Below, piece by piece: positions 1-58,753 of a stretch of 58,753 nucleotides of DNA; within the stretch, counting starts at the first letter, position 1, and every line of letters begins with the position of its first letter. A program made the translations under genes and the position numbers. The stretch is from Chloroflexota bacterium. Its GTDB lineage: Bacteria > Chloroflexota > Anaerolineae > J102. The notes beneath the pieces are model-generated. The model saw nothing but the letters and a program-made list of their open reading frames with translations. It was not told the DNA's origin and ran no database searches. The DNA lies in contig JAAENG010000331.1 of assembly GCA_024224665.1 (NCBI GenBank), forward strand, positions 1 to 58,753, in the 5' to 3' direction.

Positions 1-172
1 CGACGAATTCCATTCGGTTCGTGGAAACGCCATAATTGTAAAGGGGACAAGTACTCAGAATGAACCATGCCAAATTCTGAAAGATCCTCACATTTATGTT
101 CTGCGAATGCTTATCTGCATGCCAGCCTCTTTGCTAATCCCATATCTGGCAGCATAAAATATCCTGCTAACC

Positions 173-396
173 CCGACCACGCAACCACCAACCCCCGACC
201 ACGCGACCACGCGACCACCCGACCACCCGACCACGCGACCACCCGACCACCCGACCACCCGACCACGCGACCACGCGACCACCAACCCCCGACCACCCGA
301 CCACGCGACCACCAACCCCCGACCACGCGACCACGCGACCACCCGACCACGCGACCACGCGACCACCCGACCACGCGACCACGCGACCTCCAACCC
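173..396. repeat. Tandem 8-bp repeat array, unit CGACCAC[G/C], roughly 28 units with occasional AACCCC-type variants
   Basis: Read directly: cgaccacg/cgaccacc units run without interruption from ~173 to ~396 and end 4 nt before the ATG at 400. ORFs are open on both strands across it (67..2382+, 94..411-, 111..440-, 167..424-), as expected for a non-triplet repeat. Confidence 0.9.
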
Positions 397-399
397 CTG

Positions 400-2382
400 A
401 TGCCACGCCAATCACGCCGCCCACTCACATTCTGGGCCATTGCTATTTTGATACTGCTCGCCGCCTGGGCGCTACGCCTCCATCGCCTGGATATTCAGGA
501 CATCTGGTGGGATGAAGCACGCAATATCGATGTTGCAACGCGGCCATTGACGCATATTGCCAACGCGCCCGAGCTGGATATCCATCCACCGCTCTATTTC
601 TATGGGCTGCATGCCTGGGCACAAGCGACGACAACCGTCGCCTTCACAACACGTTTTTTCAGCGTCTGGTTTGGTATACTCACCGTAGCCTTTGTCTATC
701 AACTGGGGCGAGGACTGGGGCGAGGACTTGGACGAGGAAAGTGGGGAAAGACGACAGCCGTTCTGGCGATGATGATGGCTGCGTTTGCGCCTTACGCCCT
801 GGCAGAAGCACAAGAGACCAGGATGTACACGGTGTCTTGGGCGATTCTGGCAGCGGGCATGTTGGCATTGTGGCGGGCACTACGCCATCCTGCCACCGAT
901 CTTCGCCAGCAGGTGAAGGGCTGGGGTCCTTTCGTCTTGTTGATAGCAATGGCATTGCTCACCCATTATGCCACGGCGATCATTTTAGCCGCCTGGGGGC
1001 TGTGGCTGCTGGCATGGGCACTGCTTGGGCCAGATCGATGGTCGAGATTGAAAACAGGGGTCGTGATAGGTATCGCCGTCCTCCTCTTGTGTCTGCCGGT
1101 TCTGCCCATTGCCCTACGCCAAATTCCTGGTTACGACAACCCCAACCTGATATTACCCGACCTTTGGCACTATCTCAGCCAACTCTATCGCGCCTTCATA
1201 ATGGGTGAAACCGTGCCCGAGTCTGGGTGGCAGTATGGGCGATGGCTTTGGGCCCTGCTGTTGGGGATTGGGGCATTGCTCTGGATGGGGAAACAGGCAC
1301 GCCGGCGGGTCGTCAACCAGCATTGGACGCTTCTGCTGGTGTGGTTGCTGGGCGGTCTTGCGATCTTCTATTTGATTCTCGTCGCCCGGTCGGCTTTCAA
1401 TCCCCGGTACATCAGTTTTGTCCTTCCCCCTTTATGGGCGCTCAGTGGCTGGGCATTAGCGGGTTGGGGACGTGTATGGCGCCCGCTTCCATGGCTAATT
1501 GCGATCTTGCTCCTGGCCTTAGGTATACCCTCACTGCGCGCCGATCTCTATGATCCCACTTTTTTCCGTGAAGATGCCAGTGGTGTTGTCAACTATCTTG
1601 AGGTACAGGCTGGCCCGGATGACATCATTCTCGTGGATCAGCGCTATCCTCTGGGGCTCTACCTCGAGCGCTGGAACAACGATTTCTATGGACATCCTCC
1701 CGACGAACCCGGGGATGTGGCGCCTGCCCAATATCTGTTTGTCGATATGACCCATGACGACGACCGGCGCATCGACCGGCGTCTGACCGAGCTGGCGGGG
1801 GATGCGCGAAAGGTTTTTTGGGTCACCTGGTTTGAATCGGACATGGACCCAAGAGGAGCGGTGAAAGCGCTGCTAAATACAGGTGGCGAACGCATCGATT
1901 CCCAGGAATTCAGGGGGTACAGAATTCAGATTTGGGAACTATCACCACCCAGCCGCTATCAACTGGCGCCGGAATTCACACCCCTGGATATCAGCATTGG
2001 CGCCGACATAACGCTCGTAGAGGGGGATTGGTCAGGCCGAACAGCACCCCAACTACCGCTCGGGCGTACCCTGGTTACTTTGCGCTGGCAAATGCATCAA
2101 CCATCAGCGCGAGCAATAAAAGTCTCCGTGCGCCTGAAGGATGAGAGCGGCGCCACAGTCGACCAAAAAGATCGTCTACTTATCAACGATCTGCATCATC
2201 GCAGCAATGCCTGGACGCCAGGCGAATCAGCACTGAACGTATACAGCCTCCATACCCCTGAGATTCCTGGCGTTTACACGCTTTCTGTTGTGGTCTACGA
2301 TGAAGAGACTTTAGAAGCGATTGCAGTGAGCGAAGAGGGGGTGTCGGAAGTGGTTATTGGCACGATGACGGTCGGATCGTAA
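400..2382 (+). CDS. GT-C membrane glycosyltransferase, GT39/ArnT-like (PMT_2 type), with a C-terminal extracytoplasmic domain
   Basis: ORF 67..2382. From MPRQSRRPLTFWAIAILILLAAWALRLHRL onward it has the multi-TM layout and first-loop WWDEAR motif typical of ArnT/PMT-like enzymes. Codons 67-399 only translate the 8-bp repeat (DHATTRPP...), so the in-frame ATG at 400 is the preferred start. Confidence 0.75.
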   Translation: MPRQSRRPLTFWAIAILILLAAWALRLHRLDIQDIWWDEARNIDVATRPLTHIANAPELDIHPPLYFYGLHAWAQATTTVAFTTRFFSVWFGILTVAFVYQLGRGLGRGLGRGKWGKTTAVLAMMMAAFAPYALAEAQETRMYTVSWAILAAGMLALWRALRHPATDLRQQVKGWGPFVLLIAMALLTHYATAIILAAWGLWLLAWALLGPDRWSRLKTGVVIGIAVLLLCLPVLPIALRQIPGYDNPNLILPDLWHYLSQLYRAFIMGETVPESGWQYGRWLWALLLGIGALLWMGKQARRRVVNQHWTLLLVWLLGGLAIFYLILVARSAFNPRYISFVLPPLWALSGWALAGWGRVWRPLPWLIAILLLALGIPSLRADLYDPTFFREDASGVVNYLEVQAGPDDIILVDQRYPLGLYLERWNNDFYGHPPDEPGDVAPAQYLFVDMTHDDDRRIDRRLTELAGDARKVFWVTWFESDMDPRGAVKALLNTGGERIDSQEFRGYRIQIWELSPPSRYQLAPEFTPLDISIGADITLVEGDWSGRTAPQLPLGRTLVTLRWQMHQPSARAIKVSVRLKDESGATVDQKDRLLINDLHHRSNAWTPGESALNVYSLHTPEIPGVYTLSVVVYDEETLEAIAVSEEGVSEVVIGTMTVGS

Positions 2383-2391
2383 CTCAATGGT

Positions 2392-2871
2392 TTAGACGAT
2401 AAAAACGTCTGCGGCCACCACGCTGAAACCTTGTAATACCTTGGACGTTACGACATCATCAGGATGTTCCGTTTCGATTTGGGTTTGGTAATCATTCTCT
2501 ACCAACACCTGCAAGGCAACCGTCTCCGCCGCCGGATTGACGATCCAGTACTCTTGAATCCCGGAACGGGCATAGAGGCGCCACTTGTACCGCAAATCAT
2601 TACGCGCCGTGGAAAGTGCCAGCACCTCCACGACAAGATCCGGGGCGCCGGTAATTCGTTTTTCCCCCAGGATATCTTGCCGCGCATTTGAAACGTAAAT
2701 CAAATCAGGCTCGACAACATCATCGCCCAACACGACGTCAACCGGGGATATTAGAAGGGCGCCAAGTTGTTTTTCAATCACCCAGACACTGAAGAGCCGG
2801 TACAACTTGCCAATTACAAACTGGTGTCGAATCGATGGCGCCGCCGCCATGATGAGGTCTCCATCAAGCAC
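2392..2871 (-). CDS. Uma2-family (DUF820) endonuclease, with probable 5' frameshift or truncation
   Basis: PDLVVEVLALST...RYKWRLYARSGIQEYWIVNP matches the Uma2/PD-(D/E)xK layout. Family-like N-terminal residues (AKDYLAFLDDGKRYEVLDG) are encoded in frame upstream of the first usable start. A GGAGG-ATG at 2954 lies in another frame. Confidence 0.75.
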   Translation of the reverse strand: MLDGDLIMAAAPSIRHQFVIGKLYRLFSVWVIEKQLGALLISPVDVVLGDDVVEPDLIYVSNARQDILGEKRITGAPDLVVEVLALSTARNDLRYKWRLYARSGIQEYWIVNPAAETVALQVLVENDYQTQIETEHPDDVVTSKVLQGFSVVAADVFIV

Positions 2872-3100
2872 TTCGTACCGTTTGCCGTCGTCTAGGAATG
2901 CCAGATAATCCTTTGCCGCCAGTGAACCTTGGTTGGTGCTCCTGCAACTGCCATTTTAGCCTCCACAGTTGATAATGGTATTGCCATTTTGGCATATTAT
3001 TTGACTTTGTCACTACCGCTTTGTCAAAGCAATAGGATTGCCGCCTGCAATTCTATTTGGGCGTGCTGTTTTCTTATTATGCACCTCCAGGCACGGCAAG

Positions 3101-3422
3101 CGTTTCACGGCAATTAAGGGTGTTTCACGACAATGAGATCGCTGCATGTTATCTTGCTGTTACCCACAGTATCCCACAGTATCCCACGCTCTGATCCCAA
3201 CCGGGAATTCTGTCATCCGCTCGATTATGCATTTGGAATCCAGATAATACCATTGCCTTTTCCCACACTATCCCACATTATCCCACACTTTCGCATATAT
3301 TTGTCTAGGCGCGACCCTAGAGGCATCGTGAGCGTTCGGCCATTCAGGTGAATCTGGCAGAAACAGAGTCGCCTGCTTCCGATCAAAACGGGTGTTTCAC
3401 GATCAAAATCGTCGTTTCACGC
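3101..3422 (+). repeat. Iteron-like direct-repeat arrays in an ORF-free region
   Basis: (C/T)GTTTCACG boxes occur as two pairs with 20-bp spacing (3101-3130 and 3381-3422; the latter is a 2 x 20-bp tandem, gatcaaaaNNgNNgtttcac). T(A/T)TCCCACA boxes occur as two 3 x 10-bp tandem sets (3160-3189 and 3259-3288). All were read directly. Confidence 0.8.
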
Positions 3423-3486
3423 CGAAGGCCGCCCCATTGGCGTGTTTTGTGCAAGCTGGCTACGTCCATATTGAGACCCTCTGTGA

Positions 3487-3588
3487 CAAGGTGACATGGT
3501 GGCAAGGTGGCAAAGTGAGACCCCCCTCACCTTGCCAGATAAGAGACCAAGACTGCCAAAAGTCGTCGATGTCGACGCGATAAGCGCC
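3487..3588. repeat. 8-bp periodic array (CAAGGTG[A/G], 3487-3518) plus the left arm of a ~66-nt inverted repeat (3523-3588) ending at the mfd stop codon
   Basis: caaggtga-catggtgg-caaggtgg-caaagtga, then cccctcaccttgccagataagagaccaaga...gtcgacgcgataagcgcc. The reverse complement of 7214-7281 matches at roughly 80-85% by eye. Confidence 0.85.
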
Positions 3589-6500
3589 TAAACGCCTGCA
3601 CTGAGAATGTCGAGACTACGCAACAGGGTTGAACGCCAGGCTTCTTCTTCGTCGATGGCGATCCAGAGCGCGTCCGAACCGACTCTGGCGTCATCGCCCA
3701 TCTGGTGCTGCAGGCGCGCATGGTTCAGATGCCGCAGGGCCATGGTACGTATCACCAGTTGGTTGAGGTCCCGGCCGATGTGGCCCACACCCGCGCGCAC
3801 ACTCAATATCTTTACCTTGACCTGGAAGAGAAGGTTCTCCACCTCCTCTGGCAACTCACCAAAGCGGTCTCGCAACTCCTTGGCCATGTCATCCAGTTCA
3901 CCTACAGTGTTCAAGCCGGCGATTCGGCGGTAGAGTTGCAGGCGTAACGCTTCATCCTCTACATAGTGGGTTGGTAATCCTGCCAGGATCGGCAGATCCA
4001 ACTGCACGCTGGGGCCCAATGGTTCCACCAGCACACTGGCGTCAAAAGCGCCTTCGGGCAATTTGCCATCTTCCTTCAATTCCTCAACTGCTTGCGCCAA
4101 GAGCCTGACATACATATCGAAACCGACTGCAGCAATATGCCCATGCTGGCGAGCGCCGAGTAGTTCGCCCGCCCCTCGAATCTCGAGATCGCGCATGGCA
4201 ATGCGGAAACCAGCACCCAGATCGCTGGCCTCCTGAATCGCTTCCAGACGGCGTCTTGCTTCAGGACTTAAGGTTTTGTGCTTGTCATAAAGCAGATAGG
4301 CGTAAGCCCGTACGGCGCCACGACCGACCCGACCGCGCAGTTGGTACAACTGTGCCAGACCAAATCGGTCGGCGCGATTGATGATAATGGTGTTGACGTT
4401 GGGGATATCCAAACCACTCTCGATGATGGTTGTGCAGACGAGTACGTCGAACTCACCGCCGGCAAAGGTCAGCATGGTTTTTTCTAACGCCCGTTCTGGC
4501 ATCTGACCATGGCCTACATCCACAAGCGCTTCCGGTACGATCTTACGAATGCGGTTGGCGATCTGCTCGATACCCTGCACACGATTATGCACGACAAACA
4601 CCTGGCCGTTACGGTCGAGTTCACGTAAAATGGCATTGCGGATGAGGGTTTCGTCGTAAAAACTGACCGTTGTCCGGATAGGCAGCCGTTCTGCGGGTGG
4701 CGTATCGATTGTACTCAGATCGCGCACGCCGGTCAGGCTCATGTACAGGGTGCGGGGGATGGGCGTTGCCGTCAGGGTGAGCACATCGACCTGGGCTCGT
4801 AACTGCTTGATACGTTCCTTGTGACGAACACCAAAGCGCTGTTCTTCATCGATCACCAGCAATCCCAAATTCTTGAATTCGACATCTTTGGAGAGCAGAC
4901 GATGTGTTCCGATCACGACATCGACAGAGCCCTCAGCCATGCCGCCAAGTGTCTTGTGCTGTTGTCCGCGAGTGCGGAAACGAGAGAGCATCTGCACTTC
5001 GACCGGAAAGGCGCTCAGGCGTTCGTTAAAGGTCTGGTAGTGTTGCTGGGCCAGGATAGTGGTGGGGACAAGTATGGCTACTTGTTTGCTGTCCATGATC
5101 GCCTTGAATGCCGCGCGCAGAGCCACCTCGGTTTTACCATACCCCACATCGCCACAAACCAGCCGATCCATGGGACGGCCCCGTTCCATGTCATCTTTTA
5201 TTGCTTCGATGGCTACCAGCTGATCCTCGGTCTCGACATAAGGGAAGGAGGATTCCAGCTCAGATTGCCATTCGGTGTCAGGGCTGAAAGCGTAGCCGGG
5301 CATGGCATCTCGTCGGGCGTAGAGCGCCAATAGATCTTCGGCGATATCTGCGACTGCCTTTTTGGCCCGGGCTTTGACCTGCCCCCAATCCGCCGTACCC
5401 AGGCGATTGAGCTTCGGCGCGGCATCGCCAGGGCCGACATAACGAGCCAGGCGATCGGCCTGATGCACCGGCACATAGAGGCGATCGGTCTGGGCGTAGT
5501 CGACATGCAGGTAATCACGTGAGACGCCATCGATCTCGATCTTGATCAAGCCCATGAAACGGCCCATGCCATGTTCCATGTGCACGACATAATCGCCGGG
5601 GTGGATATCGGCGAAAAAAGACTCGGGCGCGGCCGCGCGTGGCCGTCTGCTACGCCGCCGTCTCGCTTTACCCCAGCCGAAGATCTCGGCGTCCGTTAGA
5701 AACGTCAACTCACCATCTCTGTAATTAAAACGCCAGCCCTCATCGAATTGTCCTTGAATCAGGCTGATCGATTGCGCCGGCGGAACCTCTGATAACTTCG
5801 ACTGAACACCGACCAGGGTATCCTCTTCATGGAAGAGATCAGAGAGGCGCGCGGCCTGGCGGGTAACGAGCACCACACGATTGCCGGATGCATGCATCGA
5901 TTCGACCTGCTGCAGCACACGTCGCAATTGGCCGCCCCAGCGAGGACCGGGCGTAAAGGCTCGGCCCAGGGCAGATCCGACACTGGTGCTATGTCCATCC
6001 AATTTGCCCTGGCCAAGGACCAACGGTTGCAGTCCCTCGAGCTGAGGGCGCAATTCCCCCCAGAGGGTGATGGCCCGACCAAAGCCAGGGGGCAAGTCAC
6101 CACTTTTGATCAGATCTTTTTCCACTTGCAACGCCTGACCTTGTAAATCAAGTGCCACCGCCGCTACATCTGCTGCGGCATCGATCAGGGTCAGGGAACC
6201 CGCAGGCAGGTAATCGAGCAAGGTGGCCGGTTTCTCGTAGAGATAGGGTAAATAGAACTCGACGCCACGGAATGCCGTCCCCCCCGCCAGATGGTCGCTG
6301 TCGCGCTCGAAATCAAATTGTGCCGGGGGATGGCAGCCTTCCATGTCGAGTGCCTGGATAGCTGCGGCTGCGGCTGCACCTCTCTCGAGGATCGCCTCGC
6401 TGCCCGGGCCGATCACCACACGGTCGAGCAAGGCGCCCGCTTGGGTACGCTGGGAGGAGGGATCAAAGCGACGCAGGCTATCGATTTCATCTCCCCACAA

Positions 6501-7172
6501 TTCGATACGCACCGGATACGGTTCGTTTGGCGGCCAGATATCGATGATGCCGCCCCGCCGGCTGAAGACGCCCGGCTCCTCCACCAGTGCTTCATGCCGG
6601 TAACCTGCCTTGAGCCAACGCAATAGCAGATCCTGTAATTCGATGATGTCGTTGAGGCGCAGCGCCCGCTGATAACGTTTGAACAGGGCAGGAGGTGCGG
6701 TTTGTTGCATCAATGCCCGCACCGAGCTGATCACAACAGGCGGATGTGAACTCGCGCTACCAGGCTTACCCCAAGCAACCAAGGCCGATAAGGCGGCCAG
6801 CCGTGCCTGTTTTGATTCTCTGGTCCAGGCAATTCGTTCGAAGGGCAGGGCATCAGGATCGGCGAAAAACCGCACCCGGTCCATGCCGTCGCCCAACCAG
6901 GTACGCAGCTGATCTGCCAGCAGTTTCGCCGTCTCGACCTTTGCGGTGATGAGCACCACCGGCTGTTGCCACTCCTCTACCAGTGCTGCAGTGACATAAC
7001 TGCGCGCCGGCGCGACCACACCCAGGGGATGTCCTGGCCGATCGCCCCCCGCCAAAGTCTGGGCTAGCTCATGAAAGGGATCGAAGCGGCGCAGTGCCGG
7101 AACCAGACCCTGCAGGTTGAGCTGGTGAGCGATTTCAGTTGGGGTTACTGCCGGGGGTGCCTCGAGTGCCAC
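3588..7172 (-). CDS. mfd: Transcription-repair coupling factor
   Basis: 1194 aa. Contains the SF2 helicase motifs [16 protein letters not shown] and [10 protein letters not shown], the TRCF/CarD-like segment ([14 protein letters not shown]), and an UvrB-homology N-terminus. Lies directly downstream of pth, as in many bacteria. Confidence 0.97.
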
Positions 7173-7213
7173 GTGGATTTAAATGTGTACGAGTGTGGGG
7201 TAGGCGAACGTTT

Positions 7214-7300
7214 GGCGCTTACGGCGTCGACATTGACAACTTTATGTCGATCTTGGTCTCTTATCTGACAAGGTGAAGGGGCGACAAGGTGGCAAGGTGA
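7214..7300. repeat. Right arm of the mfd-flanking inverted repeat (7214-7281), overlapping a direct copy of the CAAGGTG[A/G] 8-mer array (7269-7300)
   Basis: ggcgcttacggcgtcgac...tcttggtctcttatctgacaaggtgaagggg, followed by cgacaaggtggcaaggtga. Located in the pth-mfd intergenic region, 42 nt upstream of the mfd start. Confidence 0.85.
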
Positions 7301-7318
7301 TCACTTCAGCAAACATTT

Positions 7319-7951
7319 TCAACCATTGATATTAAACTCATTCATTGCAGTGTCGATATCTGTCTCTATCCAGCGTTCTAAGGCCCTGATGGCTCGAACA
7401 CGTGCCTGCATCATGATCTCTTCCTCTGCCTTGGAAAAATTTTGTAACACATAGGCGGCCGGATCCATGCGCCCGGGAGGGCGGTCGATACCGACGCGCA
7501 AGCGGGGGAACTGGTTATCGCCGAGTCGTTGTATGATCGATTTCATGCCGTTGTGGCCACCAGCCCCACCAAAGGGACGCAGCCGCAACTTGCCGGTAGG
7601 GAGATCGAGATCGTCGTAGATCACGATGAGGTTTGTGAGATCGACTTTGTAATAAGCCGCAAGGGGTTGCACAGAGGCGCCACTGCGGTTCATGTAATCC
7701 ATTGGCTTGACCAACAGGACGCGTACATCACCGATATGGCCGCCGGCAACTCGTGCTTTATGCTGTCGTTTAGCAAAAGAAAGATCATGTGATTCCGCCA
7801 GTTCATCTACGATCTGGAAGCCGATGTTGTGCCGATTATTAGCATAACGCGCGTCCGGATTGCCCAGGCCGGCGATCATGTACATAGGCTCATCGCAGTC
7901 GTCTTCACTGAAGCGAGAAAGGCTCTGCCGCAGCCGCTCGAGAAGAGACAT
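7319..7951 (-). CDS. pth: Peptidyl-tRNA hydrolase
   Basis: The MIAGLGNPDARYANNRHNIGF motif and overall length match Pth. The true start may instead be the internal MYM at ~7888/7882. Confidence 0.93.
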   Translation of the reverse strand: MSLLERLRQSLSRFSEDDCDEPMYMIAGLGNPDARYANNRHNIGFQIVDELAESHDLSFAKRQHKARVAGGHIGDVRVLLVKPMDYMNRSGASVQPLAAYYKVDLTNLIVIYDDLDLPTGKLRLRPFGGAGGHNGMKSIIQRLGDNQFPRLRVGIDRPPGRMDPAAYVLQNFSKAEEEIMMQARVRAIRALERWIETDIDTAMNEFNING

Positions 7952-7960
7952 CCTGTTTGC

Positions 7961-8665
7961 CTAACTTGCCAGGTAGCGGTAGTAGAGCCATGTGAGAAGA
8001 TACTTCACGGCGAAGAAGAAGCCGACGATGAGGAAAACGATAAGCACTGTGCGAGCGCCGCGGCCAAAGGCATCTAAAGTACGTTCACCAAGCGAAGCGA
8101 GGGAATCGCTGCCATCGCCGCCGTCCTCTGCCCCAGGCGCTACACCATCCCCTGGTGTGGGGGTGTCATCTGGGGAGGGCGTTGGGGTTGGGATGTCCGG
8201 GGTCAGTACGACGGGCGTAGCCGTGGCTGGTTTTGGCGTTGGGGTGACGGTTGGCGTTGGGGTGATGGCGGTTTCATCGACTGTGGGAGTTGGTGTGGGA
8301 CCTGAATTGCTCACCAATGCCCGTTGCACCTGGAATTCGTCATAGTTGCCGTCACGTTTTACCAGGCGCAGGCGCAGTGTATAGGTGCCATCTGGAACCG
8401 TGTTGGTATCCCAGCGGCCCAAGACACCGTTGAAAACCGGCGTTTCACTGACGCCGATGTTAAACCAGTTCTGCGTACCAAAGGGTGCTGCTGCCAGCTC
8501 GTATTTCCAGAATTCGGGATGATCCGCCGTGCCGAGTACCTGGATGATACCGCGCAAGACCTCTGTTTCAGGAGGATAAGAAATACCCGATTGTGCCTGG
8601 ATCGGGGAGATTCCCAGTGCCAGGATGGCCAAACTAAGCAAGAGGGGGAAGATGCGTTTCAACAT
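7961..8665 (-). CDS. Hypothetical secreted protein with a Pro/Thr-rich linker and a C-terminal TM anchor
   Basis: ORF 7961..8725. An internal start gives the signal peptide MLKRIFPLLLSLAILALGISPIQA. This is followed by a beta-rich domain, a PTPTPT linker, and a C-terminal hydrophobic helix (VLIVFLIVGFFFAV). Confidence 0.5.
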   Translation of the reverse strand: MLKRIFPLLLSLAILALGISPIQAQSGISYPPETEVLRGIIQVLGTADHPEFWKYELAAAPFGTQNWFNIGVSETPVFNGVLGRWDTNTVPDGTYTLRLRLVKRDGNYDEFQVQRALVSNSGPTPTPTVDETAITPTPTVTPTPKPATATPVVLTPDIPTPTPSPDDTPTPGDGVAPGAEDGGDGSDSLASLGERTLDAFGRGARTVLIVFLIVGFFFAVKYLLTWLYYRYLAS

Positions 8666-8765
8666 AGGTCGCTGCCAGTTAGGCGGTGGAGTGTGGACGG
8701 GCCAGGGGGAGTCGCGTGACCACAACCGTTTAGTTTAACATAGGCGTCGGATGTGGCAAAAAGAT

Positions 8766-10037
8766 CTACATGTCGAAAGCCCATTCGCCAGCACGCATCA
8801 CAGGCTCCACCTGTCCATCCTCTCGTACACCATCGATGTCCAGAGCGTCCGAGCCGATCATGAAATCGACATGAATGAGGCTGTAATTGCAGCCGGCCTG
8901 CAGCAGTTCCTCTTGGGACATCAGGTCGGCGCCTTGCAGATTCATGTTGTAGGCACGGCCCAAGGCAACATGGCTGGCGGCATTTTCATCGTAGAGGGTG
9001 TTGTAATAGAGCCTTTGGGTCTGGGCGATGGGCGTACTGTGGGCGACGAGCGCCACCTCGCCCAGGTGTGCGGCGCCTTCGTCGCTGTCGATCATAGCCT
9101 GCAAGATCTCCTCACCGCGGCTCGCGGAAACGCTCACGGCACGACCCTGCTCGAACCTGACGCTGAAATCCTCGATTAACGCCCCGCCGTAGTTCAGCGG
9201 CAGCGAGGCGCTTACAACCCCCTCGGCTTCGAGGCGATGCGGCAGCGTGAAGATCTCTTCGGTGGGAAGATTGGGGGTGAAGGGGATACCCAGTTCACTG
9301 TCGCTGCGGGCGCCTTTCCAGATATGGCCTTTAGGTAGCCCCAGCGTGAGGTCTGTACCCGGGCCTTTGTATTTCAATGCCAAATACTGCTTCGTGTTTA
9401 GATAGTGGCTGCGTTGTCTGAGGCTGCTGATATGATCTTGCCAGACCTGCACCGGGTCGGGTAGATCCAAACGGCAGAGTTCAAAAATAGTATCCCACAG
9501 TTTTGAAACAGCATCTGCCGCAGGGATATCCGGGAAGACTTTTCGAGCCCATCCTCCTGTCGCAGTTCCGATCACCAACCAATTAACGCGATTGCGCGTG
9601 ACATAGTGCATGGTGGGTTCTATAAGCTGCCAACGTCGCCTCTGCACTTTGTTCACCAACTCAGGGTTTTGCCCTTTCAACAGATCGGGATCATTTCCGC
9701 GAATGGAGATCAGAGCGCCACCCCCTTTGACATGTTCCTCCATGCCGTCGGCCTGCCAGGACATGTATTCATCAAAGGAGTGGCGTGGGGCATGGTTGAA
9801 GCGGGCGAGCTTCAGGCCATCATCCTCCCACATGACATCCACCAGGCTGGCGCCGGCATCGTAAGCTTTTGCGGCCACCAGTCTTGCCAGGGGGGCGCTT
9901 TCAGGTGGTACGCGCCACATTAGCAGGCGTTGTCCGGGCTGCAGATTGAGCCCGACGTTGATCGCCAGTTCAGCATAATGTGCTAGCATCGAGTCGAGAT
10001 CGTATGACATCGTTTTATATTCCTTGAAGACCGCCAC
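8766..10037 (-). CDS. Aminopeptidase, M29 (AmpS/PepS/aminopeptidase T) family
   Basis: N-terminus MSYDLDSMLAHYAELAINVGLNLQPGQRLL and a ~410-aa length are typical of thermophilic-type M29 metalloaminopeptidases. An alternative start lies at 10010. Confidence 0.85.
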   Translation of the reverse strand: MAVFKEYKTMSYDLDSMLAHYAELAINVGLNLQPGQRLLMWRVPPESAPLARLVAAKAYDAGASLVDVMWEDDGLKLARFNHAPRHSFDEYMSWQADGMEEHVKGGGALISIRGNDPDLLKGQNPELVNKVQRRRWQLIEPTMHYVTRNRVNWLVIGTATGGWARKVFPDIPAADAVSKLWDTIFELCRLDLPDPVQVWQDHISSLRQRSHYLNTKQYLALKYKGPGTDLTLGLPKGHIWKGARSDSELGIPFTPNLPTEEIFTLPHRLEAEGVVSASLPLNYGGALIEDFSVRFEQGRAVSVSASRGEEILQAMIDSDEGAAHLGEVALVAHSTPIAQTQRLYYNTLYDENAASHVALGRAYNMNLQGADLMSQEELLQAGCNYSLIHVDFMIGSDALDIDGVREDGQVEPVMRAGEWAFDM

Positions 10038-10127
10038 AGGTGTGAGAGCCTCCCTTATTTGAGTTGAACTTGAACTATCAATGGTAAATCAGGTTGGCTG
10101 GGATGCCCTAATTGTGCACATTGACTT

Positions 10128-10505
10128 TTGGATATGAAATCCATACCGAACCCCACCTATCGTTTGCAATCTGACATTGGCCTGGGCTATTCTGTAGATA
10201 TTCCTGAAGTCCAGCAAATGATCAAGGACGCCGTTCGTGAAGTTGACAGTGTCTTACCGGACAAGCCGCTAGATGTGTGGTTCACCGAATTTGCCGAGTC
10301 ATCGAACACCTTCCGCGTGCGCTGGTGGGTTGCATCCTACACCGAGAAACGCCGAAGCTGCGATGCCGTGAATAGGGCCATTCAGGAATTAGCGAATCGA
10401 GAAGGCATCGATATGCCCGATCCGACACTCATGCTCGATAATAGAGTTGTCTTGAGCGATGAAATCAGCCGGAGAGTAGCTAATGCAGCTGAAGAATCTA
10501 GCTAG
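10128..10505 (+). pseudogene. C-terminal fragment of an MscS-family mechanosensitive channel (TM and pore part missing)
   Basis: GLGYSVDIPEVQQMIKDAVREVDSVLPDKPLDVWFTEFAESSNTFRVRWWV matches the MscS cytoplasmic beta/alpha-beta domain. Only ~90 nt separate it from the upstream gene, so there is no room for the TM helices. Confidence 0.7.
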
Positions 10506-10541
10506 TCACTGCCAGCACAAAAGGATACAGTGAGGTCTTAA

Positions 10542-11099
10542 GTGTCTGAATTCACTGAGCAGGCGGTACTGGTCGATGAATTGTTTATGGAGCAGCAAAA
10601 GGAGGAGGCCAAGCACAAACCACCTAATTGGCATAGACAGGTGGCCATGTCGACGCTGTTCTTGGCAATGTTCGCCGCCATCGGCGCCTTGATGGCGGGT
10701 GTTACCTCTCACGAAATCGTTCTGCAGCGTACCGAGGAACTTCTGGAAGTCTCGGTCTCAGAGAATGATCGAGTAAATATCGAGGTACTCAAGGCCAAAC
10801 ATGAGATCCTAGAGGCTTTGGCGGAGTCTCCAGACTCGGCTGAGATTGCCAGACTCGAGGTTTGGAAAGAAGAAATCGACCGCTTGGAACGTGACGAACG
10901 TGAGCTAGAGATGAAGATTCAATCGGCGATATCTGTCCATCTGATTTTCGCTATGTCGGTTACTGTTCTTTCATTCGCTATCACGCTCTGCGGTATGGCG
11001 GTGATCGTGGAGCAGAAATTCCTGTGGATTGCCGGCTCGATCCTTGGCGCTGTAGGTATCATTGGCGTAGTGACAGGCATCGTTATTTGGTCCTTTTAG
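10542..11099 (+). CDS. DUF4337-like membrane protein (N-terminal TM, coiled coil, C-terminal TMs)
   Basis: GTG start. The layout (short acidic N-terminus, TM STLFLAMFAAIGALMAGV, long helical region, two C-terminal TMs) resembles DUF4337. The family assignment is from memory only. Confidence 0.5.
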   Translation: MSEFTEQAVLVDELFMEQQKEEAKHKPPNWHRQVAMSTLFLAMFAAIGALMAGVTSHEIVLQRTEELLEVSVSENDRVNIEVLKAKHEILEALAESPDSAEIARLEVWKEEIDRLERDERELEMKIQSAISVHLIFAMSVTVLSFAITLCGMAVIVEQKFLWIAGSILGAVGIIGVVTGIVIWSF

Positions 11100-11271
11100 T
11101 GCAAGGGATTGCCATGTCTGAATTGCACTTCTTCACTGATAAACCTCCGCATATACCCATCCTTGATGCTCGAAACAATGCGCCTTTTCTGGCCAACGTT
11201 TCAGTCATATACACTGCGTCCCACCTGGACGTCAAGCCATCCCCAACTTTCACTTACTTCAGGAGAACACC

Positions 11272-11823
11272 ATGAGTACCCTAATCGCCATCACTTATGA
11301 CGATGAAAAATCCGGGCTTGCAGCCTTCGATGCTTTGGGCGACATGCAGAAACAGCAGATACTCGAACTCGAAGATGCAGCCTTCGCCACAAAAGATGAA
11401 AACGGCAAGGTCAAGGTTACCGATACGCTGGAGAAACAGTATACCGGCATGTCGACGACCTGGGGCTTCTTCTGGGGCTTCCTGATCGGCCTGATCTTCG
11501 GCGGCCCCCTTTTCTGGGGTCTGTTTTCGGCTCTGTTCTCACGTATCCTCGCCAAACGCAGAGATGTGGGTATCGACAATGATTTTATGGAAGAAGTGGC
11601 CGATTCGCTGGAACCTGGTGGCTCCGCTATTTTCATCCTTGCTGTCAAGGCCACCAAAGATAAAGTCGTCGCCGAACTGCAAAAATATGGCGGGCATGTT
11701 GCCAGCACCTCCCTGTCTGAAGAGGATGAGGCAGCTCTGAAAGGGGTCCTGGAGCATCCGGAGATCAAGGCTGGCGCTGAAGATCACCTCGATCTGGAGG
11801 ACGCATCAGGTGACGATAGCTAG
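11272..11823 (+). CDS. DUF1269 membrane protein
   Basis: MSTLIAITYDDEKSGLAAFDALGDMQKQQILELEDAAFATKDENGKVKV, followed by a glycine-zipper TM (WGFFWGFLIGLIFGGPLFWG), is the characteristic DUF1269 architecture. Confidence 0.8.
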   Translation: MSTLIAITYDDEKSGLAAFDALGDMQKQQILELEDAAFATKDENGKVKVTDTLEKQYTGMSTTWGFFWGFLIGLIFGGPLFWGLFSALFSRILAKRRDVGIDNDFMEEVADSLEPGGSAIFILAVKATKDKVVAELQKYGGHVASTSLSEEDEAALKGVLEHPEIKAGAEDHLDLEDASGDDS

Positions 11824-11923
11824 GTGCGACAACTGAGACCAGAGATGGGTGTATTGGAGACTTGGTGTGTGATTCAAGCGTAATCCGACGTACCTATCCT
11901 CTCAAGACAAGGAGGTAATTGAT

Positions 11924-13651
11924 TTGAGTTATCTCAGTTCGCTCAAACCGGATATGAAGACCTTACCCAAGGACATCATCGTCGGTTTCTCTACCGGCCT
12001 GTTTAGCATCCCCGAGGGCATGGCCTACGCTTCGTTGGCTGGTGTCCACCCGGTCTACGGGCTTTATTCGGGCATGGTCTCGACCCTGGTGGCAGCGCTG
12101 TCTACCGGCACCATCTTGATGATCAGCACGCTGACCAGCGCCATTGCCCTGTCCACTGCCAGTGCCCTGTCAATGGCCGGCGTTGATGCCAACGCCAATC
12201 CCAATGCCCTATTTACGATCACGTTCCTCGTGGGTGTTACTATGTTCGTCGCCGGCCTGCTACGGCTGGGCAAACTTGTTAGTTTCGTCTCCAATGCTGT
12301 CATGACCGGCTTTGTACTGGGCGCCTCAATGTTGATCATAATCGGAGAGTTGGGAGATTTCTTCGGCTATGATCCCACCGGGGCCAACGACTTTGTCGAG
12401 ATAATCAACTGGTTTGTCAACATCGGCCAATGGGACTTAACGACCACGATGGTGGGGGTGAGCACGATTGTCATGGTCGTGGCGCTGAAACGCTTTAAGA
12501 AGACCGAGAAGATGGCCTCTATCATCGCTTTGCTGGTCATGTCTGTTGTCGTCTTTGTGCTTAAGCTACCCGTGGCGCTGGTGGAATCGATCGGTACCAT
12601 CCCCAGAAGCCTGCCGACGCCCATGCTCCCTGGTTTCAGCCTAATCCCCCAATTGGCACTTGGTTCAGTTTCTGTCGCCATCGTTGCCCTTGTACAGGGC
12701 GCAGGCATCAGCACTGCCTACCCGAATCCCGACAAGAGTAAGTCCAGCCAGAATCGCGACTTCATCGGCGAGGGTCTGGGCAACCTGGCCGGCAGCTTCT
12801 TCCAATCGATGGGCACCGGCGGCTCCCTCTCCCGTACCAGCATCAGCGGCAGCGGCGGAGCCAAATCCCGCTGGGGTGGCATCTTTGCTGCCCTCTGGTT
12901 GGCGCTCATCGTCCTGCTCTTCGGCCCTCTGGCCGAATTGGTGCCCCTGGCGGTTATCGCCGGGTTGCTCTTCGTCATTGGTTATGAGTTGATCAGCGCT
13001 CGCCTGCCCAGCGCCATCCTCATCCACAGGGTTTCTCTGAGTTCTGCAGCGGCCATGTGGGTGACCTTTCTCTCAGCCCTTTTCATTCCGCTACAGTGGA
13101 CGATTTTCCTTGGCGCCGGCCTTTCATTATTGCTATACGTCTGGGCATCCTCCCAGAACGTGAAAGTGCATCACTTGCTGAAGAACGAGCAGGGTCGCTT
13201 TGAAGAACAAGACATGCCCGATGTATACCCCTCCAACCAGGCTACGGTCGTTTCGATGGGCGGTACAGACTTCTTCGCCGAAGTTCCAATTGTCGAGGAA
13301 GAACTTCCCTCAAAGGAAGGGGTACAAAATGCGGTGGTGATCTTCCGTGTTCGTGGCCATGAGAGTGCAAGCAGTACCGGCATGAAGTTCGTGCAGCGCT
13401 ACACACAAGAACTCAAGCAATCTGGGAATCTGTTGATGCTGACCGGAGTGCAACCGCACGTCATGGATGTGTTGAAGCGCACCGAGATCATGGACCTGAT
13501 CGGAGAAGAGAACATATTCCCGGTTCAAGCTGGCTATGGCGCTTCGACCGATACAGCACTTGAAGCTGCACAGGTGTGGATTGACAAACAACCCGATTCG
13601 CAGCTTGCTGCAAGCGACGAATCCACGTCTGACGATCAAGATCAGGCATAG
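11924..13651 (+). CDS. SulP-family anion (sulfate/bicarbonate) permease with C-terminal STAS domain
   Basis: 575 aa, TTG start 7 nt after AAGGAGG. It has the multi-TM SulP core and a STAS-like tail (VVIFRVRGHESASSTGMKFV...LMLTGVQPHVMDVLKRT). Confidence 0.9.
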   Translation: MSYLSSLKPDMKTLPKDIIVGFSTGLFSIPEGMAYASLAGVHPVYGLYSGMVSTLVAALSTGTILMISTLTSAIALSTASALSMAGVDANANPNALFTITFLVGVTMFVAGLLRLGKLVSFVSNAVMTGFVLGASMLIIIGELGDFFGYDPTGANDFVEIINWFVNIGQWDLTTTMVGVSTIVMVVALKRFKKTEKMASIIALLVMSVVVFVLKLPVALVESIGTIPRSLPTPMLPGFSLIPQLALGSVSVAIVALVQGAGISTAYPNPDKSKSSQNRDFIGEGLGNLAGSFFQSMGTGGSLSRTSISGSGGAKSRWGGIFAALWLALIVLLFGPLAELVPLAVIAGLLFVIGYELISARLPSAILIHRVSLSSAAAMWVTFLSALFIPLQWTIFLGAGLSLLLYVWASSQNVKVHHLLKNEQGRFEEQDMPDVYPSNQATVVSMGGTDFFAEVPIVEEELPSKEGVQNAVVIFRVRGHESASSTGMKFVQRYTQELKQSGNLLMLTGVQPHVMDVLKRTEIMDLIGEENIFPVQAGYGASTDTALEAAQVWIDKQPDSQLAASDESTSDDQDQA

Positions 13652-13738
13652 GTTCGAGGCATGGGAGGAGGTCACGAGCCTCCTCCCATCGCCCACATAC
13701 CTCTTTGCCGTCGAGATCGAACTCCACAAGAAACTCTA

Positions 13739-14584
13739 ATGAGTGAAATCTTGCAAGTACTTATGAACCTGTCTGTGCTCGTTTTTGTGATAACGAGCAT
13801 GTTGGCGATGGGCTTGAACCTGACCGTCAAACAGATAGTCGAGCCACTTCGTAATACCCGGCTGGTGATCTTAGCCTTGGTCGCCAACTTCGTCCTGATA
13901 CCTATCCTCGCCTATCTCATCCTCGCTGTGATCAAGCTCGACCAGGGTTTGGCGACCGGGCTGATCCTCATGGCGACGGCTGCCGGCGCCCCCTTCCTGC
14001 CCAAACTGGCGCAGGCGGCCAAGGGCAACATGGCCTTTTCTGTTGGGCTCATGGTGTTGCTCATGATCGTCACGATCGTCTACATGCCGTTGGTGCTGCC
14101 ACTATTGTTGCAGGGTGTGGAAGTGAATCCATTAGAGATCGCCCGCTCTCTCATCATCATGATGTTGATACCATTGGCGATTGGTCTTTTCGTCAAAGCG
14201 CGTTATGAGTCGATCGCCGAATCCTTACAGCCGCATATGTCCCAGACCTCCACGGTGGCTATTGCTATCCTTATGGTGACAGGGCTTGTTCTGAACTGGC
14301 AGGCAATTGTCGGCGTCCTCGGCACGGGTACCATCATCGCTATCGCTGTTTTCCTGCTCGGTGCTTTGGCAATCGGATATTTTCTGGGCGGAAAGGATGC
14401 CGGCATTCGTTCTGTGTTGGGATTGGGAACCGCCCAGCGTAATCTCGCGGCAGCATTGGTAGTTGCGGCGCAGAATTTTGCAGATGACCCCAATGTCATT
14501 ACCATGATCCTGGTGGCCGGGTTGGTGGGTCTGGTATTACTCATGGTGGTAGGGGGCGAGCTGGGTAAACGCGCAACTGCCTGA
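13739..14584 (+). CDS. Bile acid:sodium symporter (BASS/SBF) family transporter
   Basis: ORF 13661..14584. The internal start MSEILQVLMNLSVLVFVITSMLAMGLNLTVKQIVEPLRN matches the BASS N-terminus. About 9-10 TM segments. Confidence 0.85.
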   Translation: MSEILQVLMNLSVLVFVITSMLAMGLNLTVKQIVEPLRNTRLVILALVANFVLIPILAYLILAVIKLDQGLATGLILMATAAGAPFLPKLAQAAKGNMAFSVGLMVLLMIVTIVYMPLVLPLLLQGVEVNPLEIARSLIIMMLIPLAIGLFVKARYESIAESLQPHMSQTSTVAIAILMVTGLVLNWQAIVGVLGTGTIIAIAVFLLGALAIGYFLGGKDAGIRSVLGLGTAQRNLAAALVVAAQNFADDPNVITMILVAGLVGLVLLMVVGGELGKRATA

Positions 14585-14633
14585 TTAAGTACGAGGTAGA
14601 TTTTTGGCTGCGGACCCTTGGAATACGGATGAG

Positions 14634-14673
14634 AGCTAACTCGGATATCATATCATCGATATCCGAGTTAGCT
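14634..14673 (+). terminator. Perfect 16-bp hairpin (agctaactcggatatc / gatatccgagttagct, 8-nt loop) downstream of the BASS gene
   Basis: Read directly. It is followed by a moderately T-rich stretch (ggttagcctttgtttatt). It could alternatively be an operator for the downstream K+ channel gene. Confidence 0.6.
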
Positions 14674-14727
14674 GGTTAGCCTTTGTTTATTCACAATCCC
14701 TGCATCCGCAGAAGGAGACACGAGATC

Positions 14728-15108
14728 ATGATTCCGATACTGGCGCCCTTTGTGTTGATGTGGACCTTCATCCGCGAATTGTACGATCTATTCAAATCGC
14801 CCCAATACCGGGCCATCCTGTACTGGATGGGGCTTCTATTGGTCACCGGCACCCTCTTTTACAATCGGGTCGAGGGCTGGGGATTGCTCGATTCACTCTA
14901 TTTTTCTGTTGTGACACTGGCTATCGTGGGTTACGGATATCTTTCGCCCACGACGCCTGCATCCAAGATATTTACGATAGTCTATATCCTTTTAGGCATA
15001 AGCTTCTTCATCAGCTTTGTGAGTCTGCTGGCCAAAGAGCGGCAGCTTATGTTCAAGCAAAGGACGCACGACAACGTTAGTGATCCTGCTGATACCGAAC
15101 ATGGTTGA
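14728..15108 (+). CDS. Small two-TM potassium channel (Ion_trans_2 type)
   Basis: Selectivity-filter-like TLAIVGYGYLSP lies between two TM helices. AAGGAG sits ~9 nt upstream of the ATG at 14728 (ORF 14683..15108). Confidence 0.8.
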   Translation: MIPILAPFVLMWTFIRELYDLFKSPQYRAILYWMGLLLVTGTLFYNRVEGWGLLDSLYFSVVTLAIVGYGYLSPTTPASKIFTIVYILLGISFFISFVSLLAKERQLMFKQRTHDNVSDPADTEHG

Positions 15109-15174
15109 ATGATGAAGGGCTATGTTAGGCGAGGGTGTATGGCTGCGAGTGAGGATTATCGATCTGATTTGGGC

Positions 15175-15207
15175 AAATAAAAAGGGGACGTGTTGGTTCA
15201 CGTCCCC
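15175..15207 (-). terminator. Rho-independent terminator for the SPFH gene
   Basis: Stem ggggacgtg/cacgtcccc (15184-15192 / 15199-15207). On the minus strand it is followed by TTTTTATTT. Confidence 0.7.
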
Positions 15208-15229
15208 TGTAATGTGTCGAGTTTGGTAA

Positions 15230-16279
15230 TCAATCCATCTCGTCTAGACGTTTTTCCCACTTACCGATAAGACGGCCATAGGTGGATTCGCTTATCTCGC
15301 CGTTGGCCAGACGCATGTCCAGGCTGTCGATCAGGGCCTGCACTTCGCCCTTGGTCTGCGGCGCCGAAGACTGGGGAGCGGCCTGTTGTTGCTGTGGCTG
15401 CATGGCCGGCTGCATCGCCTGGGCGATCATACCACCCAAACCCGCACCCATGCCGATGCCTGCACCCAACCCGACCCCTGCCGCAAGGCCTCCTCCTTCA
15501 CCACCACCGCCGCCTTCACCTGCAGCAACAGCTGCGTCGCCGATAGCTCGAGCCGCTTTGAAGCGCAGATAGGCGTTCATATCGCCGATGGCGCCCATAG
15601 CGGCGCGTTCGTCGATAGCCTGCAACGTCTCTTCGGTGGCAGAGATCGACTGTACAAAGACCTGTTTGAGGGTGATGCCTGACTGCTCGAAGGACTCGGA
15701 GAGTTTGACGCGTAGCGCCACCCCCAATTCGTCCATGAGCGCTGGTAGGTCGAAAAGACCGGCCTTCGTCTCCCCCAGGAGGTCGGTGAACCCGGCCACC
15801 ATTTGACCCCTGAGCCAGTCGCTGATCTCGCGGGTGCTATACATGCCCCGTTGTCCCACGACCTGCGCCACAAAGCGCTGGGCGTCGGAGACCTTCATCG
15901 AGTACGAACCAAAAGCGCGCAACCGCACCATACCCAGATCCTTATCGCGTACGGCCACCGGTTGCGGGGTCCCCCACTTCAGATCCAGCATATCGACTCT
16001 ATTCACAAAGTAGACTGAGGCCTTGAAGGGAGACTCGCCGTCGAAGGCAAGGCCGAGCAGGTTGATGAGCAGAGGAACGTTGGCCGTGGTCAGGGTGTGG
16101 CGGCCGGGGCCCATGGTGTCCAGGGCCTTACCATCGCGGAAAAAGACGCCGCTCTGACTCTCGCCGACGATCAGTTGCGATCCCAGACGGATATCGCCCC
16201 ACCCCTGTTGGGGTACGCGCAGAACCAAGTCTTCGGGACGCTGGTCGGGTGCTTCAATAATATCGAAAATACGCGGCAT
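15230..16279 (-). CDS. SPFH/band-7 superfamily protein of the COG4260 (YdjI-like) type, with a Gly-rich linker and SHOCT-like C-terminal tail
   Basis: ORF 15230..16432. The ATG at 16279 is preceded by GGAGAAACC. N-terminus MPRIFDIIEAPDQ...RVPQQGWGDIRLGSQLIVGESQSGVFFRDGKA fits COG4260. The tail LDMRLANGEISESTYGRLIGKWEKRL resembles SHOCT. Confidence 0.8.
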   Translation of the reverse strand: MPRIFDIIEAPDQRPEDLVLRVPQQGWGDIRLGSQLIVGESQSGVFFRDGKALDTMGPGRHTLTTANVPLLINLLGLAFDGESPFKASVYFVNRVDMLDLKWGTPQPVAVRDKDLGMVRLRAFGSYSMKVSDAQRFVAQVVGQRGMYSTREISDWLRGQMVAGFTDLLGETKAGLFDLPALMDELGVALRVKLSESFEQSGITLKQVFVQSISATEETLQAIDERAAMGAIGDMNAYLRFKAARAIGDAAVAAGEGGGGGEGGGLAAGVGLGAGIGMGAGLGGMIAQAMQPAMQPQQQQAAPQSSAPQTKGEVQALIDSLDMRLANGEISESTYGRLIGKWEKRLDEMD

Positions 16280-16360
16280 GGTGGTTTCTCCTGTTTGTGG
16301 TAATGATAGAATTGTGATTCGTGGGGGCGGGGCTTGCTCCCGCCCTTGGTGGTCGGCCGC

Positions 16361-16385
16361 AAAAGGGCGACCGCTAGGGTCGCCC
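16361..16385 (-). terminator. Intercistronic GC hairpin plus T-tract between the coiled-coil gene and the SPFH gene
   Basis: gggcgacc/ggtcgccc stem (16365-16372 / 16378-16385), directly after the TAG stop and followed on the minus strand by TTTT. A second hairpin gggcggg/cccgccc lies at 16325-16345. Confidence 0.55.
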
Positions 16386-16952
16386 CTACATGGTGATGTC
16401 GGGCTCATCAAGCGCCGGCATCGTATCGGCATCGCCCGTTACAAAGCTGATGACTTGCTCACGTTTGTCGAATTGTTCGTGCAGGCGGGCGAGCGCGCCC
16501 ATGAGCGCATCCGTTGCTTCGCCGAAGCCTTCACCGCTCTGAATGGCATCTCCGAGTGCGTCGATGCGCTGGTCGATCACGGGAATGGTCGCCGCCATCT
16601 GTTGGTCGAACGCAGCGAGACGGTCGAGTTCATCTTCACGGATTTCTTCGATATCAAAGAAGGGGGCGTAGCCATAAGCTGCCGTGCGGATGCGATCTAT
16701 CAGTAGTTGAAGTCGTCCCACGGCACGTTCCATCTCCGGAAGAACACGCAGATTGCCGGAGGATACCATGTCCAGTTGCAGGGCGCTGAGCTTACGCCGG
16801 TAGTTTTCCAGTTCTTGGGAGATGCGTTCACGCAAGCGTTTGTCCGCATCACGGCGCATATCCTTGCCGCGATAATCTTTGATCACCGGCAAGCCCGTGA
16901 TAGCGCCTTCGATCTTGGTCATACCTTCCTTGGCTCGGTCGTATAGACTCAT
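16386..16952 (-). CDS. Hypothetical coiled-coil protein (188 aa)
   Basis: AAGGAGG lies upstream of the ATG. The sequence is helical and charged (RLRERISQELENYRRKLSALQL...), and I recognise no family. Confidence 0.55.
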   Translation of the reverse strand: MSLYDRAKEGMTKIEGAITGLPVIKDYRGKDMRRDADKRLRERISQELENYRRKLSALQLDMVSSGNLRVLPEMERAVGRLQLLIDRIRTAAYGYAPFFDIEEIREDELDRLAAFDQQMAATIPVIDQRIDALGDAIQSGEGFGEATDALMGALARLHEQFDKREQVISFVTGDADTMPALDEPDITM

Positions 16953-17131
16953 GTAGAGACCTCCTTGTTTGAGAGATTGGAGATTTGAGTTAGCAAAGTG
17001 TGTGGGATATAGGTGTATGATGAGTTGCTGGTTTCAAGTCGCGAGCCGCAAGCTATCAGTTGTCAGCTAATCGTGCCTCGCCTGGAACTCGGGCAGACTG
17101 GCGTTCACGCAACACGCAACACGGACCACGT

Positions 17132-17662
17132 TCAATCCAGATGCAAAAACACCTCCGAACCGCACCAGGGGCATTCGATCACGCCTTTGCCGGCCAGTTC
17201 CAGTTCGCCGCCGCAATTGGGGCAACGATGATCTTCCTTGAGTTGTGACGCTTCCTTCGAGTAAAGGATGCCATCATTCCAGTTGATCGCTCCGGTGAAG
17301 AGCTGTTTCCCCACCAGATCGCGTACCAAGTCCTCTACCTCGGCGCGGGGAAGATTCAGTTCCAGGGCAAGTTCGCTGGATGTGACTTTGCCCTGAGCCA
17401 GAACCATGTTGAGGATCTGGCGCTGTTGTTTGGCTTTGGCCATTTTGGCCTCTTCGCCTCGACCTTTCAACAGCAAATAGGCGCCGATGGCGGCGATGGG
17501 TACGATCACGAAGATCAGCATGGTGACAAAGCCCAGGACCTGACCACCGATGCTAGCGCTTTCTTCGCTGAAAAGCTGTGTGCCCAAAAGGGCGGCGGAT
17601 GCCAGACAGATCACCAAGCTGGCGAGGATAAGAATGATTCCAGAGATGCGTCCAACATTCAT
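17132..17662 (-). CDS. Membrane protein with two N-terminal TMs, a winged-helix-like segment and a C-terminal Zn ribbon
   Basis: TMs are IILILASLVICLASAALLG and FVTMLIFVIVPIAAIGAYLLL. A wHTH-like segment is ILNMVLAQGKVTSSELALELNLPRAEVEDLVRDLV. The Zn ribbon is CPNCGG...CPWCG. Confidence 0.65.
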   Translation of the reverse strand: MNVGRISGIILILASLVICLASAALLGTQLFSEESASIGGQVLGFVTMLIFVIVPIAAIGAYLLLKGRGEEAKMAKAKQQRQILNMVLAQGKVTSSELALELNLPRAEVEDLVRDLVGKQLFTGAINWNDGILYSKEASQLKEDHRCPNCGGELELAGKGVIECPWCGSEVFLHLD

Positions 17663-17802
17663 GATTGTAATTTCCAGGTGTGGTCAAGGGGTTGAGGAAG
17701 GTGATGTTGGGGGTCGAAAAATGAGTGTACGGATACCGTCATAAGGTCGAGTTTGTAAGGTGGCGGGTTCAACATAGGATGTGGATCGACAGGGTTCTGG
17801 CA

Positions 17803-19743
17803 TCAACCAAATCCACCCCCGCCACCGCCGCCGCCGCCGCCGAAGCTGCCACCCCCGCTGAAACCACCGCCCGACCAGCCACCGCTGCCACTGCCACTGC
17901 CGCCGCTGGGCTGGGGTCTGCTGACCATGGTAGATGAGGCACTGGATAACATGGTGGTAAGGCCGACGCTCATGCCGGCAAGACCGGCGCTCATGCCGCC
18001 GCTGGCATCACCCAAACTGGGCATGCCCCCACCTGTTTCTGGCGATGAAGACGAGGGCGATCCACCACCGGCTACACTGCCGCCATAACCGGGCATGCCA
18101 TAACTGCCATATATGGGTCGGGGATAGGGTATGTACCAACCAGGAATGGGCGCCGATTCGACCTTAGACCATTTTTTGATGTATTTGCTTTCCAGGCCGA
18201 AGGCGATGGCGTAGGGCAGATAGCAGTCAAATAACTCGGTGGCGCGCTCCAGATCGGTATAGGAATCTATTTCTTCAAGATAAGTGCGGAAGGCTTGCCA
18301 GCGCGCGGACTGTTCGGCGCCTTCCTGTGTCTTTCGGGGCATCCAGCGCGCCAGGAAGATCATCCCAAAGGCGAACAAGCCGAATCCCAGGGGAAGGCAT
18401 AAAGCAAAATCGCTAAAAGAGGCCAGCGCAACGTTGATGGCGCAGCCGAAAACCACGGCAGCCAACAATGCTGCTATACCAAGAACTACCCAACGGCTCC
18501 GGGTTTTCTCGGGATGCGAAACGAAAAGCCCCTCTTCGACAACCTCCTCATACAACTCGGATCGTATCTTGGGTAAATGTTTGTAGAATTTGGTCTTGAG
18601 ATCGGATAGTTTCCTTTCGGTCTTACTCGATCCGAACAGCGAGGTGATCAATTGCCTTTCATAGGTCCTCAATTGTCCATCCGCCTGCTTCTCAAGCGTA
18701 TAGCGGAAGTCGGCCTCTCCACGACCAAATAGCCCTTTTTTCTCGGGTTCCAGTTCTTCCATACGGATGTACCCCTTGCGTCCCAGGTCGACCAGGGTGG
18801 CAAGGATATCTTCCATGTCAGCTTTTTCGTCGAGCAGGGTACCGACCATGCCAGGAGGCATATCAGAGGGGGGTTCGGGCAGATACTCGGCGGCAATATC
18901 AGCCTCCGCATCCCGACCTCGGGTGTACCAGATCAGGTATAGCAGCAGCGGAGCCAAGACAACGAAGAGCAGCGAAAACGCGCCGACAATGAGATTGATG
19001 ATCGGCCGCCGGTTACGGTCGAATTCGAATTGCGACTCCAATTCGGCGGCGCGGGCATCTTCTGATTGCTGCCAGGGTGCAGGGGCGCCTGCGACCACAC
19101 CAGGTGTAAATTCCACACGTACTTCAAAGGTTTGGCCGGGTGAGATGCGTTCTGTGGCTACGAACTGCGATGTCTGCGGATCAAGTAGCGTCATCTCGGA
19201 TGTAGTGAAATGGCTGTCCATGTTCTGGACTTCGGCAGGCGCCGGTACATGCACGATGACGGTGCTGTTATTGACCGCGAAAGATCGGTCGGGATAAACC
19301 GCCTTCCACCATATCAGATCACCCCCGTCGTAATAGCGCACCCCCCCATCTACCGTATAACCTATAAAGAATGCCCGGTTCTCGTCTTGCGCCTCTTCAA
19401 AATTCCAGCGAATGGTAACTGTCGAGCCGTCGTCATCGACGCTAAAGGTACCGGGCGCCTGGCTATTGCTTTGGGTGTAATCTCCCTGTTCGTCCCACAC
19501 CTTAATGTCGCGGATGCCTGTCACCAGATTTTTGGAAATACTACGAAACCCAAAGGTAAAGGAGCCGCTGGTGAATTCAATATCCTGCAGTTCGACGACA
19601 TCAAAACTGCCATCATCGTTGACTGTGATATCGACGTCGAAATGGTCCCAGTATAAGGTTTTGCTCTGTGCTGTGGCAGGTACCGTGAGCAAAGCTACAA
19701 GTACAAAAGATAGGAGTAGCCAGCGAAACGAGCGATTAAGCAT
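17803..19743 (-). CDS. DUF2207 membrane protein
   Basis: Signal peptide, a ~230-aa extracytoplasmic domain, TM segments, and a hallmark Gly-rich C-terminus (GGGFSGGGSFGGGGGGGGGGFG). Confidence 0.8.
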   Translation of the reverse strand: MLNRSFRWLLLSFVLVALLTVPATAQSKTLYWDHFDVDITVNDDGSFDVVELQDIEFTSGSFTFGFRSISKNLVTGIRDIKVWDEQGDYTQSNSQAPGTFSVDDDGSTVTIRWNFEEAQDENRAFFIGYTVDGGVRYYDGGDLIWWKAVYPDRSFAVNNSTVIVHVPAPAEVQNMDSHFTTSEMTLLDPQTSQFVATERISPGQTFEVRVEFTPGVVAGAPAPWQQSEDARAAELESQFEFDRNRRPIINLIVGAFSLLFVVLAPLLLYLIWYTRGRDAEADIAAEYLPEPPSDMPPGMVGTLLDEKADMEDILATLVDLGRKGYIRMEELEPEKKGLFGRGEADFRYTLEKQADGQLRTYERQLITSLFGSSKTERKLSDLKTKFYKHLPKIRSELYEEVVEEGLFVSHPEKTRSRWVVLGIAALLAAVVFGCAINVALASFSDFALCLPLGFGLFAFGMIFLARWMPRKTQEGAEQSARWQAFRTYLEEIDSYTDLERATELFDCYLPYAIAFGLESKYIKKWSKVESAPIPGWYIPYPRPIYGSYGMPGYGGSVAGGGSPSSSSPETGGGMPSLGDASGGMSAGLAGMSVGLTTMLSSASSTMVSRPQPSGGSGSGSGGWSGGGFSGGGSFGGGGGGGGGGFG

Positions 19744-20120
19744 AGGTTTGCTCCACCTGAATAGTGTCGAGACAGAAAATCATTTATATTCTAGCATATG
19801 CGGCGGACTAGGGGAATACAATCGCACCTGATCACTCTACGCACAAATGCAGTCAATGGTTGCGCCAGTTATGCGTACTCATTGTACCGTGATGATGCTC
19901 CTCTATCCTCTCCTGGCGATGACGGTGTCCTGACATCCGGCTGACGTTCTCATTCAACATTCAGGGAGGGTCCATTTACGGAAAATCACTTGCCATTCTA
20001 ACACCATCCTAAGGGGATACAATCGATGGCTGAAGGCGCGATCTAAATTCAGAGCGCTACAAAACGCCTTCAGGCGCAAGCCAGACACCTGAACGTGGCC
20101 TTACGGGAGCACGAGAAAGG

Positions 20121-20810
20121 CTACGGTGACAATAAAATATGCACGACGCCGGCCAAGCGTACAGCATCATCCCCGATCCAGGCCACGCGCAATCGTTGCG
20201 AGATCTGCACCCCATCGCGTAGCGAGCCATCCCATTCGACTGAATCGGCGATCTGGCGCAGACCATATTGATCTTCATACCATCCAGAGAACTCCGCACC
20301 CTTTTCGGGAACGATATCATCGAGCATCAGATGGGTACCTGGGACAGCTTCCCCAACAGCGACGTTGTAGGTGGCAGGCAGGCTGTAACGCACGGGCGCA
20401 TCGGGTACTGATGGTAGTGCCTTTGGATCGACACCCTCGACGATGATCGTCACGGTTCCGCCCAGGCCGAGGGATTCATCATTGTGCCAGAGCACCCGCT
20501 GATTGACGCTAAGTTCGGTCCCTGCCACAGGTGCACCTTGCCATTTGACGCTGTCAGCGCTCTTTTTATATGCGAGTTGGCCATCGATACGTAGTTCGGC
20601 GCCTTTTTCCTCGTCCGACCTGATGTACTGCACCCCGGCGCCTGGCATCATCCCACCTACCGGCACAGTCTCCTTGTTTGGGCCGCTGAACGTCATCTGT
20701 CCCGCTTCACTGCCACTGCTACCTGGGCTGAGTCCTTGGCAAGCGGCCAGCGTCAGGAGAATCAGGCATGTCAGTACGAGTATGAACTTAACACCAAATC
20801 TGGCCATCAT
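20121..20810 (-). CDS. Hypothetical lipoprotein
   Basis: ORF 20121..20993. The internal start MMARFGVKFILVLTCLILLTLAAC has a lipobox (LAAC) and is preceded by AAGGAAG. Confidence 0.6.
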   Translation of the reverse strand: MMARFGVKFILVLTCLILLTLAACQGLSPGSSGSEAGQMTFSGPNKETVPVGGMMPGAGVQYIRSDEEKGAELRIDGQLAYKKSADSVKWQGAPVAGTELSVNQRVLWHNDESLGLGGTVTIIVEGVDPKALPSVPDAPVRYSLPATYNVAVGEAVPGTHLMLDDIVPEKGAEFSGWYEDQYGLRQIADSVEWDGSLRDGVQISQRLRVAWIGDDAVRLAGVVHILLSP

Positions 20811-20865
20811 ATCTGCTTCCTTGGGGGGGGAATGCAAAGGTTGTTTAGTGCTATAGAGACGACTT

Positions 20866-21333
20866 TCAGGGTGTGTTGGTTCCGGCTTCAGGCACTTCAA
20901 ATTCGATCTCAGGTTGCGCATTGCCGCTGAGGACCAAATCCAACCACAGTTCCCAATTCTCTGGGGTGGGGGGTGCTTCCAGTCCGAGATCAAGCTCGAG
21001 GAGGGTGGCAGGCTCTATACCGGCCTCGTTATCTGAATTAAGTGTCGCCACAGTTTGATCACCCTCGCGCGCCCAGTTCAACTCATTGCGAGCGAAGGCC
21101 TCCGCCTGCACCGATTTATCCACATCAGTCAGCCACTCCAAAATCTGTGCTTTTACGGCCTCTTCTTCTTGTACTCGCGTTGCGACGTATTCTTGCTGGG
21201 ACTGGACTTTGCTGTTCAGGACAATGCGCCCGCTGTAGCTGATGATAAAGGTCAGACACGCCACAATGCTCAGGGCGATGAGGATCTGTCGCACTGTCAA
21301 TAATTGTCGTTGGGGGAGTGACTGGCGTCCCAT
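20866..21333 (-). CDS. Single-pass membrane coiled-coil protein, possibly FtsB/DivIC-like (septum formation initiator)
   Basis: TM ILIALSIVACLTFIISY is followed by a coiled coil and ARNELNWAREGD, which resembles the FtsB/DivIC C-terminal motif. Weak assignment. Confidence 0.45.
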   Translation of the reverse strand: MGRQSLPQRQLLTVRQILIALSIVACLTFIISYSGRIVLNSKVQSQQEYVATRVQEEEAVKAQILEWLTDVDKSVQAEAFARNELNWAREGDQTVATLNSDNEAGIEPATLLELDLGLEAPPTPENWELWLDLVLSGNAQPEIEFEVPEAGTNTP

Positions 21334-21471
21334 AGGTTTTCTCGACGGGAGTGTGCCGTGGGGGCTAGAGAACGAGGTTTTATTAAACTACGCCACTACT
21401 GCGAATCGGCCAGCCTAGGGTTTTTGGATTTTATCCGATCCTCGTTCCTGGCTACCAGGCGGTGATTAGTG

Positions 21472-21504
21472 CAGAAAATCCTCGCGTCAGCTTGGCGAGG
21501 ATTT
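21472..21504 (-). terminator. Rho-independent terminator downstream of tRNA-Leu
   Basis: Stem aaatcctcgc/gcgaggattt (21476-21485 / 21495-21504). On the minus strand it is followed by TTTTCTG. Confidence 0.65.
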
Positions 21505-21515
21505 CTTGAATGGAG

Positions 21516-21600
21516 TGCCGATGGAGGGATTCGAACCCCCACGAGCCAAATGCCCACTGCGCCCTGAACGCAGCGCGTCTGCCAGTTCCGCCACATCGGC
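21516..21600 (-). tRNA. tRNA-Leu (anticodon CAG), class II with long variable arm, CCA not encoded
   Basis: Minus-strand GCCGATGTGGCGGAACTGGCAGACGCGCTGCGTTCAGGGCGCAGTGGGCATTTGGCTCGTGGGGGTTCGAATCCCTCCATCGGCA. It shows a 7-bp acceptor stem, anticodon stem CTGCG/CGCAG with loop TTCAGGG, and a GGTTCGAAT T-loop. Confidence 0.93.
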
Positions 21601-21647
21601 CTATCAATTGTTGGTGCATACTTAAACACCATAACCCGAATTCTACA

Positions 21648-23336
21648 CTACCTTTCTAGATTGTCAAACTCCAATGTACGGCGCTCAGATAGCGTGACTT
21701 TTCTCAGCTGGGTGTACCAGTCGGCGAAGGTGCGGAAGCGTTCAGCCGGTTCGTTGATTCGGCCCACCTCCACATCATTAACGGCTGTAGAGACGCCATA
21801 GGTGTAAAGGGGATAGTAAAGCAAAATGGCGGGAAGATCTTGGGCGAAAAGCTTTTGGAATTCGTAGTAGAGATCTCGGCGGCTGTCCCGGTCTGTGGTG
21901 ATACGCGCTTGTTCCATGGCGATATCAGCCTGGCGGTTATTCCAGCCGCTATAATTCTGGCCGGCCGGGCTGATCTGGCTGGAATGCCACAGCGGGTAGG
22001 GATCAGGATCGCCGATCAGTTCCCAGTTGACCAGGGCAGCCGAGAAGTTGCGTGGTACCAGGAAATCACTTACCAGGCCGGTAAAGGACACGGGCTGGGT
22101 GATAGCGCGCACGCCGATCCGAGCCAAATCGCTGGCGATAGCCTGGTTGACCAGCAGCGAGTGGGGTGCATCGTCGCTGAGGAGGATGAATTCCAAGGGT
22201 CGGTCATCCAGTTCGCGTATGCCATCATTATCAGTATCCACCCAACCGGCTTGTTCCAACAGTGCCTGAGCTTTTCCCGGGTCATATTCATAGCTGGGTG
22301 TGTCGGGGTTATGTGCCCAACTTTCCGGTAGTATAGGACTATCTGCCAGCATGCCGGCGCCGGGTATGACATCCTGCAGCAGGCGCTCTCTATCGATACC
22401 ATGGGCGATGGCCTGACGGATGATTGGATCGGCCAGGAAGGGGGCATTGGCTGATTCGAGATTAAAAAGAAGGAGGGTGAAGCCGGGCATGGGTGAGGTG
22501 AAGAGTTGCAGGTCGGTCATTGCCTCGGCCCGGCCTATGTATTCTGGCAAGATGCGGCTGACGCCATGCACTTCACCCTGTTCGGCTGCCACCAGGATAC
22601 TTTGATAGTCCGGGTAGAATCGGAATTCGAGTGCATCGAGATAGGGAGGTTGTTCGAACTCGCGGGACACCGGTTCCAGCCGTATATGTTGGCTATCGAT
22701 CTCGGTGACTCGGAAGGGGCCGCTACCGATGGGCTGGGTGTTGAGTTGGGCCCGCGCCAGCTCCCGCGGTTTGTAGCGCTGCCAGTAATGTTTGGGCAAG
22801 ACGCCGAACCATCGCACCGTTGTGTAGTCAGGAAATGCGGCGTATGGTTCAGATAGCTGGAAAACGACCGTACGATCATCGATCTTTCTGGCTATCACCG
22901 AACGCCAGAGTACGGCCAAGTCGGGCAACACCTGAAGGCCAGGGTCCTGCATCAGTTCGACAGTGAAGATCACATCGTCGGCTGTGATGCGTAAGCCGTC
23001 GTGCCAACGGGCGTCGGGCCGCAAAGTGAAGGTAAAGACATCGCTGGCCGGGCTGACCTCCCAGCTTTCGGCCAGGTCAGGCTGCAGTTCCCCGCGTTGG
23101 TCGAAGCGTAAGAGACCGTTGAAGATGAGCGCGCAAAGATCCCGGTCCACTTCATTGTATTGGCAGAGAACCGGGTTGATGTATTGGGGATTGCCTGCTA
23201 CCCCTTCCACAAAGACGCCCCCGCGTGCGGGGACGAATTCAGACGTGTAAGTGTAAGTTGCGTAGCTAAGCAGGGCGACGACCAGCAACAGGCCCAGGAG
23301 GGCCAAAACCGCCTGCCAGCGTACGTGACGACTCAA
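21648..23336 (-). CDS. ABC transporter substrate-binding protein, family 5 (peptide/nickel, OppA/DppA-like)
   Basis: 562 aa with an N-terminal signal anchor. SBP_bac_5-like sequence runs throughout (NPVLCQYNEVDRDLCALIFNGLLRFD...). No permease or ATPase genes are adjacent. Confidence 0.88.
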   Translation of the reverse strand: MSRHVRWQAVLALLGLLLVVALLSYATYTYTSEFVPARGGVFVEGVAGNPQYINPVLCQYNEVDRDLCALIFNGLLRFDQRGELQPDLAESWEVSPASDVFTFTLRPDARWHDGLRITADDVIFTVELMQDPGLQVLPDLAVLWRSVIARKIDDRTVVFQLSEPYAAFPDYTTVRWFGVLPKHYWQRYKPRELARAQLNTQPIGSGPFRVTEIDSQHIRLEPVSREFEQPPYLDALEFRFYPDYQSILVAAEQGEVHGVSRILPEYIGRAEAMTDLQLFTSPMPGFTLLLFNLESANAPFLADPIIRQAIAHGIDRERLLQDVIPGAGMLADSPILPESWAHNPDTPSYEYDPGKAQALLEQAGWVDTDNDGIRELDDRPLEFILLSDDAPHSLLVNQAIASDLARIGVRAITQPVSFTGLVSDFLVPRNFSAALVNWELIGDPDPYPLWHSSQISPAGQNYSGWNNRQADIAMEQARITTDRDSRRDLYYEFQKLFAQDLPAILLYYPLYTYGVSTAVNDVEVGRINEPAERFRTFADWYTQLRKVTLSERRTLEFDNLER

Positions 23337-23366
23337 GGTATCAGCGGGACTTGGGGTCGCAGGCCG

Positions 23367-23588
23367 TTAGCCGATGACGTAGGCTGCGATAATCGATAGG
23401 ATGAAGAAAAGGGCGGTGACGACGACCGTCGCCTGGTAGATGGTTTTTTCCAGGCCACGGCGCGTGCGGTACACGGTCGTGTCACTACCAAACATGCTGC
23501 CCGCGCCGCTATTCTGGGTGCCAAGCACGACCAGTACGACGAGGACAACGCCTATAATGATTTGGGCAATGAGGATAAATGCTTCCAA
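23367..23588 (-). CDS. secG: Preprotein translocase subunit SecG
   Basis: 73 aa from a TTG preceded by GAGGAG. It has two TMs and the conserved LGTQNSGAGSMFG segment. The longer ORF to 23681 is probably an over-extension. Confidence 0.8.
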   Translation of the reverse strand: MEAFILIAQIIIGVVLVVLVVLGTQNSGAGSMFGSDTTVYRTRRGLEKTIYQATVVVTALFFILSIIAAYVIG

Positions 23589-23895
23589 GGGTAATATCTC
23601 CTCTAGATGGGTCAGCGGACGATTATAGCATTGCTGGCGGGAGGGAACAAATATGGCGCTTCGAGTGCGGGGCGCCGCCATGCATCCATCTTGGTGCTCT
23701 TCCCGCTTGTCAACCCGATACTTCCAGTATCTGATCAGAAATGAGATATAAATAAGGCAATGGAAATTGCTTGGCGTAAAGTACGAACCGCCCTCAGGCG
23801 CTGTGACCAGGTCCTGATGACTTTTAACAAATTATACGGTAGTATATCGGGAGCTAGTTTTTCAGCACACAGAGTTGAACACGATCGAAGACACT

Positions 23896-24810
23896 ATGAC
23901 CCACCATTATTTCACACCTCAGATTTATCACACGACCCTCGGATCGCACGAGCCGGTGCTGCGGATCGAACATGGCGACACGGTCTCGACCACCACTGTC
24001 GATGCCGCCGGAAAAGATGCGAGCAATGAGCAGGTGACGCCCCCCGGCAACCCCCAATCCGGCCCCTTCTACATCGATGGCGCTGAACCGGGTGATACGC
24101 TCGCCGTTACGTTAGACCATGTGGCACCCAATCGCAGGGTCGGGTTCAGTTCCGGGGTTATTGCGCCCAATGTTCTAGACTTTGGTCATGTGCCTGCTTT
24201 CGACGATGATATCAACTATCTCGAATGGGGGATAGATTCCGAGAACGGCACGGTTCGCGCCCTCGGCATGGACCGGCTCAACAATCTGATCCTGCCCCTC
24301 AACCCCATGGTTGGGTGTTTTGGGGTGGCGCCTGCACGCGGGCAGGCGATCTCTACTGCGACATCCTCCACTCACGGCGGCAACATGGATTACCGGGGAT
24401 TCGTTCAGGGCGTCAAGGTTCATTTCCCCGTATTCGTCCCAGGCGCCCTCTTCCATATTGGGGACGGCCACGCCCTGCAGGGTGACGGGGAGATCGTTGG
24501 CACTGGCATTGAAATCTCCTTGGATGTGACCTTCTCCGTACTGGTGATAAAGGGTCAGGAGATCGGTTGGCCCAGGGCGGAAAACGATACCCACATCATG
24601 ACTTTTGGCAATGCCAGACCACTCGACCAGGCAGTCCAGCATGCCACAACGGAGATGATTCGCTGGCTGCACACGGATTATGGTCTGGATACCCGCACGA
24701 TTCACGTTCTGCTCGGCCAAGTGGTCGAATACGACGTCGGCAACATGTTTGATCCGGCTTACACGATGGTCTGCAAAGTGTCCAAGAAAGTCTTGGCAGA
24801 CATCACTTGA
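23896..24810 (+). CDS. Acetamidase/formamidase family amidohydrolase
   Basis: MTHHYFTPQIYHTTLGSHEPVLRIEHGDTVSTTTVDAAG... and GNMDYRGF...HIGDGHALQGDGEI match the FmdA/AmdA family. Confidence 0.85.
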   Translation: MTHHYFTPQIYHTTLGSHEPVLRIEHGDTVSTTTVDAAGKDASNEQVTPPGNPQSGPFYIDGAEPGDTLAVTLDHVAPNRRVGFSSGVIAPNVLDFGHVPAFDDDINYLEWGIDSENGTVRALGMDRLNNLILPLNPMVGCFGVAPARGQAISTATSSTHGGNMDYRGFVQGVKVHFPVFVPGALFHIGDGHALQGDGEIVGTGIEISLDVTFSVLVIKGQEIGWPRAENDTHIMTFGNARPLDQAVQHATTEMIRWLHTDYGLDTRTIHVLLGQVVEYDVGNMFDPAYTMVCKVSKKVLADIT

Positions 24811-24826
24811 TCGTTACCTCTAGCAA

Positions 24827-25741
24827 ATGTCAGATTCAGACTATAACGACAAGCTTGATGCTTTGGTGCGCAGTATCAACCCTCGATACAAGCTCCTGCG
24901 AACATGGCAGTTCACGGGTGGTGTCTCCGCTCAGGTGACAGCGCTTGAGATCGAGCAACCTGATGGTCACAGGCAGAAAATGATCGTCCGCCGCCATGGT
25001 GAGGTGGACCGCAAGCAGAATCCGCTGATCGCGGCAGACGAATTCAAGCTCTTGCAATTATTGCGATCCCAAGGATTAGCGGTACCGACGCCTTATTATT
25101 TCGATCAGTCTTGTGAGAGCTTATCCCTCCCGTACCTTGTCATTGAATACATTGAGGGCGAAACTGATTTTTGCCCAAGCAATCTGGCCGATTATATCTA
25201 TCAACTGGCCACACACTTGGCCAAGTTTCATCGTGTACTTGAGTCGCAGTTTGACCTATCTTTTCTTCCCAAGCAGGGCAATGGTTTTGTTGAACGTCCT
25301 GAAAAGTTTGACGAATCATTGCACGAAGGGCGTATTCGAGAGACATTGACAGCCATGTGGCCCCTACCTCAAATCAACGAATCGGTATTACTTCATGGCG
25401 ATTTCTGGCCTGGCAACGTGTTATGGGTAGAGGGTCGGCTCGCTGCCGTAATCGACTGGGAGGATGCCACTGTAGGAGATCCACTTGCGGACGTTGCAAA
25501 CAGCAGGCTCGAGATCCTGTGGGCCTTCGGGAAAGACGCCATGCATCGTTTCACTGATCACTATCAGTCTATGACAACCATCGATCTCACCAATCTCCCT
25601 TATTGGGATCTATGTGCTGCCTTGCGTCCTGCCTCGAAAATCGGCCAGTGGGGACTCACCCCGAGCACCGAAAAGGCAATGCGGGCAGAGCACAGATGGT
25701 TTGTCGATCAGGTATTGGAGAAGTTGAACGAGGTCGGATAG
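24827..25741 (+). CDS. Aminoglycoside-phosphotransferase-fold (APH) kinase
   Basis: Catalytic and activation segment LLHGDFWPGNVLWVEGRLAAVIDWEDATVGDPLADVA. Confidence 0.8.
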   Translation: MSDSDYNDKLDALVRSINPRYKLLRTWQFTGGVSAQVTALEIEQPDGHRQKMIVRRHGEVDRKQNPLIAADEFKLLQLLRSQGLAVPTPYYFDQSCESLSLPYLVIEYIEGETDFCPSNLADYIYQLATHLAKFHRVLESQFDLSFLPKQGNGFVERPEKFDESLHEGRIRETLTAMWPLPQINESVLLHGDFWPGNVLWVEGRLAAVIDWEDATVGDPLADVANSRLEILWAFGKDAMHRFTDHYQSMTTIDLTNLPYWDLCAALRPASKIGQWGLTPSTEKAMRAEHRWFVDQVLEKLNEVG

Positions 25742-25957
25742 CCGCTGCTACTATTGTTTCAGCTGAACCTACAGTCGGGTTTTCAACCACAGCCGGTGGA
25801 TGTGAATATGGAGAATGTGATAGACACTGGCCAATAGGTGGCAATGCGGTAGACATAGTCTACTGGTCGATTATCTGAGTGGTTGTATATGAATTCGGGT
25901 AATTAGGTGACATCTTCATAGGGTGATAATAGGGATCCGCCAATACATAGGCGCCCA

Positions 25958-28465
25958 TCATTCGATGGCGATCTCCTCCAAGATAACGAATGTACCCGAC
26001 GGGTTGCCGGCTTCATCTAAAATATCGAGACGTTGTCCGTTATCAGGGCGAAAAAGACCTGTCAAAAGAGTATAGGTGCCTGCCGGCGTATCTGGGTTAA
26101 CTTCGATAAAATGCGGATCGACTGTCAGGTTTTCGATGTACCAACTGGGAGGTGTAAAGGTACCCCACCCTGGTGGCTTGTTGGATTGTCCCCAAATACC
26201 TCCTGGGCTATCAGTTTGGATTCCTCCCTCCAAGTGTGTGAAAACAAAGTATTGATCGCTTAAGTTTTCAAGTCCGTCCCAATAGAGAATTAAAGAAAGG
26301 GAGGTATCGGATTTTTTGAGACTGTAACCAATGAGATGTATGTCATTGCCAAAATCGACCACTAAAGATTTCTGGGGATGTGGGGATCTCAGAAATGTTG
26401 CGGGTGTAGCAGATTGATTGGCGTCATTTTCTAACATACGTTCTTCGATTGGTATCTCACCACCACTACTATGGGATAATTGGTAAATGCTAATACCTTT
26501 TTGGTTTAACATTTGAATCCTACCGGCTAAACCATAGTCAGCATCCAGTTCCGCAGGATCTACATGGTACTTGCCCGTGCCTTCTACCAAATCGTCTGCA
26601 ATGAGAACGAGATCAGGCGTTAGGCGATTTGTTCTTACAGCAGTTGGGGCGTACCAAAGCGGTATCTCTGGTTTTTCATTTGTAGCAAATGTCCCTTCCA
26701 GATCACCCGAGTCGAACAGGGCTCCAACAGCTTTCCATCCGCTACGATGTACAAAGCCAAAAAGCCCTTTGGTTGGTTTTCGACTTGCATAAGGTTCAGG
26801 TGCCCAGTACAAAGTAGAGCGACTTGCCGGCCAATCCTGAACATACTCGACGTCGGTTCGTAAATAGAGCATGAAGAGATACCCGCCGATTAGAAGGCCT
26901 AGAATAAAGGCAGAGAATACAACCAGAGGTCGGGCGAGCAGTTTTGATCGAGCGGCACCCCAGATCATTGTGACGGTTAGTGCTGCCAGGAGGATCCATG
27001 GAACCATCACCGTATAAATATGTGTACGAGGATCACCTATCAAGAAGTTATATCCGATAAAACCGGCTGAAAACCATAGCACAACCGAACGTTCAGCAAC
27101 AGAGAGTTGTGGTGAGAGAAAAGCACCCATCAAGATGATAAACATTATGATCGCAGCAAATTCTGATCGGTCGGGGCCAAATAACATCGGTCGCACTAGT
27201 AATGCTGTGAAGACAAGAACGACAATAGCTGGCACCCAATACTGACCGCCCGGTAAGCATCTGATCCAGCGATTCTTGTAATATGTCCAAATCAACCAGC
27301 CGATCAACAATACCGTCAACAGAGCTACATAATAAAACGAATTATACAGGACCGAATACCAGATGAATCCTTCGAGCTTGTTCTTGATCAGTTCCGCGCC
27401 TATACGACTGCCAAGATAGGCACCTGTCACATTGGCCTGCGGACTGAGGAAATAGGGCACAAAGAAAAGTCCTGTTACTAATACCAGTACGACAGTAGCA
27501 ATACCGAGTGTCCAAATGCGACCGCGCCTGTCCTTTCCATTGACTTCTCTCTCCTTAAAAATACTTACGATGGCTATATAGATCAGCGCCGGTACAACGA
27601 TAACTGCATCAAAATGTGCAAGTAGTCCAGCCCCGAGGAAAAGCGCTGCAAGCATTGCCCAGCGATTATGTTGAGTATCACACCATTGCCAGGCGCAATA
27701 CATAGCCAACGCACTCATCCAGATCACGATGGCCTGATATTGAACAATTCGAGAGAAGGCGAGTAAGAATCCGTTGAAGACAAGCAGAAAACCCGCAACC
27801 AAACCTACGTGAACTGAAGATAGACGCATACCCGCTAGATATCCGGTAGTGATGGTCATGATACCGGCAAAGGCAAAGGGTAGCCGGGCAAATGCCTCTG
27901 TCGTGGTTCCGCTGAGCCGCCACAAGAGCATAGGAAGGAGTATCTCAGCTGGTCCTTTTTTGCGCTGAAAGATAAGAGCTTGCTCGAACCCTTCTAGCGC
28001 TCTGGCGGCTGGTACCATAGCCTTGATTTCATCGCCTTGAAACTCACTATATCCCAACGCCACAAGCCGGAAGAATGCAGCTATGACCAAGAACAGCATA
28101 AGAATCAGTAAGTGCCTATGCAGGTTAGGCCTATCGTATCCATCTCGACTTGCTGCTGAAAACGCCCATCCGAACAAACCCGCTACGGTAATTACATTCA
28201 AGACGACGAGGATATGCCATAGAGCAATGGCTCCGGGAAGGTAATGCAACACTAATGCGACGATCAGTGCAATTGCATAACTAAGTCCAGTGCCGATTGT
28301 GATTTGTACAAGCCTTGATGTATATGGAACCGTGACTCCAATCCAGACCAGGCCGGGCAATAGACAAAGCGCGAATGCCCCCACCATGCGCAGCACGCTA
28401 CCTTCGCCAGTCAGTATCAAGATATTGGCTACAAGAAGTAGAATTAAAGGGTTACGTAGTTGCAT
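25958..28465 (-). CDS. GT-C membrane glycosyltransferase (GT39/ArnT-like) with a large C-terminal extracytoplasmic domain, inside a low-GC island
   Basis: 835 aa with more than 12 TM segments in the N-terminal two thirds and a soluble C-terminal ~250 aa. Its composition is visibly more AT-rich than the flanks. Confidence 0.72.
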   Translation of the reverse strand: MQLRNPLILLLVANILILTGEGSVLRMVGAFALCLLPGLVWIGVTVPYTSRLVQITIGTGLSYAIALIVALVLHYLPGAIALWHILVVLNVITVAGLFGWAFSAASRDGYDRPNLHRHLLILMLFLVIAAFFRLVALGYSEFQGDEIKAMVPAARALEGFEQALIFQRKKGPAEILLPMLLWRLSGTTTEAFARLPFAFAGIMTITTGYLAGMRLSSVHVGLVAGFLLVFNGFLLAFSRIVQYQAIVIWMSALAMYCAWQWCDTQHNRWAMLAALFLGAGLLAHFDAVIVVPALIYIAIVSIFKEREVNGKDRRGRIWTLGIATVVLVLVTGLFFVPYFLSPQANVTGAYLGSRIGAELIKNKLEGFIWYSVLYNSFYYVALLTVLLIGWLIWTYYKNRWIRCLPGGQYWVPAIVVLVFTALLVRPMLFGPDRSEFAAIIMFIILMGAFLSPQLSVAERSVVLWFSAGFIGYNFLIGDPRTHIYTVMVPWILLAALTVTMIWGAARSKLLARPLVVFSAFILGLLIGGYLFMLYLRTDVEYVQDWPASRSTLYWAPEPYASRKPTKGLFGFVHRSGWKAVGALFDSGDLEGTFATNEKPEIPLWYAPTAVRTNRLTPDLVLIADDLVEGTGKYHVDPAELDADYGLAGRIQMLNQKGISIYQLSHSSGGEIPIEERMLENDANQSATPATFLRSPHPQKSLVVDFGNDIHLIGYSLKKSDTSLSLILYWDGLENLSDQYFVFTHLEGGIQTDSPGGIWGQSNKPPGWGTFTPPSWYIENLTVDPHFIEVNPDTPAGTYTLLTGLFRPDNGQRLDILDEAGNPSGTFVILEEIAIE

Positions 28466-29004
28466 TAATATCAGGACATCCTAGCGCTTAGATCGAGTTG
28501 GTTCAGGACTTAGGACAGAATGACTTGCCGAATTGCTCCCTGAAAGGGCGGAAGAGTTCCGCAAGTTATTGAATTCTCTGTCCTAAGCCTATATTTCGCA
28601 CCTTTGAAATCAGAAACTTACAGCTGTCATTTGGGGCATTATTCGCTTCACAACAGGGTGACTAATGCTTCAGATAGGCTGAGAACAAGTATTCGTCAGA
28701 ATCCACTAATACTTTCGGGTTATTTTTCATGCGCTGCTCGATTTCTTTCTCAGAAACTGCGAAATACAGGCTAAGTAGTAAGTAGCATGAACAGTATTAC
28801 CGCGGATGGCAGGTTTCGCTTAATTGTAACTCAGAGTTTAAAACAGGGGATAGTTAAGTGGACTGCAAAGTTATCCAGGATATTGAGTCAGGCCAGAAGC
28901 GACAGTCCCCTGTTGCCGTGTGTTATCTCAAACATCTGTTGCAAAGCACTGTCGAATCTAGTACTATCAAGACTCCATTTACCTTTAGCACAAAGAGGAT
29001 GACA

Positions 29005-29568
29005 ATGACAGAGATTACACAACTGACAATGGCAGCGCTGGAGGCCGGTCTGGAAACAATCCGGCAGTCGCCTACAAACAACGGTAGTTTAGATATGATT
29101 GTGCGACGCCCCAAAATTGGCGAGCGAGAAGTCATTGAGCAGGGGGAACTAGATTTGGTGGAAGGACTGGTGGGGGATAATTGGAAAGCCCGCGGTAGTT
29201 CTCGCATGAAAGATGGAAGCGCCCACCCCGAGATGCAGATTACCATGATGAATTCTCGCCTTATTGCGTTGGTCGCTCAGAATAAAAAAAGGTGGCAACT
29301 GGCCGGTGATCAGCTATACATCGACATGGACCTGAGTGAAGACAATCTGCCCGCCGGTACCCAGATCGCACTAGGCTCAGCCGTTGTGCAGATATCCCCT
29401 GTTCCGCATACGGGATGTAAATTGTTCGTGGAACGATTTGGCATCGATGCGATGAAATTCGTTAATTCCCAAAAGGGAAGACAACTGCGATTGCGTGGCG
29501 TGAACGCGAGAATCGTTCAACCCGGTGTTGTTCGGGTCGGCGATGTCGCCACGATCTTCGAAGAATAG
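29005..29568 (+). CDS. MOSC domain protein
   Basis: ORF 28858..29568. The start ATGACAATGACA follows AAAGAGG. LVGDNWKARGS...AGDQLYIDMDLSEDNLPAGTQIALGSAVVQISPVPHTGCKLF contains the conserved MOSC Cys. Confidence 0.8.
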   Translation: MTEITQLTMAALEAGLETIRQSPTNNGSLDMIVRRPKIGEREVIEQGELDLVEGLVGDNWKARGSSRMKDGSAHPEMQITMMNSRLIALVAQNKKRWQLAGDQLYIDMDLSEDNLPAGTQIALGSAVVQISPVPHTGCKLFVERFGIDAMKFVNSQKGRQLRLRGVNARIVQPGVVRVGDVATIFEE

Positions 29569-30109
29569 CGTCACATGCACCTATCTAAACGTGCTCAAAG
29601 GAAGGGATCGTCATTTACCAGAAAACTATACTATCGTCGAGGCGAGCGTCGCATCGCTAGACGCTTTCATCCTATTATTGGAAGAAGTTGGCGCCTGGCT
29701 TTGGGATCGAGGGGTCAAACAATGGGCGCCGGGCTCGTTTACCAAGAACCGTTCAAGGCTCGAACATTTTATTGAACACGGATGCCTGGTGCTGGCCTAT
29801 CGGGGAACCGATCTCGTGGGAGGTTGTATCCTGTCAGAGGTGAATCCGGGCTGGCCCGAACACTCGGAACATGCCATGTACCTGAACTCCTTGGCAGTAG
29901 CCCGGTCTGCAGCGGGCAAAAGGTTGGGCACGCACATTATAAACACCTGCATCGAGGTCACAGGCAGGCGATGTAAAACGATCATCCGCCTGGATTGCTG
30001 GGACGGCAATGACTTCTTGAAGTCCTATTACCGACGAGAAGGATTCACCATGCTTGAGGCGCACTGGACGGGGGACTACACCATCAGGTTTTTTGAGATG
30101 CAGGTCTGA
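29525..30109 (+). CDS. GNAT-family N-acetyltransferase (start uncertain)
   Basis: Acetyl-CoA-binding-like segment LAVARSAAGKRLGTHIINTCIE, plus the C-terminal YYRREGFTML motif. Confidence 0.7.
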   Translation: MLFGSAMSPRSSKNSVTCTYLNVLKGRDRHLPENYTIVEASVASLDAFILLLEEVGAWLWDRGVKQWAPGSFTKNRSRLEHFIEHGCLVLAYRGTDLVGGCILSEVNPGWPEHSEHAMYLNSLAVARSAAGKRLGTHIINTCIEVTGRRCKTIIRLDCWDGNDFLKSYYRREGFTMLEAHWTGDYTIRFFEMQV

Positions 30110-30134
30110 GCGAGTGCAGCGTCGAGATGGTAGA

Positions 30135-33100
30135 ATGGTCCCATCCCAAACGACAGCCACTCAACGAAATCCAATGATGACCTCACTTGAACACGCCCCC
30201 AATCTTACAACACAAACTGCTGAAGCATTGGCTGCTGAACTGTATGGACTGGATGCCGGCGCAAGTGCCATGCCAAGCGACCGTGATCAGAATTTCTTAT
30301 TACACACGACAGAGGGCGAAAAGTACGTCCTGAAGATCGCCAACGCCAAGGAGAATCGGGCGGTAATAGAAGCGCAAAACGAGATGATGATGCATGTTGC
30401 ATCACGGATCTCCGAGCGCGACACCATCACAACGCGTGTTATTCCAACTCTAACCGGCGAGCGCTCCGCACAGGTTAAAGCAGAACAAGGTGATCGCCTG
30501 TTTGTCCGTCTGGTAACATATATCGAAGGTAAACCGATGGCAGAAGTGCGGCGGCATTCCCACGCGCTTTTACAGGATGTGGGTCGTTGCCTCGGAGAAG
30601 TTTCCGTCGCTCTGCGTGACTTCGATCATCCGGCGCTTCACCGCACCTTCGCCTGGGATCTGGCCAACGCCCTGGATGTGGTGCAGGCCTATCGCCCCTT
30701 GATCACTGAACCCGACCTGGGTGGATGCATCGACCTCCTGGTAAATGATTTCGAACGACATACGGTACCCTTACTACCCAAGCTGCGGCGTAGCGTCATT
30801 CATGGTGACGCCAACGACTACAACGTGATCGTCGGCGGGGGTGAGGATCTCTATTCGAGGTACCAGCAAGTGGTGGGGCTGATCGACTATGGTGACATGG
30901 TATACAGCTACACGGTTGCCGATCCGGCGATTGCTGCGGCTTATGCACTTCTCGATAAACCCGATCCCTTGGCGGCGGCAGCAGATCTCATTCAGGGCTA
31001 CCATACCGCCAACCCTCTCACAGAAGAGGAGATCGAGGCATTATATGGTCTGATTGTGATGCGACTATGTGTCAGCGCCTGCATGGCTGCGCGCCAACAG
31101 CCACAACGTCCCGATGATCTTTATCTTGGCATCAGCCAGCAGCCGATCCGATCAACGTTGCCCACATTGGCAAGCATCTCCTATCGCTTCGCAATTGCAA
31201 ACTTCCGACACGCCTGCGGCTTCTCTCCGTCGCCCAACAGCGAGCACGTGTGCAACTGGTTACAGGAGAATGCGGGGTCTTTCGAACCGATTCTGGGTGT
31301 ATATCTAGGGAGCGAGCCTCTCCATGTCGTTGATTTGAGTGTAGACAGCCCCTTGCTCGAAGGTGATATGACACGGAATAGCGAACCGCTGCTAAGCGAA
31401 CGCATCCTCGCTGAAATGGCAGAAGCCGGCGCCAACGTAGGTATTGGCCGATATGGTGAAATCCGCTATTTCTACACAACCGACGCCTTTGCTACGGGCG
31501 ATGATCTGAGTTCCGAACACCGTACCGTACATCTTGGCGTTGATCTTTTCGTTGAAGCGGGTAGTCCTGTGTGTGCACCGATACCTGGTGTTGTACATGC
31601 CTTTGCCAACAACGTCTCCCCCTTCGATTATGGCCCGGTGATCATTCTGCAACACCAGATCGACAATGATGTACCTTTCTACACGCTCTACGGCCATCTC
31701 ACTGAAAGATCCTTAGCAGGCCTGACGTTGGGACAGCGTATCGAGGCCGGAGAGAACTTTGCGGCGACGGGCGATGCGGCGGCCAATGGTGGTTGGACAC
31801 CCCATTTGCATTTTCAGTTGATCATCGATCTGTTAGGTCTATCGACAGACTATCCGGGTGTTTGCCGTTTCAGTGAACGCCCCGTATGGCACGGCCTGTC
31901 ACCGGATCCCACCCTGCTCTTGGAGATTTCTGAGAATCTGCAGTGGCAACGCCGGCCATCGAAGCGGGAAACTTTGCGGATACGAAAAAAGGTGATCGGT
32001 CGTAATCTCGGTGTCAGCTATAACGACCCGGTGAAGATCGTACGTGGCGCCATGCAGTACCTGTTCGATGAGAGCGGGCGCCAATATATCGATGCCTACA
32101 ATAATGTGCCTCATGTAGGCCACTGCCATCCCCGTATTATCGAGGCAGCGATGCGCCAGATGAAGGTACTCAATACCAACACCCGTTATCTTCACGATAC
32201 CCTCAATCATTTTGGCGAACGGCTGATTGCAACCTTACCCGAGCCGTTGAGCCTCTGTTTTTTCGTCAATTCGGGCAGCGAGGCCAATGAATTGGCTTTG
32301 AGATTGGCGCGATCTCACAGCGGAGAGCGCCATATGATCGTGCTCGAAGGCGCGTACCATGGGCATACCACCTCTCTGATTGACATCAGTCCTTACAAGC
32401 ATGATGGGCCAGGCGGCATGGGCGCGCCCAAATGGGTACACACCGTTCCGGTCGCAGATGTCTATCGCGGGGCATACAAGGCGGATGATCCACTGGCGGG
32501 AACCAAGTACGCTGCTGCGGTTCAATCCGCCATCGAAACCTTACAAATCGAAGGGCGAGGTCTGGCCGGTTTCATCGCCGAATCCTGCCCAAGTGTGGGT
32601 GGGCAAATCATTTTCCCTGAAGGCTATCTGGCGGAAACGTTCGAGCATGTGCGCGCGCAGGGCGGTCTCTGTATTTTGGATGAAGTGCAGACCGGCTATG
32701 GGCGTATCGGTAGCCATTTCTATGCGTTTGAAGCGCAGCAGGTCGTGCCTGATATCGTCGTCTTGGGTAAACCGATCGGCAATGGATATCCTATTGGTGC
32801 AGTCATTACAACGCCAGAGATCGCGGCATCTTTCGATAACGGCATGGAGTTTTTCAGCACTTTTGGCGGCAGCACTGTGTCCTGTGCGATTGGTCTCGCC
32901 GTGTTGGAGACGGTGATCGACGAAGATATGCAATCGCATGCGCTGGCGGTAGGCGATCACATGTTGGCGCGCATGCGCCCCTTTATCGATCGCTATGCAC
33001 TGGTTGGCGACGTGCGAGGGTCGGGGCTATTTTTGGGGCTCGAGCTAGTACGTGATCGTGAGACATTGGAACCGGCTGATGCGGAGGCGTCTTACATCTC

Positions 33101-33260
33101 GAACCGCATGCGAGATCACGGCATCCTTCTGGGCAGCGACGGCCCCTATCATAACGTCATCAAGATCCGACCACCGATGCCCTTCTCGACCGCTGATGCT
33201 GATCGCCTGATTTTCGCGCTAAACGATGTACTGGCTGAGGTAGAAAATCTGTGGACTTAA
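30135..33260 (+). CDS. Tri-domain fusion: APH-fold kinase + M23 (LytM-type) domain + class-III PLP aminotransferase-fold enzyme (AGXT2L/phospho-lyase-like)
   Basis: The kinase part carries [12 protein letters not shown]...GLIDYGD. The M23 part has intact metal motifs HLGVD and HLHFQL. The aminotransferase-III part carries [34 protein letters not shown] and [11 protein letters not shown] (the PLP Lys). The start could be 30135 or 30174 (ORF from 30054). Confidence 0.85.
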
Positions 33261-33287
33261 TCGGATTTCCATCACTCTGGAGGATCT

Positions 33288-33800
33288 ATGAACATCCGAA
33301 CCATTATCAAATCCCAATACCATGCCTCCCTCGATATGTTGGGGCAGACTATCGTCAAATGTCCGGAATCGCTCTGGCAATCAAAAGCACCAGCAGCGTT
33401 CTACTGGCATGTGGCCTACCATGCCCTGTTTTACACGCATCTCTACCTTCAGCCCGGTGAAGCCGACTTCGAACCCTGGGCCAAGCATCGAGATGAAAGC
33501 CAGTTCCTGGGGTCGCTACCCTGGCCGCCGCATGCTGAACCTAAAATCCCCGATCCCTACACACGGGATCAGGTACTCGAGTATCTAGATTTCTGCCATC
33601 AGCAAGTTGATGCTCAGTTGGATTGCGTTGATCTCGAAGGCGCCTCGGGCTTTGACTGGCTGCCATTCGACAAGCTGGAGTTGCAGATTTATAACATCCG
33701 CCACATCCAAAGTCATGCCGGAGAGTTAAGCCAGCGTCTGGCAGAGGCCGGGATCGAGATCGATTGGATCGGTATGAGGCAGATGGATGAGGGCGCCTAA
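33288..33800 (+). CDS. DinB-superfamily four-helix-bundle protein
   Basis: His-containing helices (HVAYHALFYTHLYL, IRHIQSHAGELSQRL) and a ~170-aa size. Confidence 0.6.
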   Translation: MNIRTIIKSQYHASLDMLGQTIVKCPESLWQSKAPAAFYWHVAYHALFYTHLYLQPGEADFEPWAKHRDESQFLGSLPWPPHAEPKIPDPYTRDQVLEYLDFCHQQVDAQLDCVDLEGASGFDWLPFDKLELQIYNIRHIQSHAGELSQRLAEAGIEIDWIGMRQMDEGA

Positions 33801-33812
33801 ATTGTCGCTCTC

Positions 33813-33875
33813 AGGACTGGCAGTCCTCCCAGGTCGGAGTCTTTACCGGCGTAGATACTACGGACTGCCAGTCCT
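33813..33875. terminator. Inverted repeat AGGACTGGCAGTCCT / GGACTGCCAGTCCT between convergent genes (probable bidirectional terminator)
   Basis: 14-bp perfect arms at 33813-33827 and 33862-33875. Each arm is itself nearly palindromic. Confidence 0.55.
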
Positions 33876-33895
33876 ATAATATGCGAGTCCCACTA

Positions 33896-35509
33896 TCACT
33901 GAATACGTGGCAAAAAGACCTTGATCGCTTTGAAGTATAGACGAGAGAGTCCCGTTGTTGTCCCGGCAGACATATTAGCGATGGTATTGAACTGTGCCGT
34001 CGTGCTGGTAGTGCGGATACCCTGACTGCTGGTGAGATTTTCGGGAATCGTGGCCGACCAGTTGCCGTCAGAGTCTGCCGTTACCACGGCCAAAGACTGC
34101 AACGCTTCCTTGATGCTGTCCATGTCATCTAAGAAGAGTTCGACGGTGCAATTTGGACAAGGGCTGCCAGTGCCATGGGTTCCGCTTACTGACTTGCCAT
34201 TGATTTGAGTCACTTTAGCGGGGTTGAAGGCAAGCATGGCGTCTGGTAGGCTGGGTCCAAGCTGGATGGCGTCTTCTGCTTCGGGATTGCCCTCCACTTG
34301 GGGCCAGGCTGCGGTTCTTTTGATGATGTTTGAACGCAGAGTATTGGCATCATAAAGAGCACCGTTGAGTGAGATAGCCGAGAGTGCGGAGTCGGTAATC
34401 TGGTTATCGCTGACCATCACCTTTTCAGGTCCGCCGATCAAGTAGATGCCCCGGCCGCATACGCCGACTTCGTTGTCGCCAGCGTCAATGCCGATCTTGT
34501 TATTCGAGATCGTATGTTCATCGCCGGTGGCTCGCACTGCCGCGGCCTGGGTTGATATTTGGAAAATCTCTTGACGCAAGCCTGCAAAGACATTTGTTTC
34601 GATTTGATGTTCATTGCCTTCGAGGCTGATGCCGCCTCCGCCGAGCCAATCGACCGTTGTGCAAATAAGCTTGGGGTCAGTCTGCTTGTTGGGTACCGTG
34701 CCGTTGGCGATCGTGCCCACATAGTTGGATTTGAAGCTGTTCCCCTCACCTCGCATGGCCGCGGCAACACCGTCGAAGCCAAGGAATACGTTGGATTGCA
34801 CGATGTTGTCTTCGACATTGGCACTTAAGGCGACACCGGCACTGCCACTACCATCTTCCGGCTCATCATCGCGCAAGAAAACGTTCAGGCCGTCAGAACT
34901 AAGGCCAAACCAGTTGTTTTCGATGATGTTATCGTTCGAATTGACGATGAGGTGGGTCTTGAAATTCTGGAACCCCAATCCTTGCACCACATTACCGTCA
35001 TGCCCACCGGCATTGTTTGTGCCGATGATGATGCCATCCCTGTTGCCAGTACCCGGGCCAATGAGGATTATTTTCGGTCCGTCCGCGCGTCCATCGGGCT
35101 GCGTCGCTCCATCGATAGTGATCTCCCCACCTTCAAGTGCTCTGAACACCGATGGGTCGGATGTGCTCATCACCTCGATTTCCCAGACGCCCAAACTATC
35201 ATCGTAGCCTTCATCCTCTTCGTCGGGGATATCGAACTGGATGAGAATGGGGCGTTGGCCTGCTGAGAGACTGCGAGCCTGCACGATAGCGCGGCGCAGC
35301 GTGCAGGGAGTTGCATTTGTACAAGTTCTGCTTTTACTGTTGTCGGGATCGGCGCCACTATCGACTGTGATAATAGTGACAGGATCAGAGGGCGTGATTG
35401 CGTCTTCATCGACGGCATATGCCACGCTGAAATGACCGGCGATGAACAAGACCACCAGGCTCGCGACCATGATCTGCAACGGCACGATAAACCGTACGGG
35501 AGCTTTCAT
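33896..35509 (-). CDS. Secreted right-handed parallel beta-helix repeat protein (PbH1/NosD-like)
   Basis: Signal peptide MKAPVRFIVPLQIMVASLVVLFIAG. The body has repetitive N/G/I-rich beta-helix turns (IIENNWFG, IVQSNVFLG, ISNNKIG, VSDNQIT). Confidence 0.7.
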   Translation of the reverse strand: MKAPVRFIVPLQIMVASLVVLFIAGHFSVAYAVDEDAITPSDPVTIITVDSGADPDNSKSRTCTNATPCTLRRAIVQARSLSAGQRPILIQFDIPDEEDEGYDDSLGVWEIEVMSTSDPSVFRALEGGEITIDGATQPDGRADGPKIILIGPGTGNRDGIIIGTNNAGGHDGNVVQGLGFQNFKTHLIVNSNDNIIENNWFGLSSDGLNVFLRDDEPEDGSGSAGVALSANVEDNIVQSNVFLGFDGVAAAMRGEGNSFKSNYVGTIANGTVPNKQTDPKLICTTVDWLGGGGISLEGNEHQIETNVFAGLRQEIFQISTQAAAVRATGDEHTISNNKIGIDAGDNEVGVCGRGIYLIGGPEKVMVSDNQITDSALSAISLNGALYDANTLRSNIIKRTAAWPQVEGNPEAEDAIQLGPSLPDAMLAFNPAKVTQINGKSVSGTHGTGSPCPNCTVELFLDDMDSIKEALQSLAVVTADSDGNWSATIPENLTSSQGIRTTSTTAQFNTIANMSAGTTTGLSRLYFKAIKVFLPRIQ

Positions 35510-35886
35510 GAAACTTCCTCCTATGACCGTGATAGAATGGTATTTTGAAATACGCTAACTGCGTATGGCCATCAGCTTAGATCCCGGTGTGATGGGTGGG
35601 GTCCGTCGATGCGGTCTAATCTGTTTAGGGTGCGTCCTAAATGAGTTGGAGACATAATGTGTCACCAGGTTTCGACCTAGGTTCGTCAACATAACCCCCC
35701 ATTTCGGAGGTTCAGAAGGCCTGAACCGACCTCCAAACATGATAGTATCGCAGGGTGTTATGGCCCTTCTAACTCAAAAAGGACACACCCAAATTATATA
35801 CAGGGCAGTTCCGAAAAAAAGGTGTTGGCCAAGTCTACTACAGAGTAGGTCTGACTTCCACAGACCGTGGCTGAGAAGAGATACGG

Positions 35887-35933
35887 AAAAATGACCGCCA
35901 CCTGTTCAGAGTGATTGAAATCTGGTGGCGGTC
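35887..35933 (-). terminator. Rho-independent terminator after the NHL/propeller gene
   Basis: 10-bp stem gaccgccacc/ggtggcggtc (35893-35902 / 35924-35933). On the minus strand it is followed by ATTTTTCC. Confidence 0.7.
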
Positions 35934-35981
35934 GTGTGTAACGATGCGTGATAAAACGCGGAATGCACCGAGTTTTACGAG

Positions 35982-37982
35982 TTATGGATCCGTTGAGACA
36001 TGTAGGGGGCCGCCGTCTACGGGGATGTCATTCTTATCATGAGGTACGCTTACTAGCACTTCGCCACTACATGTTCCACCTGGAAGGCCGTCATCTGCCG
36101 TGAAACTGATATGATAGACACGACCATCGCCATCGCCGGGAGCATTCTTGGTGCCTGAGCGCTCGGCGCGTACTTCGGCCGTATTATGTGGTTTACTATC
36201 CATTATGTTGCCATCAGGTGTAAACTTGCCATCACCATAGGTGTCTACCGGTTCGTCCTGTTCGATCGCATCAATAGTGATGGTGAAAGGATCACCATCG
36301 GGATCGGTGACACCAAGGACGTCGATTGGCACCCACTTGTGGTTGGGAGGCCAAAGCTTGTCTTGGCTCGGATAGGCATTGCTGCAGTCAGGTGGTTGGT
36401 TCGACAATATCGTTAAGTCCTCTAGAACGGGTGATTCGCCTGTGCTAGCTCGCTGGAAGGTCACCCGAACCCGAAGAAACTCGCCATCGGGGACAGTAAG
36501 ATCCGCTCCATTAGTCACTTCCTCTTCTGCTGAGAACACCCCACCGGTGCTACTGGCGGCGTAGACCTTGATCTCGCTATCGCTGGGCTCGTCACTATTC
36601 CAGGTCACATAGCCCCAGACTGCGTCGACAATGGTACTTTCGTGGTCGATGGTCCACGTGCCAAAGTTCGGTGGAGCGATCAGGGTGCTACCGGTCATGT
36701 CACTGTAGTTGTAGGGGCCGGCACCTGAGCCCAGACTAACCGTCAGGTCGACTGCTCCCAGTCCGTCGCCGCCTGCATTTGGATCAATACGCATGACATT
36801 GTCTGAATTGTAGTTGGTGACCCACACTTTGCCGGCTGCATCAACAGCCACACCTGTCGGGTGATTGCCTACAACGATTGTAGCCTTCAAGTCGCCATCG
36901 TTATCGAGCCGAGTGACGTCGTTGCTGACACTGTTGGCCACCCAGACGTCATTGTCAGCCGTCACCACTACTCCTCGTGAGTTTGTTCCATGAGTTACCT
37001 TAGGGAAGCCAGTTTGGATGACACCCACGGGACTGATTTTGTCAATGGTGTGCATGCCCCACATCGCATTCCAGACATAGCCGTTGGAGTCGATACCCAG
37101 GCCGTAGGACTGTGATACGGGAATGCAGGTTCCTGTACTGGTCGCAATGTCATAGCGCAGCAGCTGGTGCTGGGAGATACTGGCTGACCACAGCACACCG
37201 TTGCCGTCGATCAGTCCGCCATAGCCCCCGCACCCCTCGTTGGCCGCGGAGAACGAGTTAAGGATCGCCCCCGTCAATTCATCCAGCTTGTGGAAATCAG
37301 TTGGAAAGAAAGGATAGCCAGCGACCCAAGCATCGTTGTTGGTGTCCACCGACACGTGACGCGCATTCCATGCGCCTGGCAGCCGCTGGAAGATGAGAAT
37401 GCACTCATCCTTGGCATCCTGGACCTGAGCCACGTGCGTAGCACCATCGGTGCTGCCCACGCCATCGGTGATGTTGGGCCAGTCCTTGACGTCGCCCAGG
37501 CCGGTCGAGGTGTCGATGACGCCATTGCCATTGCGGTCCACGCACTGGCCATTCTCCTCCAGGCCGATCTTGACCGCGGAACCGTGTCGTTTGTCGTTGA
37601 TCCATCCATCCTCATCGCGGTTGGCAGACCAAACGTTGCCGTTGCCGTCCACAGTAGTTCGGGATGGATTACCCTGCATTCCGTTAGGCCTGGACAAGTA
37701 CTCGCCCAGAACCTGACCGGTGTTGGTGTCAATCTTGACGATCGTATGCAGGTCGGAGGCAGCCACCCAGATGAACTCGAATGGCGTAGCCTCACTGTCT
37801 AATTGTAACTGGTTAGGCACGTCGTCATGATTCACATTGACCAAGGTCCCAAGATCAAAGTCAGCATCCAATGTATACGTCGCTGGATTTCCAGGCGGAG
37901 GACCAGCAAATACAACTCCGCTTGCCGCCAATAACATAAGGCTGATCAACATTATCCCCATAAACCACACTTTCTTCTTCAT
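35982..37982 (-). CDS. Secreted beta-propeller protein (NHL / Vgb-lyase-like repeats) with a C-terminal Ig-like region
   Basis: ORF to 38024. The start MKKKVWFMGIMLISLMLLAASGVVFA follows AAGGAG. Repeats include DVWVANSVSNDVTRLDNDG and KVWVTNYNSDNVMRIDPN. Confidence 0.7.
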   Translation of the reverse strand: MKKKVWFMGIMLISLMLLAASGVVFAGPPPGNPATYTLDADFDLGTLVNVNHDDVPNQLQLDSEATPFEFIWVAASDLHTIVKIDTNTGQVLGEYLSRPNGMQGNPSRTTVDGNGNVWSANRDEDGWINDKRHGSAVKIGLEENGQCVDRNGNGVIDTSTGLGDVKDWPNITDGVGSTDGATHVAQVQDAKDECILIFQRLPGAWNARHVSVDTNNDAWVAGYPFFPTDFHKLDELTGAILNSFSAANEGCGGYGGLIDGNGVLWSASISQHQLLRYDIATSTGTCIPVSQSYGLGIDSNGYVWNAMWGMHTIDKISPVGVIQTGFPKVTHGTNSRGVVVTADNDVWVANSVSNDVTRLDNDGDLKATIVVGNHPTGVAVDAAGKVWVTNYNSDNVMRIDPNAGGDGLGAVDLTVSLGSGAGPYNYSDMTGSTLIAPPNFGTWTIDHESTIVDAVWGYVTWNSDEPSDSEIKVYAASSTGGVFSAEEEVTNGADLTVPDGEFLRVRVTFQRASTGESPVLEDLTILSNQPPDCSNAYPSQDKLWPPNHKWVPIDVLGVTDPDGDPFTITIDAIEQDEPVDTYGDGKFTPDGNIMDSKPHNTAEVRAERSGTKNAPGDGDGRVYHISFTADDGLPGGTCSGEVLVSVPHDKNDIPVDGGPLHVSTDP

Positions 37983-38315
37983 TTCTAACTCCTTGCCCAT
38001 CATTGGACATTTTAGAGCTTTCAAATTGTTTGGTTAAAATCGATTTGTTGGTTTAACCCTTTTCATCACCTCCTACTCAGCACAAAGAATCGGGTACACG
38101 GAGCACCTGCCCCAGCGACCCAATAAAAAAACACCCAACAGCCATGAATAACTTGACCGGGGTGCAAAGTGCGGTGTGAGCGTTACGCTTTACCAATGAA
38201 TCAACAATGATGCTAAATATGGTATGGCATAAAGCTATTCAGATTTTAGAACTATTCATTTGACCCCTTCAGTTTACTCTCATCGAAATCAATTGTCAGT
38301 ATTCTGCCCATCAAT

Positions 38316-39575
38316 TCACCCTTGGTGCTCCACTAAGCTTTGCTCTAACCCCCGCCGTTGATTCGCCAACACCGCTAAAACGCCGAAAGCGAGCGTCAGG
38401 GCCAGACCTACCATGCTGACACCGGTCATACCGCCGCCGGCAAAGATGGCGCCCGTACTCAGGCTGCCCGCCCCGGATGCCAATGCTACCAATACTTCGC
38501 TCGCGCCCTGGATGCGGCCTTCCTCGCCTGTCACTAACCCAACAGTCAAGAGAGATGATCCGGCGATAAAACAGAAATTCCACCCTAGCCCAAGCAAGAA
38601 CAAAGCAAAAGCTAGCGGCAGCATTTCATTCGATAGGGGAGCAAGTATAGCAGAAATCGCCAATATCAAGGCGCCGACAAGGATGATCAGGTAGGCGCCA
38701 AAACGATTGACGAGTCGCCCAGTGAGGGCCGAGGGCGCAAACATGCCGATCGTGTGCGCCATAATCACCAACGATATCGACTGAAAAGAATGGGCGTGAT
38801 CATCCATGTGCAGGGGTGTGATCACCATGATCAAGGTCATGACCAGCTGGCCGATGACCAATGCTGCGACCGCTACCTGCACGTATCGCAGCTTTAGGAT
38901 CTCCCTAACCGACCTACCGATGTCATTCTGTTTCTGATCTGTGGTATCAGATCCGATAGTTCGAGCGATTGACATCGGGTCGGGACGAAGCAAAAATTCT
39001 GTGAGCAGGAGGGCCAGTAGCGACAGGACCGCACCTACAACATAAGGTCCGATAAAGGCATCAAATCCCCTGCGCTCAACAAATTCACCGGAGGGAGCGA
39101 CAAGTAGAGGTCCGATAATGGCGCCGACTACGCCGGCGAGTACAACCGTACTGATGGCTTTGGCCTTGCGCTCTGGCACTTCTACATCGGCTGCCGCGTA
39201 GCGACTCTGATCACTGACAGCACGGCCCATCCCAATCAGAGCGGCAGCCAAGCAAAAGCCAATAAAGGATTGCATGATCAATGTTGCGGCCCCAAACACA
39301 AATCCGAGAACAGCCAATGCGTAACCCAAAACGAGGCCCGGACGACGCCCATAGCGACTCATCAACCAGCCCACGGGATAGGCGGATATGGCGCGTCCGA
39401 TCAGCAAGGAAGTGGAGGGCAGTCCTGCTGCGCTGGCGCTTCCACTCAGTTCAACAGCGGCGATGGACATCAGTGTCACGGCAGCGAACATGCCGGCGCC
39501 GATCAGGCTTTGGCCGACAAAAAGGGTCCAGATCAGACGGCGGCGGGCGCCAGTTGTTACAATCGTATCATGCAT
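38316..39575 (-). CDS. MFS transporter (12 TM)
   Basis: 419 aa with typical MFS loop motifs (GWLMSRYGRRPG). Confidence 0.88.
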   Translation of the reverse strand: MHDTIVTTGARRRLIWTLFVGQSLIGAGMFAAVTLMSIAAVELSGSASAAGLPSTSLLIGRAISAYPVGWLMSRYGRRPGLVLGYALAVLGFVFGAATLIMQSFIGFCLAAALIGMGRAVSDQSRYAAADVEVPERKAKAISTVVLAGVVGAIIGPLLVAPSGEFVERRGFDAFIGPYVVGAVLSLLALLLTEFLLRPDPMSIARTIGSDTTDQKQNDIGRSVREILKLRYVQVAVAALVIGQLVMTLIMVITPLHMDDHAHSFQSISLVIMAHTIGMFAPSALTGRLVNRFGAYLIILVGALILAISAILAPLSNEMLPLAFALFLLGLGWNFCFIAGSSLLTVGLVTGEEGRIQGASEVLVALASGAGSLSTGAIFAGGGMTGVSMVGLALTLAFGVLAVLANQRRGLEQSLVEHQG

Positions 39576-39856
39576 TCATAAGTATTCCTGGTGTCAGTGT
39601 CGCCTGTATTGACAACGCGCTCGCACACATTAGCGTGCAACGAACCGATGCATGTTATGTGTGATCAGTGCAAACGTCAAACCAGAAACCAGGCGGGTGA
39701 TCGTAGCGAGAGGTAGTAAAAATATGGTAGGATGGTGTAGGCACCGTGATCGATTAGCAGTTCCAGGCTAGTCGATTTTCGCAACGCAGATCGATTCAAG
39801 GAATTTCGCACTGTTGTATCAGTCATGCAAATCTAAACGCAAATAATGGTAGGATC

Positions 39857-40237
39857 GTGTTGAAAAGGAATGTAATTGTGGAACAGAAAATACACGAAAT
39901 AAGCGGACAGAATATTGTAGAGATCATTTCAGATGAAATCGAGATCAGCAGTGTTCAAGAAAGCTTGGATATGATGGCGAGCGTTTATTATAGTGAGGCG
40001 TCGGGTATGGTAATTTACAAGCGCAATTTGAGTCCCGAATTTTTCGAACTGAAATCGGGACTGGCGGGTGAAATTCTGCTGAAGTTCTCCAATTACCACA
40101 TGAAACTGTCGATAGTGGGAGATTTTTCTAACTACAAAAGCAGTAGTCTAAAAGCATTTATCGTCGAATGCAACAGGGGCAAGCAATTTTTCTTTGTAGC
40201 TGATATCGAGGCTGCTTTGCAGAAGATGACAAGTTAA
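39857..40237 (+). CDS. DUF4180 domain protein
   Basis: SGLAGEILLKFSNYHMKLSIVGDFSNYKSSSLKAFIVECNRGKQFFFVADIEAAL matches the DUF4180 pattern. The gene is low-GC. Confidence 0.72.
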   Translation: MLKRNVIVEQKIHEISGQNIVEIISDEIEISSVQESLDMMASVYYSEASGMVIYKRNLSPEFFELKSGLAGEILLKFSNYHMKLSIVGDFSNYKSSSLKAFIVECNRGKQFFFVADIEAALQKMTS

Positions 40238-40407
40238 GATATATCTCGACAATAATCGTGAACCCGAATCAACGTTGAGTAAGATTGATCCCGTATGGCA
40301 CTGGCTTTTCAGCAATCGAAGAGGATTGCTTCAAGCTGATGGTATAGGATACTACGATGACTCAGGGCTCATCCTTGAAGAGAAATAGCTTTGCCCACTC
40401 AGTAACC

Positions 40408-41217
40408 ATGAGCACCGCAGCAAAGGTAATGCTAACCCCCGAACAAGAAACCCTGCTGATTACGCTGTACGCCAAAGCGCAGGCGGATAACCCCTTGTTC
40501 TTTGACCCTCTGGCCCAAGACGTTCTCGCTCGGGTAGACTATAATTTTGCTGATCTGCGGGTCCCTTACAAGACCGTTGTTCTGGTCTGCCAACGGGCAA
40601 AGAAGCTGGACAAAATCACACGGGATTTCTTGGTAGAACACCCAGACAGCGTGGTGATACAACTGGGCTGCGGGCTGGATAGTCGATTCTGGCGTGTCGA
40701 CAACGGACAAGTCGACTGGTATGATTTGGATATGCCAGCGGTGGTAGAGCTTCGCCGCCAGTTCCTCACTGCAAGCGAACGTTACCACCTGATCGCCGCC
40801 TCCGTAACCGATTTGGAGTGGGTAGACAGAGTCACCGCGGACGGGCGAGCGCTGCTGGTGGTGGCGGAAGGATTGCTGATGTATCTGGACGAGGCTGATG
40901 TCAAGCGTCTGATTCTCCGACTTCAAGAGACTTTCCCGGGCTGCTGTCTGGCCGCCGATGTCTTCAATCGACTCACAGCACGCTCCGCCAGCAGTCATCC
41001 CTCATTAAGACGCACAGGAGCTACCATTGGCTGGGGGATTGACGACTCTTACGAATTGGAGTCATGGGCCCCAGGGATCCGCCTCCTTGAAGAATGGTAT
41101 TTCAGCGGTGATCCCAATCTGGCCCGACTCAACCGTGGGTATCGTCTGGCATATAAACTGGCAGGAGCCTTCAACATGGTGCGAAAAGCACATCGCCTTG
41201 TGTACTACCAACTGTAA
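40408..41217 (+). CDS. Class I SAM-dependent O-methyltransferase (COG3315, TcmP / LCM-like)
   Basis: ORF from 40357. Supporting segments: LLITLYAKAQ...FFDPLAQDVL, VVIQLGCGLDSRFWR, and LLVVAEGLLMYL. Confidence 0.75.
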   Translation: MSTAAKVMLTPEQETLLITLYAKAQADNPLFFDPLAQDVLARVDYNFADLRVPYKTVVLVCQRAKKLDKITRDFLVEHPDSVVIQLGCGLDSRFWRVDNGQVDWYDLDMPAVVELRRQFLTASERYHLIAASVTDLEWVDRVTADGRALLVVAEGLLMYLDEADVKRLILRLQETFPGCCLAADVFNRLTARSASSHPSLRRTGATIGWGIDDSYELESWAPGIRLLEEWYFSGDPNLARLNRGYRLAYKLAGAFNMVRKAHRLVYYQL

Positions 41218-41269
41218 CCATCCTCGATCGTACCTTCGCCCTAATCCCCCTTATCGAGGATTCATCCCT

Positions 41270-41440
41270 ATGACTCAACAGATCATCAGATTCTATCGCT
41301 AGTGGGAGGCCTTTGGGCAGTTTTCGAACTTTGCGAAGTATCCTATCACAATTGATGACAAAGAGTGGCCGACATCTGAACACTACTTCCAAGCCCAGAA
41401 ATTCGCAGGCACAGAGCATGAAGAGGCCACATCGTGTTCT
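41270..41440 (+). pseudogene. NADAR (YbiA/DUF1768) family remnant, with an in-frame TAG and 3' truncation
   Basis: MTQQIIRFYR*WEAFGQFSNFAKYPITIDDKEWPTSEHYFQAQKFAGTEHEE carries the hallmark FSNF and EHYFQAQKF motifs. There is a TAG at 41300-41302. Similarity ends where the convergent nadE 3' end begins. Confidence 0.7.
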
Positions 41441-43211
41441 AGACTGATGATCGGAACCAGTTGGTAATAGGCAGACGCCGGTCTTTGCCAAAAGCTCTGG
41501 CCGTGATTTTGATGCCGGGAGCGGCCTGGCGCCGTTTGTACTCGTTGCGATCCACCATGCGCATGACACGCTCTACCAGGCTCGCGTCATAGCCCGCCTC
41601 CACGATCTCTGCACCACTCATGTCATCCTCAACATACATCTCCAGGATCTTGTCGAGAATGTCGTAAGCTGGCAGGCTGTCGGTATCGAATTGGTCGGGA
41701 CGCAACTCGGCGGAGGGGGGTTTGGTAATGGAATTGGCGGGTATCGCTTCCTTCTCGCCCTGGGTGTTGCGCCAGCGCGCCAGTTCCCAGACCAATTCTT
41801 TGGGCACGTCCTTGATCACGGCGAAACCGCCCGCCATATCCCCATACAGGGTGGCATACCCGACCGCACTCTCACTCTTGTTGCCCGTGCTGAGCAGGAG
41901 CCAGCCGAATTTATTGGATAGTGACATGAGGATGAGACCACGCAGGCGGGCCTGGATATTTTCTTCAGCCACCCCGAATTCAGCGCCCGCGAAGACCGTG
42001 TCAGGCGGGCCGTTGAGTGTTTCCAGCATTGCCGCAAATGGCTGTTCAATAGGCACGGTGAGATATTTGATGCCCAAATTCTCGGCCAGTTGCCTGGCAT
42101 CATCCTGGGAATGATCCGAGGAATAGCGTGAGGGCATACTCACCCCCACCACATGGTCCGGCCCCAAGGCATCGGTGGCGATAGCTGCTGTGAGGGCGCT
42201 GTCGATGCCGCCACTCAACCCCATGAGGACGGTTTCGAATCCATTTTTGTGCACATAATCGCGCGTGCCCAGGACTAATGCCTGGTAGACCTCAGCCACC
42301 GGGTCGGGTTTCGGGGCGATAGCCTGAGTTACGTTCTCTGGGTCGGGTTCATCGACGTGATGCAGAGGTCGTAGTCCACTTATCCGGGGCGTCCGTTCGC
42401 CGGCTTCGGTCAGCTTGGCAACCAGTTCACGGTGCTGGCGTGAGCGAGGATCGTGCAAACGCCGCCGGAACACATCATCCAGATCCACATCCACCACAAT
42501 CAGCGCTTCCTCGAAGGCGGGGCCGCGCCCCAGCAGTTCGCCTTCAGGTCCATACACCAGGCTGTGACCATCGAAAACCAGTTCATCCTGCCCCCCAACC
42601 AGATTGCAATAGGCGACGATTCCGACGTTGTCATTGGCGCGCGTGGCCATCATCCGTTCTCGCTCATCTCCCTTGCCTTGAGCGAAAGGCGAGGCGGAGA
42701 TATTGACCAGTAATTCAGCGCCATGCAGGGCCTGCCACTGCGGCGGCCCACCTGCGTACCAGATATCCTCGCAAATACTCACGCCCACCCGGTCGCCCCC
42801 AAAATCGAAAACAGGGCTGCTTTTGCCGGCGCCAAAGTAGCGATTCTCGTCAAATACGCCGTAGTTTGGAAGATAGTGCTTTTGGTAGAGCCCCACTAAC
42901 TCGCCATCCTGCAAAATGGCAGCGGTGTTGTAAACATCGTAGTCATTGGCAGCGGGATAACCCAGCACCACGCTAAGACCGTTGGTCTGGGCCTGGATAT
43001 CCGCTAAAGCCCTGGCGTTGGCCGTGAGAAAGTCAGGTTTGAGCAACAGGTCCTCGGGCGGGTAACCGGAGAGCACCATTTCAGGAAAGAGTACCAGGTC
43101 GGCGCCGGCAGATCGAGCCTGTGCCAACCAGTCAAGAATGCGGGTCGTGTTACCGGGTATATCGCCAACGATGGGATTCATCTGTACTAGAGCGAGGCGA
43201 ATCGTGCGCAT
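41439..43211 (-). CDS. nadE: Glutamine-dependent NAD+ synthetase (N-terminal CN-hydrolase domain + NAD synthetase domain)
   Basis: MRTIRLALVQMNP...FPEMVLSGYPPEDL forms the nitrilase-type domain. LMGLSGGIDSAL (the SGGxDS P-loop) marks the synthetase domain. ORF extends to 43271. Confidence 0.93.
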   Translation of the reverse strand: MRTIRLALVQMNPIVGDIPGNTTRILDWLAQARSAGADLVLFPEMVLSGYPPEDLLLKPDFLTANARALADIQAQTNGLSVVLGYPAANDYDVYNTAAILQDGELVGLYQKHYLPNYGVFDENRYFGAGKSSPVFDFGGDRVGVSICEDIWYAGGPPQWQALHGAELLVNISASPFAQGKGDERERMMATRANDNVGIVAYCNLVGGQDELVFDGHSLVYGPEGELLGRGPAFEEALIVVDVDLDDVFRRRLHDPRSRQHRELVAKLTEAGERTPRISGLRPLHHVDEPDPENVTQAIAPKPDPVAEVYQALVLGTRDYVHKNGFETVLMGLSGGIDSALTAAIATDALGPDHVVGVSMPSRYSSDHSQDDARQLAENLGIKYLTVPIEQPFAAMLETLNGPPDTVFAGAEFGVAEENIQARLRGLILMSLSNKFGWLLLSTGNKSESAVGYATLYGDMAGGFAVIKDVPKELVWELARWRNTQGEKEAIPANSITKPPSAELRPDQFDTDSLPAYDILDKILEMYVEDDMSGAEIVEAGYDASLVERVMRMVDRNEYKRRQAAPGIKITARAFGKDRRLPITNWFRSSV

Positions 43212-43339
43212 AGGAGCACCACTGGGGTTTGAGTATGTACTGTTTGTATGAATCAATGACGCAATAAGCATACAACCCTATTTCCCGTCCGTCAAAACAA
43301 GTAGGAAAAATGAACCGTCTATCAAATCGTTTGTTTTAC

Positions 43340-43432
43340 TACCGGACACTATTTGAAATGTCATTCCTTCGGCTTCGCTCAGGCCTGTCCTGAGCGAAGC
43401 CGAAGGAGTGACACAATGGAAAAATGTCCGGT
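43340..43432. repeat. Nested palindromic (REP/MITE-like) element
   Basis: Inner ~25-bp stem tgtcattccttcggcttcgctcagg / cctgagcgaagccgaaggagtgaca (43359-43383 / 43388-43412, 1 mismatch). Outer arms are taccggaca / tgtccggta (43340-43348 / 43424-43432). Confidence 0.8.
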
Positions 43433-43476
43433 AGAGAATCGTTTGATTATCGTCCTGTGGCTGAAATGCGCTTTTA

Positions 43477-44855
43477 CGTTTCCTAGTTCTGATGGATTCT
43501 GTGGAGGGTATTCATGCCAGCACAGGAGGAAGAAATGAGGAGGTTATGAAGCCAGTTGTCATGGTAGACGAAACCGTTCAGTTTATGTGCAGGGGACACA
43601 GCCACATCACGGATACGCGCCCGAGGACAATAGGGCCAAAAGTTGTGAAGGATGGCCAGGAACGGATTTGTAGTTCGGCAGAGGAGCGATGGCCGTGGAA
43701 GAAACGAGAGCTGGCAAGCCAGCGGGCCATGGGCTCCATGTGGCGGTCAATCATGTTGCTGGTGCGGTAGGCGTCAGGGAAATCGAAAGCCAAAAGGAAG
43801 CGTTCTGTATGAGCGCAGAGTTTCTCGACAGCGGTCAAGGCAGTGCCGGAAAGGTGTTGCTGAGCCCAGGCCAGGAAGTCATCGGCTTGCTGACGGAAGG
43901 CTTGTGGGTCGCTAGCTCCATAAATGTCCCAGACCTGCTGGACGATCAGGGGGTAAAGGTCCTTGAAACGTTTCTTGCAGCAGTTGCGAATCTTGATGAA
44001 GGAATGGAGAAAGCACTGGATAATAACAATCATGGGGAAGAGTGCCTGCCAAGCGTTCTGAGTGACCACCAACCATCAGTATTGACCGTTTTTGGCTGAT
44101 AATCAGCCTTCAACTGCCCTGTTTCCTTCTGAAAACAAGCATACGCTTCCCTGAGCGCCGGCTCGTCCGCTTTCATAGCCAAAGAAGCGCCCAAGACACA
44201 GTCGTCACCGACAGTTGTAGCAATATAGGCTTTTTCACCATTGAACCGCGAATGCTTTTCATCCGCTAACACATGCTCAGGTAGCTTGTCCGCCTCCTTC
44301 ACCGTCGTGTCCACGATGCTATTCCGACCCAAACTTGCCGTTATCCGATACCAGTAGTTGTCATCTCGACCGAATACATAGGACAGCCCCCAAAATGGTA
44401 CACCAAATCGTCGCAAGAACAAAGCTTTCTCTACATCATTCGTGAATCCGCTCATGTAGGGCATCACCTCACTCGATGCTATTGTCAACACCACCGGCTT
44501 TTCCTCCTTGTCTGAGTCTTTCAGCTTGATCCGGCGAAATCGTATTCCCGGCAGCTTGCTTGACTCCGGCAAAATACCATGCAGCACATACCCTTTCTCA
44601 GTGCCCACTGGAAGCAATTCAGGATAGCTTGCAATCATGCCATCCAACCATTCCCGAAAACGGACACCATCAGGCAATATCTCTTGATACGTACTCATGG
44701 CTATGGGTAGAATCACTCGTTTGTTGACCTTCGATACTTCACATCGTTCTGTGATATGATTTCGTTGAGGCAAGGTTGACAGTTCTCCGGACGGTTTTCT
44801 GTCTATTTTGCCTCATCTCTCCTCGATCCACAGAATCCGGTAGAACTAGAAAACG
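43477..44855 (-). mobile_element. IS element, 1379 bp, with 29-bp imperfect terminal inverted repeats (family unassigned)
   Basis: IRL cgtttcctagttctgatggattctgtgga (43477-43505) against the reverse complement of IRR tccacagaatccggtagaactagaaaacg (44827-44855) gives 25/29. A DDE-type transposase lies inside. No clear target-site duplication is seen. Confidence 0.8.
43578..44773 (-). pseudogene. DDE transposase split into two overlapping ORFs (second in the -1 frame)
   Basis: ORFs 44030..44773 (...LADEKH...VNTDGW) and 43578..44072 (VVTQNAWQALFP..IIQCFLHSF...) together give a D...D(GW)...CxxH layout. There is no canonical slippery heptamer in the 43-nt overlap. Confidence 0.75.
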
Positions 44856-44978
44856 AGATAGTCTATGCCTATGATAACGACCCGTAACTAACCAGATGAA
44901 CAAGCATCGCCTGGGCCCACCGCTCGCGGGGTGCTACACACAATGAGCCTAGATCACATCTGAGAAAAGGAGTCAATC

Positions 44979-46310
44979 ATGAATTCAGACGTACAATCAA
45001 AGACGACGGAAAAGTTGAGTCGCCGCAGTTTTCTGCTCCGGGGCGGCGCTGCCTCTGTGAGCCTCATGGTGGCGGCTGGTGCGCTTAGACCAGTTTCTGC
45101 GCTTGAACCGGTTTCCGAAACTCGCGCCCACACAGCCAACGATTCAGTGGGAGCAACACTACTACAAGAAACCCAGTACCATGAAATCGTTCAGAAATTG
45201 GTGGAACTGATCGAAGAGAATGGCTGGCAGGACGATTTCGAGGAGGCTATTCAAAACGCACAGGCACACGACGTGGCCAGCATCAGCGACGTTCAAACGC
45301 TGGACGACTACTTGAACTACGTCAATGATCTTGTGACATGGACACCCAGGCAACAGGGTGATACGCGCTATGTCTATGACAAGATCGTTGAGTTCTATTT
45401 CTTCCTGGACCAGGAACCGCTAAGGAGCTTACAAAGTCCCATCGAACCGGGCGACGGAGCCCAGGAGTTGACCCCATTGTCCGCGTGGATCGTGGAATTT
45501 GCGCAGGCCTGGGGCAGCTATATGGATACGCCCGAATCGGCCAAGGAAATCGAAAGCTTCCGTACCGATCCCGCCTTTAATTGGGATGAGTACATGCCCC
45601 CGCCCAGCGGCTACTTTACCTTCAACCAGTTCTTTGCGCGGCATCCGAAACCGGGCATGCGCCCTATCGCAGGGCTCACGGACGATAGTGCCATCGTTTC
45701 CCCGGCTGACTGCACCTTCGTTGGCGCCTGGCGCGTGAACGCCAATTCACAGATCTACGTAAAGGAGAATATGCTGGACATCAAGGGCATCCAGTGGTCG
45801 ATCCACCAGTTGCTGGAGGGTAGCGACTACGCGGATAGTTTCGAGGGCGGGCTCTTTACTCACAGCTTTTTGAACACATTCGACTATCACCGCTGGAACG
45901 CGCCTGCGCAAGGCGAAGTCCTCGAAGCCCGTGTCATTCAAGGCCAGGCCTGGCTGGACATCGACGTCAAACGCGCGATCGTGGATGGCGAGGAGGTCAA
46001 TGTTCTGAATGCTCTGGACGGCACCGGCTACCAGTTCGTGCAGACGCGCGGCCTGGTCGTGATCGACTCGCCCTTCGGGCTGGTGGCCTGCCTGCCTATG
46101 GGCATGGCGCAGGTCTCGTCTGTTGTGCTGACTGCGGAAGTTGGTGCGGTCCTGCACAAGGGTGAGGAGTTGGGTTACTTCCAGTTTGGCGGCTCCGACT
46201 TTGTGATGGTTTTTGAGCGGTCCAGCAACGTGCAGTTGATCAACCAGCCAGACGTGCATTACAGCCAGGGTACGTGGATCGGGAATGCCTATCCGTACAA
46301 AATGGAGTAA
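44979..46310 (+). CDS. Phosphatidylserine-decarboxylase-family (pyruvoyl-type) decarboxylase with a long N-terminal PSDC-like region and a Tat signal peptide
   Basis: Twin-arginine motif SRRSFLLRGGAASVSLMVAAGALRPVSA. The C-terminal GYFQFGGSDFVMVFE matches the PSD self-cleavage (G-S) motif. Confidence 0.8.
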   Translation: MNSDVQSKTTEKLSRRSFLLRGGAASVSLMVAAGALRPVSALEPVSETRAHTANDSVGATLLQETQYHEIVQKLVELIEENGWQDDFEEAIQNAQAHDVASISDVQTLDDYLNYVNDLVTWTPRQQGDTRYVYDKIVEFYFFLDQEPLRSLQSPIEPGDGAQELTPLSAWIVEFAQAWGSYMDTPESAKEIESFRTDPAFNWDEYMPPPSGYFTFNQFFARHPKPGMRPIAGLTDDSAIVSPADCTFVGAWRVNANSQIYVKENMLDIKGIQWSIHQLLEGSDYADSFEGGLFTHSFLNTFDYHRWNAPAQGEVLEARVIQGQAWLDIDVKRAIVDGEEVNVLNALDGTGYQFVQTRGLVVIDSPFGLVACLPMGMAQVSSVVLTAEVGAVLHKGEELGYFQFGGSDFVMVFERSSNVQLINQPDVHYSQGTWIGNAYPYKME

Positions 46311-46392
46311 GTTGGCTAACATGCTCCAACACTACCAACGCATCGAATAATCCAAGTTCATGCAGAAGTGAAACTCTGCATGAGGGCGGAAG

Positions 46393-48134
46393 ATGAAACA
46401 CAGATCAGTTTTCACACTGATCTGTGTGACATTGGTCATCAGCGCCTGTGTTACGCAGTCTCTCCCCCTGACCACTCCTGAAGCGCCTATCGACATGCCC
46501 AACCCGGCCTCAGTACACTGCGCTGACCAGGGAGGCACATTGGAGATACGCGACGAGGCCGGGGGTCAGGTGGGCTATTGCATGTTCCCCGACGGCTCCG
46601 AGTGCGAGGAGTGGGCTTTCTTCCGCGGCGAATGCGCGCCTGGCGGTGCGGAGGAGGAGGCGAACATACCGAGTCCGACAGCCGAGGCCAGCGCTGAGGT
46701 CAGGCAATACGACAAGGGCTATCGCTTCGAGCAGAATGGCTGGATCTACCTGCACATCAAGGGCGAGCCCTACGAGCGAGGGTTCCAGCACGGCTACCTG
46801 CTGGCCCCCGAACTGGCGGAGATACTCGACAATTTCAAGGATCTCACTTACTGGGACGCCGGCAAGGAGTGGGAGTTCTTCGTCGCGCAAGCTGTGGAGC
46901 AGTTCGCGGAGCGGATAGACTCTGAATATCTGGACGAGATCAAAGGCATCGCCGCCGGGGCGCAAGCTGCTGGAACTGACATAAGCTGGCAGGATGTCCT
47001 GACCTGGAACAGCTACGAGGAGCTACTGGGCTACTGGTGGCCGAACGAATTAGCCGGCAAATACGCCCAACCGACGACGACCATTGCAGCGCCTTCATCG
47101 CCACAGGCTCAGCCACCAAGGACGGCAAGATCGTCATGGCCCACAACTCGTGGGATGCGTTCACCCACGGCCAGTTCCTCAACGTGATCCTGGATACCGA
47201 GCCAACCCAGGGTCACCGCATGTTCATGCAGAGCGCGCCCGGCTTCATCGCCAGTTTCACCGACTTCTTTGTCACCGACGCCGGCATCATGGGCGCCGAG
47301 ACCACCATCGGCGGCTACAGCGAATACGATCCCGACGAGGACCCGGAGTTCTTCCGCATCCGCAAAGCCATGCAGTATGCTAACACCCTGGATGAGTTCG
47401 TGCAACTCATGGAGAAGAAGAACAATGGTGGCTACGCCAACAGTTGGCTGCTGGCGAACACCAACACCGGCGAGATCATGCGCTTCGAGTTGGGATTGCA
47501 GTACCAAAACGTGGAGCGGACGAAGGATGGCTACTTTGTCGGCTTCAACGCCCCGACGGATCCCCGCATCCGCAACCTGGAGACCTCTGGCAGCGGCTAC
47601 AACGACATTCGCACGCCCGCGGGGGCGCGGCGTGTGCGCTTGACGCAGCTCATGGAGGAGCACCACGGGCAGATCGACGTGCGGGTGGGGCAAGATATCC
47701 TGGCCGACCACTACGACGTTTATCTGCAGAAGGAGAATCCCGGCTCGCGCACGGTGGAGGGCCGTTACGATCTGGATGCCTTCGAGTATTGGCCCGCTCG
47801 TATCCCCTTCGCACCGCAGGGCGCGGTGGACGGCAAGGTGATGGACAGCGACATGGCTAAGGACCTCAGCTTCTGGGCGCGCTGGGGTAGTTCCAGCGGT
47901 ATGCCCTACGATGCCGAGGCACATCTCAACGAGCATCCGCAGTGGGGCCATCTGGAGGACTATCTGAATGATCGGCCCACCCAGCCCTGGACGCTGTTCA
48001 GCGCGGGAGAAGGCCAGCATCAGGCAAGCGCAGTAACACCGGCGCCGGGCCTCGCGCAGCCAGCAGAGCGCATCACGGCGAGAATGCTGGTGGAGCCCAA
48101 CGCCCTGATGGGCCCAGGACCAACGCACTTGTAG
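46393..48134 (+). pseudogene. Lipoprotein with an N-terminal DUF333 module fused to a phospholipase-B-like (PLBD/LAMA, Ntn-hydrolase) domain, interrupted by a frameshift near 47040-47090
   Basis: Lipobox VISAC. DUF333 part: MPNPASVHCADQGGTLEIRDEAGGQVGYCMFPDGSECEEWAFFRGEC. ORF 47037..48134 carries DDDHCSAFIATGSATKDGKIVMAHNSWD...SAPGFIASFTDFFVTDAGIMGAETTI, which resembles the PLBD autoprocessing site DHCSALIK...VAHNTW...ETT. The two ORFs overlap in different frames. Confidence 0.8.
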
Positions 48135-49495
48135 TGGAGTCCGGTCGGGGCCACACTGGCATACGTGGCGCCCGATGACGGGCAGGATATGCTGTGGTTC
48201 TATGAGGCAACGGCTGGTGTCAAGAGCGTCCTATTCGATCCCACAAGCATCGATGTAGATGTCGACGTCACCTCGGCGCTGTGGTCACCCGAGGGTGATG
48301 CTATGCTGCTAACCGGTGAAAAGGGTTTGTACTTGCTCGCTTTGCAATCGGGTAAGCTAACGATGGTTGCCGACGGTGGTGAAATAGGATCGGTGAGCTT
48401 CTTTCCTTCAGACATGGCGGCATCCTTCGTACAGAACAATGACCTCTACATAGTCTCGTTCGAGGATGGCCAGACTCAACGCCTCACCAACGACGGGAGT
48501 AAAACAGTGTACAACGACGCTTTGGACAGGGTGTACACCGAGGAAATGGCGACACGCGCGGCCCAGCCTGCCAGCGCCTGGTCCCCCGACGGCCGATGGC
48601 TGATCTCCCTGCACCTGGATGACGAGGAGGTCGGAAGTCATCCGATCATGGATTACAGGCCGATCCCATCCACGGTGAGCACCATCCGCTATCCCACGGC
48701 CGGCAGCGCCAATCCCAAGGCCTCGTTGCGGATGTTTGGCTTCGAGGATGGCAAATCTACGCAGTCAGTGCCGCTATCTGAAGACGCCGAGTACATCCTC
48801 CCCCTCTTCACCTGGAGCCCGGATTCCGCCGAGGCGCTCTACATGACTGTGAGCCGTGACCACAAGGTCCTGGATTTGAAGGCCTGGAACCCGGACACCG
48901 GTGAGGGGCGAACCATCATCAAGGAGACGGATCCGTACTGGGTCAACGAATTCCTTTATGCCCCACCCGTCTTCCTGGCCGACGGACAGCAATTCCTGCG
49001 GCTGTCGGAGCGGGACGGCTTCATGCACCTCTACCTCTACGACATCGATGGCGCCCTGATCCGGCAATTGACCCAGGGCGACTGGCTCATCGACTCCACG
49101 CCGTGGGATATTCTGACGCCAGGAAAGCCGGTGCAAGTGGATCCATCAGGCGCATGGGCCTATTTCTCCACCACCGAGAGCGGCCCACTCGAACGCCAGC
49201 TCCAGCGCCTGAACCTGGAAAGCGACCAGGTGGAACAGCTTTCGCCACCGAAAGGCTTCCATTTATCGAGCTTGTCGGGCGATGGCCAATTCTTGGTGGA
49301 GCAGTTCTCCGGCGCGGATACGACACCGGTTACGCCGATCCTGCTCACCGACGGCAGCCAGGTGGAGGTCCTCGATCGGCGCGGCGGGCCGCCATTGCCC
49401 TTGCCCCAACCCACGCGAGAGTTCCTGACCATCAAGGCTCATGATGGCGTTGACCTGTACGCGCAGATCGTCAAGCCGGAGGACTTTGACCCTGA
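48135..49495 (+). pseudogene. S9 (DPP-IV / prolyl oligopeptidase family) peptidase, N-terminal beta-propeller part, cut by the recombinase element
   Basis: WSPVGATLAYV, WSPDGRWLISLH, and the terminal ...IKAHDGVDLYAQIVKPEDFDP. There is no proper start, and the frame is open directly from the TAG of the upstream gene. Confidence 0.85.
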
Positions 49496-51399
49496 TGGGT
49501 CATAATACCAATCGACAAAAAGATAGCACTGCACTTTAAGAACCGAATAGAACTTCCAAAAGGAAGGCGGAAAGGGAGAAGGAAGCGAACTGGGAATAAA
49601 TGAGGAAGTAGTGGGATAAGATGCTGAGATTTCAGGTTACTTAGGAGGAAATCGATGTCTCATCCCAAGGATTACGTAGTTAGGTCAGAGCGTGTAGGTC
49701 ACCGAGCAGCGGTGGAATGCATGCGAGAAGTATACAGGAAACTCATTCAGTTTGAACAAACTCAGAGAAAGAATAGGAAGCAAGAAATCGTTCCCGTTTT
49801 CATCCGCCAGAGGAAAGAGAAGACATCATGAAAGAGGTAGCAGCGCTCTACGCACGAGTATCGACACGGAATCAAGAACAAGAAGCGACGATAGAGAGTC
49901 AGGTGGCCGAGATAGAAACATACGCAAGAAAGAATGAATATGAGTTGATGGCGGAAATATACTATTTGGATGAAGCAGTCAGCGGCTCCCGCTTAGAGCG
50001 TCCGGCATTGGATCGGTTGCGGGATAGGGCGACGGAAGGTATATTTACGAAGATATTGTGCCTGAGCCCAGACCGTTTGGCCCGGCAGTATGTACATCAA
50101 CAGGTGTTGTTGGATGAATTAAGTCGAATCGGCGTAGAAATGATATTTATCAATCAACCTGCCCAAGTAGAAGGTCCACAAGGAGAACTGTTATTGGGTA
50201 TTCAGGGATTGTTTGCTGAATATGAACGAGCGATGATTACGGAACGTTTGCGGAGAGGAAAGTTGTATCGTATTCGGCAAGGGCAATTGATGAGTCCCAG
50301 TCCGCCTTATGGCTACCGCTACATACCTGTCAGCGAAGCAGGAGGAGGAAGATGGCACATTGATGAAAGAAATGCTGAAATGGTAAGGCAAATTTACGAG
50401 TGGTACACTGTTGAGCAACTGACAATCAGTGCTATAGTCAATCAACTCAATGCCTCAGGCGTAGAAAGGCCGATGAGTGCGCCACTTTGGACATACAGCG
50501 GTGTCAGAAACATTCTCAGACAACAAGCGTACACAGGAAAAGGCTACTACAATCGCACTCGTAGCAACGCAAGTTCAGTAGGACGCCCTCGCAAATCGGG
50601 CCGTGGACATTTAAGTACACCCGAACATCAAGGGCGTCCCCAAGAGGAGTGGATCGAAGTTTCTACACCCGTGATTTTAGAAAAAGAAATTTGGCAACAA
50701 GCTCAAGAACAACTGCAAATGAATCAACGTTTTTCTGTACGGAACAATAAGCGCAACTTCTACCTGTTAAGGGGCTTACTGGTTTGTTCCACCTGTGGCC
50801 GCACGCTAATAGGACGAACCAATCACAAGGGCTCTTCCTACTACTGTGCAAATGGTGGCAAAAATCGTAGCCCTGATGTGCCGGTTCACAGATGTACGAT
50901 AGCAGGCCCCATTGTTGAACCATTGGTCTGGTCAGAAATCGTTCGCTTGTTGCGTAATCCTACGCTTGTGGCTGACGCCTGGCAAAATCAACATAATTCA
51001 GGCCAAATTCCACCGAATGAAATCGAACGCCTACAGAGTCGCCAGCGCAAATTGAAACGCCAATGGATACGAGTGCTTGATCTTTACCAAGAGGGACTTA
51101 TCGATAAACCTGAACTGGAAAATCGTAAATCTCGTCTGGATGACGAATTGAATTCTCTGGAAGTGCGTTTGAAGGAACTCTCCCTACAAAATCGTCAAAT
51201 ACAAACCCAAGAAAAGGTAGTTCAAAATTTCGCTTCCTTCGCCAAAAAAATCGACTCCTCCCTGGCATCACCTTCGCCTGAACTACAACAGGAAATTATT
51301 CGGTTGTTAATTGATCACGTCGTTGTCGAACAGGACGCTATTGTGATCAAGCATATCGTCCCTGCTGACGATGATCGTCGATTGACATTAGGACATAGA
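49496..51399 (+). mobile_element. 1.9-kb integrated element encoding only a large serine recombinase plus a 58-aa ORF, with proposed att core GA
   Basis: Lower GC than the flanks. Terminal imperfect inverted repeat gtcataataccaatcgac (49499-49516) / gtcgattgacattaggac (51377-51394). GA occurs at both junctions (49494-49495 and 51398-51399). The host S9 reading frame is colinear across the junction. Confidence 0.75.
49655..49831 (+). CDS. Small basic ORF (58 aa) translationally coupled to the recombinase, a candidate directionality or regulatory factor
   Basis: My own translation: MSHPKDYVVRSERVGHRAAVECMREVYRKLIQFEQTQRKNRKQEIVPVFIRQRKEKTS. TAGGAGG lies 6 nt upstream of the ATG. Its TGA overlaps the recombinase ATG (ATGA). 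It is below the ORF-track length cutoff. Confidence 0.45.
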   Translation: MSHPKDYVVRSERVGHRAAVECMREVYRKLIQFEQTQRKNRKQEIVPVFIRQRKEKTS

Positions 51400-51735
51400 G
51401 AAGCAATATGGCGTTGTCATCCACTGGTACGGCGGGCCCGTCTTGCAGTTGGTGTCGGATCGCTATGGCGCCACCAACATCTTCAACCACATCGAACGCG
51501 ACGTGCTGTACACGCAGGAGGATTTCATCGTCTGGCGGCTGGACAACCGGGGCAGTATTGGTTTCGGGCACGCCTTCGAAACACCCATCGCCGGGGAACT
51601 GGGGCCGGCAGCCCTGGACGACCAACTGGCGGGCGTCGAATACCTGAAGTCGTTGCCCTATGTGGATGCCGATCGCATCTGCACCGATGGCAAATCCTTC
51701 GGCGGTTTCCTCACCCTGTACGCCCTTACCCATAA
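49828..51735 (+). CDS. Large serine recombinase (resolvase catalytic domain + recombinase domain + Zn ribbon + coiled coil); the ORF runs ~111 codons past the element end
   Basis: AALYARVSTRNQ holds the catalytic Ser. Further support: LCLSPDRLARQ, RIRQGQLMSPSPPYGYRY, CSTCGRTL...YYCANG...HRC (Zn ribbon), and a coiled coil. The portion after ~51399 is an out-of-frame reading of the host peptidase gene. Confidence 0.9.
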   Translation: MKEVAALYARVSTRNQEQEATIESQVAEIETYARKNEYELMAEIYYLDEAVSGSRLERPALDRLRDRATEGIFTKILCLSPDRLARQYVHQQVLLDELSRIGVEMIFINQPAQVEGPQGELLLGIQGLFAEYERAMITERLRRGKLYRIRQGQLMSPSPPYGYRYIPVSEAGGGRWHIDERNAEMVRQIYEWYTVEQLTISAIVNQLNASGVERPMSAPLWTYSGVRNILRQQAYTGKGYYNRTRSNASSVGRPRKSGRGHLSTPEHQGRPQEEWIEVSTPVILEKEIWQQAQEQLQMNQRFSVRNNKRNFYLLRGLLVCSTCGRTLIGRTNHKGSSYYCANGGKNRSPDVPVHRCTIAGPIVEPLVWSEIVRLLRNPTLVADAWQNQHNSGQIPPNEIERLQSRQRKLKRQWIRVLDLYQEGLIDKPELENRKSRLDDELNSLEVRLKELSLQNRQIQTQEKVVQNFASFAKKIDSSLASPSPELQQEIIRLLIDHVVVEQDAIVIKHIVPADDDRRLTLGHREAIWRCHPLVRRARLAVGVGSLWRHQHLQPHRTRRAVHAGGFHRLAAGQPGQYWFRARLRNTHRRGTGAGSPGRPTGGRRIPEVVALCGCRSHLHRWQILRRFPHPVRPYP

Positions 51736-52108
51736 GCCGGATGTCTTCCGTTGCGGCGTGGATGGTTCTGGCCCGACCGACTGGCTGAGCTACGATACCA
51801 TCTACACCGAACGCTACATGGGAATCCCGAACGAGAACCAGGAAGGCTATGCCGCCACGAAGCTCGTCGACCAGGTCGACCAACTCCAGGTCAGGCCCTT
51901 GCTGATTCACGGCCTGGCCGATACCAATGTCCACTTGCAGAATACTGTGAATCTGATGGAAGCCATGATGGCTATCGACAAGCCCTTCGATTTCGTGCCC
52001 TTGCCCAACTCAGACCACCATTACGGGGGCGATGGTCTGGTCGCTGCTCTTTCGGAGAGCGTCGATTACTTCCTGCGGCATATTGGAAACCAGGAGGTGG
52101 AGCAATGA
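51400..52108 (+). pseudogene. S9 peptidase, C-terminal catalytic alpha/beta-hydrolase part
   Basis: (E)KQYGVVIHWYGGP...WRLDNRGSIGFG...DGKSFGGFL (GxSxGG nucleophile)...IHGLADTNV...NSDHHY gives the Ser-Asp-His triad region. Confidence 0.88.
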
Positions 52109-53497
52109 AACTATGGCTGCCTCGGTCTCGGCCTGTTTATCGGCGTGGTCGATTCCTCGGTGGTGAACGTGGCCACGCCTGCGATGCAGGAGGCGTTTTC
52201 CGCGACCGAATCCCAGATGTTGATGCTCATAACCGTCTACAGCCTGGTCTTCGCTTCCTTTCTGCTACTGTTTGGAAAGATCGGTGGTAAATTTGGCCTG
52301 CGCCGGTTGCAGGTTGTGGGCGCAGGACTGTTCGGGCTCTCCTCCATGCTGATCGGACTAGCGCCCTCTATTGGGTTTGTAAACGGTATGCGTGTTTTCG
52401 CAGGCTTGGCTGCGGCCATGGGAGGCGCTTCCGGCATGGCGCTGGTCCACAGCATCTTCAAGGGCAAGGACCGGGCGCTTGCGTTCGGCGTATGGGGAGC
52501 GACTGCCAGCTTGGGCGCTGCTGTCGGGCCTGTGCTCGGCGGTTTGGCGGTCACATATGTCTCCTGGCGGTTGGCTTTCTTCATCAATGTGCCAATCAGT
52601 CTGTTAATGGTTATCGGCTGCTACCTGTGGATATCCGAGGTGAAGCACGAGCATGACGGATCCATCGATTACGTTGGCGCTGCCATCATTGGCCTGGGGC
52701 TATTTACCGTAATCCTGGCCTTGATCTATGGACCCACCTGGGGGTGGTGGGCGGCCAAGACCAGCTTCAGCATTCTCGGCGTCTCTCCTGTCCCATGATT
52801 GCTATCACTCGGTTTCATTCTGGCCCTGATTCTCTTGCCGTACTGGTTGCGACATCGCGAAATGTTGGGCAAGGAGCCTATCTTTGACCTCGGGTTATTC
52901 GAATTTCGTAGCTTTCGAGGTGGGATGCTTGCCTCTCTGGCTCGCCAGATCGCTCAATTCGCCCCCATCTACGCCTTGGCCATCTTCCTGGAAGAGACAG
53001 CAGGCTGGCCCGCCTCGAAAACAGGTCTGGTATTTGTGAATTCAGCCATCGGAGCGATGATTGCCGGTCCCCTTAGCGGGTGGCGAGCCACCCGCTGGGG
53101 CGCAAAACCGGTAGTGATCGGAGGCAAGGTCGTGATGGCCATCTCGATTATTTGGCTCTTGGCCGTCATTGGCGTCAGCGTTGGCCCGGCGATGTTGCTC
53201 GGCCCCCTGTTCCTGTTCGGGCTCAGCATCGGCCTGGCGGCGGTTCAGCTCAACACAGTAGTCATGGCCGATGTGCCGTTGGTCAAGGCCGGTGATGCCT
53301 CGGCTGCCAAATCGGCGATTGGCCGCGTTGGAAATTCCTTTGGGGCCGCCTTCGTGGGTATCCTGCTGGTCATCAGCATCAACGATGTCTTGATCATGGC
53401 TTTTCTTTTTATTGTTGTCGCGCTAGCATTGGCCTACACATTACCTAACGTCAAAGGAGGCGGAGGTGAAAGGGCACACGGAATAAGGCAAGAGTAA
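52109..53497 (+). pseudogene. DHA2/EmrB-like MFS transporter, N-terminally truncated and carrying an in-frame TGA at 52796-52798
   Basis: The frame opens directly after the S9 stop with NYGCLGLGLFIGVVDSSVVNVATPAMQ. No start codon precedes TM1 apart from the GTG at 52145, which lies inside it. ORFs 52145..52798 and 52799..53497 share one frame and are separated only by TGA, inside a TM (GVSPVP*LLSLGFILALILL). Confidence 0.8.
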
Positions 53498-53746
53498 AGC
53501 CATATTCGAGAGAATCCAGCCTAACAGGCTTACTTTATTGGAGTACACATCAGCAAGGTCGAAGGAGCAACGGACACGGATATGGTAGTAAATCGCTACT
53601 CTTTGTGCTAGAATTGTGATAATTAACATACCCCATCACTGACGAAGCTGTCTCGTTGATTGGGAAAAATGAGAATCGCATTTTCGATGAGTCTGCTTGC
53701 ACCTTTTGAGTCTATACCGAATGAGCAAATGCAAGGAGAGTGAATC

Positions 53747-54283
53747 ATGAAATGGTTGCTTATTGTTGTGATGATACTAGCAGCGCTGGTTGCCGCTTCG
53801 CGCACCCCTGCATCCCCGCTGACCCCCAAACAACCAGACATGCCCAACCCGGCCTCTAAGCACTGTGCGGACGAGGGTGGCAAGCTGGAGATACGCGACG
53901 AGTCCAGGGGGCAGGTGGGCTACTGCACCTTCAGCGACGGTTCAAAAAGTGAAGAATGGGCTAACCTCGGCAGTGAGCGTGCCCAAACGGCGAGCAAACG
54001 CATTCGGTTCGAACCTGGCGCCACTTCGGCAATTGAACTGGGCAGTCTGGCGGCCGGGGGAATAGCTCACTACATGTTGGGCGCCATCGCCGAGCAGACT
54101 ATGTCGGTAGCCATCTCGTCGTCCCAGGGGAATGTGATCCTGACCATCTCGGGAACGAATGGGACAGTGCTGATCTCCGATCACGCTGGCACCACCCACT
54201 GGAGTGGCCAACTGCCCGTGACGCAAGACTACAAAATCGATGCCATCTCCGTGGGGGATACGGCGGCGAACTACACGCTTTAG
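53747..54283 (+). CDS. Secreted or lipoprotein-type protein with a degenerate DUF333 module and an unknown C-terminal beta-rich domain
   Basis: MKWLLIVVMILAALVAAS... then MPNPASKHCADEGGKLEIRDESRGQVGYCTFSDGSKSEEWANLGSERAQ. The two C-terminal Cys of the module seen in copies 1 and 3 are replaced. Confidence 0.7.
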   Translation: MKWLLIVVMILAALVAASRTPASPLTPKQPDMPNPASKHCADEGGKLEIRDESRGQVGYCTFSDGSKSEEWANLGSERAQTASKRIRFEPGATSAIELGSLAAGGIAHYMLGAIAEQTMSVAISSSQGNVILTISGTNGTVLISDHAGTTHWSGQLPVTQDYKIDAISVGDTAANYTL

Positions 54284-54336
54284 GTGACCATACCAGCGAA
54301 ATGATGATAACCTGTAACAGACTTGCTCCTCAACAA

Positions 54337-54365
54337 AATCCGTGTCATCCGCGTTAATCCGTGTC
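54337..54365. repeat. Short 9-10-bp tandem repeat AATCCGTGTC / ATCCGCGTT / AATCCGTGTC
   Basis: Read directly in the intergenic DNA between the DUF333 gene and the pepD remnant. Confidence 0.6.
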
Positions 54366-54434
54366 CTAAAATAGGATTCAGTCCTGGAACTGATGCAAGA
54401 TGTTTACAGAGATCTGTATAGCCAGGAAGGCTAG

Positions 54435-54620
54435 GTCGAAGCGATCCATGCCGGATTGGAATGTAACGTGACCGGCGCCAAATATCCCAACCTGGACATG
54501 ATCTCCATTGGACCAACCCTGCAAGAGGTGCACACGCTCGGCGAAAAGCTGCGGATTGCCAGTGTTCAGAAATTGACTGACCTACTTCAGGAGACGCCGA
54601 CCCGGATTCCAGAGAAGTAA
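54435..54620 (+). pseudogene. C-terminal remnant of an aminoacyl-histidine dipeptidase (PepD, M20C)
   Basis: VEAIHAGLECNVTGAKYPNLDMISIGPTLQEVHTLGEKLRIASVQKLTDLL matches the PepD C-terminus (IHAGLECG...SxGP...HSPDE), with the HSPDE motif degraded to HTLGE. There is no upstream coding continuation (TAG at 54432-54434). Confidence 0.65.
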
Positions 54621-54842
54621 CAGATGAAATGCCCAAAAATCACCATGGAGATAAAGTAGTGGATTCGACTGGATCACGTGTGGTTGACATTAGTTCAGAC
54701 CAATGCGTGAAACGTAAAACGCGAGAAATGACCTGGCAAGATGGCGGCACGCTTCATGTATTCACGTTTCACGACATGCAAGCACATGAAATCCCAAAGA
54801 GCTAAGTAGTCTAACCTTCGATAGATTTCAAAATGATGTCTC

Positions 54843-56567
54843 ATGCAAAATAAACAGACGAACCTTTTGCAACGTTATGTGCCCATTCTAGAATGGTTGC
54901 CCCGCTACAATCGCGCCTGGCTAACGGGCGATGTCATTGCTGGCCTGTCTGTATGGGCCCTGACAGTACCCGCATCCCTTGGTAGCGCGGTCATTAGTGG
55001 CGTTCCCGTACAATACGGATTATACGCCGCCACCATCGCCTCTCTTCTCTACCCCCTGTTTGCAAGTTCGCGGCACGTGATCACCGGGCCCGCCGCACCC
55101 CTCGCTGCCATCACTGGAGCGGCCGTACTGGCGGTCACCAGCCGGGGCTCACCTGAGGCGATTCAATTGGTAGCAGCGATCAGTGTGCTGGCTGGCATCC
55201 TGTACATCCTTTTCGCGTTACTAAAAATGGGTTGGATTTCCAACTTTCTGTCGGAAAGCGTGCTTACTGGCTATGTTTTTGGCATTGGGATCGTATTGGT
55301 TGTCAGCCAGCTGCACAGGGTTACCGGGACCATCGAAAATGGCGCCAACACCTGGGAAATGATAGCCAATTGGATCCGAGGACTGCCCGAAACCGACCTG
55401 GCTACCCTGGCAGTGGGCCTCATCGCTCTAGTGTTGCTATTCGCCCTCAAGCGGTACGCCCCGAAGGTACCGGGGTCTTTGCTGGTCGTAGGACTCGCCA
55501 TTGGGGTTGAATTGATACTGGGGTTGAGCAATTACGGAGTGGAGCTGGTGGGGTCTGTACCCAGGGGGCTGCCCGGCTATGCCGTTCCCAACGTCGGCCT
55601 GGTTCTGCAGAATCTGCATGTAGTGATCCCGGCCGCCATCGGCGTATTCCTGGTATCCTTTTCGGTATCACTGGCCGCGGCACGCCAGTTTGCCTCAGAA
55701 CACCATTATGATATCGAGGTCGACCAGGAAATGCAGGCACAGGGGATGGCCAATGCAGTATCTGGGCTCTTCCAGAGCCTCAGTTCATATGGGGTTTTTA
55801 GCAGGACATCAGTTAGCGTTGCGTCTGGAAGCAAAACGGAATTGGCATCTATCATTATGGGCGTTTTGCTCATCCTGACATTGCTGTTCCTGGCGCCTCT
55901 TTTCTCCCACGTGCCCCTGGCGGTGCTTGGCGCCGTGATCATCGAGGCGGTGGTCTTGGGATTGTGGAAGGTCTCGCAGATGCAGCGGCTTTATCAGCTT
56001 GCACGTACAGAGTTCTGGCTGGCTCTGGCAGCTCTCCTGGGGGTGCTCACTTTCGGCTTGTTGAATGGTGTCCTGATCGGAGTCACCTTGTCGCTCCTAT
56101 GGCTGGTCTGGCACTCCTCTCATCCCGCCATCCCTGTTCTGGGCAGAATGCCCAACAGCAAGGTTTACCATAACATCGAAAGACATCCTGAGAGCGAGAC
56201 CGAACCTGGATTGGTCATCATCCGTTTTGATGGTCCCCTGTTCTTTGCCACGGCTACGAGCCTGCGCGAAAGGATAAGGGAGTTGACTACGGATGTGGTA
56301 CCGGCGATAAAGACGGTCATTTTGGATATGGAAAGCACAAGTATCATTGATCTAGAAGGTGTGGACGCGCTCCATCGAGTCGTTAAGGAATTGAATGCCA
56401 ACAACGTCGATTTTCACCTGGTCCGCACAAAGGAAGAGATATTGGAAGTCCTGGAGCAAGATGGCGTATTGGACACATTAGGCCGCGACTCTCTTTTCGA
56501 CCACGTTCATGAGGCCGTGGAGGTCGCCTGCGCAAGAAACACTGATAGGCAGAACAACTTGAGTTAG
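54843..56567 (+). CDS. SulP-family anion permease with STAS domain (second paralog)
   Basis: 574 aa. N-terminus LLQRYVPILEWLPRYNRAWLTGDVIAGLSVWAL is typical of SulP. The STAS tail is LVIIRFDGPLFFATATSLRERI...ILDMESTSIIDLEGVDAL. Confidence 0.9.
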   Translation: MQNKQTNLLQRYVPILEWLPRYNRAWLTGDVIAGLSVWALTVPASLGSAVISGVPVQYGLYAATIASLLYPLFASSRHVITGPAAPLAAITGAAVLAVTSRGSPEAIQLVAAISVLAGILYILFALLKMGWISNFLSESVLTGYVFGIGIVLVVSQLHRVTGTIENGANTWEMIANWIRGLPETDLATLAVGLIALVLLFALKRYAPKVPGSLLVVGLAIGVELILGLSNYGVELVGSVPRGLPGYAVPNVGLVLQNLHVVIPAAIGVFLVSFSVSLAAARQFASEHHYDIEVDQEMQAQGMANAVSGLFQSLSSYGVFSRTSVSVASGSKTELASIIMGVLLILTLLFLAPLFSHVPLAVLGAVIIEAVVLGLWKVSQMQRLYQLARTEFWLALAALLGVLTFGLLNGVLIGVTLSLLWLVWHSSHPAIPVLGRMPNSKVYHNIERHPESETEPGLVIIRFDGPLFFATATSLRERIRELTTDVVPAIKTVILDMESTSIIDLEGVDALHRVVKELNANNVDFHLVRTKEEILEVLEQDGVLDTLGRDSLFDHVHEAVEVACARNTDRQNNLS

Positions 56568-56679
56568 GGCGCTATCGGTTCCTGCACCGCTTTTGGCTCG
56601 TCCACATTTATGGGCTACTACCTGATGGCCCTGGCGGCGCTCGGGATCGTAGATTATATCTGCTCCATGCCAGTACCTG

Positions 56680-58064
56680 TTGAAACTGCAGACAAATAAT
56701 AGAGAAGTGCCTACTATGAATGAAACAGAAAACAAACTGAATGCCAGCGCCCTGGCTCTCACGACTGGCCTATTGCTGGCGTTCGCCGTCGCTTTCTTCT
56801 TGTACTACGGCCTGAACACCATGAACGACCCAGTGTTCAGCATCGATTTTGCCCCTTACCACCTCTCCGGGCGCTTGCTGGCCCAGGGCGATCTGGAACC
56901 CTTGACCAACTACGCCGAGACGGGCGGATTTTTCGCTGACACCGGGCCCTATCTCGACTACTTCCATCAATTCTTCTTTCCGCAGTCCACGTATGCCACA
57001 CGCTGGGTCTATCTACCGGCCTATCTGTGGATCTTTCGTCCTCTGGCAGGCTTTGATTTCCCAACTGCATCCCGCATTTGGCTGGCGGCCAATGCCTTGC
57101 TGACGCTGGCCTGCTTCTGGCTGCTGTGGAGCGCCCGCCGCCTGCCGGCCCTCTCCGGCCAACTCAAGAACTGGCGGATGGCATGGTTCGCCTTTCTGGT
57201 GCTCACCTTTCAGCCGATGTTGAGCAATCTCTGGCATGGACAAGTAACCGGACTGATCTTTACCTGCTTCTGCCTGAGCTATTGGCTGCTGCATCGCAAC
57301 CGGCCTTTGGCCGCGGGACTGGTTTTGGGGCTGATCATTCCCTTCAAGTTCTATCCGGCCCTATTCGTCCTTTACTTCGGCTGGCGGCGACAGTGGCGGG
57401 TGGTGATGGGTGGTGATGGGTGCCCTGGCCGGCAGTTTGTTCATCCTGCTCGTCAGCCTGTTGACGGTTGGCTGGGAGGCTAACCTGGCCTACTTCAGGG
57501 TGGTTGTGTCCGAATTGGGGGGCGGCGGCATCCCCGCCTTCAACAATGAATCTATTTTCCGGTTTTCTCATGCACATCTTTACCCGAGGCGATGTCTTTT
57601 CCTGGCTCGGTGTAGAGACGCCTGTGTGGTTGAACGGCTTGCGCCTGGTTCTCATCCTGCTCGTGATTTGTGTGGTGGTGTGGGCCATGCGGCGTCCTCC
57701 ATCGAAGACCGGGGATGATTCAGAGACCCAGGATTTAGATCTGTCCCTGGTAATTCTCGTCATGTTACTGATCTCTCCCATCACCTGGTATCACTACTAC
57801 ATGTGGCTCCTCTTACCCTTGACGATCCGGTTCGACCACTTGTTTCTGGCTCCCCAGGTGGATGTCCGGCGGATCGCCTGGCTGGCAGTAGCGTATGGGC
57901 TGCTGGTCGTACAAGGGATCGCCGTACTGCAGCCCCTGGCTGCACAGGCGTTGCAGGATGTCTGGATTCTGCGGTTGCTGCTGTCGCAGAGCTTTTTCGG
58001 AGCCGTTTTGTTGCTGGGATTGACCTTGAAGTTACGCCTGCAAGCGGGGGAGAGAAGCGTATGA
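56680..58064 (+). pseudogene. GT87/DUF2029-like membrane glycosyltransferase, disrupted by two +1 frame changes
   Basis: The protein continues through three frames: 56680..~57410 (...IIPFKFYPALFVLYFGWRRQWRVV), 57410..~57560 (VMGALAGSLFILLVSLLTVGWEANLAYF...) and ~57560..58064 (FLMHIFTRGDVFSWLG...ISPITWYHYYMWLLLPL). The first shift coincides with a 10-bp tandem duplication. Confidence 0.7.
57401..57420 (+). repeat. Perfect 10-bp tandem duplication TGGTGATGGG x2 causing a frameshift
   Basis: Read directly: cagtggcggg tggtgatggg tggtgatggg tgccctgg. Removing one copy joins ...QWRVV to MGALAGSLFILLV in frame. Confidence 0.95.
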
Positions 58065-58478
58065 GTTACAGGCTTGCGGTTGGCATCCCACCAGGCTCTT
58101 ATCACGGCCGGGATGGCGTGGCCCGACCGCAGGGCGTGGCTGTGGGAATCGGGCGCCTACGAGTGGCAGGGCTACCGGCTCAGGCTGCCGCTGGTGGCGG
58201 TGAGCATAAGGGACGACACTGTTCGCCCCGTCCATGCGAAGATCCCGGCCTCAGACTATGCACTATTGTATCCCGGTCACACAAATCTGAGCAGATCACT
58301 GAATGTTCAGATTGTGACCTGTGATAAATATTACGATGATCGCACTATGTTATCAATACCCACCTGTCTGACCGGTTGATCAGGCAGCAGATCACTGATT
58401 GCTATGCTATACTCTAAATAGTTCAGGCGCTACATCATTAGGTGATTAAAGTCTTCGACTCTCATAGGAGATCCAAAA

Positions 58479-58753
58479 ATGAAATGGTCACTGTTTTTTA
58501 CGTTTATACTGGGGACACTGGTTTTTGCAGGGTGTGTCCCGCCACTCGCTCCGACGCCCGCATCAATGGATACACCCAACCCGGCATCCAAACATTGCAT
58601 TGACATGGGCAACAAGCTGGAGATTCGCGACGAAACCGGAGGCCAGGTGGGCTATTGCCTCTTCCCCGACGGCTCCGAATGCGAGGAGTGGGCTTTCTTC
58701 CGTGAGGAATGCGCGCCCGGCGACCAGGACAACATCGGCATGCCCAACCCGGC
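58479..58753 (+). CDS. Lipoprotein with DUF333 module(s), 3'-partial at the window end
   Basis: AGGAG lies 8 nt upstream of the ATG. Sequence MKWSLFFTFILGTLVFAGC (lipobox), then MDTPNPASKHCIDMGNKLEIRDETGGQVGYCLFPDGSECEEWAFFREECAPG. A second GMPNPA module is just starting at the window edge. Confidence 0.75.
   Translation, partial: MKWSLFFTFILGTLVFAGCVPPLAPTPASMDTPNPASKHCIDMGNKLEIRDETGGQVGYCLFPDGSECEEWAFFREECAPGDQDNIGMPNP

Follow-up and report, generated by a model that had tools for sequence, protein, structure and literature searches.

An insertion-sequence-like large serine recombinase element probably disrupts a decaying peptidase gene and completes its recombinase ORF only on the circle

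A low-GC element of 1,904 bp at 49496-51399 cuts a DPP-IV/S9 peptidase gene at 49495/51400 in the window, the whole stretch of 58,753 nucleotides (58.7 kb) that was analysed. Is it a switch that the host keeps in order to rebuild a peptidase, or a mobile element that has landed in the gene? A preliminary description of this locus had reported an S9 peptidase gene split by a 1.9-kb segment of visibly lower GC, and had likened it to skin/SpoIVCA and fdxN/XisF. All features of the split gene were present at the positions it gave, and GC content was 0.460 for 49496-51399 versus 0.611 and 0.581 in the 2-kb flanks. The element occurs as a single copy within the 58.7 kb, and its ORFs encode a large serine recombinase (LSR) and a product of 58 aa.

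49496..51399, + strand: mobile element, 1,904 bp with one GA copy counted, GC 0.460
48135..49495, + strand: N-terminal part of the DPP-IV-like peptidase (beta-propeller), ending at the crossover (Pfam DPPIV_N, 1.3e-66; homolog alignment)
51400..52108, + strand: C-terminal catalytic S9 part of the same peptidase (Pfam Peptidase_S9, 3.8e-46; invariant GKSFGG, D and H columns kept)
49494..49495, no strand: left GA crossover copy (attL core); GA adjoins the terminal repeat at both junctions
51398..51399, no strand: right GA crossover copy (attR core), positions 2-3 of AGA, which is R524, the last conserved recombinase codon
49496..49518, + strand: left terminal inverted repeat, TGGGTCATAATACCAATCGACAA, P' half-site of the predicted attP
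51374..51397, + strand: right terminal inverted repeat, ATCGTCGATTGACATTAGGACATA, P half-site of the predicted attP

The DPPIV_N ORF (frame 0) stops after ...KPEDFDPDGS at 49503-49505, and the Peptidase_S9 part restarts at 51398 in a different frame (EKQYGVVIHWYGGP...GKSFGG) and runs to 52108. Deletion in silico at GA gave ...DFDPEKQYGVVIHWYGGP, in frame. The preliminary description had expected a family-typical segment here and proposed aligning the rejoined protein to uninterrupted S9 homologs; this alignment, with 13 homologs of 59-79% identity, was gap-free over the junction, and family-invariant residues were retained on both sides, the GKSFGG serine included. The element boundaries were set by this gap-free, in-frame repair of the host protein and are also fixed by terminal repeats conserved in related elements of 1,844-1,931 bp.

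A repeat finder recovered the imperfect inverted repeat noticed earlier (49499-49516 / 51377-51394, 15/18 matches), and GA was confirmed at both junctions; counted manually from the junctions inward, the arms (49496-49518 versus the reverse complement of 51374-51397) gave 17/23 matches. The left repeat is homologous to the family consensus TACGTCCTGGTAATAAACGACAA. The right repeat lies within the recombinase CDS, where it encodes ...DRRLTLGH, and the right-repeat family consensus, ATTGTCGATTGTTACCAGGACGTA, encodes ...DCRLLPGR. More than 20 related elements repeat the same arms with the same spacing and a dinucleotide common to both junctions, indicating that the arrangement in the window is more than chance and bearing out the proposal that the arms are conserved in other copies. 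At the crossover position relatives carry GA, AA or TA, and TG in a distant clade, always identical at both ends of an element; the dinucleotide is lineage-specific within the family. An assembly chimera, in which a low-GC fragment of another organism was joined into the contig, would account for the sharp GC drop of ~0.14 at both boundaries, and the contig does come from a metagenome-assembled genome (MAG). Such a chimera is hardly credible, however, since each junction coincides, to the nucleotide, with a conserved terminal repeat and the two have GA in common, removal of the segment yields a gap-free, in-frame protein, and a chimera would not reproduce the architecture of dozens of independent assemblies.

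The exact restoration of frame that GA excision would bring about, the intact catalytic residues of both halves and the co-orientation of element and host gene, through which host transcription could drive the element, would suit a domesticated switch that the host excises conditionally to rebuild a functional S9 peptidase, like skin/sigK or the fdxN element. We consider this very unlikely. Frame repair is generic to conservative serine recombination and is seen in relatives within transposase genes: the distant clade inserts at TG within IS256/Mutator transposase genes, and its removal in silico gave intact PF00872 ORFs (414 and 375 bits). The family is multi-copy and multi-site, and in the host's nearest relative, which is syntenic, the site is empty. 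Against the XisF model the window recombinase scored 119 bits, below the cut-off of 375, and we know of no differentiated terminal cell type in the host organism. Moreover, the host gene carries two further lesions upstream of the element.

48132..48134, + strand: in-frame TAG, second lesion, in the conserved N-terminal GPGPxxL[NKSM]WSP of the host gene
47071..47075, + strand: 1-nt deletion, third lesion, CCGAC in place of the CCN GAC of relatives

In the nearest relative the codon of this TAG is AAT. The deletion, near 47073, puts the DUF333 and phospholipase-B-like ORFs, which belong to one fused gene, in different frames; across the site L170 has an unbroken frame, KYAQPDDDHCSAF, and P0005 is a single fusion protein of 1,203 aa. 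Because of the nonsense codon and the frameshift, excision of the element alone would not restore the full protein, and the host gene looks like a pseudogene; MAG consensus or assembly errors could in principle also give rise to these lesions. A gene with both lesions argues for insertional disruption of a decaying gene rather than a regulated switch, and the developmental analogy drawn in the preliminary description did not stand.

Extending the search for copies and arms to related genomes, as had been suggested earlier, returned a multi-copy family with conserved repeats, abundant in Chloroflexi and with more distant members in several other phyla. Its elements are about 1.85-2.0 kb long and share ~23-bp imperfect terminal inverted repeats (the two attP halves), a 2-bp crossover, a small ORF of ~50-60 aa that overlaps or adjoins the start of the recombinase gene, and an LSR gene that exits through the right end. 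Among 119 relatives of the recombinase (cluster representatives, 56-83% identity), ~110 are on contigs of at most 5 kb, most of those 1.8-2.5 kb, and many contigs end at the element ends. Copies at different sites of the same genome were identical over 1,977 bp (L038/L075, 100%) or nearly so over 2,003 bp (L031/L049, 99.75%); L044 holds one element copy broken up by a segment with another family member, and P0242 and P0246 are one element with two different flanks in a single MAG. Other members of the close clade lie in intergenic, repeat-rich DNA, and only the window copy is mid-gene. The family is apparently undescribed, judged from full-text literature searches and the IS families known to us. 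Most probably, the window segment is an autonomous, IS-like element of this large family with the LSR as its sole enzyme, which disrupts a decaying gene and whose recombinase ORF is complete only on the circle.

49828..51399, + strand: large serine recombinase core, 524 codons, no stop within the element
51400..51735, + strand: extension of the recombinase ORF in the integrated state, encoded by the flank, 111 codons, out of frame with the peptidase gene, then stop
49496..49603, + strand: candidate 3' part of the recombinase gene, WVIIPIDKKIALHFKNRIELPKGRRKGRRKRTGNK followed by a stop, 35 codons plus TGA

The window recombinase matched the Pfam families Resolvase (2.3e-32), Recombinase (1.4e-17) and Zn_ribbon_recom (2.5e-08), and it retains all family-invariant residues, S12 in YARVST included. 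The 119 relatives have a common C-terminus, ...CRLLPG[RH]R; 49 stop exactly at ...PG[RH]R and the rest carry unrelated tails, the lengths past the same conserved residue ranging from 0 to >100 residues with no mutual relationship. Many integrated relatives have a stop codon right after the crossover, which yields a clean 524-aa protein, and the integrated window ORF reads out of the element to 51735 (635 aa in total). Throughout the family, the recombinase ORF has no stop inside the element and continues across the circle junction into a left-end tail of 28-41 codons; in the window, too, only that junction would bring the left-end tail into frame with the recombinase ORF. The tail frame was open for 29-53 codons in 20/20 close relatives, whose two alternative frames meet a stop after 2-20 codons, and was open in 31/31 distant relatives. 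In all 51/51 the frame stops at about the same place, including in GC-rich hosts, in which other frames are often open.

In the distant clade, synonymous and nonsynonymous changes in the tail numbered 560:112 in the junction-continuing frame versus 69:602 and 96:629 in control frames, and entropy by codon position was 0.40/0.45/1.15, a substitution pattern that indicates strong purifying selection in this frame and no other. For the close clade, the synonymous to nonsynonymous ratio was 0.58-1.09 versus 0.18-0.49 in controls, a weak signal of selection, and the opening 22 codons of the tail (the leftmost 66 nt), though conserved, showed no third-position periodicity. Conservation of the close-clade left end is largely at the DNA level, which makes translation of the tail less secure than in the distant clade. 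The preliminary description had also predicted an LSR-mobilised element with a dyad-symmetric attP and a 2-bp GA crossover, and L019 was assembled with a junction of this kind. This unit-length, circularly permuted contig reads ...GGACGTG-TA-CACGTCC... (right arm, dinucleotide, left arm), and its recombinase ORF passes through the junction into a 32-aa tail; it is the sole junction-bearing contig in the 174 loci, and a head-to-tail tandem could not be told apart from a circle.

Is the open end of the ORF incidental, the 524-aa core being the working enzyme and the left-end tail conserved as DNA only (binding sites or promoter) and never translated in the enzyme? The conserved but aperiodic 66 nt of the close clade and the clean 524-aa proteins of many integrated copies would fit this, as would our failure to find a core-plus-tail protein in 5.8 billion word-indexed protein clusters or 1.84 billion cluster representatives. 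We nevertheless regard it as unlikely, given the purifying selection on the distant-clade tail solely in the junction-continuing frame, the frame open in 51/51 with its similar end position, and the continuous ORF of L019. In addition, the frame is kept despite changes in tail length (a 6-nt insertion in L010, three extra residues in P0271), and the distant-clade tail sequences lack a conserved internal start codon that would allow separate translation of the tail. A recombinase gene split by its own attachment site is a property of the family, and we infer the same for the window copy.

51382..51387, + strand: TTGACA, -35 half of a circle-only predicted promoter
49501..49506, + strand: CATAAT, -10 half of the same predicted junction promoter

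The predicted junction reads TTGACA-17 nt-CATAAT, an 11/12 match to a consensus that assumes sigma-70-like promoters in Chloroflexi, and a score of at least 11 was reached in 1/2,800 shuffles. This promoter is conserved only in three related elements, the window copy (WIN), L081 and L082, and for the integrated state a search ahead of the small ORF gave no promoter above chance. By established LSR chemistry, the recombinase would pair both element ends and cut at the dinucleotide, producing a circle with a dyad-symmetric attP and a precisely resealed donor site, and the circle would then be inserted at a new site having the same dinucleotide. The window element probably entered a secondary site in the DPP-IV-like peptidase gene, from which excision would still restore ...DFDP-E-KQYG... 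exactly. An attB or attP sequence of the window copy was searched for and not found. With 524 codons at the right and the last 35, a basic tail, at the left, the window copy would form a 559-aa ORF on the circle only, and in its sub-lineage the circle would also assemble the junction promoter; the integrated copy would make the core with an arbitrary flank-encoded tail. The split gene would couple the form or the level of the enzyme to the state of the element.

Some features of the window copy are those of an immobile relic, that is, a single insertion that lost its mobility, left the peptidase gene permanently inactive and decays alongside it: the arms are less symmetric (17/23) than in most relatives (15-20 of a possible 24, local match), Arg replaces the conserved Cys of DDDCRL in the recombinase, the integrated ORF has an out-of-frame tail of 111 aa, and there is a single copy in 58.7 kb. 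This is quite improbable, as every family-invariant recombinase residue is kept, the small ORF retains both fully invariant and 5/8 nearly invariant residues of its alignment, the tail frame is open, both promoter halves are intact and element GC shows no drift toward the host value. The arm type is also that of L081 and L082, indicating a lineage trait rather than decay.

An autonomous LSR element of this kind has several partial parallels. Tn4451/Tn4453 (TnpX) and Tn5397 (TndX) are transposons of clostridia that a large serine recombinase mobilises. The window element resembles them in its large serine recombinase as transposase, a predicted circular intermediate, no target duplication and GA at both ends, joint and target, and Lyras and Rood reportedly found in 2000 that in the Tn4451 circle the joint supplies the recombinase gene with a promoter. 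These transposons are, however, 6-21 kb long with resistance, mobilisation or conjugation genes and recombinase genes complete within the element, whereas the window element is 1.9 kb without cargo and its recombinase ORF crosses attP. The multi-targeting LSR clade of Tn4451/Tn5397 type usually has DUF4368 (10.1101/2021.11.05.467528, which also cites TndX and Tn5397), a domain absent from the window recombinase. The IS607 family has a serine transposase, TnpA (PMC4058570, PMC6188088), and is similar in being an insertion sequence with a serine recombinase, a circular intermediate and no target duplication. The transposase of IS607 is a small protein of about 200 aa whose DNA-binding domain precedes the catalytic one, and IS607 lacks terminal inverted repeats and shows little target specificity; the window protein has LSR architecture and scored 34.9 bits on the IS607 model, below the cut-off of 110.

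SSV1-type archaeal integrases and intP/intX of Myxococcus phage Mx8 have attP inside their own gene. There, too, the recombinase ORF is split or changed upon integration, and its product differs between the integrated form and the circle, but these are tyrosine recombinases of viruses and plasmids, in contrast to a serine recombinase on a 1.9-kb element without other cargo, and the window family separates only the last 28-41 codons. Circle-junction promoters are known from IS911, IS2, IS30, IS21 and others. ISPpu9 is an example of a REP-targeting IS (PMC12288879). Activity tied to the circle joint and preference for repeated target sequences are common ground with these elements, which differ in having DDE or IS110-type transposases and a joint that assembles a promoter, not coding sequence.

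Cyanobacterial serine-recombinase elements, including fdxN (XisF) and minimal ones, interrupt protein-coding genes, non-developmental ones included, and their authors inferred within-genome transposition for the serine type (Hilton et al. 2016, PMC4874684). The serine recombinase interrupting a protein-coding gene is shared, but these elements belong to a different phylum and are discussed as excising in heterocyst development (PMC4874684), and the window recombinase, by its XisF score, is not an XisF equivalog. In skin/SpoIVCA, SPbeta/SprA-SprB and gin/GirC-GirX, an LSR and a small accessory factor excise the element precisely and rebuild the gene, and gin shows that gene-intervening elements need not be prophages (PMC5595907, PMC4191935, PMC5499854). 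Those sporulation elements are single-copy and fixed in one gene, which a terminally differentiating cell requires at a late stage, with developmentally timed excision, unlike the multi-copy, multi-site window family with an empty site in the nearest relative and an otherwise broken host gene.

49655..49831, + strand: conserved ORF of 58 aa, whose stop codon shares an ATGA with the recombinase start

The preliminary description had called the element recombinase-only, but this small ORF is conserved across the family. Searches of Pfam, NCBIfam and PDB sequences gave no hit for it, and it is a candidate directionality factor or regulator. Close-clade small ORFs conserve the motif VRxERxPxRxAxERxREAYxxL, and that of the distant clade carries a related one.

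The DNA separating the two halves of the S9 peptidase gene is lower in GC than its surroundings, as had been described (0.460 at 49496-51399 versus 0.611 and 0.581 in the flanks), and the repeat finder recovered an inverted repeat at its ends at 15/18 positions. Read from the junctions, the arms match at 17/23 positions, and such terminal inverted repeats are conserved across the family of related elements; GA lies next to both arms, at 49494-49495 and 51398-51399. Like an insertion sequence, the element is short and carries functions for its own mobility only, its 1,904 bp comprising a recombinase gene, a segment that encodes a recombinase tail, and one further window ORF:

49655-49831, small ORF of 58 aa, upstream of the recombinase

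No cargo genes were found in the element, which has no room for them and no other conserved ORF. The large serine recombinase and the 58-aa ORF of the preliminary description are both present; its term "recombinase-only" is inaccurate, as the small ORF is conserved in the family. Throughout the close clade, i.e. the Chloroflexi-type relatives of the element, this ORF carries the motif VRxERxPxRxAxERxREAYxxL and overlaps or abuts the recombinase start. Searches of Pfam, NCBIfam and PDB sequences gave no match to it, and the single-sequence AlphaFold model of its product, one long helix with a pLDDT of 74, is uninformative. Rfam yielded no match inside the element; the sole Rfam match in the window is a single tRNA gene at 21516-21600 (- strand), unrelated to the element.

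The recombinase matches PF00239 (Resolvase; 2.3e-32, residues 5-153), with S12 of the motif YARVST at an invariant column of the recombinase alignment, as well as PF07508 (1.4e-17) and PF13408 (Zn_ribbon_recom; 2.5e-08), and its sequence matches the structures of SPbeta SprA (YokA) and the A118 integrase. Having the catalytic, recombinase and zinc-ribbon domains, it is, as judged from its sequence, a large serine recombinase (LSR). Only these three domains were found, and the protein differs in lacking DUF4368 from the multi-targeting LSR clade with which that domain is associated (10.1101/2021.11.05.467528). The 58.7-kb window holds one copy of the element, with a predicted attB of GGACTTTGACCCTGAGAAGCAATATGG and a predicted attP of TTGACATTAGGACATAGATGGGTCATAATACC. 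The source contig belongs to an NCBI metagenome-assembled genome (MAG) of an uncultured organism, labelled Chloroflexi bacterium and with locus tags GY759_; an assembly chimera was rejected given that the junctions are nucleotide-precise and the family architecture is reproduced, and a prophage or ICE remnant was rejected given that the compact 1.9-kb unit is conserved across many independent assemblies.

Exploring the host gene, we found that the DPP-IV N-terminal ORF ends with ...KPEDFDPDGS and a stop codon at 49503-49505, while the Peptidase_S9 ORF runs in another frame from 51398 to 52108. Joining the flanks at GA gives one continuous frame of 689 residues reading ...AQIVKPEDFDPEKQYGVVIHWYGGP..., and its alignment with 13 uninterrupted homologs (59-79% identity) is gap-free at the junction, the invariant residues being retained, the GKSFGG serine among them. 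The gene appears to extend beyond its peptidase part. Homologs of the P0005 type (1,203 aa) consist of a phospholipase-B-like domain fused to the peptidase, and the host gene at 46393-49505 appears to be such a large fusion, of DUF333, phospholipase-B-like and DPP-IV parts. The phospholipase-B-like part shares its frame with the peptidase but is cut off by a TAG at 48132-48134, within the conserved segment GPGPxxL[NKSM]WSP, and the loss of 1 nt near 47073 causes a frameshift farther upstream. In the nearest relative (L170/L171; 79% identity) the gene order of the window is conserved: phosphatidylserine decarboxylase, DUF333/phospholipase-B-like gene, peptidase. There the insertion site is empty, AAT stands at the codon where the window reads TAG, and the frame is kept where that of the window is shifted. 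The same gene carries a frameshift of its own in this relative, different from that of the window, and this suggests that the gene has been decaying independently within this lineage.

Just downstream of the peptidase, a major-facilitator transporter gene (52104-53497) is split by an in-frame TGA at 52796-52798 (...GVSPVP-stop-LLSLGF...), and its start also looks frameshifted, with one surplus base between ATG AAA CTA and ...GCLGLGLFIGVVDSS; this neighbour of the peptidase gene is probably a pseudogene too. Reassignment of stop codons as an explanation of the in-frame TAG and TGA was rejected, as TAG, TGA and TAA each end 8-10 long ORFs in the window, and the long ORFs that are intact elsewhere in the window count against a generally error-ridden assembly. 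Because of the TAG, the 1-nt deletion, the damaged neighbour and the comparison with the relative, the peptidase gene looks like a pseudogene in a decaying neighbourhood. Together, the data confirm the preliminary description in its observation and its structural predictions, and the likeness to skin, fdxN and gin extends to the predicted precise excision, which would restore the coding frame of the peptidase gene gap-free. The analogy with developmental gene-interrupting elements such as skin and fdxN does not hold, given the empty site in the nearest syntenic relative and the TAG and frameshift in the host gene. The element is insertion-sequence-like and sits in an apparent pseudogene, and the event in the window is an ordinary one, a mobile element disrupting an already decaying gene, with no evidence of a regulated switch.

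The element belongs to a large family. The best 119 cluster representatives of the recombinase are 56-83% identical to it, their named sources being mostly Chloroflexi or Anaerolineae, and about 110 of the 119 lie on contigs of at most 5 kb, mostly 1.8-2.5 kb, the signature of a repeat that breaks assemblies. Close-clade elements in the fetched loci measure 1,844-1,931 bp, with xx|TACGTCCTGGTAATAAACGACAAAA at the left end and TTGTCGNTTNNNACCAGGACGTA|xx at the right, where xx is the crossover dinucleotide: GA in most elements, AA in three (L012, L017 and L081) and TA in L090. The arms are conserved in other copies, and the arm type of the window is common to its closest relatives, L081 (83%) and L082 (81%). 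Every element examined has the same dinucleotide at both junctions, and it is present as a single copy at the junction in L019, a contig described below. The family reaches beyond this clade: at 30-38% identity, relatives were found in Actinomycetota, Acidobacteriota, Planctomycetota and Alphaproteobacteria, among them cultured strains and their megaplasmids. Cultured carriers of family members include Microvirga, Singulisphaera sp. Ch08 and Litorilinea aerophila.

Analysis of individual genomes revealed near-identical copies of related elements at different sites of one genome, as with insertion sequences: the L038 and L075 copies are 100% identical over 1,977 bp and the L031 and L049 copies 99.75% over 2,003 bp. 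In one MAG the same element (P0242/P0246) has two different right flanks, several Microvirga replicons hold 2-5 family-matching places each, and a Rhodopila copy (L044, 1456-7967) is broken by ~4.5 kb holding a second, 67%-identical family member, a nested insertion. Members occupy many unrelated sites and are not fixed at one orthologous site, a further point at which the analogy with skin and fdxN fails.

The targets of the two clades are of different kinds. Most close-clade members lie between genes, in DNA with many short palindromic repeats, and are flanked by ...CCACAGA on the left and TGAACGCAGAT... on the right; among eleven such elements with both flanks, the window copy is the only one in the middle of a recognisable gene. 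At four loci (L005, L006, L007 and L083) the flanking short palindromic repeats read ...CCACAGA | TGAACGCAGATAAACGCAGAT..., with inverted copies nearby, and resemble the element's own end, GGACGTAGAT; they may represent target families of the REP kind, or else miniature or decayed element ends. The distant clade (31 loci within L020-L105; 30-38% identity, 1,929-2,038 bp; e.g. L027 3652-5620 and L075 3671-5617) has TG at both ends in 29/31 loci and a common attB consensus, which lies within the QRCxVH-coding segment of IS256/Mutator-family transposase genes, the insertion being antisense. Removal of these elements in silico yields intact PF00872 ORFs, and the distant clade is an insertion sequence targeting another insertion sequence. 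Since the frame is also restored in IS256 transposase genes, exact restoration is a general property of the family, and we rejected in-frame restoration of the peptidase as evidence of domestication.

By their curated cut-offs, the XisF, Ccr and IS607 families do not include the enzyme. Its score was 119.3 bits against the cut-off of 375 for the XisF equivalog (NCBIfam NF041201), 120.7 and 105.2 bits against 900 for CcrC and CcrB, respectively, and 34.9 bits against 110 for the IS607 family (NCBIfam NF033518), small serine transposases with an N-terminal DNA-binding domain, where the catalytic domain only was matched. Among the gene-intervening systems compared, which included the gin element of Bacillus (PMC5595907), the cyanobacterial interruption elements are closest to the window element in appearance: they can be as small as 1.3 kb with a recombinase only, and those of the serine type are thought to transpose (PMC4874684). 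With respect to size, cargo, domain content and gene structure, transposons of the TnpX/TndX type differ, being larger, carrying resistance, mobilisation or conjugation genes, being associated with DUF4368 and having complete recombinase genes; the likeness lies in the GA at both ends of the window element, with AA, TA or TG in related lineages. We take these transposons to be the closest in working, as they have an LSR, a GA crossover and a circular intermediate. Our search of the full-text literature (ISfinder was outside its scope) returned no LSR-based insertion-sequence family and no LSR gene split by attP. We could not find this widespread insertion-sequence family described, and absence from full-text literature is no proof of novelty; the family would add a kind of insertion sequence mobilised by an LSR, abundant in Chloroflexi metagenomes.

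Within the element the recombinase ORF meets no stop codon; it continues across the right junction to 51735, so that the integrated gene encodes 524 conserved residues followed by 111 residues of out-of-frame peptidase sequence. All 119 representatives share the C-terminus ...IVIKHI[IV]PTDDDCRLLPG[RH]R; 49 end exactly at ...PG[RH]R and the rest run on with unrelated tails of 1 to >40 residues. Continued across the predicted circle junction, the ORF enters the left end of the element, where the continuing frame is open for 29-53 codons in 20/20 close-clade elements while the other two frames close after 2-20. The tail encoded there has the close-clade consensus YVLVxNDKNxPLHxENRIxLPERKxGRPRK followed by a stop, and in the window it reads WVIIPIDKKIALHFKNRIELPKGRRKGRRKRTGNK followed by a stop (49496-49603). 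Where tail length varies, the frame is kept, as with the 6 nt inserted in L010 and the three additional residues of P0271, and the tail has no conserved internal start codon. In the distant clade the tail spans 28-39 codons in 31/31 elements, reading H[DH]PNAIDAVRFT..VPF....RRRRDARFP and a stop, and its end position is similar even in elements whose other frames remain open. Over codons 9-34 of the distant-clade tail (12 distinct sequences) entropy rises from 0.40 and 0.45 at the first two codon positions to 1.15 at the third, and of the single-nucleotide codon differences 560 are synonymous and 112 nonsynonymous, as opposed to 69:602 and 96:629 in the control frames. The close-clade tail is weaker in the same direction (ratio 0.58-1.09 versus 0.18-0.49 in controls) and shows no codon periodicity in its first 22 codons, indicating that constraint there is largely on the DNA. 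On the simplest reading, the enzyme takes its last ~30-35 residues from the opposite end of the element, and core and tail become contiguous only on a circle or in a head-to-tail tandem.

The right flank is readable in 15 integrated close-clade copies; seven of these have a stop directly after the crossover (GA|TGA or GA|TAA) and encode a clean 524-residue protein. Searches of protein collections found no joined form: a profile of the core C-terminus plus tail retrieved end fragments only from a word-indexed collection, and HMMER with the window core plus tail gave 90 hits among 1.84 billion representatives, nearly all with matched stretches that stop at the junction; none of five hits examined, two of which reach past it, is a core-plus-tail protein.

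A joined form was present as DNA in L019 (1,871 nt), a contig assigned to a Herpetosiphon MAG and itself a unit-length, circularly permuted copy of a family member. It shows the dyad-symmetric attP architecture that had been proposed for the circle, ...CCAGGACGTG-TA-CACGTCCTGG..., that is right arm, one dinucleotide and left arm, the joint at 1060-1061 being a perfect palindrome (GGACGTG-TA-CACGTCC). Rotated at this junction, the contig aligns colinearly and completely with the integrated L090 element (89.4% identity). Flanking DNA is absent, and the two contig ends share 2 nt; the recombinase ORF crosses the junction and continues into a tail of 32 residues. L019 is either an excised circle or a head-to-tail tandem. 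Exact scans of viral contigs for the family attP and the window-copy attP gave no match; among the 174 loci a degenerate attP pattern found none and a fuzzy search L019 only, and these scans did not detect the junction of the window copy.

The joint may also create a promoter. On the predicted circles of the window element, L081 and L082, TTGACA in the right arm and CATAAT in the left arm would lie 17 nt apart (11/12 consensus positions); a score of at least 11 arose in 1/2,800 shuffles, and the other clades, at 7-9, are at chance level. In the integrated element, a sigma-70 scan of the + strand gave no above-chance promoter ahead of the small ORF. We infer a junction promoter in the window sub-lineage, assuming sigma-70-like promoters, which may not be those of the organism. 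In Tn4451 a promoter is formed at the circle joint.

These features would fit a cut-and-paste cycle. By established serine-recombinase chemistry, recombination of attL with attR at the crossover dinucleotide would free the element as a circle that carries a dyad-symmetric attP and would close the donor site precisely, and the circle would integrate into sites with the same dinucleotide and a loose flanking consensus. With the attachment site inside the gene, the enzyme of an integrated copy would be tail-less or mis-tailed; the full enzyme with its basic C-terminal tail of ~32-35 aa (559 aa in all for the window copy) would be encoded by the excised circle alone, which in the window sub-lineage would also gain a promoter. 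The position of attP within the recombinase gene and the purifying selection on the tail suggest that the integrated and circular states have different forms of the recombinase. Speculatively, tail, junction promoter and small protein may together make the enzyme differ in this way and bias the direction of recombination, the tail-less form favouring excision and the full-length form integration. That the family is a self-contained ~1.9-kb cut-and-paste unit whose recombinase senses the state of its own element, the tail swap, perhaps with the small protein, setting directionality, is a tentative proposal that we consider rather doubtful. We know of no precedent for such control of serine-integrase directionality and, to our knowledge, attP inside an integrase gene is known only for tyrosine recombinases (SSV1 type, Mx8). 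A state-dependent recombinase would bear on how serine integrases choose their direction, a question of long standing.

The compact enzymes, with short, computationally defined attP/attB pairs and several natural target classes, are candidates for genome engineering. The elements also matter for annotation: assemblies of metagenomes break at them, and annotation routinely gives their recombinase ORFs spurious C-termini. A family member from a cultured strain, on a Microvirga ossetica plasmid (NZ_CP016620.1; L169, 1393-4126), is annotated only as "recombinase family protein" and adjoins IS6 and IS110 family transposase genes.
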